64,000 nt of DNA, taken from assembly GCA_000182565.2 (NCBI GenBank), contig KQ257458.1, one strand, 5' to 3'. This DNA comes from Spizellomyces punctatus DAOM BR117. Taxonomy: Eukaryota. Both the position numbers and the translations under genes were made by a program. Positions 1 through 64,000 of the stretch are shown here, one piece after another. Each line of letters begins with the position of its first letter. Within the stretch, counting starts at the first letter, position 1. The notes beneath the pieces are model-generated. The model did not search any database and was not told the origin of the DNA. It worked only from the letters and a program-made list of their open reading frames with translations.

Positions 1-1098
1 GCGACAGGCCGTAAGATTATTCTCAATATATTGACTTTTGATATCTGCTTCAATCGCCTGTTCTGAGTTGCGATGCTTGTGTCTGCCATATTTTGCCGCA
101 TCTGGATGCTTCAGGCAAACTGACATGGAGGTCCCATCCGTCGTTATTGATCCGTCAAATGCCATTCCACTACGCGTCGTGAACGCCTTACTGCCAAGAT
201 TGCAAACACGCAACCACAAGTCCATTTTGTCAACAGAGTCGTATTCTCGCCATGAGACTTTTAGCACATGTTGATACAGAATCATAGTATCAATGCGAAC
301 ATGGGATTGGATAAACGATCTTCGCAATGGGATGGCATTAAACAAGGGCAGGCCACATCGTTCGAATAAACGGGATAATGCACAGTGAGACGGAAAAAAT
401 GACAGCGGATCGCATGCTACAAGATATGCGAGTTTCCCTTCTTTTCCTATGACTCGATCAAGCAAAATATTCCAAATGTCTTCTAATAATGCACTTTCCA
501 AATTGCTCAGGTCTAGATCATCGGTTTGTGGAATGTCGTCTAATAAGAACAATTGTTTCAGATATCGCAATCTGGCGAAAAATGACATTCTCTCCGCTCC
601 CAATAGTCTTTTCTGCTGGTTCTTGACGTCTAATCGATAATTGATGAATCTAACTAGCATTTTGACAAAATGCTCTTGGACATTGACTTTAATGTTTGTT
701 ATGACACTGGTGGTGAGGTAGTTGATGGACTGTTGATCATATTTCAGGTTGGGCCGAGTAAAACCCACAACATTGCAGTACCGATCAATATGGGGCACGA
801 GGATATCACGGCAATCTTTTTTCGCCATGTTGCCTGGCTGCCAAGCTGCACCTTTATTCAGCAGGTAAAGCGTCGCCTCCATGACAGTTTCATTGATAAT
901 CGGAAAGTGTGGGCTGGATAGGATGTAGAACTTGAGTGCATGAGTAGCGTGGGCTGCTAGTTCATGGACGATTTGGATATAATTTTGAATGCGATCTCAG
1001 TAGGTATCATTTGCAGCAAAAGCCTTTTCAAAAGATGTCTTGTGACATGAATGGAGGATAGCAGGTTGGTCGACTTTCTGCTTCTTCTTCGGAGGCAT
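1..1098 (-). pseudogene. Fz1: Fanzor1 (eukaryotic TnpB-derived RNA-guided nuclease), copy A; N-terminal ~365 codons, runs off the window edge
   Basis: ATG at 1098 reads MPPKKKQKVDQPAILHSCHKTSFEKAF, then HALKFYILS, QQSINYLT, NIKVNVQEHF, AIPLRRSFIQSHVRIDT, GSITTDG, closely resembling SpuFz1 as recalled. One in-frame TGA at 997-999 (CGA in copy B); otherwise open to base 1. Aligns to copy B at offset 4960. Confidence 0.93.
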
Positions 1099-1483
1099 CG
1101 TTGAAGATGAAGACTGTGGGAAAATGGGCAACTCATCTTTTAAATACTGGATAGATCTATTATTCATTAGACTAGATATGGGTTTATAGATATTGGACAA
1201 CATTTCATTGGTCGCTTGGGATGAAAATTTTCGATAGTATGTCATGTGACCATGGGTTATTTATTGTGGATCACTGAAGGGGGTCAGGGGTATTCATTAG
1301 GTAGCTTTCAGTGGAGGCATTTACCAGTGTCTTTTGGGCAAGATTTGAGGATTTTGGATAGTCATTGTTTACATTCCATGCCTGTACCAGCGTCGATCCT
1401 GGCATCCCATGTCTGAATCTTCAGGCCCGACGCGTAGCTAAGCCACCCGCCTCACCCAAACCATCGAGCGCCGTCATCACATT
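1..1483. repeat. Direct repeat of 4961-6443 (Fanzor copy A vs copy B)
   Basis: Base-by-base alignment at offset 4960; 14 differences in the first 300 bp. Homology ends abruptly at 1483/6443. Confidence 0.98.
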
Positions 1484-1710
1484 AGAATTGAATGCGGTAG
1501 CTCGAAAGATGTGATTGACCAGTCTAATCACCTATATCATGATGTGCATGCGTTCTACTGCTGCCATAGAACATGTTTTATTTTTGGAATATTCTGTTTT
1601 CGAACATTCCGTTGAGCATGTTTTCCTTCTTCTCGTTCCCCATAGCGCGTGCTCTGCTAGCGTGACGTCACCAACAAGTTGCTGTTATTTAACAGACTTG
1701 AAGCTCTCTG
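1484..1710. repeat. Chimeric patch: inverted copy of the GAD 3' flank (13082-13143) joined to a direct copy of the GAD promoter (10441-10610)
   Basis: 1484-1545 equals the reverse complement of 13082-13143 (62/62). 1591-1710 equals 10491-10610 (120/120 by eye), with looser similarity from 1545. Confidence 0.95.
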
Positions 1711-1806
1711 GTACAAAATATTTGTATCCCAGCCGATTTCAACAGCTCCTAAAATTTGGTACTTTACTTTTATATTAGCTTGAACCTCTATGACTACTCA
1801 TGACCC

Positions 1807-3116
1807 TCAAATGATGTCTTCGTCAGAGTCTATTTCTACGCTGCTGAGATGTCCTCCTTGGTTACTGATAGGAGAGCCCACTGACTGCATCTGAGTTTGA
1901 GTCTGGCCTCCAGGAGCTGACGGCTGACCATCTTTGCTTTTTTTACTGCTACTATTTTGACCGTTGTTGTTACGACCGACACGTGCGAACAGCAGCGACA
2001 CTCCCCAGGCTACGGCATTGAACAGTCCTTGAGAGCCGAGGAAGAATGCCTGAACGTAAATGAGCCACAATGGTGGTGGGCTATCAGAATTGAATGCGGT
2101 AGCTCGAAAGATGATGGACCTTTGAGACCAGAATCGAAAGTTGTTAGAAAAAATTAAGGAATTCCCCGTTGGATAAAACGAATAACCATTTAAACTTTAC
2201 CAGCTCCACACTGTGATAAACACAATGGTGATAAAGTAGATCCTTATCAGTTGGTTGCGCTTTCTACCAGACTTGGCTGAACGAGCTGCTTTCAGTACTC
2301 GGGGGCTCCCACATGCGTTCAGCCGATAAGTCGCATAAGCGACTGATACTATGGACACTAGAAAACTAATGCAGAGAGGCAAGTAGAAGATGAGCCGGTA
2401 GGAGTTTCGTTTGCCCTCAATCCAGCAGGTCCCATCCTGGTTCACGATGCCGATGTTAACAAATCGATTTGCTCTGCCCGTAGAATGGAACAACGTACCT
2501 CAGTAAAACCGATCTGCTTTGCACCCCACAAGATCGCCGCAGACAGGGCACAAAAGCCCCAAACAAATATGTGATAGCGCTTAATCCAGATATCTGGCTT
2601 GTAGGCTCGTGGTTGGTACAGGAGGAAGAACAAGTTTACCGACAAGACACCGTTCCTAAATGTTCGATGATGAGTGAAGCTGCATTTGTTTAGACCATTC
2701 GTGTGTATCGTACCAAAGAACAGTTGATAGGGCAAAAAACTGTCCCGCATGCCCAGATAATTCACAGAGAGGAGTTCCGGTATATGAGGCAGCATCGTCT
2801 CCCTAAAAAAAAGCGTTTAAATTCCTTACTCTCGACGTGTATTTGGTCAAACCAGACCCACCTGCAAGGTACTTATTGCCGATGCAAAGAATTTTGTAGC
2901 AAACCCAATGTCACAAACTGACATTACAGCGACGAAATGCAGCGATGCGGTTTGAAGTTCACGCTTGCTGAAGTATGAATACACAACGGCAGCGGAGGAA
3001 ATGATAGAAAATACCGCTGTCGTGAGAAAGATCTTGGATACGACAATTGCAACATGATGCCCATCATCCGTCCCCGGATCCGCACTCAAAGTGCTGTTTG
3101 TCGTGTTAAATGACAT
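1807..3116 (-). CDS. 7-TM GPCR, cAMP-receptor-like/Git3-like (multi-exon)
   Basis: N-terminal sequons (NTT, NST); TM segments IFLTTAVFSIISSAAVVYSY, LHFVAVMSVCDIGFA, RYHIFVWG, GTCWI, LIFYLPL, SQGLFNAVAWG; short introns between ORF pieces. Confidence 0.8.
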
Positions 3117-4079
3117 GTCAATTGAATGTTAAAGGTTGATGCGCATGAGGTGAAACAGACAAGGTCAAATTATATCTATTCCATCCCTCCCAGCCAGCCA
3201 GCCAGAGTGGCATAAAAAAAAGACAATGGTAGTGAGCAGCCATTGCACCGGTCATTATTCCAAAAGGTGTTTTGATAAAACAAGCATCAAAGGTTGAAAA
3301 CATGTGCTGCGGAACAAACTGCGTACGTTAAACAATAGGGAATTGGTAACATGAAACCTTTGAGTAGAGCCCTCTTGGTAACTGGAATTCAACTGTGGTA
3401 AAAAAAGTGTTGCACAAGACCCAGGACTCCAGCGAACGAGACACAATGCTATCCACCCGCGGGCGACAATCGTGCCACGCAGCATGCGATCGGAACTGGG
3501 AACTGGGTCCAGTGGTTTAAGCACGCCACGATTATTCTAGCATGTCGATAAGGCTGTTAAGAGCTCTCGCACAGGTGCACGGCAACATTGTATTCAGAAC
3601 GCAATCAGATCGCTGTTTTGGATCCAAAATCTTCATTGTTGGGCTGCAAAAGCGAAGCACTATTGTGAAGGCATGTGGAGAGACAAATAGGGTGTAGGAG
3701 CTTCCACTGGAATCAGGGTGCAGATCATCGGCAAAATAGTTTTTTAGTGCCATGAATATAGCATATATTTACCATGAACTGAACTGTAGAGTGCAGCCAC
3801 GACGCCTGATTGGAACTGGAGGCGGATGCTCAATGCAAAGCAAAGTCGGGTACGATGCTAGATACCCGTGCTGAGCACGTAAAGCATTTCAACGTTGACC
3901 ATTGGAAACAGCCAAAACTTATCAATTTACAACAATCCACCCATTATTCACCAGATGAGCTTGACCGATAAGTGCCAAACCTGTCAAGCTGACTCACTCC
4001 CTGCATTTGTTCTGTTTTCATCGCTCGCATCCCCATAATTACACTCATTCGGTAAGAAGGGTCTCCGAGTTGATACGCG

Positions 4080-4145
4080 TCAAAGTTACCGAGCCAGCTT
4101 GCCTATACGACAGGGAATGAACCAGCGTAAACTGGTTCAGAAAAG
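4080..4145 (-). ncRNA. Putative omegaRNA scaffold downstream of Fanzor copy B (3' boundary uncertain)
   Basis: About 25 nt after the stop: CTTTTCTGAACCAG-TTTACG-CTGGTTCA-TTCCCTG-TCGTATAGGCAAGCTGGCTCGG, with a perfect 8-bp hairpin. 4111-4168 is conserved with 43043-43101 and resembles the 5' half of the SpuFz1 omegaRNA as recalled. Confidence 0.75.
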
Positions 4146-6672
4146 TTAACTAACTGCTACTAGACAATCTAAGCTACCAAAGGGACATGTCTACTGAAAA
4201 TGGCTGGTCTAACACCATGATCTAAATACGATTTCACGATTGTTACCATATTAGACGTCCTTTATTTGTCTCGATTCCAGTAACGGTAAGTGCATCCTTG
4301 CTCTATGCAGTTTGGGTTGGTACAACCTAGCAAGCCATGCACTTTTTCACTACATCCTTTCTGATGCTGCCAGGGTCTCGAGTGTGGTCGTATCTTGAAT
4401 CCCTTTTGCCAATGATCGCCTGATAAGCATCTTGGACATATTGATGAGGTTCGATATTCATCTAATAGGAAGCAATCGATGCGATTGCATTTGAAACAAT
4501 TCTGCCATCCAGTCGTTTTCGATGATATCTGGTATTTTTGGGTATGCCCACCATCGCTCCAATCACCCATTACTACAGCAAAACTACTACCAAAGCATTT
4601 CCTCATATTAGATATCAGCTTTGCTTCAGTTCTTTGGGTGTTCATGTAGGTATGCCATCTCCATCTAGTATGGGTGGGATGTGAATAAAAGTCCTTCAAG
4701 GGTGCATCATTGTCATGGCGCCATGACAGGTAATGAATGTAGCTATCGAGATTCATTGTTTTATGTGAAGGCACTGCAGACTCGATGACATCAATGCCAT
4801 TCTCATGCTTCATTGCTTCATGGGATTTGTTGAACCTCCTGCTTCCAATCTCTTTGGTTCTTTGCATGGAAGTATAGTGAAACATACACCCATTTTGAAG
4901 ATCCTGACAGTATAGCATATCATGCTTATTGGGATCAATGGTGACAACATTGGATGCACTGCGACAGGCCGTAAGATTATTCTCGATATATTGACTTTTG
5001 ATATCTGCTTCAATTGCCTGTTCTGAGTTGTGATGCTTGTGTCTGCCATATTTTGCTGCATCTGGATGCTTCAGGCAAACTGACATGGAGGTCCCATCCA
5101 TTGTTATTGATCCATCAAATGCCATTCCACTACGTGTCATGAACACCTTACTGCCAAGATTGCAAACACGCAACCACAAGTCCATTTTGTCAACAGCGTC
5201 ATATTCTCGCTGTGAGACTTTTAGCACATGTTGATACAGAATCATAGTATCAATGCGAACATGGGATTGGATAAACGATCTTTGCAATGGGATGGCATTA
5301 AACAAGGGCAGGCCGCATCATTCGAATAAACGGGATAATGCACAGTGAGACAGAAAAAATGACAGCGGATCACATGCTACAAGATATGTGAGTGTCCCTT
5401 CTTTTCCTATTACTCGATCGAGCAAAATATTCCAAATGTCTTCTAATAATGCACTTTCCAAATCACTCAGGTCTAGATCATCGGTTTGTGGAATGTCGTC
5501 TAATAAGAACAATTGTTTCAGATATCACAATCTGGCAAAAAATGATGTTCTCTCTGCTCCCAATAGTCTTTTCTGCTGGTTCTTGACATCTAATCAATAA
5601 TTGATGAATCTAACTAGCATTTTGACAAAATGCTCTTGGACATTGACTTTAATGTTTGTTATGACACTGGTGGTGAGGTAGTTGATGGACTGTTGATCGT
5701 ATTTCAGGTTGGGCCGAGTAAAACCCACAACATCACAGTACTGATCAATATGGGGCATGAGGATATCATGGCAATCTTTTTTTGCCATGTTGCCTGGCTG
5801 CCAAGCTGCACCTTTATTCAGCAGGTAAAGCATTGCCTCCACAACAGTTTCATTGATAATCAGAAAGTGTGGGCTGGATAGGATGTAGAACTTGAGTGCA
5901 TGAGTAGCATGGGCTGCTAGTTCATGGACGATTCAGATATAATTTTGAACGCGATCTCGGTAGGTATCATTTGCAGCAAAAGCCTTTTCAAAAGATGTCT
6001 TGTGACATGAATGGAGGATAGCAGGTTGGTTGACTTTCTGCTTCTTCTTTGGAGGCATCGTTGAAGATGAAGACTGTGGGAAAATGGGCAACTCATCTTT
6101 TAAATACTGGATAGATCTATTATTCATTAGACTAGATATGGGTTTATAGATATTGGACAACATTTCATTGGTCACTTGGGATGAAAATTTTTGATAGTAT
6201 GTCATGTGACCATGGGTTATTTATTGTGGTCACCGAAGGGGGTCAGGGGTATTCATTAGGTAGCTTTCAGTGGAGGCATTTACCAGTGTCTTTTGGGCGA
6301 GATTTGAGGATTTTGGATAGTCATTGTTTACATTCCATGCCTGTACCAGCGTCGAATCCTGGCATCCCATGTCTGAATCTTCAGGCCCGACGCGTAGCTA
6401 AGCCACCCGCCTCACCCAAACCATCGAGCGCCATCATCACATTCATAGCATTCTTCAGGCTTGAAGCGCTTCATCATATTGGCGCTTTTTCATATGTCGT
6501 TGATATGCAAAGAGGAGTTCATGTATACATTGCCATGCTGGGCATAGCGACGTACAGCTTTGCAAACTGGTAAACCCTGCTGAACTGGCATAGCTTACGC
6601 TCATATCCGATGGCAATCAAACCTTCCTCCGCGGCAACCCCAGTTCATTCCCTGTTGTATAGGCTTGCCTAT
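4097..6672 (-). mobile_element. Fanzor-carrying non-autonomous DNA element with ~22-bp terminal inverted repeats
   Basis: 4101-4122 (GCCTATACGACAGGGAATGAAC) is the reverse complement of 6643-6664 (GTTCATTCCCTGTTGTATAGGC) at 21/22. No transposase ORF inside. Exact ends and TSD unclear. Confidence 0.65.
4169..6058 (-). pseudogene. Fz1: Fanzor1 nuclease, copy B; full length (~629 codons), five premature stops, no frameshift
   Basis: ORF-track pieces 5933-6205, 5594-5842, 5318-5512 and 4262-5305 share one frame. N-terminal NLS-like PPKKKQK; RuvC-I TIDPN; VMGDWS; RuvC-II LLDEYRTSSICPRC; zinc finger CPRC...CTNPNC; RuvC-III YWNRD. The frame continues past the TAA at 4262 as RTSNMVTIVKSYLDHGVRPAIFSRHVPLVA to TAG at 4169. 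Stops at 5933, 5594, 5525 and 5318 are TGA; the one at 4262 is TAA. Confidence 0.95.
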
Positions 6673-6799
6673 ATCCACCAAGCGGATTCTGAAATAAAAC
6701 GGCGTATATTAGAGTAAAAAGATATTGGACGATTTTACACTTTCTTCCACTTGATGAAATTAACAATTAACAACAGCTCCACCATTGGCTCCACAGCTC

Positions 6800-6844
6800 C
6801 ACCATCCATCCCACAGATTGGCACATCATTGACCCTTACACGGC
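6800..6844 (+). repeat. 45-bp copy of the stomatin intron/exon junction (9307-9351)
   Basis: CACCATCCATCCCACAGATTGGCACATCATTGACCCTTACACGGC matches 9307-9351 at 44/45. Confidence 0.92.
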
Positions 6845-7498
6845 TTCCGAGACCAACAGCTATTTCTTCAAGATGAAAGTTGTCCAATACTGAAAAGCAG
6901 TCTTGCAATCATCTTACCAATTTTGCCTCTTCAGAGTGGGTGGTTATCAGTTTCAGGAGACAAGCGACGCTTTCGAAGAGCAAAGTGTGATAATCAAGCA
7001 AACTCTGCTGGAGAACTGAAGCGCATTCGCGGGAGAGGAAACCCTGAAGCTGGATGTATGTCCCTATATTGGAGCCATCATCGATGTTGGGACTGAGCCC
7101 CATCTTGGCACTACGCAAAAGGTAAGGTGCTCGTCGCCAGAGCAGCCGCAGCAGGCCGGGTGGTTGACGATGATTCTGAATGAATATCCGCATTATGGTA
7201 ATAGATATGGTAAAAAGGGCAAAATCCTTTTACAAAGAGAATGTTGCAAAGGTCTTTCCATGCAAAGACTAGTAGCCCCAGTTTGTAAACTATCGCTTGG
7301 GGTCGCCATCATCTCATACTTCCATGGTTGAAGTGTTCCAGAAGCACCTTAGGGTAATCTATGAGCCTCACCCTTGCATCCACGCTACAAGAGGCTTTTA
7401 ACTTCCTCATCCAATTTGTCCTTCTTAAGTTCTTAACGCATATGGGACCGAATCAACCTGTTCTATTCCTTTTCTTTTCGGTTCTTTTATTGTCTTTG

Positions 7499-7600
7499 CA
7501 ATAGGAAATTTTAAAAAGCAACCAAGAAGTGCAACCAGCTTCAAAGTGGTGACTGTGCCTCCGGAACGGCGGCGCAGCGAATGTAACTTTGGTGTCGGTT
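7499..7600. repeat. 102-bp inverted repeat of 14814-14915 (SDR upstream region)
   Basis: Reverse-complement match with 2 mismatches. Confidence 0.95.
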
Positions 7601-8652
7601 GGTGCATTATGGGCAGTCACCCTACCTCAACTCTCAACGGGAGCGTGCAGGTAGCTGTTCGCACTGTAATCTCATGGAATGTCCGCATCGCCCCTGTACG
7701 ACGTGCATTTCAGAATCCGGACCAGCTGCAAAAATGGACAGGTAAGTTTGGCCGCCAAGTCATAAAGCAAATCGGCAGCCGAATATGTGCCTGCGATGCT
7801 CCAGAACAGGAGGTTTTCCTTCTTAGCCGTGCTCTGCTGAATTAAATTCCAATACTCACTACTCGGCATATCTGTCAGGCCTCGCAGTTGGGTTCATACG
7901 GTTCAGTAGACGGAAAGTGCCTGTGCACAGGCTACAATTGTATATCAAAAGCAATGCGAACTACGTAATATCCTCAGAATAAGCAAGATTCTAAAATATG
8001 TGAATTACATTTTCCGGTAAAACTGAGGATCCCTAAAGACGCTATCTGAAACTCTGGGTCTTCTTCTGCGAATAGAGACAATCATGATCTAATTCTGCAG
8101 GGATCGCAGGGCTAATCCTCGTATTCATATAGTTTCAAGCACGGGTATTTACCAGCAATGTAAGCATGTGCGCATATATGGGTTTCCGATTGTCGCAACC
8201 TTTCTTTGGATTTCTCGTCAAACCTTCAACTACCATGTGTGTTAATGCCATTGACTTGCTCTGATGCCCAGTTTGCAACAATGCTTCTATGTTCAATGTC
8301 CTCTCAGTGGCAAAATCATCCCATGATCCTCTGCCTTGGCAGTACTTTTCCATTTGCATTCAGCGCAAAAGTTCCTCTTGCCTTGGCTAGAAACTAACCC
8401 CTTCCTTTTGACAAACCACATGAATTCAAAGTTTCGCCCAGCCCCTACCGCACAGGAAATAAACCGCAAACAGAAGCCTTCCTTCAAGTGCTCCGAACGC
8501 GTTCCTTTGCTGCCGTAAAAAGTTGCATAATCAGGGACAACTTGGCACACCATTTTCGTTCGTCTTTAAAAATAACAAGCATTGAACAGCGACCCTCTTC
8601 CTCCTCAAGAACCTCCTAAACACTTTATACGACCTCTCCCAGTAACTACACA

Positions 8653-9915
8653 ATGACAACGCCCGAACCTAAAGGCAAAGGTCGGGTTCACGACGAGCAA
8701 CCCGCAACTCCGCCTCCAATGTTCCCTCTTCAAGCTACGTACGCCAAGGAGATTCCCTTGCCTGCTGAAGCGTACGGATGGTGTAAGTAGCAGTGTAATC
8801 TCAATTTAATAAAGTTTTCTTCCAGTGGTTGATGGATCACATTTCAGATGAAAGCATGATGAGTTGCCTTGGCAGTGTCGCCGGGGTATTGGGCAGCATA
8901 CCATGTTGTTGCTGTTGTCCCAATCCCTACAAGTCGGTAGCGCAAGGAACTGTGGGCCTGGTCACTCGTTTCGGCCGATATTACAAAAGGTGAGGATGTG
9001 ACGTACATGTCGCTGCCAGAGTTTTTGTTCCTCATCACACTGTAAATTTTTGCAGCGTCGACCCTGGACTGCACGCTATCAATCCCGCCACTGAAAATCT
9101 GCAAACATTGGATATCAAGATTCAAGTCGAGGATATTCCGACTCAGGTAATTTCTCGATATACATTTCATTTCTTTAAAAGGAGTACAGGCTGATCCGCT
9201 ATATGTTCTCAAGTCTGTAATGTCCAAAGACAACGTTATGGTCATGATTGATTCAGTCCTCTGTATGTACCCCTGTTCTATTTGGGATGTCGGATTAATG
9301 AATTCTCACCATCCATCCCACAGATTGGCACATTATTGACCCTTACACGGCCGCCTTCCTCGTCAACAATGTCCGAAAAGCCCTCACTGAACGGACACAA
9401 ACTACTCTTCGTCAGATTATCGGCTCACGTACAATTCAAGACTGCGTTGAACAGCGAGAAAGCATTGCGCACGAGATTCAACTCATTGTCGAAGGCCCTG
9501 CTTCCACCTGGGGTGTTAAAATCGAGAGTATTTTGATCAAGGACATGCAATTCAGTACTGAGCTCCAGGAGACTTTGTCATCTGCTGCGAAACAGCAACG
9601 GTTGGGTGAGAGTAAAATTATCGCTGCCAAGGCTGAGGTCGAGAGTGCGAAGCTGATGAGGGAGGCGTCCGATATTCTTAATACGCCTGCGGTATGTTGT
9701 TGTATTACCCGAGTGGAAATCACCTTTCTGCTGCTAACAATCTTTCCTCGGCTTGGGCACAATTGTAGGCCATGCAAATCCGATATCTTGAAACGCTCAA
9801 CAGCATGGCCGCCAAGGCGGGCACCAAAGTCATCTTCATGCCTCCTAATTCTGATGATCTCGGAGTACAGAGAGTGACGCAAATGGAAGTCATGGGCCAA
9901 GGTGGTCATGCGTGA
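8653..9915 (+). CDS. Stomatin / SPFH (band 7) family protein, multi-exon
   Basis: Exons read CCCCPNPYK...GLVTRFGRYY, SVMSKDNV, WHIIDPY, WGVKIERVLIKDM, LSSAAKQQRLGESKIIAAKAEVESAKLMREASDILNTPA, AMQIRYLETL; TGA at 9913-9915. Confidence 0.9.
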
Positions 9916-9979
9916 GACGAAGCAGACTGTGGTTTATGAAAAGTTAGAAAATTAATGGATAGTTATGTGTTGGTGATTT

Positions 9980-10078
9980 ACTACATTCGATTGTTTTTGG
10001 ATAATGCTGTTTCGTACCCAATGTCAATAATGATGGCACCATCCAGTGGAATTAATGCCACCGATACTCGTTCTGCTG
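9980..10078 (+). repeat. ~99-bp direct repeat of 13171-13269, flanking the GAD gene
   Basis: ACTAC(A/G)TTCGATTGTTTTTGGATAATG...TACTCG.(T/A)CTGCTG; roughly 90% identity by eye. Confidence 0.9.
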
Positions 10079-10671
10079 GATAGTTTATGTATGCGTGTGA
10101 TTCCTCAAGTTTAAAGGAAATTTTCAAATATACTGGGGACTCACGTCTTCGTCAAAGAACAGCTTTCCAGCTCCAAGAGAACGAACCATATGACGACCAA
10201 CCTAAATCAAAAACTGTTCAATTCAATCCATATCTTCCAAGAAAACAAGAAGTAGACATCTCTGCTCAAAAAGGTCAGTGTCTATAGACCATGTCATCTC
10301 ATTCTGTCTGCTTGTTCGTATGCATCTTTTATTTTCAATTTGTAACATTTTTCGGTGTGTTACACCCTTAGTAATTTCAAGTTAACCTTAACCTTCCCAA
10401 GTTTTGGACTTTGTCTAAATCGAAAGGGCTGGTGGAATTTTGCATGCGTTCTACTGTTGCCATAGATCACTATACTTTAATTCTTGGAAAATTCTGTTTT
10501 CGAACATTCCGTTGAGCATGTTTTCCTTCTTCTCGTTCCCCATAGCGCGTGCTCTGCTAGCGTGACGTCACCAACAAGTTGCTGTTATTTAACAGACTTG
10601 AAGCTCTCTGCTCTCCCCAATCAGTCTTTTCCCAACTTTCTAGACGCAACCAACATTTATCAAATTCAAAA

Positions 10672-13032
10672 ATGGTTTTATCTGAACATGCCGATCCAGA
10701 GACCATCGTGGATACTCTTGCACGTCTGAACATTCGCAAGAAATCCCATATTCATTCTCTCGGTACTTTGACGGCTTTGCATCATTCAGCGGAATATGCT
10801 AGCCTAACACCACTTTTACCTTTTAGCCTATGCGTCCCGCTTTGCTACGCAAGATATCCCAAAAGTGAGTTCACCCTTTCGCTTGGACTGAAAACGGTTG
10901 TCACTCATTAGGTATTGATCCTCTATAGTACACTCTACCCGAGACTTCATCAGAGGCCGTGGTAGCCTACCAGATGATCCACGACATGCTGGAATTTGAT
11001 GGCAGTCCTGCCAAAAACCTTGCATCTTTCCGTAAGCAAACTGCAATCCTACTTGTTAGAAAACTTTACCAGGGCTCACATTTGTTCTGTAGTCAGCACC
11101 TGGATGGAACCTGAGGCAGAGAAGCTGATGGTAGAAAATCTGGCCAAAAACTTGGCGGACCAGGTGGCTTAACAAAACCTATGATAATCCATCATGCCAT
11201 AATTGCAATCTAATCCGTGTACAGGATGAATACCCAGCGACCATGAGAATACAGGATCGCTGCGTCTCAATTCTCTCTCATATGTGGAAGATTCCAAGTG
11301 GCCAAAAAGCTGTCGGCACTGCCACGGTAGGGTCTTCGGAAGCCGTGCAACTGGGTGGGTTGGCGATGAAATGGCGATGGAGGGATGCACGCAAGGCGGC
11401 TGGCAAGGATGTCAGCAAGCCAAACATTATCTACGCTTCTAATGCACAGGTACGATGCGATATCTTCTGTTCGCACAGTGTTGTGTACAATAACTGATTT
11501 TAACAATTAACAGGTGGCCTTGGAGAAGTTTGCACGATACTTTGACGTTGAGGCGCGTGTGGTGCCTGTCTCAGAAAAGAGCAGATTCTGTTTAGATGTG
11601 GAGAAAGCAATCAAATTGGTCGATGAGAATACCATAGGCATCTACGTGAGTTTTCAATGCGGCAACATGACGTACAGTGACAGCTCTAAAAGACCGGCTT
11701 GTTTTAGGTCATTATGGGCAGCACCTACACTGGCCACTACGAGAATGTTGAGGCTATGTCCAAAGCGTTAGATGACCTTCAAAAGCGCACCGGTCTTGAC
11801 ATTCCCATTCATGTCGACGCTGCCAGCGGTGGATTCGTCGCACCATTTGCATCACCCAACCTCAAGTGGGCGTTTGATCTCCCCCGCGTTGTCTCTATCA
11901 ACACGTCTGGACACAAGTACGGATTATGCTATGCCGGCATTGGTGAGTACGATTCATATACCCATCTGTATGAAAATGGTATAAACCCTCTGGCAATGCA
12001 CAGGGTGGATCATCTGGAGAAGTTCAGAGTATCTCCCACAGGGGCTTGTGTTCCAGCTACACTATCTTGGAGGAAGCGAGGCAACCTATACCCTCAATTT
12101 TAGTCGTAAGTAAATGCGCTTGCGATCATACGGGACTTTTGTACACTCACTTGCGTGGATTCTTCAGGTCCTGCATCATCTATGATCGCCCAATACTACA
12201 ATCTCATCCGTCTCGGACGTAAAGGGTACACAGACATTATTACCAACTGTCTCACCAATGCCCGCTTACTGGTGCGCTGTTTGAATAATGGTAGCTGCTA
12301 TGTCTGCTAAATTGGAATCTAATGTTCCGTTTGTTAGTCCTGCGCGCTCGAAAAGACGGAAATTTTTGAAGTCGTTTCCGACATCCATCGTCCTCGCGGG
12401 CAATTCTATAACTCACACGGAACGGCTAAGTGTAGTCCTCCAAGTGACTACACAAAAAATTCCTCTTTTAATGATGGCCTGCCAGTGGTTGCATTCACGT
12501 ACGTTTAATTCTTCCCGTATATTATTACGATTCTCCGATGCTCAGATGTCTTGCGTATCCCATTCAGTTTCTCCCGAAAGTTCAAAGAAGATCATCCGGA
12601 TGTTGAACAACAATTTGTCGTCAACTTGCTTCGCGCTCGTGGATGGATCGTACCCAGTTACCCTCTCCCACCTGACTGTGAAAACATTGAAATTCTTCGC
12701 GTGGTAGTGAGGGAGAGTATGACCGAAGAGCTTGTTGAGCTGCTCGGTAAGCATTGTAGAGTCGACATTTCGTTTTGTCCGTCCGGAAAGTCTCACGCGC
12801 ATCCCATTTCATATAAAGTGACTGACATCCTCTGGGCCGTGAACGGTACGTGAATGCAACAAGCCGATTCCTGGTATCATCATCGCTAACGATACATTGG
12901 TATACAGGTATTCTAGAAGAAGGTCAACATTTCCTTTCGAAGCACACGCAGCCGAGCTCTCACAATCGAGCGGAAGCCTTCACAAGCGACAAAAAACCTG
13001 ATGGAAAACATGTATACTCGAGAGTTTGTTGA
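10672..13032 (+). CDS. GAD1: Glutamate decarboxylase (PLP-dependent group II), multi-exon
   Basis: [79 protein letters not shown] (PLP lysine), [15 protein letters not shown]. Confidence 0.95.
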
Positions 13033-13324
13033 GCAATGTAATCCAATACATCTTGTGCAATACATCCTGTGCATTTCTTGTACATCATGATATAGGTGAT
13101 TAGACTGGTCAATCACATCTTTCGAGCTACCGCATTCAATTCTGATAGTGTATTGCACATATTGCAAAACACTACGTTCGATTGTTTTTGGATAATGTTG
13201 TTTCGTACCCAATGTCAATACTGATGGCACCATACAGTTGAATTAGGGCCACTGGTACTCGTACTGCTGCAGGATTCGGGTTTAACGAAACGCGCTCCAC
13301 AGCTCCATTTGTTTCCAGCAAGGC

Positions 13325-13350
13325 TATCGTATAGGCTTGCCTATTCGATA
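13325..13350. repeat. Solo 22-bp palindrome flanked by TA, matching the Fanzor element ends
   Basis: TA-TCGTATAGGC-TT-GCCTATTCGA-TA; compare 4097-4110 GCTTGCCTATACGA and 6655-6673 TTGTATAGGCTTGCCTATA. Confidence 0.7.
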
Positions 13351-13707
13351 CAATAGGAAACCATAAAATCAATACCCCTTGAGAACTCGGAGCTTCTCCA
13401 ACATTTTTTTATGGATGCTTGTCTTTGTCTAATAAGGTAATGGAAATTAACAGCACAATGCACCTCGAGCAGCGTTGCCTTTCACCGAAAAGGTCACCAT
13501 GGAAAAGCAAAAGGGAGAGAGCCGGCTGCGAATCTACACCTGTTGAGAAGAAAATGAGCGACAATAGAATTTAAAAGTTTGACATTTGTTTGATTTACAG
13601 GCCAGCTGTGGCTAACGCTGAGTGAATACTCTTACAGTTCTCAGTTCTTAGTGTTTTTTTTTGTCTACATTAACTACATATATAGAGTTGCTTTGGTGTA
13701 CCCCAGT

Positions 13708-14649
13708 TCAGTTGTGTTTCCTGCGTTCAAGAACGCTCGCATTATGCACCTTTCCAGCCTGGTTGACGACCGTCAAAAGCAAGCGATCCTTGAGCCAACC
13801 TGGGAGTTGTGCCAAAAGACCAAATGTGGCCGCATGCTGCCAGTAGGGACTAAAGTTTTTCAAGTGCACCTTTCCAAAGGTTTGCTGTGCGACTACGACG
13901 GGATCCGCAGCATCTGGAAGCTGGCACATGTCCGATTTGACGAAACCAGGACAAACGCAGGTAACATCAACATTAGACCCGCGCAGTTCCAAACGGATCG
14001 CTTCCGACAGGCCGCTTATAAACCATTTGGAACTTGCGTACACCGACATGAGTGGCCCGGGTCCGTAACTGCTAGCAGAGCTGACGTTCAGAATCAGGCT
14101 TCGTGAAGAGCGGTTCTTCTTGAGTATTGGGAGGATACTTTTCGTAAGAAGGGTTGTATAGGTGCAGTTGATGCGAATAATAGACTCCAGTTCCTCAGAG
14201 GACGTTTCTTCCAGTGTACCATAGAGCTTATTCATCGCACCGACATTGTTGACTAGGATGCTGACAGTACCAGCGGCAGCAACTGCCTCGGCGACCCGAG
14301 AAAAGTTCTCTGGTGTGGTATCCTTCGCATCGGATATCACAGTTTGGATGCGGATGGCTGGGTACCGTCTACTTACACCCTCCTTGAGCTTGTCGAGTTT
14401 GGTCTGGTTTCGTCCCACGAGAATCAAATTAAAACCCTTTGACGCCAGTTCATCGCAAAAGGCTTGTCCTATACCACCGGTTGGACCAGTAACGACCGCA
14501 TAAGCATTTTTGGAGTCAGTTTGGTACTTTAGGAGTGAGTCTTTGTTAACGAAGAAGGTGTCCTTGACCCAATTGCCGAAAGCGTAGGTAGTTTTCAGCA
14601 AGATTATGACACCTATTAGATATATCGCTTGTTCCAACGTCTGTAGCAT
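13708..14649 (-). CDS. Short-chain dehydrogenase/reductase, very-long-chain 3-oxoacyl-CoA reductase / 17beta-HSD12-like
   Basis: Intronless 313 aa; N-terminal TM; AVVTGPTGGIG, LVNNVG, NVSS, YASSK. Confidence 0.9.
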   Translation of the reverse strand: MLQTLEQAIYLIGVIILLKTTYAFGNWVKDTFFVNKDSLLKYQTDSKNAYAVVTGPTGGIGQAFCDELASKGFNLILVGRNQTKLDKLKEGVSRRYPAIRIQTVISDAKDTTPENFSRVAEAVAAAGTVSILVNNVGAMNKLYGTLEETSSEELESIIRINCTYTTLLTKSILPILKKNRSSRSLILNVSSASSYGPGPLMSVYASSKWFISGLSEAIRLELRGSNVDVTCVCPGFVKSDMCQLPDAADPVVVAQQTFGKVHLKNFSPYWQHAATFGLLAQLPGWLKDRLLLTVVNQAGKVHNASVLERRKHN

Positions 14650-15017
14650 TCTTGACCTTTGGACCGAGGACGTTCCCGCTTGGGTCCTTGAGATATACTT
14701 GCAGTGCCAGTGGCACTTTGAGGCGGAAATCGGAGGCCGTCCGAAACCGCGGCGGTCAGGGTTTCAACCGCAAACCCGGAACCTTGGAGTAGCACAAGAC
14801 AAAAGCCTCATTTAACCGACACCAAAGTTACATTCGCTGCGCCGCCGTTCCGGAGGCACAGTCACCAATTTGAAGCTGGTTGCACTTCTTGGTTGCTTTT
14901 TAAAATTTCCAATTGTATACCTTGTACTGCTCTGCAGTTTAGTCGGCGGTCCAGTGCCTATCTAGCAAATTGAGGCAATATCGCTTTCGCTACATACGCA
15001 TCATCATCATTTTTGAA

Positions 15018-17217
15018 TTACAACATAATAACCCTGACGCCCCCAAAACGTCCAATTCCACTCATCTTTTCCCCAGGACACGTAATGTAACACTGATTTC
15101 GCGGAATTCCCATTTGTTTTGCTAACACAGCGACGGATCTCGGTCCAAATTTCCCATTCACAAGGATCAGATCAATTTGAATCTTTGGATACAGCCTGTC
15201 CAGCGCACGACAGTTGGCTTCAAGGTTAGGTGGAATCTCAGATTCTTGCTCGTAAAAGTGGACCATGTAGATGTACATGGTCATTTCGTTTTCTTGGACA
15301 TATAGGACGGCTTTGTTCAAGACGTGAATCTCGTCGTGATTTGTGAAGAAAGCGCTAAAGGAGCAAAAGCGATATCCAAGCACGCATTTTTAGTTGTGAG
15401 CTCTTCTATGCAAGATACTGTCCACTTACACAGGATGTGAACGGATCGTAATAACTGCAGAGATTAAGGAGTTGACCAGTTTCCTCAATTTTGGATATGC
15501 ATCAGCCACGAAAATCAGAACTTTCAGTACGCGCACTTGATTGAGAACCCCCCACATGGCCAAAAACAGAACGGCGAAAAACGTGGCAAAAGTTCCAATC
15601 ATCGGCGGATCGTAAATTGCATTTCCGACAATGGCTACCAGGACGGCCAAGATTCCTGCTACCACAGTTCCAGAAGACGCCCTCACTTCGCGTTTCAGCC
15701 TCCCACGTTTGTATTTCAAGAGGAGGTTCGCCACGGCTATAGCCAGAAGGACCGCTATGAATGAAGTAGCCATTAAAAGGGAAGCGAGAGTGGTGTCTCC
15801 ACGAGTAACACCGACGAGCACAAGGCAGAGGGAAAGGAATGATAATGTTATCCAATGATGAGATCCCCTGAGCTGATTACGAATAAGAAGGAAGCGGGGT
15901 AGAAGACGGTCGGCCGACATGTGTTCCAGCAGACCGCCGACACCGACGAAGGCGGTTAACACTCCGCCGCACAACACCATAACCGCATCCACGGATACAA
16001 TGATCCTCAAAGGTCTGCCACCGGCTGCATCAGCAATAAGGGTTACGGCGCTGTTGGGATATAAGGCCACGAGGTTACGAGGAACGATTGCCAAGCAGAC
16101 CAAGGTCAGAATTGGGTTGATGGTAGCCATGATTGACAAGTTTCTCATGGTTTTCGGAAACACTCCTGGCTTTTGCTCTTCAATATAGTTGACCGAGTCC
16201 TCGAATCCAGTGAATCCAAGCATTCCGACGCAAAAGCCAAAGAAAATGTCCAGTGGCGCATTTTCGTTAGGCGAGGGATCCTTCCAATTAGCACGCAGAA
16301 TGTCTCCGCCATTCTTTATCCACTGCACCACACCCGCGCCAGTTAGGCAAACCAAGGTCGTCGCATGTATTGCACATATTGCAAAAGACACATAGGACGA
16401 CTCCTTTATTCCCAGCAGATTCAAAGCGGCAAAGAACAGCAGGATTCCCACCGTTGCCCCAATCACGTTGATGATTCCAAATTCGTTCCAAAAGTAGGTA
16501 CTGGCAGACGCGGCACTGACCACTGCGGTCGCAAGGTAATCCAATATCGAGCAGCAGGCAGCGATGGCTGCGACCACCTTTGAGGACGCTGCGAGCATGG
16601 TACTGTAGCATCCGCCGTTCACGGGGACACAAGAACCAACTTCAGCAAATATGAAACGGTACATGTAAATTACCAAGCAGGCCAAGAAAAGCGAAATTGG
16701 TGCGTACTGCCCGGCGGCAATGATTGCCAACCCAATTGTATACAATACGCTACCAATGAGATCGTTCGCGGCTACAAACGCACAACATGATTAGCATATA
16801 TAACACGGCAGTTGAAGATTCTTACTCACCAATAGCAGTCGAACTCCATTCCCCCAAGGTGGCCTTGTTATGTAAACTACCAATTGCTTCAACCGTCGAC
16901 GAATTCTCCGCTTCGAGACGAACCCGGACCGTTCTGCCCCATCCAGCAAACTCCCAGGAATTCCCAAACCTAGGTGTGCGCGACACTTGACCGTACTCTG
17001 AAAACTTTGTGCTGTGCTCCTGCGCAGGGTCCCAAGGCTGGCGACGGCGGAGACGCGCAAGAGTTGCAGACAGTTCACCAATGTGAACCAGGTCTATCGT
17101 TTCTGGGGGAACTCGAGGGCGTTGTACGCGGGGAACGAGGTCAACGATATGGGTAGATACCGTTGTAGGGTGGTCTTCAATCTGGTACGTTGATCCATTA
17201 ACATCCTCGCTGTTCAT
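15018..17217 (-). CDS. APC-superfamily amino acid permease with a C-terminal soluble domain, multi-exon
   Basis: LGEWSSTAI, NDLIGSVLYTIG, NGGCYS, GFTGFE, GVFPKTMRN, MSADRLLP; multiple TM helices. Confidence 0.9.
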
Positions 17218-17771
17218 ATTCGCTTTACAGATACTTGAGTTTCGACTTTGCCCAAGTCGTCTGTATCCCTGCAGGACCTAATGTTCTTTCCAGTCCTGCG
17301 ACCTGCAAAGTTCTTTGGCAATATTATTTGGGGCCAGGAAGGCATGAAAGTGTTAATTGTGGCCGACCACACGGTTATCGTGAGAACCAGCAAAGGAATC
17401 TTGTCCGATTCCAAGACTTACGAGAGTCACATGATCTGCATCAGATATTAAGGCATTGGTGGATATTTCTCTGGACATTCGATTGCATCAAGCCAATCAA
17501 ATGCTATGGCGCAGTCATTGAAATGAATTGACATTGGAACCTATGAAGGCGGAGTGGATTCCTCTCCACTCGAACACCCGACCAGAGACGCTGACGTTCT
17601 TTGGGCTTCGCATCGACCAAACCTTCAGCGCCTACAACTCGACTGCTGGTTCAATCTAACCATCATATCCCAAAAGTTATCTGTACATTTAAATCCTACT
17701 AGAACAGTATACACATACATCACTCTCTTTGAGACCCACAGGGTACTCTCCGCATCGGGCTATTACGGAGC

Positions 17772-20420
17772 ATGGCCACCCCACAACTGCACTCCCTGAA
17801 CTCGACCGATTCTCGCAACCATACTCGTCCACAATCTCTACCGCTACAGATAAGAGAACCGTCTCCTGTCAACCTTTTTTCTCCTTCGACTCCCTTGTTG
17901 TCGCCGAGTCATCCCGGTGGCCTTGAGGACTCTCCCGACCTTCAAGCCGTTCTGGACACTCTAGTACAAAATACCCTCTCATATTCTGCTACTTCTCTTC
18001 CAGAGTCAGATCGTTTATTTTTTTCCACTGAACTACGGCGGCTGATAGAGGACTCGACTATACCGCTGGCAGACAAGATAGATGGGGCTACAGAGTTGGC
18101 GGATATGTGTTTAGGACGTGGCTGGGAGTCGGGAACTGACATTGACATTGGGGAAGAATTGGATATGGATGGGATCAGGGCTAGTGAGGCAGGGAAATCG
18201 GAGGATATTATAACTTCCGATAAGCACGCCATTCTATATGGCGTAAGGGAGGGAAATCCTAGAAAGCGTACCAGGCTAGACGAGCAGCTAGTAACACAGG
18301 AAAGCGTGCAGGTAAGATATCATGGGCCTGGTCCTTTGTGCGTGGACCGAAATGAGTTATCATGCGCGGATACTCATTCCCTTTTCCTGTTCTCTCTTCA
18401 GTTACCAACAGATGGTAAGACAGGTGCAGTGGTCCCTAAATCTGTTGAGAAAATGCCTGTGTCGCTGGCGAAGGATTTTCCCGGCGGATTTCTGCAACAT
18501 TGTCCAGAAGATATTCTTCTGTACATATTCTCTCACCTGGACGCTCGCTCGCTGTGCCGCTCCTCCCAGTCTTGTCGCTATTGGAATGCATTAATTAGTT
18601 CCTTCGAGACGTCGGTATGGTCTCGGCTTACTCGGTCACGATGGGGAGTGGGAGAACCGAACCAACTAGGAATGTCATGGAAGGAATATTTCCAGATGCA
18701 TTGGAACGTGCAAGTTGGACATTTTGATTTGCAAAGGTTCAAGGAACAAGAGACCCAGGCGGACGGACCGGGAGGAACACGCCGGATTGAACAAGGTGTG
18801 ACTTCTCCTGCGGAAGATGGCCATGACGCTCAGAGCCCGCTGTCGATGGACATGATTGGATCCTCCCAGAGTAGATTGTCAGTCCCAAGCAATGTTCGGC
18901 GTCGGTACGTGGCAGCTTGGCCAGCGGATCCAAACAACGCATATATTGTCGCCTTGGATTCAGATAATGCCAAGTTGGCTTGGGTGGACGCCGACGATCC
19001 AATATCCATTAGAGTGTCATCTATCAATCAAGATGGGAGCCTCTCGCCTCACCGCACATTGGAGGGACACGAAAATCCCATTGGACTTATTCTCTCCAAC
19101 ATGGAAGGAACGTTGGTCTCCTTTGACGATTCTTCCACAATCATTGTCTGGAACATACGGACAATGCAATTCGAGCGTGCCATTAATGCCAACGAAGAAC
19201 TCGGATTTATCTTTTCCATGAACATTCATAAACGTCGCATCGTAACTGGCGGGAAGAATGGAAGAGTCATTGTGTGGGACGCGGATACTGGAGATGCTAT
19301 TTGGACAGTCGACGTCGAAGAAAAGTATTTGTCGGGTCTCTCCGTCCAGAATCTGCTAAATGTAGCGGTTTGGGAGGATCTCGTAGCGTACGGCGTATGG
19401 GAAGGGGGTTTTTGGGTGGGTAACATGAAGGAGAAAAGGCAAATTGCCACGTTTGAGGTCGAGGACATGAGGAAAGCAATGGCCCTTCGAAGTGGTAATG
19501 GTATCGTGAGCGAAGGGACGACGTCTGCGTCTGAAGAGACTTTGCACGAAAACCCGAACAATACCACCAGTGACTCGTCTTTGGTTCTTTCCGATCGTGT
19601 CGAACAAAATGGGCCGACCAATGATACGGCAGGGCCGTCCTCCATACCGGAAACCCCCTCTTACACTTCAAATGATATACCTTCGTCAGCCAGTTTTCCT
19701 CAGGACGGCCCTGCCGATTCAGAACATGCTGCTCACGGGGTGACAAGCAATGGCACCGATGTCGCTGTTGTAGTTCCACCAGGCGTTCATGGTGATCTGA
19801 CGATTTGGTTCGATTCTGACTCGGAAACGGATACGGAAGATGATGAGGAAGGGCCACCAGGGCCTCCTGGTCTGCATGGCTGGATACCTCCACCTTTTGT
19901 GTTTCCAGCAGCAGCAGAGCCTACACTTTTCCCAATGACTTTGGCTTTAAATGGCCATCTTCTTCTTACCAATGGACCCGAGAGACATCAACTAGCTGTA
20001 TGGGATTTGAGAGGTCTCACGCCGCTGTATACCCTAAGTTCAACGCAATCCGATTCCACCGCTCCCTCTCCCGATGATGCACGAAGGCGATCAAGTCACG
20101 CCCGTTGGAGACGCCGCCGCGATGTCCGACCTCCAGAAATCAAGTTTGCTGAAATTAGCCGAGATGGAAGCATGGTTTTTGCAAGTGTGACAGACAGGTC
20201 CAGGCGCAGGCGTCGGCAGGACTTGATGCTACCTGAGAAACGGAACGAATTTTTAGTGTGGGACTTTCGGAAGGACATAAATACTGAGAAACCTTCTCAA
20301 AGAAAATTTGAAAAAGTTCGAATCGGAGGACGCGGGGAAGGAGGTTTAGACTGGGCGGATGGTGACGACGGGGAGGGAATTGAGATATGGATCTGTTGGG
20401 ATGAAGAGGTAATAGGCTAG
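17772..20420 (+). CDS. F-box / WD40-repeat protein (may contain an in-frame intron near 18312-18401)
   Basis: F-box LQHCPEDILLYIFSHLDARSLCRSSQSCRYW; WD repeats LEGH...TIIVWN and IVTGGKNGRVIVWD. Confidence 0.88.
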   Translation: MATPQLHSLNSTDSRNHTRPQSLPLQIREPSPVNLFSPSTPLLSPSHPGGLEDSPDLQAVLDTLVQNTLSYSATSLPESDRLFFSTELRRLIEDSTIPLADKIDGATELADMCLGRGWESGTDIDIGEELDMDGIRASEAGKSEDIITSDKHAILYGVREGNPRKRTRLDEQLVTQESVQVRYHGPGPLCVDRNELSCADTHSLFLFSLQLPTDGKTGAVVPKSVEKMPVSLAKDFPGGFLQHCPEDILLYIFSHLDARSLCRSSQSCRYWNALISSFETSVWSRLTRSRWGVGEPNQLGMSWKEYFQMHWNVQVGHFDLQRFKEQETQADGPGGTRRIEQGVTSPAEDGHDAQSPLSMDMIGSSQSRLSVPSNVRRRYVAAWPADPNNAYIVALDSDNAKLAWVDADDPISIRVSSINQDGSLSPHRTLEGHENPIGLILSNMEGTLVSFDDSSTIIVWNIRTMQFERAINANEELGFIFSMNIHKRRIVTGGKNGRVIVWDADTGDAIWTVDVEEKYLSGLSVQNLLNVAVWEDLVAYGVWEGGFWVGNMKEKRQIATFEVEDMRKAMALRSGNGIVSEGTTSASEETLHENPNNTTSDSSLVLSDRVEQNGPTNDTAGPSSIPETPSYTSNDIPSSASFPQDGPADSEHAAHGVTSNGTDVAVVVPPGVHGDLTIWFDSDSETDTEDDEEGPPGPPGLHGWIPPPFVFPAAAEPTLFPMTLALNGHLLLTNGPERHQLAVWDLRGLTPLYTLSSTQSDSTAPSPDDARRRSSHARWRRRRDVRPPEIKFAEISRDGSMVFASVTDRSRRRRRQDLMLPEKRNEFLVWDFRKDINTEKPSQRKFEKVRIGGRGEGGLDWADGDDGEGIEIWICWDEEVIG

Positions 20421-22247
20421 GATTTTGGGACACCACACACTCACGCATTATGGCACACGACTTTTTTATCCTATTGAAGGAGTTCGTTGCTGACTTTTAC
20501 CCAGTGTATTAAGCGATACATCCTGGTTTGCATTTTGTAAAACGGGTGATTCGCATTGTGTAATATTTTTTTGAACCTTTACTTGCACATGTTTTTGGAA
20601 CTTTCTGAAGTTTAAGCTGGGAAATAGGAATACTCTGCACGCTTTTATTCACTGGAATTTGAGATATTATATTTCGCCGAGAGCCGAGTCAGTTGCATTT
20701 GCCTTGTTTGGCCGTGTGCAATAAGAGTCGCCGAGCTTTTACCGCAGATGCCATGCTACGAACCATGGAACCATGGGGGGCCGAATGTTGACATGGCAAC
20801 CCCCTGCTGCCCCGCGCAATTCCCGCCCAAATGAAGTTAACCTTAAATACGATAAATTTGCATCCCTTTGGGGTCATAGGGGGGATCATGTGAGGCTTTG
20901 GGTAACTGTGTTGGATTTTGCACATGCCAAATCGAAGGCGAAGAAGGCCCCGCAATAACTATCAAAGATTGGACAGCAGGCGGATGCTCTGTTTGCGCAA
21001 TGTAAAGTTTTAACCTCAAATGACAGCACTGCCTGCGATAGGAGGTTGTCATAATGGCTCTACCCACATGCTGTCAGACAAAATGGGCTTTTTCATATTG
21101 GTCAAGGAACGGCTGCCGACTTGTTATCTGCGCTTGTCCGCTTGCTGCCAGAAACGGTAGATGAAGCCTTGTCCAGTTGCGCTTTTTCAAGTAAGAAAGA
21201 TCCACGAGTGCACCAGACGCGCAGACGACAAGGAAAAATCTACAAAAAAGTTCTGGGCGTTAAACCTGACCGAACGGACACAAGGTCTCAGGCCGCGTCC
21301 TTCTTGTCGTGGCTCTCCAACGCACTACTGGTAACCTCGCGTGTTGATCATTTGTTTGTCAGGTGTGCCCAGGCAGTGTGTATAGTGGCATGTGTTTATG
21401 GCAAAGTAGCGGTTGGGATTCGGCTCGGCACGATATGCCCATTGTACTCTATGGCGGATGATATTGTTTATTTTTAACCCACTGCTGCGGGCAACAAAGG
21501 CCGATACCGCTATTCGCACACAAGAAAACAGAAAAATTCATTGCGTAAAGATTCATGAAAAAAAATGGGCAAGAAGCGCCTTATCACTAGAAATGTGTGA
21601 GGTGGTACATATCCCATCCTTTTCTTTTGTAAACTTGATTCTGATCATGATCTCTCTCCCCCGAATGTTTGCAAATGGAAAAGCGCAAAAAATTCCTACA
21701 AGATCGCAGTCACGAAGCGCAAACAAAACTGCCAATCCGTGAAAAACCGAAACCGTTTCTTTAACTCAAAAAGTCAATGCCAATCTAGGTTTTAGTGTGA
21801 CGCTACCAAGGGGTGGAGGATGTCCTTCCCTCCGATAGCAATTTGTTTATGATTATGGGCTGCTGGTAGCTTTTTGTAGATTTGAGTCACAAGTTTGCCG
21901 ATTTTTGCTTTTCTGGTGTGATATCCTTTTTTTTTGCTACAATCCAATTGTTGGATTCAGGAAAGTTGTGTGGCAAATAGTTACTTGTATTCGTGGTGGA
22001 AATTTGAGTTGGAGAGAATGCCCCCACTGAAATTAAGATTACCTTTGGGTGATATAAAGAGGGGGGCAGGTCAAGGGCTCCCGCTTCTCGTTGCGGTTAC
22101 CATTCCCTTTTGTCTCACTCTAATACCGTCCCCAAAGAAACGCTCGCGCTGGTCGCATTTTATTTCGTGCGCTGGTCGTACTTTCTTTCAGTCTTTCGTC
22201 CACTTTAGAGTGCGACACCTCATACAAGAAACAAGTTAGTTGCCATC

Positions 22248-24671
22248 ATGTCCACCCAGCCTGAAGACACCAAAGAGCATCTCGAGCCCGTCGTGGGTAC
22301 GGGAGAGAAGGATGGCTTTGAGCCATCCCGCGTTTACGGAGACTACGTTGAGCTCCCAAGTGGATTGCCCGATGAAGGAACTGCCTTGACCGCTCGTGCT
22401 ATCATCATTGGTACTATTCTGGGATCCGTCGTTGCGGCTTCCAACATTTACCTTGGACTGAAGACTGGTAAGGTTTCACATCTGTCTCTATTATTCGGTT
22501 GCAAGCAACTTACTAAAACAATGAACTAGGATTTACCTTTGGTGCCTCTCTTTTCGGTGCCATCTTTGGTTTCGCTATTATGAAGCCCCTCTCCGTGATT
22601 GTGCCCAAGGCCTTTGGTGGAGGTTATTTCGGTCCTAAAGAGAATTGTACCGTCCAAACCGCGGCTACTGCCGCTGGTGGGCTTGGGACTCTTTTCGTAG
22701 CAGCTGTGCCTGCCATGTATCGCCTTGGTTTGTTGAGCAAGGAACCCAAAGATGACATTGGCAAAATCCTTGCCTTGACATTCATTACCGCCTACTATGG
22801 TCTTTTCTTTGGTACGTGGGTCCCAGTATTTCTCTACATCTCTCGACAGCCACCTTACCATTATTTACACAGCTGTTCCGCTTCGCAAGTATTTCATCAT
22901 CAAGCAGAAACTCGTGTTCCCAACTCCATTTGCTTCTGCCAACACGATCGCCTCCCTCCACGCAGTCGGCGGTGAGGCTGAGGGTGTGTACAAGGCTAAA
23001 ATCATGGCGGGTTCCATGCTATTTGCTATCTGTTGGAACGTCTTTGGATACTTCCTCCCGGGTATCAGAAGTTGGCACGTCTTCAGTGAGTAGTCTTACT
23101 TCATTCAAAGCATCTCAATATGCATCAGACTCATCGTTGTAAATCCAGCCTGGTTCCACCAAGCCGGATGTGCCAAATGTTTCGAGGTTGAGCAATGGTC
23201 TTGGTACATTGGTAAGATTGCTCAAAGTCGTTGGGTGCTAGTCAACGTCAGTCAACTCACGCTTTCTTGACCTTAGAATGGACTCCTGCTTTCATCGGCG
23301 CTGGTATGCTTTCAGGCCTTCACGTTTCCTGCTCCATGTGGTTGGGATCATTCCTCGCTTGGGGTGTCATTGGACCGGTTCTCTTCCACACCGGCAAGGC
23401 AATCGAGCCCTTCCTCTCCCTCAACAAACTTGCAGATCCCGCCAACCACCCCACTCCCCGTTACTGGCTTTTGTGGCCTGGTATCATGCTCATGATCTGC
23501 GCTTCCTTTGCCGAGTTGTTCTACAACTGGAGAAGTATCTACAACGGCATCAAAGGCGGTTTTAATGAGTTCATCGGCAAAATTAGGGGCGCTCGCGGAA
23601 ACCGTGCTGACTTATCTTTGACCAACGTGGAGGACGAGGACCCCGCCCCGCCCCACGAACAAGTGCCCGTACTCGTTTGGTGCGGAGGATTGGCCTTGTC
23701 ATCCGTTGTTACTATCACTGTTTTGGCGGCTGTTTTCAAAGTCAACGTTGGCGAGGGTATCCTTTCGATCATCTTGGCATTCATCTTTGGTTTCATTGGA
23801 ATTCAAGCCAGTGGTCAAACCGACATCAACCCCGTTGGGTATGTGTGTCGCAAGCTGTTCAGGAGATATTTGTGCCGTACTTACGCTATCTTTACCGTGA
23901 TATTACAGTGCCATTGCAAAGACGTCCCAGTTTGTGTTCGGTGGTATCTCTCGCGGAAAGGGCATGACCGGACCCGACACTCTCCCACAGGCTCAACTCA
24001 ACAACTTGCTTGCTGGTGCCGTGGCAGGTGGTGCGGCTTCCCAAGCTGTCGATATGGTCGGTGACTTGAAGACTGGTCACCTTCTCCGTGCGTCTCCAAG
24101 GACCCAGTTTATCGCGCAAATCTTTGGCACATTCGCTGCGGTTTTCATCGGTGTCGGGCTGTACATTTTGTATTCTAGCGCCTACCCGTGTATCAACGAC
24201 CCAGAGATTGAAAAGTGCAGCTTTCAACTTCCCTCCGTCACCGCCTGGGAGAAAACCGCCGTCGCCCTCACTTCCCCCAAACCCTCAATTCCAACATCCT
24301 CCGGTATTACCGCCATTGTCATGGGTATTGTCGCCATCTTCTCGGTGATTCTCCGTCACAAGCTCCCCTCAAAGTACGCCTGGATGGTTCCCAACTTTTC
24401 CGCCATTGGTATCTCCTGGGTTTTGCAGACGACCGTGTACTCTACTGCCATGGTGATTGGTGCTCTCGTGATGACTGTTTGGCAGAAGCGTAACCCTGCT
24501 TCCTGGATGCTCTGGGGTTTCGCCCTCTCATCAGGTTTCATCGCTGGTGAAGGTCTTGGTGGTCTCATCAATGCCATCTTCCAGATGTCTGGTCTTGAGG
24601 GAGAGAAGGTCGGATTGGCTGTTGGTTGTCCTCTTGACGAGTTCAACGGTACACCCGCGTACTGCGGTTAG
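22248..24671 (+). CDS. OPT-superfamily (YSL-type) oligopeptide / metal-chelate transporter, multi-exon
   Basis: LTARAIIIG, NIYLGLKTG, FGPKENCTVQTAATAAG, PLRKYFIIKQKLVFPT, SGQTDINP, DMVGDLKTGHLLRASP, SGFIAGEG. Confidence 0.93.
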
Positions 24672-25119
24672 GAGGCGTACCGATAGGCATTCTTGGCGAG
24701 TGTTTAGTTGTACTTCTATGTTGACTAGCATCTCAGTAGTGTAGAGATTGCTAGACGTCCATCTTTCTTGTAGATTGACCTCTTCTTGAAAAAAGAAATA
24801 CACTAATATGTCGAGGTTTTTCGATACCACATCCCATCGATACAAAAAACCCCGTGCTTACTAAGCCACTCTAAGCCCTCCGATAAAATTAAAAACCCAA
24901 AATGGAAGGTCTCGTGTCACCTGATGATCGGAACTTTCCCCTTGCGGTACCACCGAAAGTTGCCCCAAAGCGCCAGACCTTTTTCAATGACCCTTCCTTC
25001 AATAGAAACCCTCAGGGCAAGCAACAAAGGAAACTGCGTGCAGAAACCGAGACTGCACCCACGGCAGCACCGATAGAAGGGCTTGACTCGCTGTATATTC
25101 CACAGCGGCTGGATTCCGC

Positions 25120-25995
25120 ATGTCGACAACAGTCTATCTCATTCGCCATGGCGAGCGAATAGATCACATTGACCCTTCCTGGAGCTGCACAGCTTCGCAG
25201 CCATACGATCCGCCTCTATCTCCCGGCGGCATTAGACAAGCCTGTCGAACAGGCTCTCACCTTTCGACGCGGCTCGTAACCTCTCCGATTCGATACATAT
25301 TTTCTTCGCCTTTTAAACGATGTATCGAGACGGCAGAAGAAATCCTGCATGCTCTTACTAGCCACGCGAATCGAGAATGCAGGATCTCCACCGTCCCATA
25401 TGTACCAGCCCCTTCCTCCTCCTTCCTTTCCAAGCAAAGCCCGCAAAGTCCGGCGCCCCGTTCTCTCTCCGCCCCCATCTTCAACATTGACAATCGATTG
25501 TCTGAATGGATGTCGCCGTCCTACTTTTCCCATCCACCTTATGTTTCGGCACATTCCTCACCTTACGCTGCACCATCTTACCCAGAGTCTTACACCCAAA
25601 TGGCATCGCGCTTCACAGACGCTTTCAATGAAATTGTCGATTGTGCGTTCGGGCAGATGCATGATGAGAATGGATCGATTGTCATTGTGACGCATGGAGT
25701 CGGCATCAAAGCAATTCTTGAAAGCATCTGCGGCCATGATGTGGAACATGTGGGTTGTGCATCGATAACAAAATTGTCAAAAACTGCATACTCTGGTTGG
25801 AAGGTGGGTATGGTGTGCGATGAATCTCATTTGGGAAGGAACTCTTGGGATCGTCGTGAAGGCCATGTGTCGGGACCATCATCACAGGCATCAAGGAGTA
25901 CCAACGTATGGAGGAATGATCTCACTTCCACGGCAACATCAACGTCGTGGGGACATGGAGGCTTTGCGACGAGAACGTTGGCACTGTTAGGATGA
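25120..25995 (+). CDS. Histidine phosphatase / phosphoglycerate mutase family protein
   Basis: VYLIRHGER, DPPLS..G..Q, IFSSPFKRCIETA, LSEW, IVIVTHG. Confidence 0.88.
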   Translation: MSTTVYLIRHGERIDHIDPSWSCTASQPYDPPLSPGGIRQACRTGSHLSTRLVTSPIRYIFSSPFKRCIETAEEILHALTSHANRECRISTVPYVPAPSSSFLSKQSPQSPAPRSLSAPIFNIDNRLSEWMSPSYFSHPPYVSAHSSPYAAPSYPESYTQMASRFTDAFNEIVDCAFGQMHDENGSIVIVTHGVGIKAILESICGHDVEHVGCASITKLSKTAYSGWKVGMVCDESHLGRNSWDRREGHVSGPSSQASRSTNVWRNDLTSTATSTSWGHGGFATRTLALLG

Positions 25996-26966
25996 AGGTG
26001 GCGTATGTATGTATTGTTGGCATGAATAAAATACCATGCGTTGACGCACGGTAAAAGAGCAAAATGTAGTACGCGGTACCCCGCAGGTAGCCTATAGTAT
26101 GGTCGTAGAAGTAGCAGCCTGTGTAGTAACAGGCACTGAATTAATTGATGCATAGGTTGTACACAGAACCGTGACATTAAACTCTAATCGCAATCGGTGT
26201 AAGAGAGCCAAGTTTCACAATTTCCACAGGTTGGCAGTCGCCATTCCTGGTTTTAACCTACAGATTGGTTAGCTGTACTGCTGTGTTTGGACGGTGGCAA
26301 GCATTGGATCTGTGAGCACTTTGAACTGAGTATTTAAGCGAGCCCTACATCCTCTCAGTTCCTCCCGCGTTCAAAGCCATAAAAGAGAGGAAACATATCT
26401 GGATTTTATCTACAAACTGTGATGACCAAATGCAAAGAGTTGGAGCAGCTGCCCACGACCTCAACGGAGGATAATCTACAAAAGAAAAAAACAAATAAAC
26501 AAATGAGGATAGTTGTGGGGAATCGATAAGTTTAAAACTTAAAAAGTTGCGTGATCCACGTGATCTCGCAATCGACGCGCTTGCTTTTTGATCCGAGCTT
26601 CACCACAATAAAGGCGCGCCTTCCTCCACTGCCTTTTTTGGGTTTTTGTCCAGTGGATCTCCGTCATTGGTTTTTTTATTTTTTTTTTTAACTCCGATCG
26701 CGACATATTCCTGGCAACTTGCGCATTCCTCCAGATGTGTCGGCGTTGCAGTGAGCCGAGCAACCAAAGATGGTCAAAATAGCGGGAAAGAAAAAGAAAA
26801 ATCGGAAACTCATCACCCTTTGGTAATATCGGAGACGCAATGAGCGATCGGAGCTCACCAGGCCGGTTGGCTATAAAGAGGGGTTGAGATTTCAAAGAGA
26901 ACCTTGCTAGATCCCATCCTCATTTTCATCGAACGCCAAGTTCTTGTTTCGCCATTGTATTTTTAA

Positions 26967-28514
26967 ATGGGCAAGCAAGAAACTGCCTCGTCGTCAAGCA
27001 AGACCTTTGCGGTCGAAGAGGATCCGTACCGGATCGAAGCTATCAACGATGACGACCATGATCCCCGCAGGCGGCTTGGGCTTTGGTCAACCACATTTCT
27101 CATCTTCAACCGGATGATTGGAACGGGCATCTTTGCGACCCCTGCCTCAGTCCTCCTCTCTGCTGGCAGTGTTGGCATGGCCCTTATTTTTTGGGTTATT
27201 GGTACTCTCATCGCCGTTGCTGGTATGACCGTGTATCTCGAATATGGGACAGCGATACCAAAGTCCGGGGGCGAAAAGAATTATCTCGAGTTTGTGTATC
27301 GGCGGCCAAAGCTGCTTGCGACCTGCGTATATGCATGGCAGTCGGTGCTTTTGGGTTGGGCAGGCAGTAACAGTATCGTATTTGGTCAATACGTCCTTTT
27401 CGTTTTCAATGTTGAACCCGGCGATTGGAACTCGCGAGCGCTCGGTCTTCTTTGCGTAACATTTGCGTTTTTGATCCATGCTGTAGCGTACAAGTGGGGA
27501 GTGCGGGTACAGAATGCCCTCGGGGTATTCAAGATTATCGTTCTCCTCATTGTCGTTTTTTCTGGATTTGCGGCTCTCGGTGGACACCTGAAGATACCAA
27601 AGCCGGATAACTTTTCCAATGCCTTTGATGGCACAACCGACAATGCGTATAATTACGCCTCTGGCCTCTACAAGGTTATATGGTCTTTTATCGGATACAG
27701 CAACGCAAACTACGCGTTGGGCGAAGTCAAGCGTCCCATTCGCACGATCAAGATCGCGGCACCTCTCGCCATCGGGATTGTCTCTGCTTTGTACATGTTC
27801 GCCAACATTGCATACTTTGCTGGTGTACCGTTGGAACAATTTCGAAACTCTGGGGTGCTTATCGCAGGGCAGTTCTTCATCAACGTGTTTGGCGAAACAT
27901 TCGGTCGTCGGGTCCTTCCCGCCTTTGTCGCACTCTCTGCCCTTGGAAACGTGATGTCGGTCATCTTCTCTCAGGGCCGGATCAACCAAGAACTCGGCAA
28001 AGAGGGTGTCCTCCCATTCTCCCGCGTTTGGGCCTCCAACTGGCCCTTCAAAGCCCCTTTTGCCGGCCTAGGTCTTCACTGGGTCTTTTCTGTCATCATG
28101 ATGCTCGCCCCGCCGCCGGGTAGCGCATACAATTTCATAGTCGACGTTATCACCTACCCGCTCACTGTCGTCAATGTATTTATCGCCATTGGTCTTCTTT
28201 GGCTTCGATTTAACCGCGATCGCTTCCAGTGGAAATCTCCATTCAATGCGCCTCTTGTGTGTATCATCTTCTTCCTTGCGTGTAATGTTCTCCTCGTAAT
28301 ATTCCCGTTCTTGTCCCCACCGGGAGGAGCACCTGACATCGGATATGTGTATTGGTTACCCTCACTTGTAGGAATTTTAGTTTTGGTAGCTGGGGCTCTG
28401 TACTGGGCTGTTTGGTGGGTTCTGTTGCCAAAGCTTGGCGGTTACCAGTACGAAAGGGTGAAATCGGAATTGGCTGATGGTACGCCAATATTTGAATATA
28501 GAAAGATAAAATAG
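26967..28514 (+). CDS. MUP1: High-affinity methionine permease-like (LAT/APC family), intronless
   Basis: FNRMIGTGIFATP, YLEYGTAIPKSGGEKNYLEF, WSFIGYSNANY, QELGKEGVLPFS; ~12 TMs. Confidence 0.88.
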   Translation: MGKQETASSSSKTFAVEEDPYRIEAINDDDHDPRRRLGLWSTTFLIFNRMIGTGIFATPASVLLSAGSVGMALIFWVIGTLIAVAGMTVYLEYGTAIPKSGGEKNYLEFVYRRPKLLATCVYAWQSVLLGWAGSNSIVFGQYVLFVFNVEPGDWNSRALGLLCVTFAFLIHAVAYKWGVRVQNALGVFKIIVLLIVVFSGFAALGGHLKIPKPDNFSNAFDGTTDNAYNYASGLYKVIWSFIGYSNANYALGEVKRPIRTIKIAAPLAIGIVSALYMFANIAYFAGVPLEQFRNSGVLIAGQFFINVFGETFGRRVLPAFVALSALGNVMSVIFSQGRINQELGKEGVLPFSRVWASNWPFKAPFAGLGLHWVFSVIMMLAPPPGSAYNFIVDVITYPLTVVNVFIAIGLLWLRFNRDRFQWKSPFNAPLVCIIFFLACNVLLVIFPFLSPPGGAPDIGYVYWLPSLVGILVLVAGALYWAVWWVLLPKLGGYQYERVKSELADGTPIFEYRKIK

Positions 28515-28783
28515 TCTTGATAGCTGTGTATAAATCTGTAGCGAGACTGTATGTAAATTTCAACTTCTATGAACGATGCACGCTTATTCCGATCGCGAAA
28601 GCACACAGTTCAGCGCCCAGCGGCGTGCGCAGAGGAAGACTTGCTCGTGATGTTTAATATATATTACGGAACGATACCTAGATTGTCGCTTAGATTGGCA
28701 AACGAAGCTAGCTAACTTATCCAGTCAAGTTTGGCTCTTAACAAGCCCGACAAAGTGACAGTAAAATACATGTACGTTTCATA

Positions 28784-31700
28784 CTATGGTTCCGGGGCCG
28801 GCCTCTCCGAGGAATCCGCGGACCAGCTCTCGTTTCTCCGTCTGCTACTTGTCCGGCCACTGAAAACCCTTCTGAAAAGTCCTTCTGGTTCTGGTTGAGG
28901 CATGAGCATCCGCGATAAGTCTCTAATTTCTTTGCTCAGATTTTGAAGATCTCGAGAGAAATTGGCTGCATTCTCATTGGCGCGTGCCCGTTCTTGCTCT
29001 AGGGTTTGTTCAAGGCGTCTGGTACGTTCGCGCTGATTTCGGGTTTCTGATCGTGTTATACGCTCCAAAGTCTTGAGTGCCTCTTTCATTCCTTGCACTT
29101 GTTCTGCCAATTCTTTGATGGAGTTTGCGTCGTGTTGCGGCATTGGTGGTGGTGACGCGGGCTTGTCCACAGGGGGTTTTACAGGGTCGGCAACATTAGC
29201 GGCAGGTCTTCGCCCCTCGACGCTCGCCCTCGAAGCTGCTTCTGCTCCTTCGGTCAGTCGGGATTGCCTGCGATTTCGGACGTCAACAAAAGATAGCCCG
29301 GTGTCATCAGCAGGTCCAGCCTCGTCTTGTTCTTCCACTTCATCCAAGAGTCTCATGTCCAGACCAAAACGCACAGATTCGAGAGGATTTGGATCAACAG
29401 TTTGCCCTTCCTCGTCTGGATTTGGCATTGGTGGCAGGGACGAGAGTGACCGACCTACCAGAGATGGGACCGACGGAATCCGCATGTCCTTACCGGATGA
29501 GCCAAAGTGAAAGATTTTCAAAGCTTTATTCCATGGACTATCGTTCGTCTGCATATGATCGAATATAGGTGCTTCGCGAGGCATTCTGCCGGCCAGGCGA
29601 GGATCAGTCTCCTTATCGCCTTCCTTCCACCAATGGGTTTTCGCCACCTGCTCTTCCGGACATGTGTACAAAACTACACCACGTTCAAGCATGCTAAAGA
29701 ACTCTGGCGTATCCACTAAAACGCTGTCTCTGTCCGGGTGCTCTGATGGATGATCTACAGCTGTTGCCAAAATTCGTGGCGGCTTATGCGACCCAAAGTC
29801 GTCTGGCGTCACTTTACGTGAGGATTTTGGTTTTTGCCACCATCTCATTCTCGACCAGATAGAGTTGTTGGAGAGCTTGGGATTATCATCATATTTAGGT
29901 TCAGAGTCGGGGCGTGATGATGGTTGGCGATGGCGGAAATGTGTTTTCACTTGGTATCGCATGGGCCATGGCCAGTAGAGCTCCAATTCCACCATTAGCT
30001 GAGAGATTTCAACCAGCCATGCGCTGGTGGTATTGACAGTGACGTTGGCGACATTTACTGTCATCAAACCAATGATGAGGTTGACAAGGAAGATAATGAA
30101 GATGACGTGGAATAATAGACGCAGTACGAACACCTCCGATTCTTGCGAGTAGTCAAGTACACTAAAATAGGAGCACTTAGTTATCCCGCATTTTGGGGGT
30201 TGTATTAATCATTGTACAAACCTATAGTCTCCGGCTGTCATCGTCAAAACGCTCTGCATAGCTTGCGTCATCGATTGAAAATGTAGATCGGCCGTGGCGG
30301 GCGCTTGGAGGGCGAGGGGGTATTGAATAAAATAAAAACCTCCAGCAAAGCTAGACGCTAGCACAGTGAACGGAACCAGTACTGGGAAAATGTTTGCTGT
30401 CGCAGAAACCCATATCCGTATGATGGGTCCAATTGACGGTATGATGCGTAGCTGCATCAAAAGGCGGGTACATGCCAGCACCAAGGTGAAGCCCATTAAC
30501 AGTGGTGGAACATATTTGTGCATTAGCGCCCCTCGAATGGCACAGTAAAGGACAGATATGTGGACGACGGTATCCACCAAGTTACTCATAGAGCGGATAT
30601 AGTCTCCGGGGGCGTCCATGAATTCGCGAAGCTCTTGAATGATAAAAAGCACACAGAGGAAGAGTGCGATGCAGGTGATCGGCAAAAGTCCTTTGGCCGT
30701 ACCCTCTGACGAGTGACCAAATTCTTCTTGAACCGTCAAGGTAAACATGGCCCAGATCGAGGCAATGAAAGACAAGGACATGATGAAATGCAATGCAAAA
30801 CGATACCAAAAGCCCCCGGCTATCCAATGATATTCCATCAGCGCTTGCATAACCGGCTGCAGTATGATTTCTTTATCCCCGGTTCCAAGAAGTCGGATGA
30901 AAGGACTTGGCTGACGGAAGAATTTCCCTCCTACGGAATCGTGATAGGCTTCTTCCGTCAGAAGCGCCTCGGGTGCCATACATATAACGCATTCAGCTTC
31001 GGGAGTGCCCGTCCCTATGGTGGCCCCCCGTAATTGTGCGACAATATTCAACCGAGTCCATATCTGCATGAACGGATTTATATTATCTGTTCTTCGTGTC
31101 ACTTCTGCTAGAGTTGCTGTCCCCAATCGCGTTCCGCGAACTGGTGCAGCTCGCACTTCAGCCTCTCGGGTCTCACCTACTGGGACGCAGCTCGGGATCG
31201 GTATGCTAGATAGCTCCTGGAGGAACCAGCATGCTTCAGCTGGGAATCTCTGAGCAACTGTCGGTAACAAGGTGAGGGCCCGAGATTTCCGAAAGACCAG
31301 AGGTAATTGCCCGGATGGTGGCTCCAATTTTTCATCGGGAATCAACAAGCTATCCAGTAATATGTGGACAAGAGACTGGTGGCCAAGCTCGATTGCTTGA
31401 CGTAAAGTAGGTGTAATGTCTGGTGGAATCCAGTGACTCTCGATCAATGTCCAGACAATGGCGGTCAAGTTCAGCTCACAGACAAGATGGAATAGATCTT
31501 GCACAAACTGATTGTGTCTAGCAGTAGAAACTCGTCCAGTCAAAAGCGGTGCACAAGGATCTTCATAGAACTCGATCAACTCCTTAACCGTCCTCGGCTT
31601 CGCATATCCGCCGGCAGCTGCAAGAACCAAGAACATGTAGACGCAGGGTGCAACAATATCTGGAAAGTCGTTCTCAAGTTGGTTTCCGCGACCTTCTTCC

Positions 31701-32917
31701 ATGTGACGACGGTCGACCTCCTTCCGGTCCATCGTTGTCTGACATTTATCCATGATGAACAGCTCCAACACCGCCAGTAAATGATCTGTACCCCTAGCAC
31801 AAATCGGTATTAACGCTGTAATAACACCTTCAGGTGCGACAAGGTGTCCCAAATTATCCAAGATCACCCGACAGCAGTTGGCACGCTGCAAGTGAGCGCA
31901 ATACTCTAATGCTGAGTTTGCAGCGTCCTGCGAGACAAATGCACTGTAATCTGCCAGTAAGGTTTCCAAAATGGCGGAACCGATTGCGTCGGGCTGCAAT
32001 ACCGCAAGTACCATAAATCTTGGTATGATATCGCGAGTGATGGCTTCCTCCGACACCCGCTTGAAAATAAGCGGACATACCAGTTCCATGAGTTTGGGAG
32101 CACTAGCATATTGTGTTATATACTGTAAAATTGTCTCAAGCTCATTCCCATGCAGCTTGCGAAGGCCCTGCTCTACCTCCCTTCGAAAGTACTCCTCGGC
32201 CCCTTCTCTCATCGTCACCAATTCCATAACACCTTCTGGATCCGTCGGCTGAGGAAGCATTCCCGAACGTCCCTCGATGTCGATCGAAAAGCGTTGCCAC
32301 ACTTCCGCGTCCGCGAACTCATCTTCTCGGCCTTCATTTGCGGCGGCATTTGCAGCTAAGGCCCAATGGAGTCCATCGAGGTGCGACCCAAGAGGTTCCG
32401 CTGGTCGATCCCGATACACAGGTTCCCGCAAATCTTTGACAATTCTGTGAAATCGCGCGACGCTCCATCTACCTGCGGCGAAAGCGGCCTCTATAATATT
32501 TTGGGTATGCTTCCCATGTATCAGTCCTGAGATGCTTTTGTCCTCCTTTTTCGGGGGATTTGATGCTGTCGCAGGAGAGTCACTCTCTCCGTTTGTTAAC
32601 ACCTCGATGAATTCTTGAACAAGCTTTCGGCGCGCTGCGTTGCAAAAGAGTGCTTCGGCCAGTTCTGCTCGACTCGACATTGACCCTTTTGACGAATGTA
32701 CAGGAGTCATCCAGGATGCGCGACGACTTCCTGTACGAGGACTCATGCTCAAGGGACTCAAGGTGCCAGGTATGTATTGTCGAGATCCAAAGTTGGCAGC
32801 GTTCGCACGGACCATTTCTTCGAGCATCTCTTGTGAATCCATCACGATCCGCACCGGAGGTGGGCCGATATCGCTGCTAGAGCCTCTCCATGTCGAGGAT
32901 TTGTTTGCGCGCATCAT
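28784..32917 (-). CDS. TRP-like cation channel with degenerate ankyrin-like repeats and a C-terminal coiled coil (2 exons)
   Basis: Ankyrin-like LRQAIELGHQSLVHILL; pre-S1 QPVMQALMEYHW; S1-S6 with QELREF...NLVD, LRIIPSIGP, pore FQSMTQAMQSVLTMTAGDY, S6 FLVNLIIGLM; intron ~30162-30222. Confidence 0.75.
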
Positions 32918-33690
32918 TGTATGATTGGCTCAGTTACCAGAGTGGTCCACAGCCGCCAGAGGAAGCTGGACAAAGATCTGGCTAACAGAATCCAAAGTAG
33001 TTAATATTCCAGCTCTAAACAGCGCTAGCAATCATAAGATGAACTGGGAAGATAGCCGAGAAGAACTGATGTCTAAAGCTTGAATCTGTACAGATACTTC
33101 CCGGACCATACCAGTAAACATCGAAAGCTCCGATTCCCGCGCATGAGGGTACAATAGGGATAGAATCATGCTTGCGAAATTTGGTTAATAAGCAATTTCC
33201 TTGCATGGTGTTCGTTACAGAATTGTGATATTTTGCATAAGATGAAGGATAATATATCCAACGAATTACGTATAACTACAAAGGCGATCCATATAGCTGG
33301 CGTTAAAAAAAGAAAAAGAAAGATATAAAAGAGCATCCCAAAGAGAGACAGAAAATAACATCAAAGGCTGAATTAAGAGTTCTAAACTAAATCTTTCAAA
33401 TTCACTGCGTTACGCTCAAACCGGTTGCCTCTGCCGATGATACTAAGGTTTGCTAAGATAAAAAGTGCTTGGAAGCGTTGGCAACTGCATCAGTAAATCC
33501 ATATTTTCTATTAGAAGCATCAAAAGAATGTTGCCTACAAACCTATATCGAACATCGTTGATAATTGATAATCACGGGACACGTCAACAAACTTGAGGCG
33601 CCAAGTCCACATAGCCCTGGCACAAGACGTTCATTCACTTCTCGCTCCTTGACACTACCAGATAATCGACCCGTTGCTTCTTCCTTCACT

Positions 33691-35560
33691 ATGGCCACTC
33701 CCGGCGACAAGAAGCAGCTTCCCCCACCCATGCCTTATGAGTCGCTCCCAGACTACCACAATGCCACAAGCTCTTCCGCACATTTTCCCTATGACCGTGC
33801 ACCACAGGAAGGGGATGCACTGATAGGTTCAGACGGCCACTCAGAGAAATTTAATCGAAGCCCCAAATACAAAGATGTCTGGGCGACAGTTTTGTTCGTT
33901 GTCCACCTTGTTGTTTTGGTTTTGTTGGCTGTGGCAGGCTTCCGTGTGGACCTTCCTCCGGCGTCCGCAAGGGCGGTACAGGGCGCCGATCCTTCTGTTC
34001 CAGTCGGGGACAACCTGCCATTATCGACGCTTTATGGCCTGATTGCAGTAATGATTTTTGGAGGTTTGGGCTTGACGGTTGCCTACTTTATGGCCTTGGA
34101 AAGGTAGAGGGTTATTGCAGTTGACGATTGATGATGAATTATTGCTGACATGGTTCTTTGACAAGATATGCTCGACACATGATCCAAACCTCGTTCTTTC
34201 TCAATACCGCAATTTCAGCTGTCATCGGCGTATTTAATCTTGCGTCCGGTGCTTTCATTGCCGCGCTCTTCGCCTTACTCTATGCAGGCATTCACATCTT
34301 CATGTACTTTGCTTACCGGTCTCGCATGGATTTCGCGCGCGTGATTTTGGAGAATGTGACCACAGTCACAAAGATGTATCCCGGCACAGTGATAACGGGT
34401 ATTCTGGGTGTTGCTGGACAGACTGTTTGGAGCATAGGATGGATTATTGCAGCTATCGGCGGTGCCAGGGTGATTCAGACGGTGGAGTCTGACGGCGTAA
34501 AGGTCAGTAAACTTTTATACAGACGTTCTTGATTGGTATATTCAGGCTAACATATTGCTGGCTACTATACAGTATGCTGTTGCCGTTTATCTAAGCTTTT
34601 CCTTGTACTGGACGTCCCAAATCATTAAGAACGTGGTGCATGTCACTGTCTCTGGAGGTGAGTGGCTGCGGTCCGCCGCATATCGGTTGGAATTGCGCCG
34701 GCTGACCTGACCTCTCCAATATAGTGTTTGCAACGTTTTACTTTACCGGCATCTCCACCGCGGATGGTGCCGTCGTTGTCCCAGTCCGCAATCCGACCCT
34801 TAAAAGTGCCAAACGTGCCTTGACAACAAGTTTCGGTCCAATTGCGTTTGGATCTCTTATTATTGCCCTAATTCAAACCCTCCGTGGCGTACTCCAAACC
34901 ATTCGTCGGAATGCCCGGGAGGAGAATAACAAGTAAGCTGGTCTCTTTCAATAACATATCGCAAGCATGTGTTCACTGATGTTGGATAGTATTATGGTTC
35001 TTGCTGCCACATGCGCCGAGTGTATTCTGTCCCTCCTAGAAGGCCTCGTCGCATTTATTAACGTTTACGCCTACACTCAAGTGGCCATCTACGGCAAATC
35101 TTATCTCGAGGCTGCTCGCGATACGTGGGCCCTTATCCGTGCCCGAGGCATTGATCTCATCATCAACGATGATCTGACATCGGGCGTACTTACAATGGGC
35201 GCGCTTCTTATTGGCTTGGCGAACGCTTTTGTGGCTTACGTTTTCTTGTACTTGTCATCGGTACCAAAGACGAAAGAATTGGAGGTGATCGCGGCGATTA
35301 TTGCCTTTGTAGTGGCGTTTGCGCAGTTTTGGGTCTTGGCAGAGACGATTCGGAGTGGAGTGGCAACTACCTTTGTGTGCCTGTGAGTACTTGCTACTTT
35401 TTTTCCCATTTTGGATAATGTTTTGGGTATAGCTGCTGATTTGGTGTATTCCCTTCGATGCAGGGCTGAAGATCCGATCGCATTGGCTCGTACGAAGCCG
35501 GATTTGTATGAAAAGATCCGCGCCGCTTACCCTACCAGTGGTGTTGCAAGCGATGTCTAG
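33691..35560 (+). CDS. PNS1: Choline transporter-like (CTL/SLC44) protein, multi-exon
   Basis: PKYKDVWATVLF, SLYWTSQIIKNVVHVT, RALTTSFGPIAFGSLIIA, NVYAYTQVAIYGKSY..AA.DTW, LIINDDL, FVC.AEDP. Confidence 0.9.
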
Positions 35561-37339
35561 CGACAATGAAATGTATCTTCCTTGGATTCCCTTCATTTGA
35601 ACGTTGATCTATTAGAATTTCTACAATGAGCGCCGTTATTGGGCATCAAACTTTGGATGATTTTAGTACCGCATGTATTATTGTTGTTTTTGAATATCAT
35701 AAATGAATCTGCGCGTGGGCGGTGTTTTTCGTAACTTGAATCGGGTCACAGTGGCGTTCAGATGGGTGCAACGACACACCCAGGTGCAGTAGGCATTATA
35801 CGAAGGGATTTCATGGGAAGATTTCAGTCACCACGATGAGGAGCCCAAGGCTGCCAACGAGATGAAAGAGTCAACGCTGGAATTGAACTGTTAGCGTCGC
35901 AGCTCTTGTGGCTGATCGCGCACAATTATGATACTACAAGGTCATTATGCAGTGAGCCAAGCTGTCAAAAATGGATGTCAATATGGGCCGTTGCTGCCGT
36001 TCCTTTCCAGTTCTTATGGGAACAGCTTGGATGGGTCGCATATGGGAAGCGAGGGATTGATAGGCAACTGTCGGCCCCTTGGTATTATCAGCCTGTATGT
36101 TGTTGCTTCTATCGAGAGGGATAATGTAATCGAACCTACTACGGTGCCAAAGGAGGTCTTCAACGCTATGAATGCCAGGACACTTACGAACCAAGATCAC
36201 TGGACATCGCTCGGTTTGGCCGCTCGATCAATCTCTGCATGCAAGGCGGATGGTCGATGTTGCTGGCGCCAACCGAGACTGATTAGCATCCTTCAGATTT
36301 CATCTTTCTACACCTACCATATTCAGTGGACAAGAGACGATGATCGTGGTGTAGGAGGCGGAGCTTTGCAGCCCGCGGAAGACCTCATAGTCTTTTGTTT
36401 ATGGGTTCTCGTGCCGAGAGAACGGCAAGAGATGTCGTAAATAAAAGGCGAAACTAAGCGACCTACAGGATAGCGAAAGCGGCCGTCACTTGATATCTGG
36501 TGGAGAGCTAGGAGGACACTTGAGCAGGTCGTGACGTGTGCGGGTACCAAGTTCTGGAGGCAACAAGACAGTAGAGTGCCTCAATTAGTGACTTGACTGG
36601 ACACTTTGCCCTGGAATTGCTATAGAGTCCACCTCTTGAGACCTAAACGCTGTCTCACGATAAGACGACCACGCAGGATGACTGGGATGGCTATCTTAAA
36701 AGGCCCTGGGCTCAAAGGCTTGTTGTGGACTTTGCGAGTTGTTGGACTTTGATCGTTGGTACAAAAGACTATGAAACAGGTACTATAGGTTCTGCCCCAC
36801 CTGTTCTGGCTGTGGACAATCCAACTTTGATGATCGTTTGCTTTTTGGAACTTTTGGTCACTTTACTTGGTGTCCGAAAGCCAGGCCATTTGGCATCTGA
36901 ATTCTTTACAAAAAAGATCATCAATCATGCCGCAAGGCCCGCGACTGCACAGAGTCAACACACCATGTGCGGTCATTTTTGTTCTTTTTGTAGAGTTTGT
37001 TTATAAGCCATCTTTGTGCGTGGCAGCGAGTCATTTGCCGACTACCGCGGATTTGAAGCCTTGAAAGCTTTTAAAGTCCTGCCCTGAAGACAGCCGCAGA
37101 CAAGTGCCTTCAAACGGCCCTGATCCAAGTGACACGATCATGACTGTGCCGCTCAACTCATCCGTCGCGCCTTGTCCCTCAGCCCTGCAGACTTCACACC
37201 AATCAACACTTGCTGTCGGCCCGTGGAGAAGGGATAGGAATTCCACGTGGGGGAAGTCTCGGACTACTTGAGAGCTCTCAATCCTCTTCTCGCTCTCTGT
37301 CTGTACTTTGCGAATGGAGTGAGCTGCAAAAGTACAAGG

Positions 37340-39743
37340 GACATGTCAGTTGCGAACAGATCAAGCGAGATCACCTCAGGTCCCCAAACTCCGAAAGTCG
37401 CTGCCCGAAAGCACCGCTCGGCCACAGCCGCGTTTATTAAAAAAATATGGCGAAATAGGTAACCGCTCACCTCCTCTGTTCAACATGGTGACTGCCATCT
37501 TACCTGTTGGGCTTGTAGTGTCCTTCGCGTTACCAGGCCCCGGGCGAGTTTTTCGAACCTGCGCAGCATTGCTGAGACCGAAGCCGCGGAGGCGAAGCCA
37601 TCTTCTTTACGACATGCGTTTTCCTGTTCCGACCTCGAGCACGACGAGGAATGCGAAGTAGCTCCTCACCCTTCTGAATGCAAAGATGCCGAATCAAATG
37701 GCTCCCTTAGCGATATTAGTAGAGCGACACGCGGTGATGAAGAGGGAAACGTTCCTGAGGCAATAATTCAAGAACTGGAATCATTGATCGATGAAGCCAA
37801 GTCAAAAGCGCAAGCTATTCTTCCCCCAGTTGCAGTGTTATCTGTAAGTTCGCGATGATTTGCCCAAAGCATATGACTGTAGTTGCTGAACAAAGTAAAT
37901 ATATATACTACCACAGCACTCGGCAAGACAATCAGAAGCTTCCCTAGAGGGTGTGCACGACGCTGAAGAGGTCACCGAGGTGGATGTCCCCACGCAGTCG
38001 AACGATGATGATGAGGTAATCATTGTCATTGAAGAGGATGCCCTAGCTTACGATGATGAGGTGGAATGGGAAGACGCGGACTGGGAAGATGCCGAAGCAC
38101 GATCGGGTCTCACTTGGCGAAGGAAGTCCATGCGATCAATTTACACAGACGCTGGCAGCGTCTCGGGAATGTGGGTAGATGAATGTGACGAAGCGACGCA
38201 TTGCGATGCTGAAGTGCTGCCACACCGGCCACCGAAAAGCAAAAGGCGACGCTCACAACGTGCGACTCGACGATTTTCAACCTTCCGGGTTATGCGTCGA
38301 CGGAGTACCGCATCGAGCAAATTTATCACTTCGACAGTCATCCCACGAGCCGATGCAAACGATTTCAATAAGCGTAAGTCGAAGCGATATTCGCGCATCT
38401 CCATCGACAAATCTTTGTATCGACGCAGCGTATATGGTGACACACGAAGGCAATCCCAGCTCTCTGTCTTATATTCGGAGGCTGACGAAGAAGGATGGAG
38501 AAGAAAGCGACATGATTCAATTGGACACTCCAGTAACTTTACTAAGCAGTCTAGGTCATCTGCCGTGGAGTTACAGCCGGATGGACGCTCACGGCAGAGT
38601 ATTGGCCACAGGTCGCGGCTTTCATTCGCCTCACGTCGAAGGAGTAGTGCAGGGACTGGTGTATCGGTTGAACCAACCAAACTCCCTGCATTCTTGTCCG
38701 TTTACGATCATTTGATTGCGCAACATACTGCGAAGGAAAAAGGACAATCTCCACGCGAGGTGCAACCTGTAACCAATAACCGCCGCGCCTCGCGCATGTC
38801 GCGGCGCATATCGCGCATATCGCACCGGCGCTTCGACAGTATCAAAAAGCTGGACGAGCTCCTGGATGACATTGCCGCGTACTCATTTAATAACATTGCC
38901 ATTTACGAAGATTTGGACGACGCGTATGCTTGGGAAGCTGATGGCTATCCGGAAGGGGACGTTTCATCCATCTTGGAGGATGGAAACGAGGCCGTGTCTC
39001 CCGCTCAAAGTGAGATGGTCCCTACCCTGATAGCCGACACCTGCTCCTCTTCTACAGCATGTGAAAGAGATACCTCTGAAATCGTCGACAAGCAGACGAT
39101 ACCTCATATTTGCAGCTTACCTTCACCGCCGACATCAACTGATAGTGCATCCGTCACTGGCAAACCGATCATAATAGTGGACCTGCCTCCGTCCCCGCCC
39201 CGGTCAGACGATTCAGATTTTGTGTTCACCATAACCCAAGATACCCATTCTGGAAGCTCTGATCAGGCAGACGTTTCCAGTAGCTCGTCGCCAAGAATCT
39301 CCAACGATTCCCGCTCCACCAAGGCATCGAGGGCGATATCGGTGGTTGAACCAGATGCTTTGTCGCAGAATACACCCGTTCAAGAATCTTTACCAGAGGA
39401 GGATTCGACTCAGATTAACTGTAGGGCATCGATATCAGACAACCACCTACACCCAGAATCTTTCCAGACCCGGCCCAAGAAGAAAGGCATGCGACGCGTG
39501 TACTCCCGTGTCCGCCGTGTAGTGATTCGGAAGCGTGAGCAGCCTGCCATGGAAGTAAAACCGACGTTAGAGACGACAGACACCCAACCCATTATTGGAA
39601 GATTCTCGTACTCCTCTACGCCCTCAATTCTCAAAGTCGAACCTATATCGCCACCCTCCCCGCTAACTGTTCGCAAACACACACCAGAAAAGAAGCCGTC
39701 CTTGAAGAGATTTGTTAACAAAGTTCGCACCATAGTATTTTAA
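37340..39743 (+). CDS. Uncharacterised low-complexity, Ser/Arg-rich protein (start uncertain, multi-exon)
   Basis: 596-codon open frame 37953-39743 preceded by an intron (GTAAGT 37844...CAG ~37916) and an open upstream exon; no domain recognised. Confidence 0.6.
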
Positions 39744-41277
39744 GTATTTTGAAGTATTTGATATATATATAAAAGTTTTGAAGTAGGGTATTTTTGGTAG
39801 TCTGTAGTAGGAATTCCCCCGCCCTTAAGGCTAGTTATCCCAGCATATTTTTTTTGCGGAAAATTCCGTTCATATTTTGTACAGAGTATTTGAAGTTGTC
39901 TCCTTTGTCTCATTCAATAGGGATCGTCCTAAAAGTACACTGTCCGCGTTTTACGGCTGAACTGAGAATCTGTTGTAAAGCAAATTACCTCTAGGATCTT
40001 ATGTCGAATTAGACATGAATTCAACGGCAGCCAATCAGTCAGAGTCGAAAATATTCTGCGTTTGCAGTTTTCTGCTTGGTGGGAATATACATGACGGTTG
40101 CAAAAAAAATACCGACCCTCAAAGTGAGATAAACTCCCAGACGGGGAATCGAACCCCGATCTTCCCCGAACTGTCATCTGACAGGGGGAGATACTAACCA
40201 TTATACTATCTGGGACTTGTAGTTGCTTGTTTCATTGGACTTTCTGTCGTTGAAGACTGGAATGGAAAGGCCATTTAGGTGTTGGAGCTCGCCTGACACA
40301 TTTTGGGATGTAACTTCATGGAACGGTGCAGATAATGAAAATAGCTAGCGCAACCGTTAATATTCATGAAGCACATATGCGGCATAAATAAGGTTATTGT
40401 TGTTCCCTAGCTATGATCCAAATGGTAGTTGCTTTCCACGAAGGGAGAACCCGCGATGGTGCGAAGAAAAAGTGACCATCATAGATCCGATGGAATTAGC
40501 CCTAATAGCTATTTGGGTGATACAGTTCTCTCCGTATCCGGTTATGCCTGGTAAGCTTTTGGAGGTTGAGAACGTCGGTCCAGTATGTGTGTTGGACGAA
40601 TTGACAACAATGCACAGTGCAGCAAAAGAGTAAAAATAAAATGCGCGAGTGGACTTTCTCCGCCATCCTCACATTTAAAACCTCCATGGGAGGTGCACAA
40701 CGTTGCACTATTGCGTGTTTGTTGGACGATTGTTCCTTTTGGATTTATGGACTTATCATGATGTAAGGACCCTAAAAAAAGCGAAGACTTAATATCCACT
40801 CTCCAAATAGTGTTTTTTCTACCAAAATGCAAGATGGGGAATCGTCCTGTGCCTATTTGGCGCATGCGGCTTGGTGCTCCTAGTCAAATAATTCCTTCAA
40901 AGATGCGGCGAACGACAAAAGATGCAGCGTCGCTTCTGCATCGGCATACTACTATGCGACCGTTGAGCAGCAGATAAGACAAAGCGTCATGAGTGAGCTG
41001 TTCAAGGTGGGAAACCAAGTCAAAAATGAAACCAAGAAAGGAAACTGATCAGTTGTCCTGATTATTGACTTCAGTTTAACAAGTGGCGAAATTTTCGGAC
41101 AGCAGAATTAGAAGATAGTGGGCATCATAAGCGATCGTATCGGCCAACTTCCGTGACAGGTAAGATCCCGGTCTAAACGTTATAGCCAAGTGGCATACAC
41201 TATAAATGCGGTTTTGTGGTGAGGTGCATGGCGTGCATCCTGTTATATTTTAACGAGTCCTACTATGAAAGAGATAT

Positions 41278-42868
41278 TTACAAGACCTTATCAATGACGC
41301 GAACCCCATTCCCACTAATAAAACTTCTAGAGGACGACGGGTGCACCCCAACAGCGGCATGGGTATACATGGATAAGCTTGTATCCGCAAAAACGACCTT
41401 CGATTTAAACTGTGTATGAATGGATGTCAATCAAGGGCAATGAAAGATTGGTAGAGTAGAGGTGACAAGACCTTTTTTCCATAGTACCGATCTTGAGCTG
41501 TGTTGTTCACAACTTTCATAACCTGTACCTCATGATTAGGAACACGCAGGGGCATATCTCCCAACCGACGAGAAACGTTACCGCAAAGGGTGTGCCTTGC
41601 TCCTTATTCAATAAAGCCCTGCCGGCCTTCACGACATCCATAATACCGGACACGTACACGGCACCCGACTCAGGATCGACAGAAATCTGCTCACCCCATA
41701 TGGGCTATATGATACATGAGGATTTTTTGTCACAATAGTGGTCTCCTGGATGGACGGACGTACCACTTCGATTGTTTCGAGCAGCCGTAACCGATTGTTC
41801 TGTTTACGTTCGTAAATAAGGACATGGGGACCGGATGGGTCTACTACGTATATGCTTGTGGAAGAGGCCGCAATATCTGTTGGATAGGTGAGTCCTTCTG
41901 TTGCCACTCTGGAAGCATACGTGAATAAGTCGACGATGCATAAATAAACATCAACTAGAAGAAACCGACCTCGTCGTACCATCTTCACCCCGAAACACCA
42001 CACGGCCATTTGTTCCAATTAGTGCCTGATCTGTCACATAAAAGCTTTTTTCACCAACAGCGGCGATTCCCCCAGGCCGCGTAAGACCGATCTCGTCCCA
42101 TGGAATGGTTTCCAAATGAACGAATTGGGTGGTAGTCAAGGTGTGAGAGAAGATTTCGATTGTACGCTGACTAGTGAGGGTCATGAGGATGAGGGAGGAG
42201 GAGTTGGTTGGGTGAGGTGTTACGCTTATGGAGAAGGGGGGAGGGGAGTGCAATTTCGTGTTTTGAAGGGTGGGTTTGGATGTCTACTAGGTAAAATCAG
42301 TTGATGGTTGCGCAGATCACCGCATAAAGGAGAACGCACCTTCATATCAAGCACAACAATATTCGCATCCTTATTCCCAGCAGACTGTTCGTGAACTCTA
42401 GAGAACGGTGGGAACCATTTGTAGCTCCCTGGGAGGCTTTCACTACAGGCTACTTCAATGAGCACCAAACTACATTCGAAAATTGACCGTAGTTTAGCTG
42501 CGCTCAGACATACCCAAGAAAACCTGCCCAGTAGGTTGGTAAATTGCTGCTGCTCCACACCCTTTCAGAACAGGATCTTGAATACCCGTCACACCAGGAT
42601 AGTTAGTCAGTGCGGTGATTGACCAAGGCCCACGAGTTTACAAGGCAGCAGCATACCATCCAACACCTTCCAACCGTCCGTTCCAACGTCTCCGAGGTTG
42701 TTTCCAACCTGGTAAATGCTGTACAATGCTCTGCCTGTATCAGAGTTTTGGACTGTCAACCTTGGCGCATTGTGTTCACTTTGTAGATCCCATACCAGTT
42801 GGGTACAAGTACGCGCTCAAAACGCCCATAATCACTCCGAGAACCGTGACAACCGCTAAGGACACCAT
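41278..42868 (-). CDS. Paraoxonase/arylesterase-like beta-propeller protein, multi-exon
   Basis: Signal anchor MVSLAVVTVLGVIMGVLSAYLY; IEIFSH...HLETI; PGGIAAVGEKSFYVTD; GLTYPTDIA...IYVVD; ISVDPESGAVYVSG; TAA at 41278. Confidence 0.7.
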
Positions 42869-42984
42869 TGTGGGCCGGGTTTTTGGGTCTGAGATGAGGA
42901 AGATGTGTTCAAAGATAGGAGGACAGCTGTGCTGACCTGCGGACAGATCATTCCGCACGTGATCAGTGTCATTCAGGGAAGCCC

Positions 42985-43077
42985 ATATGTCCCCCTTTTT
43001 ATTTAGTGTAGAGGTGACAGAAAATGGCACTAGCTACTACACCAGGGAATAAACCAGCGACAACTGGTTCGGAAAAG
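42985..43077 (-). ncRNA. omegaRNA: ~74-nt scaffold (43077-43004) plus flank-derived guide AAUAAAAAGGGGGACAUAU
   Basis: CTTTTCCGAACCAG-TTGTCG-CTGGTTT-ATTCCCTG-GTGTAG...CTACAC-TA: two stems, ending in CACTA at the element end, the architecture of the SpuFz1 omegaRNA as recalled. Confidence 0.8.
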
Positions 43078-43742
43078 CCAACTAAGCTACTACTAGGCAA
43101 TTATACACGCAATACGTAACGGTTGGTTCTAACCGGATAATTGCCCACCACCACACACGGTCCTTACTAGGCCTTGATCCAGAACTCTTGATGGCATTGA
43201 AGCCAGACTCTTGCATCCAGGAGCGAATCGACTGGGCAGCATCACAAGCTGGAGGATGTTCAGTGACAAGGCTTGGAGACTAAAAACTGCATGTCAGAAG
43301 ATGACCCAATGACAAGAAATAAAATGATGCAATCAGTACATACCAACCAAGCTCAACTAATGTGGCAGTATAATAGCAGCTTTGTTGGTTCCGAGTGATT
43401 GTTGCTGGTTCCAGTTGGTTGTAGTCATCGGGAGGGTGAGGTCCTCGGCACCACCACATCTGCATTCTCATGGTTGACCGAGTCGCGATGAGGGTTGCGA
43501 TGTGGGTTGTGATGATTGCACAGATGGTTTGAGAGTCGAGGATGGGTAAAGAGGAAAGAGGGAGCAGGTCTCTTTTATAGACCTTTGGCATGCGCCTCAC
43601 CGCAGTTTAAAAAAAAAAAAACATTACATTAGCATGCCACACCGTTTTGAGCGATAGAGGGGGTGCTGATTATGCGATATGATTAACTGGATTATCCGGA
43701 TAATAATGGGTCTTAGTGCCATTTTCAATCACCTCCACACTA
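43004..43742 (-). mobile_element. Fanzor-less 'ghost' element (MITE-like) with 29-bp TIRs and a TA target duplication
   Basis: 43004-43032 TAGTGTAGAGGTGACAGAAAATGGCACTA vs reverse complement of 43714-43742 TAGTGTGGAGGTGATTGAAAATGGCACTA (26/29); TA at both termini; shares ~58 nt with the 3' flank of Fanzor copy B. Confidence 0.88.
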
Positions 43743-43980
43743 TATTCTGCCCATGTTCATACCCACCCCAAATTATTCTATTCTTACGCCGATAAAATAT
43801 TCAAAAGACAGGTCCCATTTGTCCCTCATCCACCATACCGTCAATTTCCCGGCGATCCCGCGCCAGGCACGATGCATACGCCAATTGCTTCAAACTTAGT
43901 GGCCCATCATCTTGCTTATCTAGCACGGACCGGAAGACTTTGACATACCGATCAACTGTGCGTTCCAGAAACTGCTCTAC

Positions 43981-44787
43981 CTAAAACAAAAGTAAGATGC
44001 CAGGATATTGAGACAAGATGCACGTAATAGCATACACAGACATGATGTCCACGCTACGTACCTCCTCAAAACTCTTGGCGACACTCATAAATCCATCTAC
44101 ATCCGCCAAAAATTGCCCTCGAGCCAACCGTCCTCGGACATTAACTTCCTGTGGCGTAGGTTGTACATCCGTTCCTAGCCCAAACGTTCTCAAATGCCAG
44201 TCCCGATGCTTGGACCAAACTTCCGGATTAGGTGCGGTGTTGTTGGACAGCGACATTATCGTTTTTAGTATTGACGTTTTGGACGATGTCCGGACCAGTT
44301 CAAGGGTTACTTCGCGGTCAATACATGTTTGCGATCCTGCCAAGAGAAGGACGTAGGATGTGAGGGCACCTGTGGTGATATAAGTAATTTCGGTACCGAG
44401 TTTGCGGTTTTGGTCTGGAACGAGGACTTCACTGTCGACAACGAGGTTGGCGCTAGCGGTGGTTGGAGTGGGCGGTGGGTCTCCACCTATTGGGACGACA
44501 ACTCCCAGTGCATCTTGGTCGTAACGTGTGTGTTGAATTCGGGCGAAGCCTTGGGAAGCAGTTATCCGGAACCGGTCGGTCGTCATAAAGCGCCGATAGG
44601 GCGTTTTCAGTGTCAAGTTAAACTCCATAGTGGGCACGTTGGTTAGTAGTCTACTCCCAACTGAGCCGAGTTTTCTGCCGCTAATTGCACTGGGTACGTG
44701 AATAAAAGCAGAAGGCCAACGTTGAAAGGGGCCTCTGAGACTACTATGATTAGTATTAGGTAAGCTGATCATGCACATGTCAGACAT
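43981..44787 (-). CDS. Hypothetical protein (ends uncertain, probably spliced)
   Basis: 268-codon ORF with protein-like composition; no motif recognised. Confidence 0.45.
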   Translation of the reverse strand: MSDMCMISLPNTNHSSLRGPFQRWPSAFIHVPSAISGRKLGSVGSRLLTNVPTMEFNLTLKTPYRRFMTTDRFRITASQGFARIQHTRYDQDALGVVVPIGGDPPPTPTTASANLVVDSEVLVPDQNRKLGTEITYITTGALTSYVLLLAGSQTCIDREVTLELVRTSSKTSILKTIMSLSNNTAPNPEVWSKHRDWHLRTFGLGTDVQPTPQEVNVRGRLARGQFLADVDGFMSVAKSFEEVRSVDIMSVYAITCILSQYPGILLLF

Positions 44788-44917
44788 CAGGCTTATTAGC
44801 CAGCATGGGCTACAGACTCAACTATTATCAGCGGCCGTGCACTTCAGCATTTACTTGCTTCCTCCGTTGTCATGACCTCTACATTCACGAGTGCCCTTAT
44901 TTACTTAACCGTCCTAT

Positions 44918-47561
44918 CTATTTTATCCCTATAAACTCTACCAAAAATTCAGCTATAGCCTCAAAACCAAATCTCTCAGCTTCCACACCGTCTAAAGCGT
45001 GTCCATTATCGGGATATGTCATTACCCTACCATGGTACTTTAGCGATCAACTGCAGATCGGTGTAAAAACAGCAGCAACCGGTAAATCACATACCTAATA
45101 TCAACTCCGCCTCGCCCTTTCAGGTAGTAGTACCAGTTCATTCCCTCGTAAGGTGGTACACGCCGATCATTCTCTCCTAGCATAAGGAGCGAAGGCGTTT
45201 TAACATGCTGTGCAACAGAGATAGGAGATTTGGGCCAAATCTTCGAATAGATTTCCGGAGTTGTAAGTGGCGGCTGGGCCAGGTTGTAGGTAATACCCGC
45301 TTCAGCCAAGGACCAGTCAGGAATGTCAGACTGGGCAAGATTGGAGCCCATGTTGATGACCGGATTGCGAAGGACACATGCTTTGTAGTAGTCAGGATAT
45401 TTCCCTATGAGCCAGGCGCTGACGAAACCCCCGTGAGAACCGCCCCATATTGCTACACGATCTGCGTCAACCTTTTTTCCAAGAAATTAAGTTCTATAAC
45501 ATAGCAAAGTCGTACAAACGCGCAGACTCACCTCTCCAGACGTCCGAACTTGTTCGGCAACAAACTACCGGCCAAGAACAAAGTAAATAAGGATCCATGC
45601 ATAGGGTGTATCCTCCGAACCCACCTGCGTATCTTCAACCTCCATGTCACCGACTCTACCAACCAGGCAATCGACGCCATCCTTCCCAAACCCAATACTG
45701 CCACGATAATTCACTAGAATGATTCCAATCCCCAGTTGCACCAAACAGTAGTTGTAGATGCTGAATTCACTTGTGAACGCTCCATGCGGACCGCCGTGGG
45801 GATAGACAAGGAGGGGCGGTTTCTCACCCTTGACAACTGTTTTCGACTGTGTCGAACTTGGGAGCAGCAGTATGGCCTCCAAGATGGGAGATCTAGAATC
45901 GTACGTGATGGTACGCCAGATGAGTGGCTCAACTGGTGGGGAAGGACTGTGCGCCAGGTGCAGTGTGATGGATGCCGAGGTTGCCGTGAATTGCAACCTT
46001 CCGATGTGCTAGACACACGCCAAGAACATTAGAATAGGGTTTTCTGTTACAACATCGCGATGTTGCTCAGGGCACTCACCACTTCATGTGGTGTCCCTGG
46101 ATCGCTTCTGACGGCGACAACCCAATTCTCCTTCACGCCTAGTAACGTCCAAGATCCGGTTTCCACGTTTGGGCACAGGTCGATTACCTTTCCCGTTGAC
46201 GCATGCACCGCAATAACGGTTTTCCGGCTTCTCCAATTGGTGTGGGTAATGATCCACTGTGCATCTCCTGTCCCCACAACCGCGTCTGGCGCAAATCGGT
46301 CGACGAACAAACCCGGAAAGTCGGTGGGTTCCGGCTTCTCTACTTCAGGAAGCACAATCCTCCTCGACTTATCAGCGAATGAATACGATATTAATTCCCC
46401 ACAGGGAAAGTGAGGACCACCGATCGGGTTAGAAATGTAGAACTACATTGCTATACGTCAATAATCCCGCATGAATCCCTGGCATAACAGGCAGTTCACA
46501 TACCAGTGTTTTACGTGCACTGTCAAAGCGAGGCGACCGAGCAGATTCGTCCTCAGCACTAATGCGGATGAGGTTTTCGCCTTTAATGCCTGTTTGATAG
46601 ATTCCGCTCCTGTGTTGATTGCTCAGGTCAGCCTTGTGCAATATTGCGGCAAGCCAAAAATACGTACAATCGATTAGGACAAAACAGTATTCCATATTGT
46701 CTGGGATGCGTTTTCACCCCCCAGAAGATCAGACTGTCATCGTTCGGACCAAATAGGACCTAAATTTGAGCAATGTCAATAACTCATCGATTTCGGGCAC
46801 ATTTATGGAGCTCACCTGTCCAACAGCCAAATCCTCTTGATCCTTCACCACAGTAATTTCTTCTGTGTCCAGGTTACATAAGACAATTGCCGGCGCTGCT
46901 TTCTTGGTGAACTTTTCCCCCCAGTCTGGCTTGAATTTGAACTTGTCGGGACCTTTAAGGTCTGGAAGTTTTCTCTCCGCGACATAAGCGACGGTAGATT
47001 CCGTAGAAGAGAGTGCAATGGAGCCGAAAGTGTCTGCAGCAACCTTGGCTTAGATACGAAAATGACCCTTTTGAGTGACATATAACATTACCGTCAGTGT
47101 AAAAGTCTCCGTGTTTCTCGGTTACTTCGATGCTTTTCACGATTCTCCCCGACTGCCAGATCTTTTGATACAATTATCAATGTACGGCAGAACCTGAATG
47201 ATTCTCACGCAATAGTGTGTACCTGAACGAACCGTCTCTTCCCATTGTTCCCCTTTTCCTTATCAGGTACGCTCTTCAATACTACCCATCGTTTCCCATC
47301 TTTCATCCCAATCAAAAGATCTGTGCCGTCTGCAACTTCACTACTGAATCCTTCTTGAATGTTCTTGCCATCGTCGGTGACGGCAAGCTCTGTAAAGAGC
47401 CTTGTTCGCGTGTTGCGGTCGAGATCTCTGACTGTAGACACAAGGAGAACGCGTGCTCCACCTTCGTTCGGAAAGATATGAGAGGCAGAAAACGACGGGA
47501 GAGTGGCTGTAGACTTGTAGAGAGACAAGATGGGCGACGAGTTGTTTGATGTCTCCCCCAT
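44918..47561 (-). CDS. APEH: Acylamino-acid-releasing enzyme / S9C peptidase, multi-exon
   Basis: LLVYPHGGPHG, VNYRGSIGFG, WGGSHGGF (nucleophile Ser), RNPVIN, KSPI...VKTPSLLMLGENDRRVP, YPDNGHAL. Confidence 0.9.
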
Positions 47562-48740
47562 TGTGAAGGCAACTAATTCTGATAACTCAAGCTTTATTGT
47601 AATTAAAACCAGTTTAGTAAGATTTCAGCGAAAAGATCGGAGAGAGAAAGGTTGAGGGTATCCTCTCAGCGCCTGTGAAAAGTCAGATGGCAGTCCATAA
47701 CAGCCCATCGTTAGTGCCATGGCTGGGCACCTCTTTAACTTTACAGGCTCGGGGAGCGATGCAGTCGCGACTGAATTCAAGCAAATCGCATTACCTTTGC
47801 TGCCCTCAAGACATACCCTCAACCTCGTTCCCTCGTTGAACGTCAATAGTCATCCAATACTTACAGTTGGTGTTAATCCCGAATTATCATGTCCTCTCCA
47901 GGAGGGCGAAAGTACGCAACGCATGAGTCATGCAGCTCACGTAATCCTATCCGATCACTGGTGTTACAACGGCAGAATAATTCTAGAATTATGACATCGA
48001 AAAGACTTAACACCCAGGCAGGCTATCCTTGTACGCACACTGGGCAAGATGAAAATGTATTATAGATAAATAGCGGGGTATAGGTCTTTGTTACCGTAAT
48101 CGTACGCTAAATTCTGGGCATCTGAATACATGACCGTGAACAAGGAGCTGTTGCTGCTAAGGGTAATGACGATTGTTGCTGCATGGTGGGATCCAATGCT
48201 TGGATATTCATGTCTAAAGTGATGAGTTCAACTGTGCTATGCAATGTGATGCGATGCCGTGTATCTTGAACGAAGCGATATCTCAATGCAATGCGACGCA
48301 AACAATACAAATAAAGCGCAGACAAGGAGCAGTTGAAAATCTCTTGCGGCCCGTTGCCACACGTTTTTTCTGTTCTGCCGAATGCTGTCCAATTGTGGAA
48401 ATACATGGCGTATTGTTGTCATGGCAACATTATGACTCCACACATTCATGGCTTCGATAATGGGATTTTGAGGGTCGGATTTCTCCCATATACATACGGC
48501 AAAACGCTTCTTTTTTTTGGCATCTCATCTAGCACTATAGCCCACGCTCTTCCCCTGAACGACGAGGAAGGCACTAGAGCACATACGAGTCTGTTAGCAA
48601 GAGGCATTTTGGCCATATTTCAGATAGGTAAGACATTGACAAATGGACCGAACTACGACTGTGAACTGCTCTTTTGTCACGCGTAGTTCATAGCAAAACG
48701 ATGCATCTCACCACTGGTGCATCTTTCCAGATTCACAGCC

Positions 48741-51700
48741 ATGTTGCAATCGCGACTGGCACAAAGATCGATAAGGACGGCAGCTCGAAGCGCTTTCGCG
48801 GCTTGCTGCCGTTCTACCGTCTACGCTGCTTCCGCAACAGTACCACGTCGCGTTCTCTCTTCGGCGGTCCCAAGCAAGGCACAACCATCAACGTCAGAAG
48901 GATTTTTGAACGGTTCTGCCGGGTCTTACATTGAGGAGATGTATAGCGCGTGGCTCAAAGACCCAAAATCCGTGCATCTGTCGTGGCAGGTCTACTTTAG
49001 AAACCTGGCTGCCGACGGAAAGCAACCCGCATTCATGCCCCCACCTACCATAATTCCTTCTGCCGAGCTAGAGGGATACGTTGGTGACTCTGCATTGTCC
49101 GCAGGTGACAAAATCCCCGCTGGAGAAATTATGGATCACATGAAGGTGCAGCTCCTTGTTCGCGCATACCAAGTTCGTGGGCACCACTTGGCGAAGCTGG
49201 ATCCATTGGAAATTACTGGGTCTGATGAAAGCAACGCGCCTGAGTTGAGCCACAAGCATTACGGATTTGAGGACGCTGATCTGGATCGCAAATTTTATCT
49301 AGGTAAGAAAACTGACAACGAACTTCATATCGTCTTTCTGTGCCTTAATATCTTCTGATTAGGATCGGGAATTCTGCCTGCATTCCTGGCCCAGGAAGGG
49401 GAGAAGTCTATGACTCTGCGTGAAATCATCGGCCGCTTGAAACAAACATATTGTAAGTGTGCACCACTGCTCGTATTGCCTTCAACCTGCATTAATTCGG
49501 AATCTCCTGTAAGGCGGATCCATCGGCATAGAGTATGGTCACATTCCCGATCGCCAGCAATGTGACTGGCTCCGCCAGCGGTTCGAAGTTCCCACAAAGT
49601 ACAACTACACAAAAGAACAAAAGATGATGATTTTGGACCGGCTCATGTGGTCAGATCACTTTGAACGATTTGTGGCTACAAAATACCCCACCGAGAAGCG
49701 GTTCGGTTTGGAAGGTTGTGAGAGTTTAATTCCTGGAATGAAGTCTTTGGTAAGCGGTCAACAGTTTTGCGCATTCCAAAGACGTATATTGAATGCCATA
49801 TCGTAGATCGATCGGTCAGTAGACCATGGCGTCAACTCCGTTGTGATGGGTATGCCTCACCGTGGGCGACTGAACGTGTTGTCGAACGTTGTCCGCAAAC
49901 CGAATGAATCGATTTTTGCCGAGTTCTCGCATAGTGCAGAAGACACTGTCGAGGGTTCCGGTGATGTGAAATACCATTTGGGAATGGTAAATTTGCTTTG
50001 CGCGTTTGTCGCGAATCCTCAATCGTCGCATCTGATCATTGTCATTTAGAACTACATGCGTCCGACGCCATCCGGCAAAATGGTGCACTTGTCTTTGGCT
50101 GCCAACCCGTCCCACTTGGAGGCAGTGAACCCGGTTGTGGAAGGAAAGGTTCGTGCCATCCAGTTTTACCAAAACGACGAAAAAGACCACGGGAAAGCCA
50201 TGGCCGTCCTCCTGCACGGTGACGCCGCCTTTGCAGCCCAGGGCGTAGTGTACGAGACCCTGGGTATGGCTGATCTTCCTGCCTACACCACCGGAGGTAC
50301 CATCCACGTTATTGTCAACAACCAAGTCGGTTTCACCACCGATCCTCGTTTCGCTCGGTCTACTCCCTACTGTTCCGATGTTGCCAAAACAGTCAATGCG
50401 CCCATCTTGCATGTGAATGGTGACGATGTCGAGGCAGTGGTGTATGCTATGGAGCTGGCTTCGGAGTGGCGTGCAAAATGGAAGAAGGACGTGGTTGTCG
50501 ATATTGTATGTTACCGTCGTCACGGTCACAACGAGATTGATCAGCCTAGCTTCACCCAGCCTTTGATGTATCAGGTATGATTGTCCTCTCAGCAGCTCGT
50601 CAATTGTCTCCCGTTGACATTGTAAGTTACGTAGCGTATTGCTGGCATGACACCTGTCTTGGACAAGTACATTCAGCAGTTGTTGGCCGAAGGCTCTGTC
50701 ACTCAAGAAGAAGTGGATGAGATGAAGAAGCGCGTGTGGGGAATCCTCGAAGAGAACTATGTTGCCAGCCGTGATTACAAAGCTAGCTCTAAGGAGTGGC
50801 AGTCAAGTACCTGGACTGGTATGTCGGAGTAGCAACTTTCTTAAACGTGTCATCCAAGATATTTAAAAATTATGGTCCTTCAAGGTTTCAAGGCACCGGC
50901 TGAGCTTGCCGCAGAGACAGTCCCCGCTCAGAAGACCGGAATCGACCTCGACCTTTTGCGATACATAGGAGTGGCCGCGGCCAGCTATCCGTCTGACTTC
51001 ACCGTCCATTCCAACTTGGGTAAGATTTTGCGGCAAAGAGAGAAGAGCGTCAAAGAAGGTAAGGGCATCGACTGGGCTACGGCCGAGTCTATGGCCTTTG
51101 GAACGTTGCTTGCGGAAGGGAAGCATGTGCGCCTTAGTGGACAAGATGTGGAACGTGGAACCTTTTCCCAGCGGCATGCGTTATTGAACGATCAAAAGAC
51201 GGTTAGTTTGCCTGTTTTTTCCAATTTTGTTACCGATGAGCAGGTGATATTGACCGTTGTGACTTGTTCCCTCCAGGAAGCTACGTATGTACCCCTTAAC
51301 CACCTTGTTGCTGGTGACCTTGTCTCTAGCCAAAACACCTTCACCGTTTGCAACTCCTCATTGTCGGAGTTTGGCTGTCTCGGCTTCGAGCTCGGTTATT
51401 CTATGACCAGTCCACATCAATTGGTGTTGTGGGAAGCTCAATTCGGCGACTTTGCGAACAACGCCCAATGTATTATTGACCAATTTATTGTGTCTGGAGA
51501 GCAAAAGTGGTTACAACGTACTGGATTAACCCTTTTGCTGCCTCACGGATATGATGGACAAGGCCCAGAACATTCGTCTGCTCGTATGGAGCGTTTCCTG
51601 CAACTGGCTGATGAGGATCCTTACAGTATGCCTGATCGTGAGGGAACGGATCGTGGCAGTTATGCCCGCCAACATCAAGACTGTAACATTCAGGTTGTTT

Positions 51701-52855
51701 ACCCTACTGTGCCGTCAAACTATTTCCATGCATTGCGCCGCCAAGTGCATCGCGAGTTCCGCAAGCCGGTGAGTTAACAACGTGAGGTTTTTAAAAACTC
51801 CTTTAATCCAAGGTCTAATTTTGTTCGATATTAGCTGATTGTATTTGAATCGAAAGCTCTCCTTCGTCACCCGCTTGCCAAGTCAAGCATCGAAGAAATG
51901 GGCGCCAACACCCAATTCCAAAGGGTCATCCCTGAGGTACTCCACGAAAACCCCTTCTCCGACCTTCAAATTGCTGGACCTGGCGGTTTGTGGGCCGGTA
52001 ACAATGCAGACCCACGCCTTCCATACGCCCTGAGTGCGGAAAGCGATTTTCAACTCGCTCCTCCCAACGAGATCAAAACCGTTATTTTCTGTTCCGGACA
52101 AGTCTACTACCTCCTCTACCGCGCCCGTGCACTCAACAACCTCCGCAATGTTGCCATCGTGCGATTGGAGCAGCTGACACCATTCCCCTTCTGGGAGGTG
52201 AAGGCGATCGTTGATCACTATGGAGCTAGTTTGGAGGAGATTGTGTGGGCACAGGAGGAAAGTTTCAACTCGGGGGCATGGTCATTCGTTGAGCCAAGAA
52301 TGGATACGGCCATTCGGGAGACGGATTGGTTCAAGAGTGGAAAGGTACGTAACTTGTGTGCCCCTTTCGACCTTCTTCTGAAGGGTTTTGAACGTGCGTT
52401 TCTTTTTGGGGGTAATTGTACTGATTCAGGTTCCTCCTCTCTCTTCATCCCCTTCTTCCCCGAATACCTCACATTCAACTGTGTCATTTATATCTCGTAT
52501 CATTCAACACATCGCATCAACATCTGAATCGACTGCGAATCCATCTCCACAACATTCTGCCGAACAACGTACAAAACAATCCACATCAACAAAGGGTGCG
52601 GAATGGGGAGCCCGTTTTGACTCCCAACGTGTCGCTGGTGGCCTCGACAATGGCCGTAAGGGAGGAAAGGGTGTCTCTGTCCGTGGTGGGCGCCTGGTTA
52701 GATATGCCGGTCGCGACATCTCCGCTGCACCCGCTACAGGATTGAAGAAGCAACACGTATTCGAAGAGAAAATGCTAGTTTCCGAAGCATTGTTAGGGGG
52801 CAAATTGGTCAAGCCTGCATCAGTCGAGCAAGGCATTCCCAAATTTTATGAATAG
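48741..52855 (+). CDS. KGD1: Mitochondrial 2-oxoglutarate dehydrogenase E1, multi-exon
   Basis: Presequence; FLNGS...[95 protein letters not shown]. Confidence 0.97.
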
Positions 52856-53131
52856 GCGGCTGGATCAGTGTGATTGGTGGGAATAGAGCTGTGCATGGTA
52901 ATGGGGCTGTCTGTGGTGTTCTTTTTTATCTATTGGATGAGGATGGGAGGACAAGAGGTGGACAAGATTATCGTTTTTTTCAAAGAGCAGACGTAAACAA
53001 GATCTCATGTTTTTGTATTATCTTTCTGGTTCAAGTCGTATTGCGTGAATATTGCTGTTGCCATGGCAGTGCGCAAGTACTGTAGTCAACTGCAGTTCTG
53101 GTGCATGTTGCAAGCCTGACACCCAACCACA

Positions 53132-53863
53132 ATGGCCCACCCGGACACACACACTCCTTTGACATACACTGCACCCGTCAGTCGTCTGCAAGCATTTCAG
53201 ATTGCACATTTCAGCACAGCAGCTAAATCACGTTTTCTTAATCCCCGTAAACGAACGTACTGGGATAGCCTCTGCGGCAATTGTGAAGCATATTGGAGCA
53301 GTTACTCTTGCGCACAACCATCAGAAACGCCAGACGACCATATCACGCATACGAGCGACACAACGGTACAGCAAGAGACGCATGAGCATGAAAAGTCAGA
53401 ACAACATGTGCAAGTACCCGTTCAAGAGGATGAACAGGGAGACGAGAGTGAATGGTTGGAAGACGCCGAGCCAACGTATTCTCTGACACCAGATATGATT
53501 GCCATGTTTCGGCATTCGGAAATGTGGAGACGGGAGCGTACGTTTTATTTAGTTTGTTGTTTGTTTTGCGTTTGTGATGCTCATTTATTATTTTATGGGT
53601 AACCAGGGAAAGCACAACGGGAGGCCGAAGCGCAAGCCGAACGGGATGCGGTCAAAGTAGAGGAAAATAGAGTCACCATCACAGGGGCATTACCAACAAC
53701 GTCGGCCCAATCGACAAACACGACCAACAACCCGCCAAACTCGTATTCTCCCAAAACACGGAAAACGATCCAAGAATTAGAGTTGGAACTAAATGCCCAG
53801 TTTCAAAGACATGTCCAAACTCGACGACCGGTTCTGTGGCCCGTATTGCCTGTTCGGTGGTGA
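53132..53863 (+). CDS. Gemin8-like SMN-complex subunit (2 exons)
   Basis: Acidic region, then YSLTPDMIAMFRHSEMWRRER; after an intron (~53538-53606), YSPKTRKTIQELELELNAQFQRHVQTRRPVLWPVLPVRW*, matching the Gemin8 C-terminal pattern IQ.ME...Q..F..H....P..WPV.P as recalled. Confidence 0.6.
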
Positions 53864-54121
53864 ATGAATTATAAAATGCAAACGGTGTAAATAGGATAAT
53901 GTACAGATTGAGATGGGCTTTAACGTTATTTAATTGACTACACACACACACATGGATCGCAGGCGAAACAGTAAATATGCGTGCAAGAAAAAAAATACAG
54001 ACATAGAACACAACACAACAAAGGCATTTTGGTTTTCCTTTTTTTTGTTTTTCAGTCTAACCGTAAGTCAACGAGATCCGTGACACATTTACTTTTATCC
54101 ATTGCTCTGTCCCCGTCACGC

Positions 54122-56003
54122 TTAAGCCTTCACCTTTTTATGACATTTCTTCTTCTTGGGCACAAACAAATCGGGTTCTCGATCGTACCGCTCGATAGGG
54201 CCCAGAATCCTCTCGCCCTTCAGAACCTTTTGCACGGTCGTCTCGAAAATGGTCTGCACACTCTTTTTAATCGTGGCAATGTGTGTGTCGGTAAAGTTGG
54301 GGGAGGATCTGTACTGCATTTGAATCCACCAGTCTGGGAGAGGTGCGGCTGGGAAAGAGGGAGGGGTGTAGGCGATTGGGTAAAAGGTGAGGTTGAGGTT
54401 GAGGGTGCCGTTCAGGCTGAGACTTCCGTTCAATGAAGGGAACGGGAGGGTGGTGTTGTAAGAGGGTAGGGTGACATTGAATACGGGGAGGGTAGCATTG
54501 ATGTTCAAAGATGAGTTCACGGATATATCCACAATCGGAGGGATCACTTTGGATCCAGAGATGGAGGTAGCCTTCGCCGTAGCTCCTGCAGTTTTGGTAG
54601 CCTGTGTCGGGGCGGTGGTCGTCGCTACGACGGGGGCCAGGACCCCCGGGACACTAATATCTTCACTAGGCAAGGGCACATCAGCGTCGACGTTGCCCAA
54701 GACAATCCCATCATCCAACGGTCCATCCCGTCGCTGAATTGCCCGAGCAGCTGGCGGCCCACGAAGAGGGGCTTGATATTTCACGCACAGCTTGGCTGAA
54801 AACTGGGTATCACGGACAAAGAGATTGAATCCGGGGATCTTGGTATCAAGAGTCAGGCATTTGGGAGATTGACTCTCATCGGGATTCTCTGGGTTATCGG
54901 GGCAGGATCCCATTATCTGGTATTCTTGCGATTTTCCGGCGCGGTTCCAGCCGCCTTGGACATCATCGTAGATACGGTCAATGTTGGAATGGTGAAGATA
55001 GAACACTAGTATGTCGAGTCATCAGCATCCGACGTTCGTTGCATAACTGAAAAAACAATTGAACTTACGTGGGTCCAAAGGCGAGAACATGGTCGCCATT
55101 TGTCCAACTTGCTGCTGTTGTCCGCCATTGACAACATGGAACGTCCCGTGCAACCACTCGTTCCGATTCGCCCAACAATGGAACCCGGTTGGGACATTCA
55201 AACACATGTTGTAAATGTTATTGTAATCGTCCAAAGATGGGAAACGGTATTGACGAAGCTGATTGGCAGTTGTCATGCGCTGGACGTCCTCCAAACCATA
55301 CGCTCGCTTAATTTTGCTGTTTTTGAAGGGCGCGAGCCAAGGGGATTGGTTGCTGTTGACAATGGTGAAGCGAGCGCCAGCCCATGCACCGCCTGTAACC
55401 TCTTGGCCAGCACCTGCTGGGCGGCCTTGAACGTTCCAGATCGAGTCAAAGGACCAGCTACGGGAATCGTACTGAAACAATGTCGAGTAAGAACACTGCC
55501 ATTTGTGTTTCGTCAAAAAGCTATTTTTTCACAGCAGACTACCAACCTGTCGATCCGTCGCCCAGTATGGAAAAGAAAACGCTGGATTAATCTTCCTCAA
55601 CTCTCTCTCGACATAGAAGATGAACCACCGATGCCAAAGCGAGAATATACTGTTTCCGTGAATCTTTGGTGATTGAGTGTTGTGAATGTACGCCCAGTAC
55701 TCCCAGAGCGATATGCGGGAGTTGGGCATATACGGGGTCACCATGGCTTTTTGGATAGTTGTCATGTAAACGTTCCATTCCGCCTGTGTCAAGTCTAGCA
55801 GAATATAGAGCGTCACTCTCTTTGTGTGATTTCACAAAGATGGCGATTTTAGACATACCATGAACTTCTTTCCGCACAATGACATTATTTCCGCATCGAG
55901 AATAGTCCCCATATCCAACAGCAGCGGCAGCGTCTACCGCTCCACCCGCCGAAAGTGCCAAAGCAGCAACGGCCGTTCCGGCAATGATGGTAGAAACCTT
56001 CAT
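54122..56003 (-). CDS. Secreted tyrosinase (type-3 dicopper), multi-exon
   Basis: Signal peptide MKVSTIIAGTAVAALAL; VRKEVH; CuA AYIH...IHGNSIFSLWHRWF...FPYW; CuB WLHGTFHVVNGG...SPLDP.FYLHHSNIDRIY. Confidence 0.9.
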
Positions 56004-56796
56004 CCCTGTCAATCTAGTCTAGCTTCTATTTATAAAAAAAGTCTATGTATGAGGGAAACAAAAAAAAAACGTCGACGACTCGAAGACGAGTGACGAACAA
56101 GCAGATGGGCAAAAAAGCAAACGGAAATCTGTATCCACCACCTCGTATTTCAATGTCCCGCCATCCCCTTGCCTATTTTACCCAAAGGGCGAATGCCGCT
56201 TTTGTTTAACCTTTGGCAACACCAATGGATTATTCTCAACAAACAACATCATCCGTCACTGCGCGACAACACACAAAGAAGAAAAAGGAGAAAAGCTGCT
56301 GCCAATTTTGACCCTCCAAAAAGGTGTTCAAAAGGTGTTCAAAAATCGGCCTTCAAGCGGTTCAGAACACCGTCACACTGTTCAAGGCACAGTCACGGTA
56401 TTGTCATATATCCGTATATGGATAAATTGTTTCGATCATTTGGCCCAACCGCGTGCTTTCTTCTGGGTAACCACTGGAGGCCGCTTGGTAATTTGTCCGG
56501 CCGTGGCTCATTGAACGGTATCCAGATGATGGGCTGTTGCTGGCGCACTGTGGGTTGAAGGGCAAGGATGACATAATATGGCTGGCTTTGACAAGCAGGT
56601 TTGACAAACAGGTGGCATTAGTTGGTCCAACAATTTCAACTCAGTAATGTCGTTTTCTACAAAAACGTACTATTAACATTTCACTTTTAACAATACAATA
56701 TAGCGCTAAACAAAAATAAAAGACTAAACTAATTCGACAAGAAAAACCAAAACAATGTACAAAAGACCGAGCACGTCCACACGTAAACATCCAGTT

Positions 56797-59700
56797 TTAT
56801 ACACCATGGCCAACCGACAACCTATTCTTCTCCCTCTCGTCCTTACTTTTTGCGCTGCCCTGAGTACAGAGATAAACCATACTCCCAACAAACCGCACAA
56901 GACTCAAAACAGCCACACTCCAGAGAATAAATGTTAAATAAGAGTTGCCGCGTTCAATTGAATTGCTACCAACAAAGACGCCCAGTTTTTCCGCTACTGA
57001 GGGAGTGGTAAGAATCGCCACAAGCAGGACGTTGCAGAAGATCCAAAGGAGGACGACACGGGTACGGAATGTTCTAAAGTAATCTTCTTGTTTAAGCTTA
57101 TCCGATCGGTTATCGCCGGATTTGGCAACTTTAATGGGGGGTGGGAGGGCTCGGAGAAAGGCTTCGTAGGATTCGTCAATGTCTTTTTGGTTAACAGGGA
57201 GGTCAACCGTCGCTGTTTTTGCGCCGCTCTTGTCATCCTTCTTAACCACGACAGGAGCAACATCGACTGGTGCATTATCACCCTTGGTTCCCCAAGAAAC
57301 GTCATGCAGGTTGCCAAAGGCGTACACCATCAGAATGTTGACAAAGCCAGGGAGGAGGAGGAGGTATTGGATAAAGGATGAAAACTGTTCGAGTTGCATG
57401 TTAGACATTTTCTGCCTCGTAATCACAAACTTCCCATTCCGCTTACCATGTGCCAAGGATCCAAATAAGCAAAGGAGCAGATAAAGTACGCCCCATATGT
57501 AGAGGCTGTACTCAGCACCAAATCACGGAAAGCTGGTCTTTCCAACAGCCCCGGAATTTTACCAACGTCTGTTCGCGTCGTTCCATCCGGATTCGTCGTC
57601 CTTGTCTCGTTGACGGCAGCAGAGACTGACAAGTAGATAGAGAACCCAGCCTAGAAATTAATGTCAGCCAAGATTGCATCTCGAGTGCGCGATCTTGCAA
57701 GGCACCCTTACCATGTAAAGCATTAGAGCCATAATAAAAGCAAAAAGTATAAAGCATCCCATGTATAGCAGCCTACTCCCTTGCGGTCGATTCCCCAGAC
57801 TTGCAACGAAGATCATCACAAGAGCAAAGATATATATCTGACGAATGACCAGAAAAACAACAGATCCAGCACCGTAAAACGGGTCCGTGTCCCGGGAAGA
57901 GACCATGCCTTCGGATAAAAAGTAAAAAATAAGGTAAAAATTGGCCAAGGAGAACCAGTTGAAGACGACGTTGATGCTGTTGTATAGGAGTTGGAGGACA
58001 ATGGCGAGTTTACGGAGAGCAGTGTGTCCAGAGCGAAAGATTTGGTAAAAGTGAGCGATCGCGTGAACCCCAGCGAAAAAGGACCCATTGAGCCACCGAC
58101 GGCGCTGCGCTGCATTTTGAAGAAGAAAATGTCAGTTAGACGACATTTATGACGCTAAAATACACACGCCACTTTGGAACTTACAAATAAACTCTGCAAT
58201 CGTATCCGGTACGTCTGTCTCAGCCTGCGCATCCTTCACATATCTTAAAACCCAATTTTCATTCCGCTTTGTAACCAACTCGAAACAGAGAATGCGGTCC
58301 TCTGCTAGATACATATTCGCCTGAGCCAACTTGACGTCCCCATGACTTCCATGCATTCTCTCTCCGATAAAGTACTTTTCTAATGGACCAGTCCCATCCG
58401 CACCGTTTTGGAGCGCAGAGTATCGATAGGCACTGAACGCACCCGGAAGCACGGCGATGAACCCAAAGACGCTTTCCAGCGGTTTGTCCATAATATTAGA
58501 CATTTTGTACTCGAAATTCTGGGCAGCGACAAGAGGGTTGAGAAGCTTATGGGAGTACGCGCCCTTTTCCGCACAGATTTCTCCGCAAGCGCCCGCAACT
58601 TGGGGGTCAGAGTCAAAGGCTTTCCAAAGACGGTATAAAGAGCGCTCTGTTGGTTTCGTGCCAACATCCAGCAGCACGCAAATGTTTGGCTTCAAAATAC
58701 GTCCAAACGCATTGAAGAACCATCGGTGACTGTTGATCTTCTTTGCGTTCTTTTCCTTTAGACAAAAGAGGACTTGAACCGGCACCAACCCCGTATCCGC
58801 ACCTCGCACGTTCAAATCAGTATCCACGCACACTTGCGTCGTAAACTCAAACACATGCGCAGCCACGTCTTCAGTACTGATGCTTGTCTTGATGACACCC
58901 TCCTGATACGCGCCCATAACACCCAGCACATTCAACGTCCGGGGATGAATCTTTGTCCGTCCATCCGCAACAACGCAAACAACTACCTTTTGCCATCCGT
59001 CTGCGCCCCACATTGTGTGTCGTTTTTTGGAGCACATGTGAGCAATGTTCTTCATGACGGCCTTCCAGGTTTTTGCGAAAAGAATTTCATCTTCGTTGTA
59101 CATTGTCATAACGACGAACATCTCGGTATGCCGACCCATGTCCGCGGCACGCAAGGTATAACCACGGTCTTCAAACTCATTCGGGTCACCGCAAACAGCC
59201 GAGTATCGGAGGTGTGTGAATTCACGGCCAGTTCGGTACTTGCCATGTGCAATAACCTTTTCTGGGACAGGAATCTCAACGACAAAGTTACCGCTTGCCG
59301 TTAACTCGACCGTTTTGGTGGTTTTGTGACGAAAGATCGTTCCCGCGCCTCTTCTGCGGTACAGCTGTTGTGCTGGAGGGTAGGCATGATTGTACGTGAA
59401 ATTGTAGCCGTAGGGACTTTGGTAGGGATATTGGCCATAACCGTACGGGTTCTGCATGGGGGGAGGTGATGGAGCATGGTGGACTTGGACTTGTTCTTGT
59501 TCGTAATAGGTGTTGTCGTAGTTCGGATCTGGCACATAGTGGCCCGAGTGCGGTGGTGGCGAAGGAGAGTTGCGATGGGTGGACATGGTTGCGTACGAAG
59601 CATCACGGTGGCCCCTGCCTCCGTACATTGTTGATTGGTGGTGTCCGGACTGGTCGGCATAGTACGAAGCGCGATCGCGGCTCTAACGGAGCACATTTTC

Positions 59701-60055
59701 ATTAACATATCAATCCTGTCAAAGCCAAATAGCATATTTATGAACCAACCACGTCACTGGCCAAGTCCGTCCCGAAGCCGGATGGAGCAGGATAATTCGC
59801 TTGCGTGTAAACCGGCCGCCCTGTTGGCGGCGAGTGAGGATACAATGTATTCGAACTCCCCGGATCATACATGGAGGAAGATCTCTTTGGGAATTTAGGC
59901 TGTTTCTTCTCTTGTGAGTCGTCCTTACTCTTGTCCTCTTCGTATCTATAAGTAAAATCCACGGAGTCGCGAGGGGAAGCGAGTGGAGTTGATTCGGACG
60001 GGTCGGCTGTCACAGAATAGTCGCCCTTGCGGGAGGAATGGGGGGCAGCTTGCAT
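56797..60055 (-). CDS. CHS: Chitin synthase, division 1 (class I/II-like), multi-exon
   Basis: [76 protein letters not shown] (~58087-58110), [11 protein letters not shown]. Confidence 0.95.
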
Positions 60056-62317
60056 GAGAATCGGAACGGAACAATGGCTGCACTGGTTTGTTTAACAAAG
60101 GGATAGTGGACGGGCGGGACTGCTGTGTATCGCCAAGCCCGTGCGTGAAAGACGTATTGCCAAGTCAAAGTCCGAGAAAGGGTGGCAGGGGAGGCCGTGG
60201 TGGAGGAGGTGGGTAATAAGGAGACGGGAAAGCAGAAAGAGAAAAAAATAAAAGGAAAAGCGACGTCAGTTATGTCACGCTGGAGAGCCTGAGCACGGAG
60301 CGAACGCGCTGACGTCTGTAGTAGTCGCAAAGCGTCAAAAAATTGACTTTTTGAAGCTCCCAAAAATTGACGATGATCGTCGTTGTCGTCGTCGAATGCT
60401 CAAAGGTCAACAAAAGCTGCTTTCCGCTCTCATCCAGGGATGGGATTGCAAGCGCCGAATCAAAGCCAGGGGTCCCAGCCCGACGCGCCAAGAACACAGT
60501 TCAGGGGTGCCCTGACTATTACTACGTACTGGCTTCTGATAGTTAACGTACCTGATGCGCAGTAAGACGCAGGATCTCGGTTCGACAGGAGGGAGAGGAC
60601 GCAAAAGCCAGGTAGTTTAATTTCCTTTCTTGCCAAGCTGGTCGTCCTGGAGGTCGGCTGTGGGGGAAAAAGCCAATATGGACACGACAAGGAGATCTGC
60701 ACAGCCATCCGCCGAGAAACTCCTTTATCCATGACTGTGCCCCGGAAAAGGGGCAAAGTTTAAAATAATCGCCAAGCCACCATCATGTAATGGCTGAGTT
60801 TGTGTTTGGGGCCATGCCTTTGCGGTCGAGGTTTGGGACATTTCACCAGCTTTCAAAACATATTCCAAAAGGATCAATGATGACCAAGTAATTAACAGGT
60901 ATTTTGGTGGTTGTTTACCGCATAGACACTGCCAGATACCACCGAGACATGTTATATACTGGACAATTCTCAAATGCGATCCAGCGCTATATCGTACTAC
61001 TAAGGAAAGCAGTGGTACTAATGGCCATTCCTTGCGCATTGCGCACCAGCCTCTGTGTGCGCTAAATGAGCAGCTTGTAGGAAATACCTTTCTACGATTT
61101 TCGATAGTACACATGAAATCCAGCGACAATACCGGCAATCAACAAGCGCTGCCTTTTAGAAATCAGCTCTCATTTCGCCACTCTTGTATGCCCATCGACA
61201 CACGGTAGGAACTAAAGGGAACATCCACCAGACCCTTGATAAATGGACGATCCTCTCTTTTCATTTCCCTTTCCCTTGCTGGTGGCTTCATTACAAACAT
61301 TTCCGCTTTCATCAGATTCATCCCTACATGATTGATTAGTAGCACGCTTCTGCCAGTCGGCATTTGGCACTGCCTTGGCTCGTCTCTCTTTTGACTATAC
61401 GTCTTGAACCGCGCTCCCTTCTCCGACTCGCTTTTTCTATCACTCATCCGATGCATCCGACTTGCTATCGAAGGGCTTATGACTGTTCATTAGTTCTTGA
61501 ACCATTTCGCCGAATGCGGGTAACCTGGTCTGTGTTTTCGAGTTTGACAAAACAAAAGTCCACGACAAAGTTATTGCTATGTGTCTACGATGTCTCGGCA
61601 GAATGGTTTGAGATTTGTAAGCGGGAGTACCTCCTTTACGATGAGAATATCTGGTAGATATACGGCCATTTAGAGATTGGAAAGCAAACCCTTCACAGCT
61701 ACTGAAGCTTCACTTTCGAGTTTCAATATCATCATCCTTATCATAGATCCTTTGATGAACCTCTTTTTGAGATTGTCCGTGTTTCCGCAATATTGACCGT
61801 AAATAACCGAACCATGTCATCATCATCCTTCCGCTCAATCTGACGGTACTATTTGAAACCTTTCTCCGACCCAACGACATCAATGTCGGAACTCCAGGCA
61901 GCCAGTTTGAGAAGAATGGTAAGAAGTTTGTCCGTAGTTTATGAAAAAACATCAATTGTATCAATAAAGGTTCGAGTTCGGGGCAACTTGAGCTGTTGGA
62001 TAAGTTACCATCTGAGTAGGCGGGACCCGGCGAATGCGGGACGTACGACCGATTGCCGAGACACTAACTGATCAAGCAGAAGGTGCGCGAAAATATCCAA
62101 TACCCTTGCTCTTATATCTTTTATTATAGAAGCCTGCAAATGGTCGCCATCCACAGTGTCCTTTTAACCCCACTTCAAGACACATGCAGCTTCAATGCAG
62201 GAGTCAGCCGCATACGTCTCTTGACACCTGATTTTGTAAGGATCGGGAGACCAAGACCAGAAGCGCAGTAGTTCGATATGTCCACGTGACAAGAATCTGC
62301 ATGAGTCAGCAGTTGAT

Positions 62318-62416
62318 CGAAGCTCCGCGAAATTTCCAGCGAGCTCAACTAGAGTCTTGTTGGTACCAGACTACATGAGTTTTGGACACATCATCGCATT
62401 TTCTTAGGGTATAAAA
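62318..62416 (+). promoter_or_regulatory. Heat-shock element and TATA box upstream of Hsp20
   Basis: cGAAg-cTCCg-cGAAa-tTTCc at 62318-62337 (alternating nGAAn pentamers); TATAAAA at 62410. Confidence 0.6.
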
Positions 62417-62521
62417 GCGGGTCATGTCGTTCGGCAGGGAAAGCTATCCAGTGAATTTGGAATTGGTCTAGTACATATCAAAGTCTGTACATTGCCAAAT
62501 CTTCGTTGTTAAGATCTCAGA

Positions 62522-63067
62522 ATGACCATTCCCCGGCTTCTTCCTACACTTCTTCGGGACTTTGACCGAGCCTTCTCATCGCTAGAGGAACCTCTGTCAC
62601 AAGCTCTCTTTGCACGTCCGTTGCGTGGTGCACAAGCAGCGAACGTATATCGCCCGGCTGTTGATGTGTCTGAAACAAAGAATGCGTACCTTATCGAAGC
62701 AGAGCTACCAGGCGCCCGGCGTGAGGACATTGATTTAGAATTCACGGACAGCAATACCATTGTCGTAAAGGGGAACATTGGGCCAAAAGAAACTGCGCAG
62801 TCATACACAGACGCATCCTCAGCAACGTCGGAGGCCTCAGCTGTAACGACCAGCAACACTGATGCGCACACCCCTACAACCATCTCAGCGGAGATCCCTA
62901 CATATTGGACTCAGGAACGTACCCTCGGTTCTTTCCGAAGATCGTTTACGTTTCCGACAGCGGTAGATTCTGAGCGAGTACGAGCCGTCTTCAGAGACGG
63001 GGTTTTGTCAGTGCATGTGCCAAAACCTGAACAGAAGGTGAACAAGATCAGCATCACAGCGGAGTAA
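62522..63067 (+). CDS. Small heat-shock protein (Hsp20/alpha-crystallin)
   Basis: RPAVDVSET...YLIEAELPG, ERTLGSFRRSFTFP..VD...V.A...DGVLSVHVPK, C-terminal I-S-I motif. Confidence 0.95.
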   Translation: MTIPRLLPTLLRDFDRAFSSLEEPLSQALFARPLRGAQAANVYRPAVDVSETKNAYLIEAELPGARREDIDLEFTDSNTIVVKGNIGPKETAQSYTDASSATSEASAVTTSNTDAHTPTTISAEIPTYWTQERTLGSFRRSFTFPTAVDSERVRAVFRDGVLSVHVPKPEQKVNKISITAE

Positions 63068-64000
63068 CCAGTTTAGTGCATTAGTGTTGTTTTTAGTTTT
63101 TTTTGTTCTTTATGTAAACTCTGTTGTCTACCTTACTAGCATGGCTGTGTTTATTATAAATAAATCTGAATGAAAGATCAGTCATCCGAGATGGGCTGTT
63201 AATCTGACCCGCTTCTCCGCATCTTGTTGGGATGAGCGGAAGCCGGCCGAGGCATCGGTTCCCTCACATCATTTTAGCAGCAAATCCGTCAGTCTAATCA
63301 ACAAGTGGCAGGACCTGCCAAGGAGTTCCGGTAGCGTCTTTGCAAAATAATAAATATCAAGGAAAACCATCCCCCAAAGAAAACTTGGTCATGAAATTGG
63401 GTTATTGAAGAGGGCAAAGCAAAGAAAAAAAAAAAATAGCCAAGGTTTGACAACAGACATGTGAAAAGAAAGCCATGTACGTAAATGTATGTTGCATAAG
63501 CACTGCCGCGTGCCGCCCCTCATGGCTAAAGTGTTCTAGTGTTCTGGTCGTGGCAATACCTCTTACCAAACGTTTACCTGAACGACAAAAGGGCATCCTG
63601 ACACAAAAACACACATACAGTGACGGCTTTGCAAACAGCAGAGTCGGATGCTTTTTTGGCTTTTGCAGATGAGATCGTGAAAGCCGCTTGGAAACTTACC
63701 CAATAGCGACAGTTTTTGTCCACGTTGGGAAGGCCAACCGTTTGCCACCACAGCAAACCGTCTTCTCCAAGTTCCGACATTTTGTCATGCGCATTTTTTG
63801 TTTTTTGCCTTGCTCCCTTTTCGCTTTTTTTTCGCTCGTCATCGCTCGTCTTTTTGCTGCTTCAATACCCTTGAATTGGACAAACTGCGGCAGGAAGGGT
63901 CACCATGCTAAGCCTAGTTATCATCACGTGCATGTTTACCAGCGATATGTAAAGTGTGATATTTCACACTTTTCGTAGATACCAACGACAAAAGAAAAAA

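What the first reader, a model, noticed from the sequence alone, without database searches (positions are those of the whole stretch)
42984..43750. The ghost appears to have inserted into a host TATA box, so its guide targets the arylesterase promoter
Seen: removing the element and one TA rejoins the minus strand as GCAGAATATAAATAAAAAGGGGG, a canonical TATAAATA about 135 bp upstream of the arylesterase ATG (42868). The 4-mer before the left end is TATA, whereas I recall CATA as the SpuFz1 TAM. Inference: the empty allele is TAM (TATA) plus a perfect guide match, so Fanzor would cut, or if catalytically dead bind, the intact promoter. That could drive homing of the insertion or RNA-guided control of a host gene, and it suggests a TATA or YATA target preference.
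Basis: inference. Interest (0 to 1): 0.7.

Follow-up and report, generated by a model that had tools for sequence, protein, structure and literature searches.

The report
Known Fanzor ghost element beside promoter
This is an ordinary copy of an already described gene-less "ghost" guide-RNA transposon of a soil fungus, lying in the short spacer between two genes; hitting a TATA-like motif there is about what chance would give.

Summary
The sequence facts hold. A 735-bp element (43006-43740) has 27-nt inverted repeats and a TA on each side. Removing it plus one TA recreates TATAAATA 134-135 nt upstream of the ATG at 42870-42868. The 4-mer before its 5' end is TATA, not CATA.

The element is a "ghost Spu-1" element of Spizellomyces punctatus DAOM BR117, the genome in which this class was defined (Saito 2023).

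That its guide matches the un-inserted site is true by construction for every copy.

The TATA-box reading is plausible: mRNA contigs of the downstream gene start at or upstream of 42948. It is not special, because 33 of 6,000 oriented TA sites in the window have the same context, so about one such hit is expected among the roughly 176 family loci. The same motif also holds AATAAA about 65 nt after the stop codon of the upstream gene, whose mRNA now runs into the ghost.

Cutting or homing is not supported. Published SpuFz1 needs every base of CATA, and ghost loci conserve CA.

No empty allele could be examined.

Seen in passing: the ghost family is heavily transcribed on the guide-RNA strand and has a spliced 64-nt intron.

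The scan has noted ghost-like Fanzor elements in giant viruses before, but none on this DNA.

The parts
43741..43744 (-). Four bases in front of the 5' repeat, read on the minus strand as TATA. 43742-43741 is the TA duplication copy. 43744-43743 is TA where the family conserves CA.
   Evidence: family rule from PMC10432273 section 7
43714..43740 (-). 5' (left-end) inverted repeat of the ghost
   Evidence: (I1), 10: 3 of 27 positions differ from the other repeat
43572..43579 (-). Internal TATAAAAG on the minus strand, a candidate promoter box of the ghost's own transcript. The transcription start is not resolved.
   Evidence: sequence; minus-strand RNA downstream of it
43280..43343 (-). 64-nt GT..AG intron inside the ghost, spliced out in RNA
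   Evidence: table 5: joint 43279>43344 in 916 reads with first mate on minus against 5 on plus in X24, and in contigs of X1 and X6; sequence
43004..43080 (-). Guide-RNA (omegaRNA) scaffold, about 75-77 nt, which includes the 3' repeat and the TA. It folds as two hairpins.
   Evidence: -19.8 kcal/mol, z -2.25, 5 of 200 shuffles as good; 43037-43101 is 83 % identical to the stretch downstream of the Fanzor pseudogene stop, 4106-4168; layout
43006..43032 (-). 3' (right-end) inverted repeat
43004..43005 (.). TA duplication copy at the 3' end
   Evidence: TA duplications of SPu-1 in PMC3627910
42989..43003 (-). Flank at the guide position (15 nt after the TA). It is the promoter-proximal DNA of SPPG_05599.
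   Evidence: guide length of 14-15 nt. Transcription from this particular locus is not shown.
42868..42870 (-).
42916..42948 (-). 5' ends of the two spliced mRNA contigs of SPPG_05599 (X1 at 42916, X6 at 42948). The true start is at or upstream of 42948.
   Evidence: table 8, records 1 and 13
43801..43803 (-). Stop codon (TGA) of the upstream tandem gene SPPG_05600, 58 nt before the ghost's TA

Best explanation
This is one of the ghost Spu-1 elements of Spizellomyces punctatus DAOM BR117. These are gene-less, TA-duplicating inverted-repeat transposons whose 3' end encodes the SpuFz1 guide-RNA scaffold.

This copy sits in the roughly 195-bp spacer between two tandem minus-strand genes, SPPG_05600 and SPPG_05599. 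It landed at a TA inside an A/T-rich stretch. In the un-inserted state that stretch reads as both a TATA-type box for the downstream gene and an AATAAA poly(A) signal for the upstream gene.

The guide position is simply the adjacent flank, as in every copy. That the empty site would equal 'TAM position + guide match' is geometry, not a locus-specific function.

The TAM position here is TATA, not the required CATA. This copy is therefore, if anything, a poor substrate for Fanzor-assisted homing.

Both neighbouring genes are still expressed. The upstream mRNA now runs into the ghost. The downstream gene keeps TAAATAAAAA directly next to the ghost's 3' repeat.

Shown: element anatomy, family identity, gene models, mRNA ends, and family-level transcription and splicing. 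Inferred: chance insertion, and no cutting at TATA.
For: - Anatomy: inverted repeats and TA duplication. No Fanzor coding remnant in the ghost (tblastn best E 1.0).
- Homology: a 64-nt stretch at 83 % identity to the region after the stop of a SpuFz1-like pseudogene in the same window. That pseudogene matches PDB 8gkh at E 9e-147.
- Scaffold: folds as two hairpins.
- Organism and genes: named by annotated proteins 100 % identical over the matched exons.
- Published class description: 134 ghost loci, 30-nt repeats, CA upstream of the 5' repeat, a 75-nt scaffold spanning the 3' repeat, a 14-15-nt guide from the flank, and TAM CATA with every base needed (PMC10432273). TA duplications of SPu-1 are described in PMC3627910.
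- Chance level: 33 of 6,000 TA sites share this context.
- Poly(A) reading: AATAAA lies within the rejoined motif, and the SPPG_05600 stop is 58 nt upstream of the TA. The X1 mRNA contig of SPPG_05600 runs to 43714, inside the ghost. X24 depth stays level up to the ghost edge, at 24 then 27.
- Downstream gene: spliced SPPG_05599 mRNA contigs end at 42916 and 42948. Minus-strand depth is about 0.5 in the bin just upstream of the ATG (42870-42936) and under 1 in the three bins below it, so this is not read-through from the ghost.
Against: - No other family copy, empty allele or orthologous spacer could be read, because no genome is held and supplements are closed. The family-wide flank logo and any enrichment near promoters are therefore taken from the paper's text, not measured here.
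- The text does not say which substitution at -4 was tested, so T at -4 may not have been assayed directly.
- S. punctatus has three Fanzor1 families, and a paralogue could read another TAM.
- The mRNA 5' ends come from contigs, which give only a lower bound on the start site.
- The insertion does lie at the one good TATA-type motif within 135 nt of the ATG. A real target preference for such sites is therefore not excluded.
Confidence: 0.8

Rival explanations
1. The ghost's guide RNA programmes a Fanzor, with a relaxed YATA TAM, to cut or bind the un-inserted promoter allele. This would drive homing of the insertion or give RNA-guided control of SPPG_05599.
For: - The geometry is right: the TAM position plus the guide match is recreated in the rejoined site.
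- Ghost scaffolds work with SpuFz1 in human cells (PMC10432273 section 9; PMC13434818).
- The ghost family is heavily transcribed on the guide-RNA strand.
- Saito's discussion raises ghost guides as a repertoire for Fz.
Against: - The TAM is CATA with all four bases required, and C:G at -4 is contacted by two arginines.
- CA is conserved at ghost loci, and this locus has TA.
- In the filled genome the flank is preceded by ACTA, and no other site within 3 mismatches carries CATA in the window.
- No empty allele was seen in the 4 runs laid. None of the 15 listed joints skips the element, and 8 further joints were not shown.
- One locus cannot define a preference.
Confidence: 0.05
2. The split motif is mainly the poly(A) signal and terminator of the upstream gene SPPG_05600, not the TATA box of SPPG_05599. 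The main effect of the ghost is then a new 3' end for SPPG_05600 inside the element.
For: - AATAAA lies within the rejoined motif, about 65 nt after the TGA at 43803-43801.
- The X1 contig of the SPPG_05600 mRNA extends 28 nt into the ghost, to 43714.
- X24 minus-strand depth does not fall before the ghost edge (24 then 27.4). It falls inside the ghost, to 13 at 43607-43673 and 2.9 at 43540-43606.
Against: - Depth inside the ghost mixes reads from other copies.
- Fungal poly(A) signals are loose.
- The SPPG_05599 mRNA starts within 57 nt downstream of the motif, which fits a TATA box equally well.
- The two roles do not exclude each other.
Confidence: 0.3
3. The site was a canonical CATA when the ghost inserted, and the C later mutated to T. 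The locus would then say nothing about target preference.
For: - Transposon copies in this window diverge almost only by transitions: 53 of 56 substitutions between the two Fanzor pseudogene copies.
- 12 of those 53 transitions are outside CpG, in CpA/TpG contexts.
Against: - 41 of the 53 transitions are at CpG, and the C of CATA is not in a CpG.
- The flank is unique DNA, not repeat DNA.
- No outgroup sequence is available.
Confidence: 0.12

Closest known systems
Ghost Spu-1 elements and ghost omegaRNAs of Spizellomyces punctatus (Saito et al. 2023, Nature 620:660, PMC10432273; ghost scaffolds re-used in PMC13434818)
   Same: - Same genome.
- Inverted repeats of about 30 nt.
- No Fanzor ORF.
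- Guide-RNA scaffold spanning the 3' repeat.
- Guide taken from the flank.
   Different: - TA instead of the conserved CA in front of the 5' repeat.
- 735 bp between the duplications, against the '~550 nt + 2 x 30 nt' given in the text.
- The spliced intron and the internal TATA box seen here are not mentioned in that paper's main text (word search).
SPu-1 Fanzor1 transposon (Bao and Jurka 2013, Mob DNA 4:12, PMC3627910)
   Same: Terminal inverted repeats, putative TA target-site duplication, same host.
   Different: SPu-1 is about 2.1 kb and encodes the 633-aa Fanzor. This element encodes none.
[quoted passage not shown]
   Same: The guide equals the flank beyond the right end, the TAM lies before the left end, and the empty site is the only perfect target.
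   Different: - Here the TAM overlaps a TA duplication of a cut-and-paste-type element.
- No transposase is known for Spu-1.
- Homing has not been shown for any Fanzor.
- This copy lacks the canonical TAM.
Tc1/mariner-type MITEs inserted at TA in promoters and UTRs of eukaryotic genes (general knowledge, recalled)
   Same: Short gene-less inverted-repeat element with a TA duplication, in an A/T-rich intergenic spacer next to a gene start.
   Different: It carries a functional-type guide-RNA scaffold and is transcribed and spliced.

Membership tests
Ghost Spu-1 element | Two conserved inverted repeats of about 30 nt | tested here: met
   43006-43032 and 43714-43740 differ at 3 of 27 positions, with 0 matches expected by chance
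Ghost Spu-1 element | TA target-site duplication (SPu-1 family) | tested here: met
   TA at 43004-5 and 43741-2; rule from PMC3627910
Ghost Spu-1 element | No Fanzor ORF between the repeats | tested here: met
   tblastn of the window's Fanzor pseudogene, read through with X at its stops, against the ghost gave a best E of 1.0
Ghost Spu-1 element | The ~75-nt 3' region resembles the stretch between the Fanzor stop codon and the 3' repeat | tested here: inconclusive
   64 nt at 83 % identity to 4106-4168, downstream of the stop of a diverged SpuFz1-like pseudogene. The similarity ends before the ghost's terminal repeat, and no canonical Spu-1 Fz locus was available.
Ghost Spu-1 element | Conserved CA in front of the 5' repeat (TAM CATA together with the TA) | tested here: not met
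   TA at 43744-43743, giving TATA
Ghost Spu-1 element | Member of a multi-copy family with a conserved interior | tested here: inconclusive
   There is only one copy in the window. RNA depth up to 29,276, with mixed letters at many positions, shows many near-identical copies in the organism. No copy could be aligned.
Ghost Spu-1 element | Guide RNA expressed with a 14-15-nt guide from the flank | tested here: inconclusive
   Family-level minus-strand RNA is abundant over the scaffold. The depth of 27 in the flank bin 42937-43003 can be explained by reads of other copies that match 1-2 flank bases by chance.
Core-promoter TATA box of SPPG_05599 | TATA-type motif a few tens of nt upstream of the transcription start | tested here: inconclusive
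   mRNA contig ends at 42916 and 42948 put the start no more than 57 nt downstream of the TA. No cap-based start mapping was available. The motif also reads as AATAAA for the upstream gene.
SpuFz1 target (TAM + guide match) | 5'-CATA immediately before the guide match | tested here: not met
   The rejoined site has TATA and the filled site has ACTA.

The most novel reading that the evidence does not exclude
In vivo, a Fanzor of S. punctatus (SpuFz1 or one of the other two families) tolerates T at TAM position -4. The guide RNA of this ghost would then direct it to the un-inserted SPPG_05599 promoter and SPPG_05600 terminator. Either the insertion is copied into empty alleles, or the core promoter is occupied. 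That would be a natural case of an RNA-guided transposon nuclease aimed at a host promoter.
Probability: 0.05. Interest if true: 0.65.

Novelty: already known. Interest (0 to 1): 0.17.

Why it matters

As it stands, the locus is a routine copy of a published element class in the genome where that class was defined, and its non-canonical TAM argues against the proposed activity.

Two modest points remain useful.

- This copy shows how a ghost insertion can take over the 3' end of one gene while leaving the neighbouring promoter working.
- The read data suggest that ghost elements are spliced transcription units. That may bear on how ghost guide RNAs are made.

Tried and rejected
- **Whole genome.** None is held for this window. 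No family census, flank logo or genome-wide search for guide targets was possible.
- **Earlier notes of the scan.** None exist on this DNA by place or by sequence. The word search returned giant-virus ghost-like elements only.
- **Metagenome scan with a degenerate repeat pattern.** 0 hits.
- **Metagenome scan with a degenerate 20-mer of the scaffold.** 15 loci were returned. blastn found only the seed, extended to at most 26 nt, in 6 of them and nothing in the other 9. tblastn found no Fanzor in any of the 15. About that many chance hits would be expected, so this was rejected.
- **Rfam.** No family at E up to 1 in 42800-43950.
- **Pfam on single exons of the two genes.** Nothing at E up to 0.1.
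- **Empty-allele search in public runs.** Four runs were laid. X1 and X6, labelled 'DNA?', carry intron-less contigs and so behave as transcript assemblies. X2 covers only parts of the stretch. No listed joint skips the element (15 listed, 8 not shown). The test could therefore not be made.
- **Locus-specific guide-RNA expression.** The flank-bin depth of 27 in X24 was first read as transcripts running past the 3' repeat. It was then rejected as evidence, because reads from other copies (depth about 11,000) that match 1-2 flank bases by chance would give a similar mean.
- **Coding potential of the 132-aa ORF across the ghost splice** (ORF). Of the 19 variable positions inside the ORF listed, 6 fall on third codon positions by hand count. 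That is as expected at random, so a coding reading was rejected.
- **Ploidy or sexual cycle of the host.** Not found in PMC7213984, so this stays open.

Full report
**What is there**

The stretch 43004-43742 is a short transposon.
- It has a 27-nt inverted repeat at each end, 43006-43032 and 43714-43740. They differ at 3 of 27 positions, and no other match with up to 3 mismatches exists in the window, against 0 expected in 100 shuffles (also pair I1).
- It has a TA on each side.
- On the minus strand the four bases before the 5' repeat are TATA (43744-43741).

**Which organism and genes**

The exon at 41954-42283 is 100 % identical to the annotated protein SPPG_05599 of Spizellomyces punctatus DAOM BR117. 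The N-terminus of that protein is the one encoded at 42870-42868.

A spliced transcript contig in run X1 confirms four GT..AG introns, at 42284-42339, 42450-42513, 42577-42656 and about 42735-42795.

The label 'arylesterase' is weak. After one kinase fragment (8pkr, E 7.6e-05), the best PDB matches are serum paraoxonase/arylesterase 1 at E 0.002-0.007. No Pfam family is above its cut-off.

The gene upstream on the same strand is SPPG_05600. With its intron removed, its frame ends at TGA 43803-43801, which is 58 nt before the ghost's TA. Without the ghost, the spacer from that stop to the next ATG would be about 195 bp.

**What the element is**

The window holds a Fanzor pseudogene at about 4262-6220 on the minus strand. 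It matches the solved SpuFz1 (8gkh) at E 9e-147.

The ghost shares with it only a 64-nt stretch at 83 % identity: 43037-43101 against 4106-4168, just downstream of the pseudogene's stop and in the same orientation.

The ghost has no Fanzor coding remnant (best tblastn E 1.0).

The 77 nt at 43080-43004 fold on the minus strand into two hairpins (-19.8 kcal/mol, z -2.25; 5 of 200 shuffles fold as well). Rfam has no matching family.

This anatomy is that of the 'ghost Spu-1 elements' described for this very genome. I read sections 7 and 9, the discussion and the legends of PMC10432273 through passages. They report:
- 134 loci with 30-nt repeats and no Fz ORF;
- a conserved interior of about 550 nt;
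- CA conserved in front of the 5' repeat;
- a 75-nt guide-RNA scaffold that spans the 3' repeat, followed by 14-15 nt of variable flank as the guide;
- ghost scaffolds that are active with SpuFz1 in human cells.

Bao and Jurka had already reported TA duplications for SPu-1 and three Fanzor1 families in this species (PMC3627910, passages). A 2026 paper catalogues 126 ghost scaffolds (PMC13434818, passages).

The class is therefore already known. This copy departs from it in one tested feature: TA where CA is conserved.

**The guide claim**

The TA is duplicated and the guide starts after the 3' TA. Any such element therefore recreates 'two flank bases + TA + guide match' when it is removed. The statement that the empty allele equals TAM plus a perfect guide match is true for every copy. 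It says nothing particular about this promoter.

In the present filled DNA the guide-matching flank is preceded by ACTA. The 15-mer has no other match within 3 mismatches that is preceded by CATA in the window.

**The cutting claim**

Saito et al. give the TAM as 5'-CATA. They state that mutating any base of it abolished cleavage. In the structure, the C at -4 and its paired G are hydrogen-bonded by R96 and R291.

This locus has T at -4. A 'TATA or YATA preference' cannot rest on one locus against a family-wide CA.

Three caveats apply.
- I could not see which substitution was tested at -4.
- I could not see the flank logo, because supplements and figures are not available.
- The other Fanzor families of this fungus could read another TAM.

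**The TATA-box claim**

Two spliced mRNA contigs of SPPG_05599 end at 42916 (X1) and 42948 (X6), before the repeat. The transcription start is thus at or upstream of 42948, no more than 57 nt from the TA. That fits a TATA box, but contig ends are only a lower bound.

Two points weaken the claim that this is special.

First, 33 of 6,000 oriented TA sites in the window (0.55 %) are the second TA of a TATAWAW motif. With about 176 family loci, roughly one such hit is expected by chance.

Second, the same rejoined motif contains AATAAA about 65 nt after the stop of SPPG_05600.
- The X1 contig of that gene's mRNA runs to 43714, inside the ghost.
- X24 depth on the gene's strand stays at 24-27 up to the ghost edge and falls only inside it.

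The motif may therefore be the upstream gene's poly(A) signal, the downstream gene's TATA box, or both.

In the filled state TAAATAAAAA still abuts the 3' repeat, and SPPG_05599 is expressed (depth 50 in X1). It is not driven by read-through from the ghost: X24 depth is 0.49 in 42870-42936, against thousands inside the ghost.

**Read data on the ghost itself**

X24 is a stranded RNA run. Its strand sense is calibrated by the two host genes, whose reads all have the first mate on the minus strand, and by the GT..AG direction of the ghost intron.

In X24 the ghost is covered on the minus strand at depths of 6,180 to 29,276 between 43004 and 43271. At many positions most reads carry another letter, so these reads come mostly from other family copies (tables 2 and 3).

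A 64-nt intron (43280-43343, GTATGT...TAG) is spliced out in 916 reads against 5 on the other strand. It is also spliced out in contigs of X1 and X6 (table 5).

A TATAAAAG lies at 43579-43572 on the same strand. The start of the ghost transcript is not resolved: coverage begins near 43470 in X24 but reaches about 43600 in X1.

The 132-aa ORF that the splice creates shows no coding signature. Of the 19 variable positions inside it listed, 6 fall on third codon positions by hand count.

Whether this particular copy is transcribed into its flank cannot be told. The depth of 27 in bin 42937-43003 is about what reads from other copies would give by matching one or two flank bases.

Neither 'intron' nor any mention of splicing in the text occurs in the main text of PMC10432273. 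No paper in the library holds Fanzor, ghost and intron together, and none holds Fanzor, ghost and 'TATA box' together.

**What could not be done**

- No genome is held.
- No notes exist on this DNA.
- Two metagenome scans gave nothing, or 15 loci where blastn found no more than the seed 20-mer (extended to at most 26 nt) and tblastn no Fanzor.
- None of the four runs laid offered a DNA view of another strain, so no empty allele was examined.

**Verdict**

The element is an already described ghost Spu-1 copy. The guide-targets-promoter statement is true by construction. The TATA-box hit is plausible but at chance level, and it is confounded with a poly(A) signal. The proposed cutting or homing is contradicted by the published TAM. 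Interest is low.

Noticed in passing
window 43280-43343 and 43004-43600 (minus strand): The ghost family is transcribed at very high level on the guide-RNA strand (X24 depth up to 29,276, all copies pooled). It carries a 64-nt GT..AG intron that is spliced out (916 reads against 5), and a TATAAAAG at 43579-43572. I found no mention of an intron in ghost elements.
   Followed up: partly
window 43714-43803: The mRNA of the upstream gene SPPG_05600 (stop at 43803-43801) runs into the ghost's 5' repeat (X1 contig to 43714). Its 3' end now seems to lie inside the element.
   Followed up: partly
window 4101-6664 (minus strand): A SpuFz1-like Fanzor pseudogene (E 9e-147 to 8gkh over its last 351 codons) with four in-frame TGA stops at 5935, 5596, 5527 and 5320. 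It is bounded by 22-nt inverted repeats, 4101-4122 and 6643-6664 (95 %), that differ from the ghost's repeats. It is probably one of the other Fanzor1 families of this fungus.
   Followed up: partly
window 1-1483 versus 4961-6443: A second copy of the pseudogene's 5' half, cut by the window edge, is 96 % identical. Of 56 substitutions, 53 are transitions and 41 of these are at CpG. Three of copy A's four TGA stops align with arginine in copy B (the fourth with glutamine), and copy B has a stop of its own. CpG observed/expected is 0.54 in the pseudogene element and 0.59 in the ghost, against 0.91 for the window. This pattern fits deamination of methylated CpG in transposons.
   Followed up: partly
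window 43540-43606 (plus strand): A small peak of RNA on the opposite strand of the ghost (X24 first mate on plus, depth 62), next to the A13 run at 43607-43620. Unexplained.
   Followed up: no
window 42989-43050 (minus strand): In the minimum-energy fold of scaffold plus 15-nt flank, the G5 run of the guide pairs with the UUCCCU linker between the two hairpins (-25.0 against -19.8 kcal/mol). The centroid structure does not keep this pairing.
   Followed up: no

Follow-up and report, generated by a model that had tools for sequence, protein, structure and literature searches.

A ghost SPu-1-type element in Spizellomyces punctatus with an omegaRNA scaffold, an internal TATA box and a GT-AG intron

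Introduction

The closest described relatives of the locus analysed here are the 'ghost' Spu-1 loci of Spizellomyces punctatus, 134 of which were reported by Saito et al. in 2023 (PMC10432273), with 30-nt repeats having seven differences from the Fanzor repeats and a right end formed by a 75-nt omegaRNA-like region. In human cells, SpuFz1 was shown to edit with four of the ghost scaffolds, and action in trans was proposed; the TAM of SpuFz1 is CATA, any change to which reportedly abolishes cleavage (PMC10432273). A later study (Nat Commun 2026; PMC13434818) lists 126 ghost scaffolds, gst1-gst126, in its Supplementary Data 1. Of the Fanzor families themselves, SPu-2 was listed as a Fanzor1 family with two copies by Bao and Jurka in 2013 (PMC3627910). 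TnpB makes omegaRNA by processing its own mRNA (PMC10278001), and the restorative homing of transposons has been reviewed (PMC13565253).

Within the window, the whole stretch of 64,000 nucleotides that was analysed, the original prediction placed a Fanzor-less ghost with an apparently intact omegaRNA. Here we compare this element with the published family and describe its internal transcription unit.

Results

The element and its family

On the basis of its inverted repeats and a copy search, the element is a non-autonomous, Fanzor-less one of the SPu-1 type, 735 bp long, on the minus strand at 43006-43740. Its 27 bp terminal inverted repeats (left, 43714-43740; right, 43006-43032; both given for the minus strand) match at 24 positions and are bordered by TA on each side (43741-43742 and 43004-43005), the inclusion of which brings the match to 26 of 29; a repeat search of the window delimited the arms as 43001-43032 and 43714-43745. 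This agrees with the predicted segment of approximately 740 bp, with 29 bp repeats matching at 26 positions and TA on both sides. No ORF of at least 120 aa is found between the ends, which are homologous to those of SPu-1 Fanzor loci, in keeping with the rule by which ghosts were selected. No transposase was found for the element, nor did the contigs of four sequencing runs (X1, X5, X10 and X12) contain a joint skipping it, as would indicate an empty allele, the latter being a weak negative; hence the TA is only presumed to be a duplication.

Like the ghost Spu-1 loci of PMC10432273, the window copy lacks a Fanzor ORF and has a 75-nt scaffold, and its repeats differ from those of SPu-1 at seven of the first 29 positions, counted by eye, where that paper also gives seven. 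SPu-1 itself (PMC3627910) has TA flanks, related repeats and the scaffold in common with the ghost. The window copy departs from the description in PMC10432273 in being preceded by TATA (43741-43744, minus strand, the left TA being 43741-43742) instead of the CA motif of the family's CATA, and in having 681 nt between its arms, as against a conserved length of about 550 nt.

Searching the genome (G000) with the element returned 185 candidates, and amongst the 40 that were scored the full-length copies are 81-91% identical, such that the interior is conserved across many copies. A 23-nt signature of stem 2, allowing at most two mismatches, has 111 matches in the genome (44 forward, 67 reverse) and none in the control, compared with the 134 loci of PMC10432273. 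A set of 42 non-redundant copies, having both ends and the splice-donor motif, was taken forward. Before the left end, 35 of these have CATA, three (the window copy being one) have TATA and four have another motif, whilst TA terminates 41 of the 42. CATA also precedes all 16 of the SPu-1 loci with a detectable left repeat, out of 30 Fanzor loci fetched. Apart from the scaffold region, no DNA similarity to these 30 loci was found in the interior of the ghost, and an origin by simple internal deletion of SPu-1 was therefore rejected.

The window scaffold (43078-43004) is identical, by eye, to gst121 of PMC13434818 Supplementary Data 1, a sequence common to three copies in the genome. The left end of the element (43669-43742, plus strand), which includes the left repeat, is likewise identical by eye to gst81, and this 74-mer is unique in the genome. 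Hence the loci gathered for that list included the window copy, or else the same insertion as present in a near-identical genome. The element thus belongs to an already published ghost family, with the individual copy probably already in the published list, to judge from these identities; as a locus, it is an ordinary member of a repeated family. These entries, along with the copy number and the covariation described below, bear out the prediction of a Fanzor-less ghost with an intact-looking omegaRNA, but its description as a 'stand-alone guide-RNA gene' is overstated for one copy of a repeated non-autonomous transposon. The upstream CA motif, a usual feature of target sites that the selection rule does not require, lies in the flanking DNA. 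As the copy equals a listed entry, the TATA motif lowers the expected function of the element and does not affect its family membership. Amongst the scaffolds that the text of PMC13434818 names as tested, gst121 was not found; relative to ghost1, which was, the window scaffold has three differences, comprising a compensatory pair in stem 1 and a base in the dispensable part of stem 2.

The gst81 entry corresponds to the left end of the window element on the other strand, and not to an omegaRNA. By-eye counting suggests that 68 of the 126 entries are ghost left ends on the opposite strand and about 38 are true scaffolds, the rest being other sequences. An orientation slip in the published list is likely from these comparisons; the 67 reverse and 44 forward signature matches fit it. 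Three of the five low-activity entries (gst7, gst73 and gst98) are left ends, and the ghost left end folds poorly (z +0.6). Such a slip, if real, would mean that the use of many true ghost scaffolds in genome editing is still to be explored.

The omegaRNA scaffold

The 75-nt scaffold (43004-43078, minus strand) consists of stem 1, a linker and stem 2, the 3' arm of which lies within the right inverted repeat and the adjoining TA. It was identified through its identity to gst121, its fold and its covariation. The 75-mer folds into two stems at -19.8 kcal/mol (z -3.0). Covariation was assessed in 43 distinct scaffolds of the 53 extracted, leaving out the SPu-2 scaffold and nine indel variants. 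The 16 named pairs are paired in 99% of 688 cells, and five of them change on both sides, with compensatory changes in both stems; the covariation score is 0.225, as against at most 0.089 in slid controls. As the scaffold sequences are related, these counts are not independent events. The window copy itself carries one such variant, an A-U pair in stem 1 in place of the common G-C. Over the 42 copies, conservation within the element is strongest in the scaffold region, with a pi of 0.017-0.052 compared with 0.163 in the intron, the highest value. No Rfam match was found in 42800-43900 at E values up to 1. The predicted details, namely the conserved GAACCAG/CTGGTT(C/T) stem and the variation in its loop, a second stem that terminates in CACTA, and a guide at 43003-42985, are all as originally written; by analogy with PMC10432273, the guide is predicted to comprise 15 nt of flanking host DNA (42989-43003, minus strand).

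At some Fanzor and ghost loci (L045, L046, L056:174-249, L073, L074 and L077), SPu-1 stem 1 is joined to a different stem 2 and end. This foreign end resembles the SPu-3 terminus, which suggests that ends may have been swapped between families.

A putative spliced internal transcription unit

Upstream of the scaffold lies a putative transcription unit, all parts of which are on the minus strand. A candidate TATA box (43573-43579) is conserved in an alignment of 30 copies. From the first ATG (43471), exon 1 (43344-43471) begins a spliced frame of 92 codons, the coding value of which is doubtful; it is followed by a 64-nt GT-AG intron with a CTGAC branch motif (43280-43343) and by exon 2 (43079-43279), which runs up to the scaffold and has its last 23 nt within the block common with Fanzor copy B. 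In the window copy, neither the TATA box nor the splice signals nor the scaffold is disrupted. The joint 43279-43344 was found in contigs of three of the four runs (X5, X10 and X12, but not X1). In the genome, 89 ghost copies have the intron, and a search by exact flanking motifs found no intronless or retroposed copies as DNA. The joint is hence best read as splicing, and the element apparently does not spread through its spliced RNA.

These runs are represented by contigs that carry no information on strand, ends or level and that pool paralogues at 85% likeness. Labels were guessed for three (X5 and X10, 'DNA?'; X12, 'RNA?'), with no run type given for X1; X5 and X10 were treated as RNA because their contigs skip host introns. 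A ghost transcript and its splice are therein evident at the level of the family and not of the single copy. A contig of X12 matches 43087-43156 without differences, a stretch that other copies may share, and none of the contigs listed is RNA from the window copy extending across both scaffold and guide. The first record of X1 (42651-43032, no differences) extends over the guide into the terminal 29 nt, but because a host intron is retained and the run type is uncertain, this record was left out of the RNA evidence. Summed contig depth in X5 is 69,391-82,018 over 42966-43113, 127-731 over 43558-43779 and at most 50.5 on the neighbouring genes, a pattern that fits transcription downstream of the TATA box, although such depth combines paralogues and is poorly suited to measuring level.

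Frames were compared in 38 copies, four of the 42 having been dropped for a different ATG context. When spliced, the first ATG opens a frame of at least 85 codons in 29 of the 38, compared with two when unspliced, and the length of exon 1 preserves the frame in 33 of the 42 copies. Counting changes simply, without a transition correction, gives a dN/dS of 0.30 for the first 14 codons, on few changes, and 0.94 for the whole frame (shared changes), which is no better than the 0.63-1.01 of the five other frames; purifying selection on one ghost reading frame is thus not seen. Several lineages shift frame yet stay open, with different C-termini. Neither exon piece has a Pfam match (that of exon 2 being read in another open frame), nor does exon 1 have a usable match in the Atlas. 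The spliced transcript is accordingly read as a non-coding precursor.

The main texts of PMC10432273 and PMC13434818 make no mention of an intron, a TATA box or polymerase II, though the supplementary files of the former might, and a literature search found none whose title or abstract deals with the splicing of ghosts. The TATA box and GT-AG intron in ghosts are hence additions to the main texts of the two ghost papers.

Guide, target site and flanking genes

The ghost sits 59 bp after the stop codon of the upstream gene and 136 bp before the ATG of the downstream gene (42868), between two co-directional spliced host genes (the intervals concerned being 42868-43004 and 43714-43803). It lies inside the 3' untranslated region of the upstream gene, the X5 contig of which enters the left repeat at its 3' end with no differences over 43714-43977 and includes the TATA junction; the X5 run may be of the same strain. 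An 'arylesterase' label for the downstream gene was set aside as unconfirmed, none of four exon pieces having a Pfam match below an E value of 0.3. The reconstituted empty site would form a TATAAATA box situated 136 bp before the ATG of this gene.

In that same site, the guide would come after TATA. Allowing up to three mismatches, the guide has 32 matches in the genome and 12 in the control. A search for ATA plus guide recovered the locus itself (one mismatch, preceded by ACTA), one two-mismatch site with a broken motif and 30 sites at three mismatches, such that no target with an intact ATA and fewer than three mismatches was found elsewhere in the genome; there is likewise no CATA-plus-guide target, either at the empty site or elsewhere. 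Given the TATA empty site and the lack of another good target, the window copy is probably an orphan guide, one that by its sequence has no site cleavable by the known enzyme. TATA may have been the original target, or may reflect a later C>T change, such changes occurring at CA sites at 0.18 per site among singletons; had it arisen after insertion, a wild empty allele could still be cut.

Fanzor copies A and B

The nearby Fanzor gene, approximately 37 kb away, is copy B of the SPu-2 family (4169-6058, minus strand), which has 630 codons with five internal stops on read-through and is not a usable partner. It matches SpuFz1 in PDB 8gkh (E 9e-147); as Pfam did not recognise it, its identity comes from PDB sequences and the SPu-2 entry. 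Copies B and A (the latter with one internal stop) are respectively 58% and 61% identical to the SpuFz1-like protein of L053, and the pair matches SPu-2 of PMC3627910; no third copy was found in the genome. The predicted similarity of about 58 nt between the ghost and the sequence after the copy B stop is real (43043-43101 against 4111-4168; 84.7% over 59 columns, E 8.5e-12), the copy B side of the block beginning directly after the read-through stop TAG (4171-4169), with an earlier in-frame stop at 4264-4262. At its 3' end (4097-4168, minus strand), copy B has stem 1 and the linker as in the ghost, followed by a short stem 2 that is disrupted relative to copy A; the similarity stops before stem 2 because copy B has different ends. 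With TA included, the left inverted repeat of SPu-2 spans 6643-6671 (minus strand), and its partner arm is at G000:C9:617421-617449. This 29-bp repeat differs from that of the ghost and its pattern matches the genome twice, both times at the SPu-2 locus; neither the SPu-2 terminal repeats nor its short stem 2 are present in the window ghost. With 111 ghosts in 24.1 Mb, any ghost is expected within 37 kb with a probability of about 0.29. Together, the family, stops, ends and chance-level distance tell against the implied partnership with this gene. Intact SPu-1 genes lie elsewhere: 13 of the 30 fetched Fanzor loci have ORFs of at least 620 aa with the D/E/D catalytic residues.

Some further features of this region were observed. 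The SPu-2 ends, blank in the 2013 table of PMC3627910, are here a 29-nt inverted repeat including TA, with TATA upstream (6643-6673). At about 53 nt, the SPu-2 scaffold, in which stem 2 is small, is naturally short and comes near the trimmed SpuFz1 design of 52 nt. Copies A and B together make up a duplication of 2344 bp with 95.8% identity, 4960 bp apart (4102-6443; G000:C9:617428 to window 1483); copy A lacks the left repeat, whilst in copy B the right end has changed beyond the first stem 2 arm, and several of the stops have the appearance of CpG decay. The small terminal hairpin motif of SPu-2 recurs at 13332-13343, without the rest of the repeat. The window also contains short dispersed repeats (1481-1710, 2081-2113, 10441-10610, 13079-13148, 7499-7600, 14814-14915, 6800-6844 and 9307-9351), amongst them a 102-bp inverted pair 7.2 kb apart (7499-7600 and 14814-14915), which are possibly further mobile-element fragments.

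Discussion

We consider it probable that the element is a non-autonomous, TA-flanked DNA transposon of the ghost SPu-1 family, in which a guide-RNA cassette replaces Fanzor. Its ends, its copy number, the two-stem scaffold with compensatory changes, the spliced family transcript and the intact SPu-1 nucleases elsewhere are the observations behind this. From the internal TATA promoter, polymerase II would transcribe an RNA that is spliced and that extends across the right repeat to the flanking DNA; given the TATA box and the spliced contigs, the guide is probably trimmed from this precursor. By analogy with TnpB, trimming to about 90 nt (75 of scaffold and 15 of guide) would occur on binding of Fanzor protein, supplied in trans from intact SPu-1 loci. 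The predicted supply in trans to a Fanzor protein encoded elsewhere is plausible and has been proposed in PMC10432273, but the implied partner 37 kb away is unsupported. The complex may then cut the element's own empty site after excision, with repair restoring the copy, a step that probably fails for the window copy, in view of its TATA-plus-guide site and the lack of another good target.

It is fairly unlikely, though the most probable of the alternatives, that the window copy is a silent or non-productive miniature transposon, its scaffold looking intact owing to recent insertion and the family RNA coming from other copies. No locus-specific RNA contig bridges scaffold and guide amongst those listed, the TAM is off-consensus, and folding predicts that a G run in the guide pairs with the linker of the scaffold (MFE frequency 0.11), the guide-scaffold pairing being the third-highest of the 42 copies. 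Yet nothing in the TATA box, splice signals or scaffold is disrupted, and the X12 contig matches 43087-43156 perfectly, even if other copies may carry the same stretch. We regard it as improbable that the transcript is a genuine mRNA, encoding a protein of some 90 aa (a helper or an anti-silencing factor, for instance) and carrying the omegaRNA as a 3' tail; the open spliced frames, the frame-preserving exon 1 and the low dN/dS of the first 14 codons would be expected of such a gene, but the whole-frame dN/dS is within the range of the other frames, lineages have shifted frame to give differing C-termini, and the exon pieces are without Pfam matches, exon 1 also without a usable Atlas match.

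The window ghost could also be a guide partner of the neighbouring SPu-2 Fanzor, a branch possibly reading TATA or NATA, but the chance of this seems slight. Over the 60 nt that end at the linker, identity is 85-87% to SPu-2, as against a mean of 76% and a best of 82% to 26 SPu-1-type loci; the left end of SPu-2 is also preceded by TATA; and R96 of SpuFz1, a residue listed among TAM contacts, is G in both SPu-2 copies, hence their TAM may differ. However, both copies are broken and no third was found, the ends and stem 2 differ from the ghost, a ghost at this distance is within chance expectation, and the ghost family as a whole falls between SPu-1 and SPu-2 (79% and 82%) and prefers CATA. Least credible of all, and by our estimate very nearly negligible, is co-option of the copy by the host, with the guide acting on the promoter of the downstream gene. 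The empty site would indeed read TATAAATA upstream of its ATG, but the guide-matching DNA in the filled allele is preceded by ACTA, which is no TAM; a match between the guide and its own flank is built into every ghost; splicing of the downstream gene persists in runs X5 and X10; and the window copy has no special conservation.

Returning to the non-autonomous guide-cassette transposon, a broader proposal, to which we give somewhat less than an even chance, is that ghosts act as spliced polymerase II precursor genes providing the native Fanzor with around a hundred guides in trans, the intron and open frame aiding expression or stability. Off-consensus copies would be loaded without being able to cut and, if this is true, may act as decoys that dilute Fanzor. 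A copy with a broken TAM is in addition a natural control for whether Fanzor homing maintains ghost elements, and the spliced precursor offers a testable route for making eukaryotic omegaRNAs without their nuclease gene.

In the TnpB and homing systems described in PMC10278001 and PMC13565253, as in the ghost, the guide would be made up of the right end together with the flank, released from a longer transcript and aimed at the empty site. Unlike that of TnpB, the ghost precursor is spliced and carries no nuclease, hence loading would have to be in trans.
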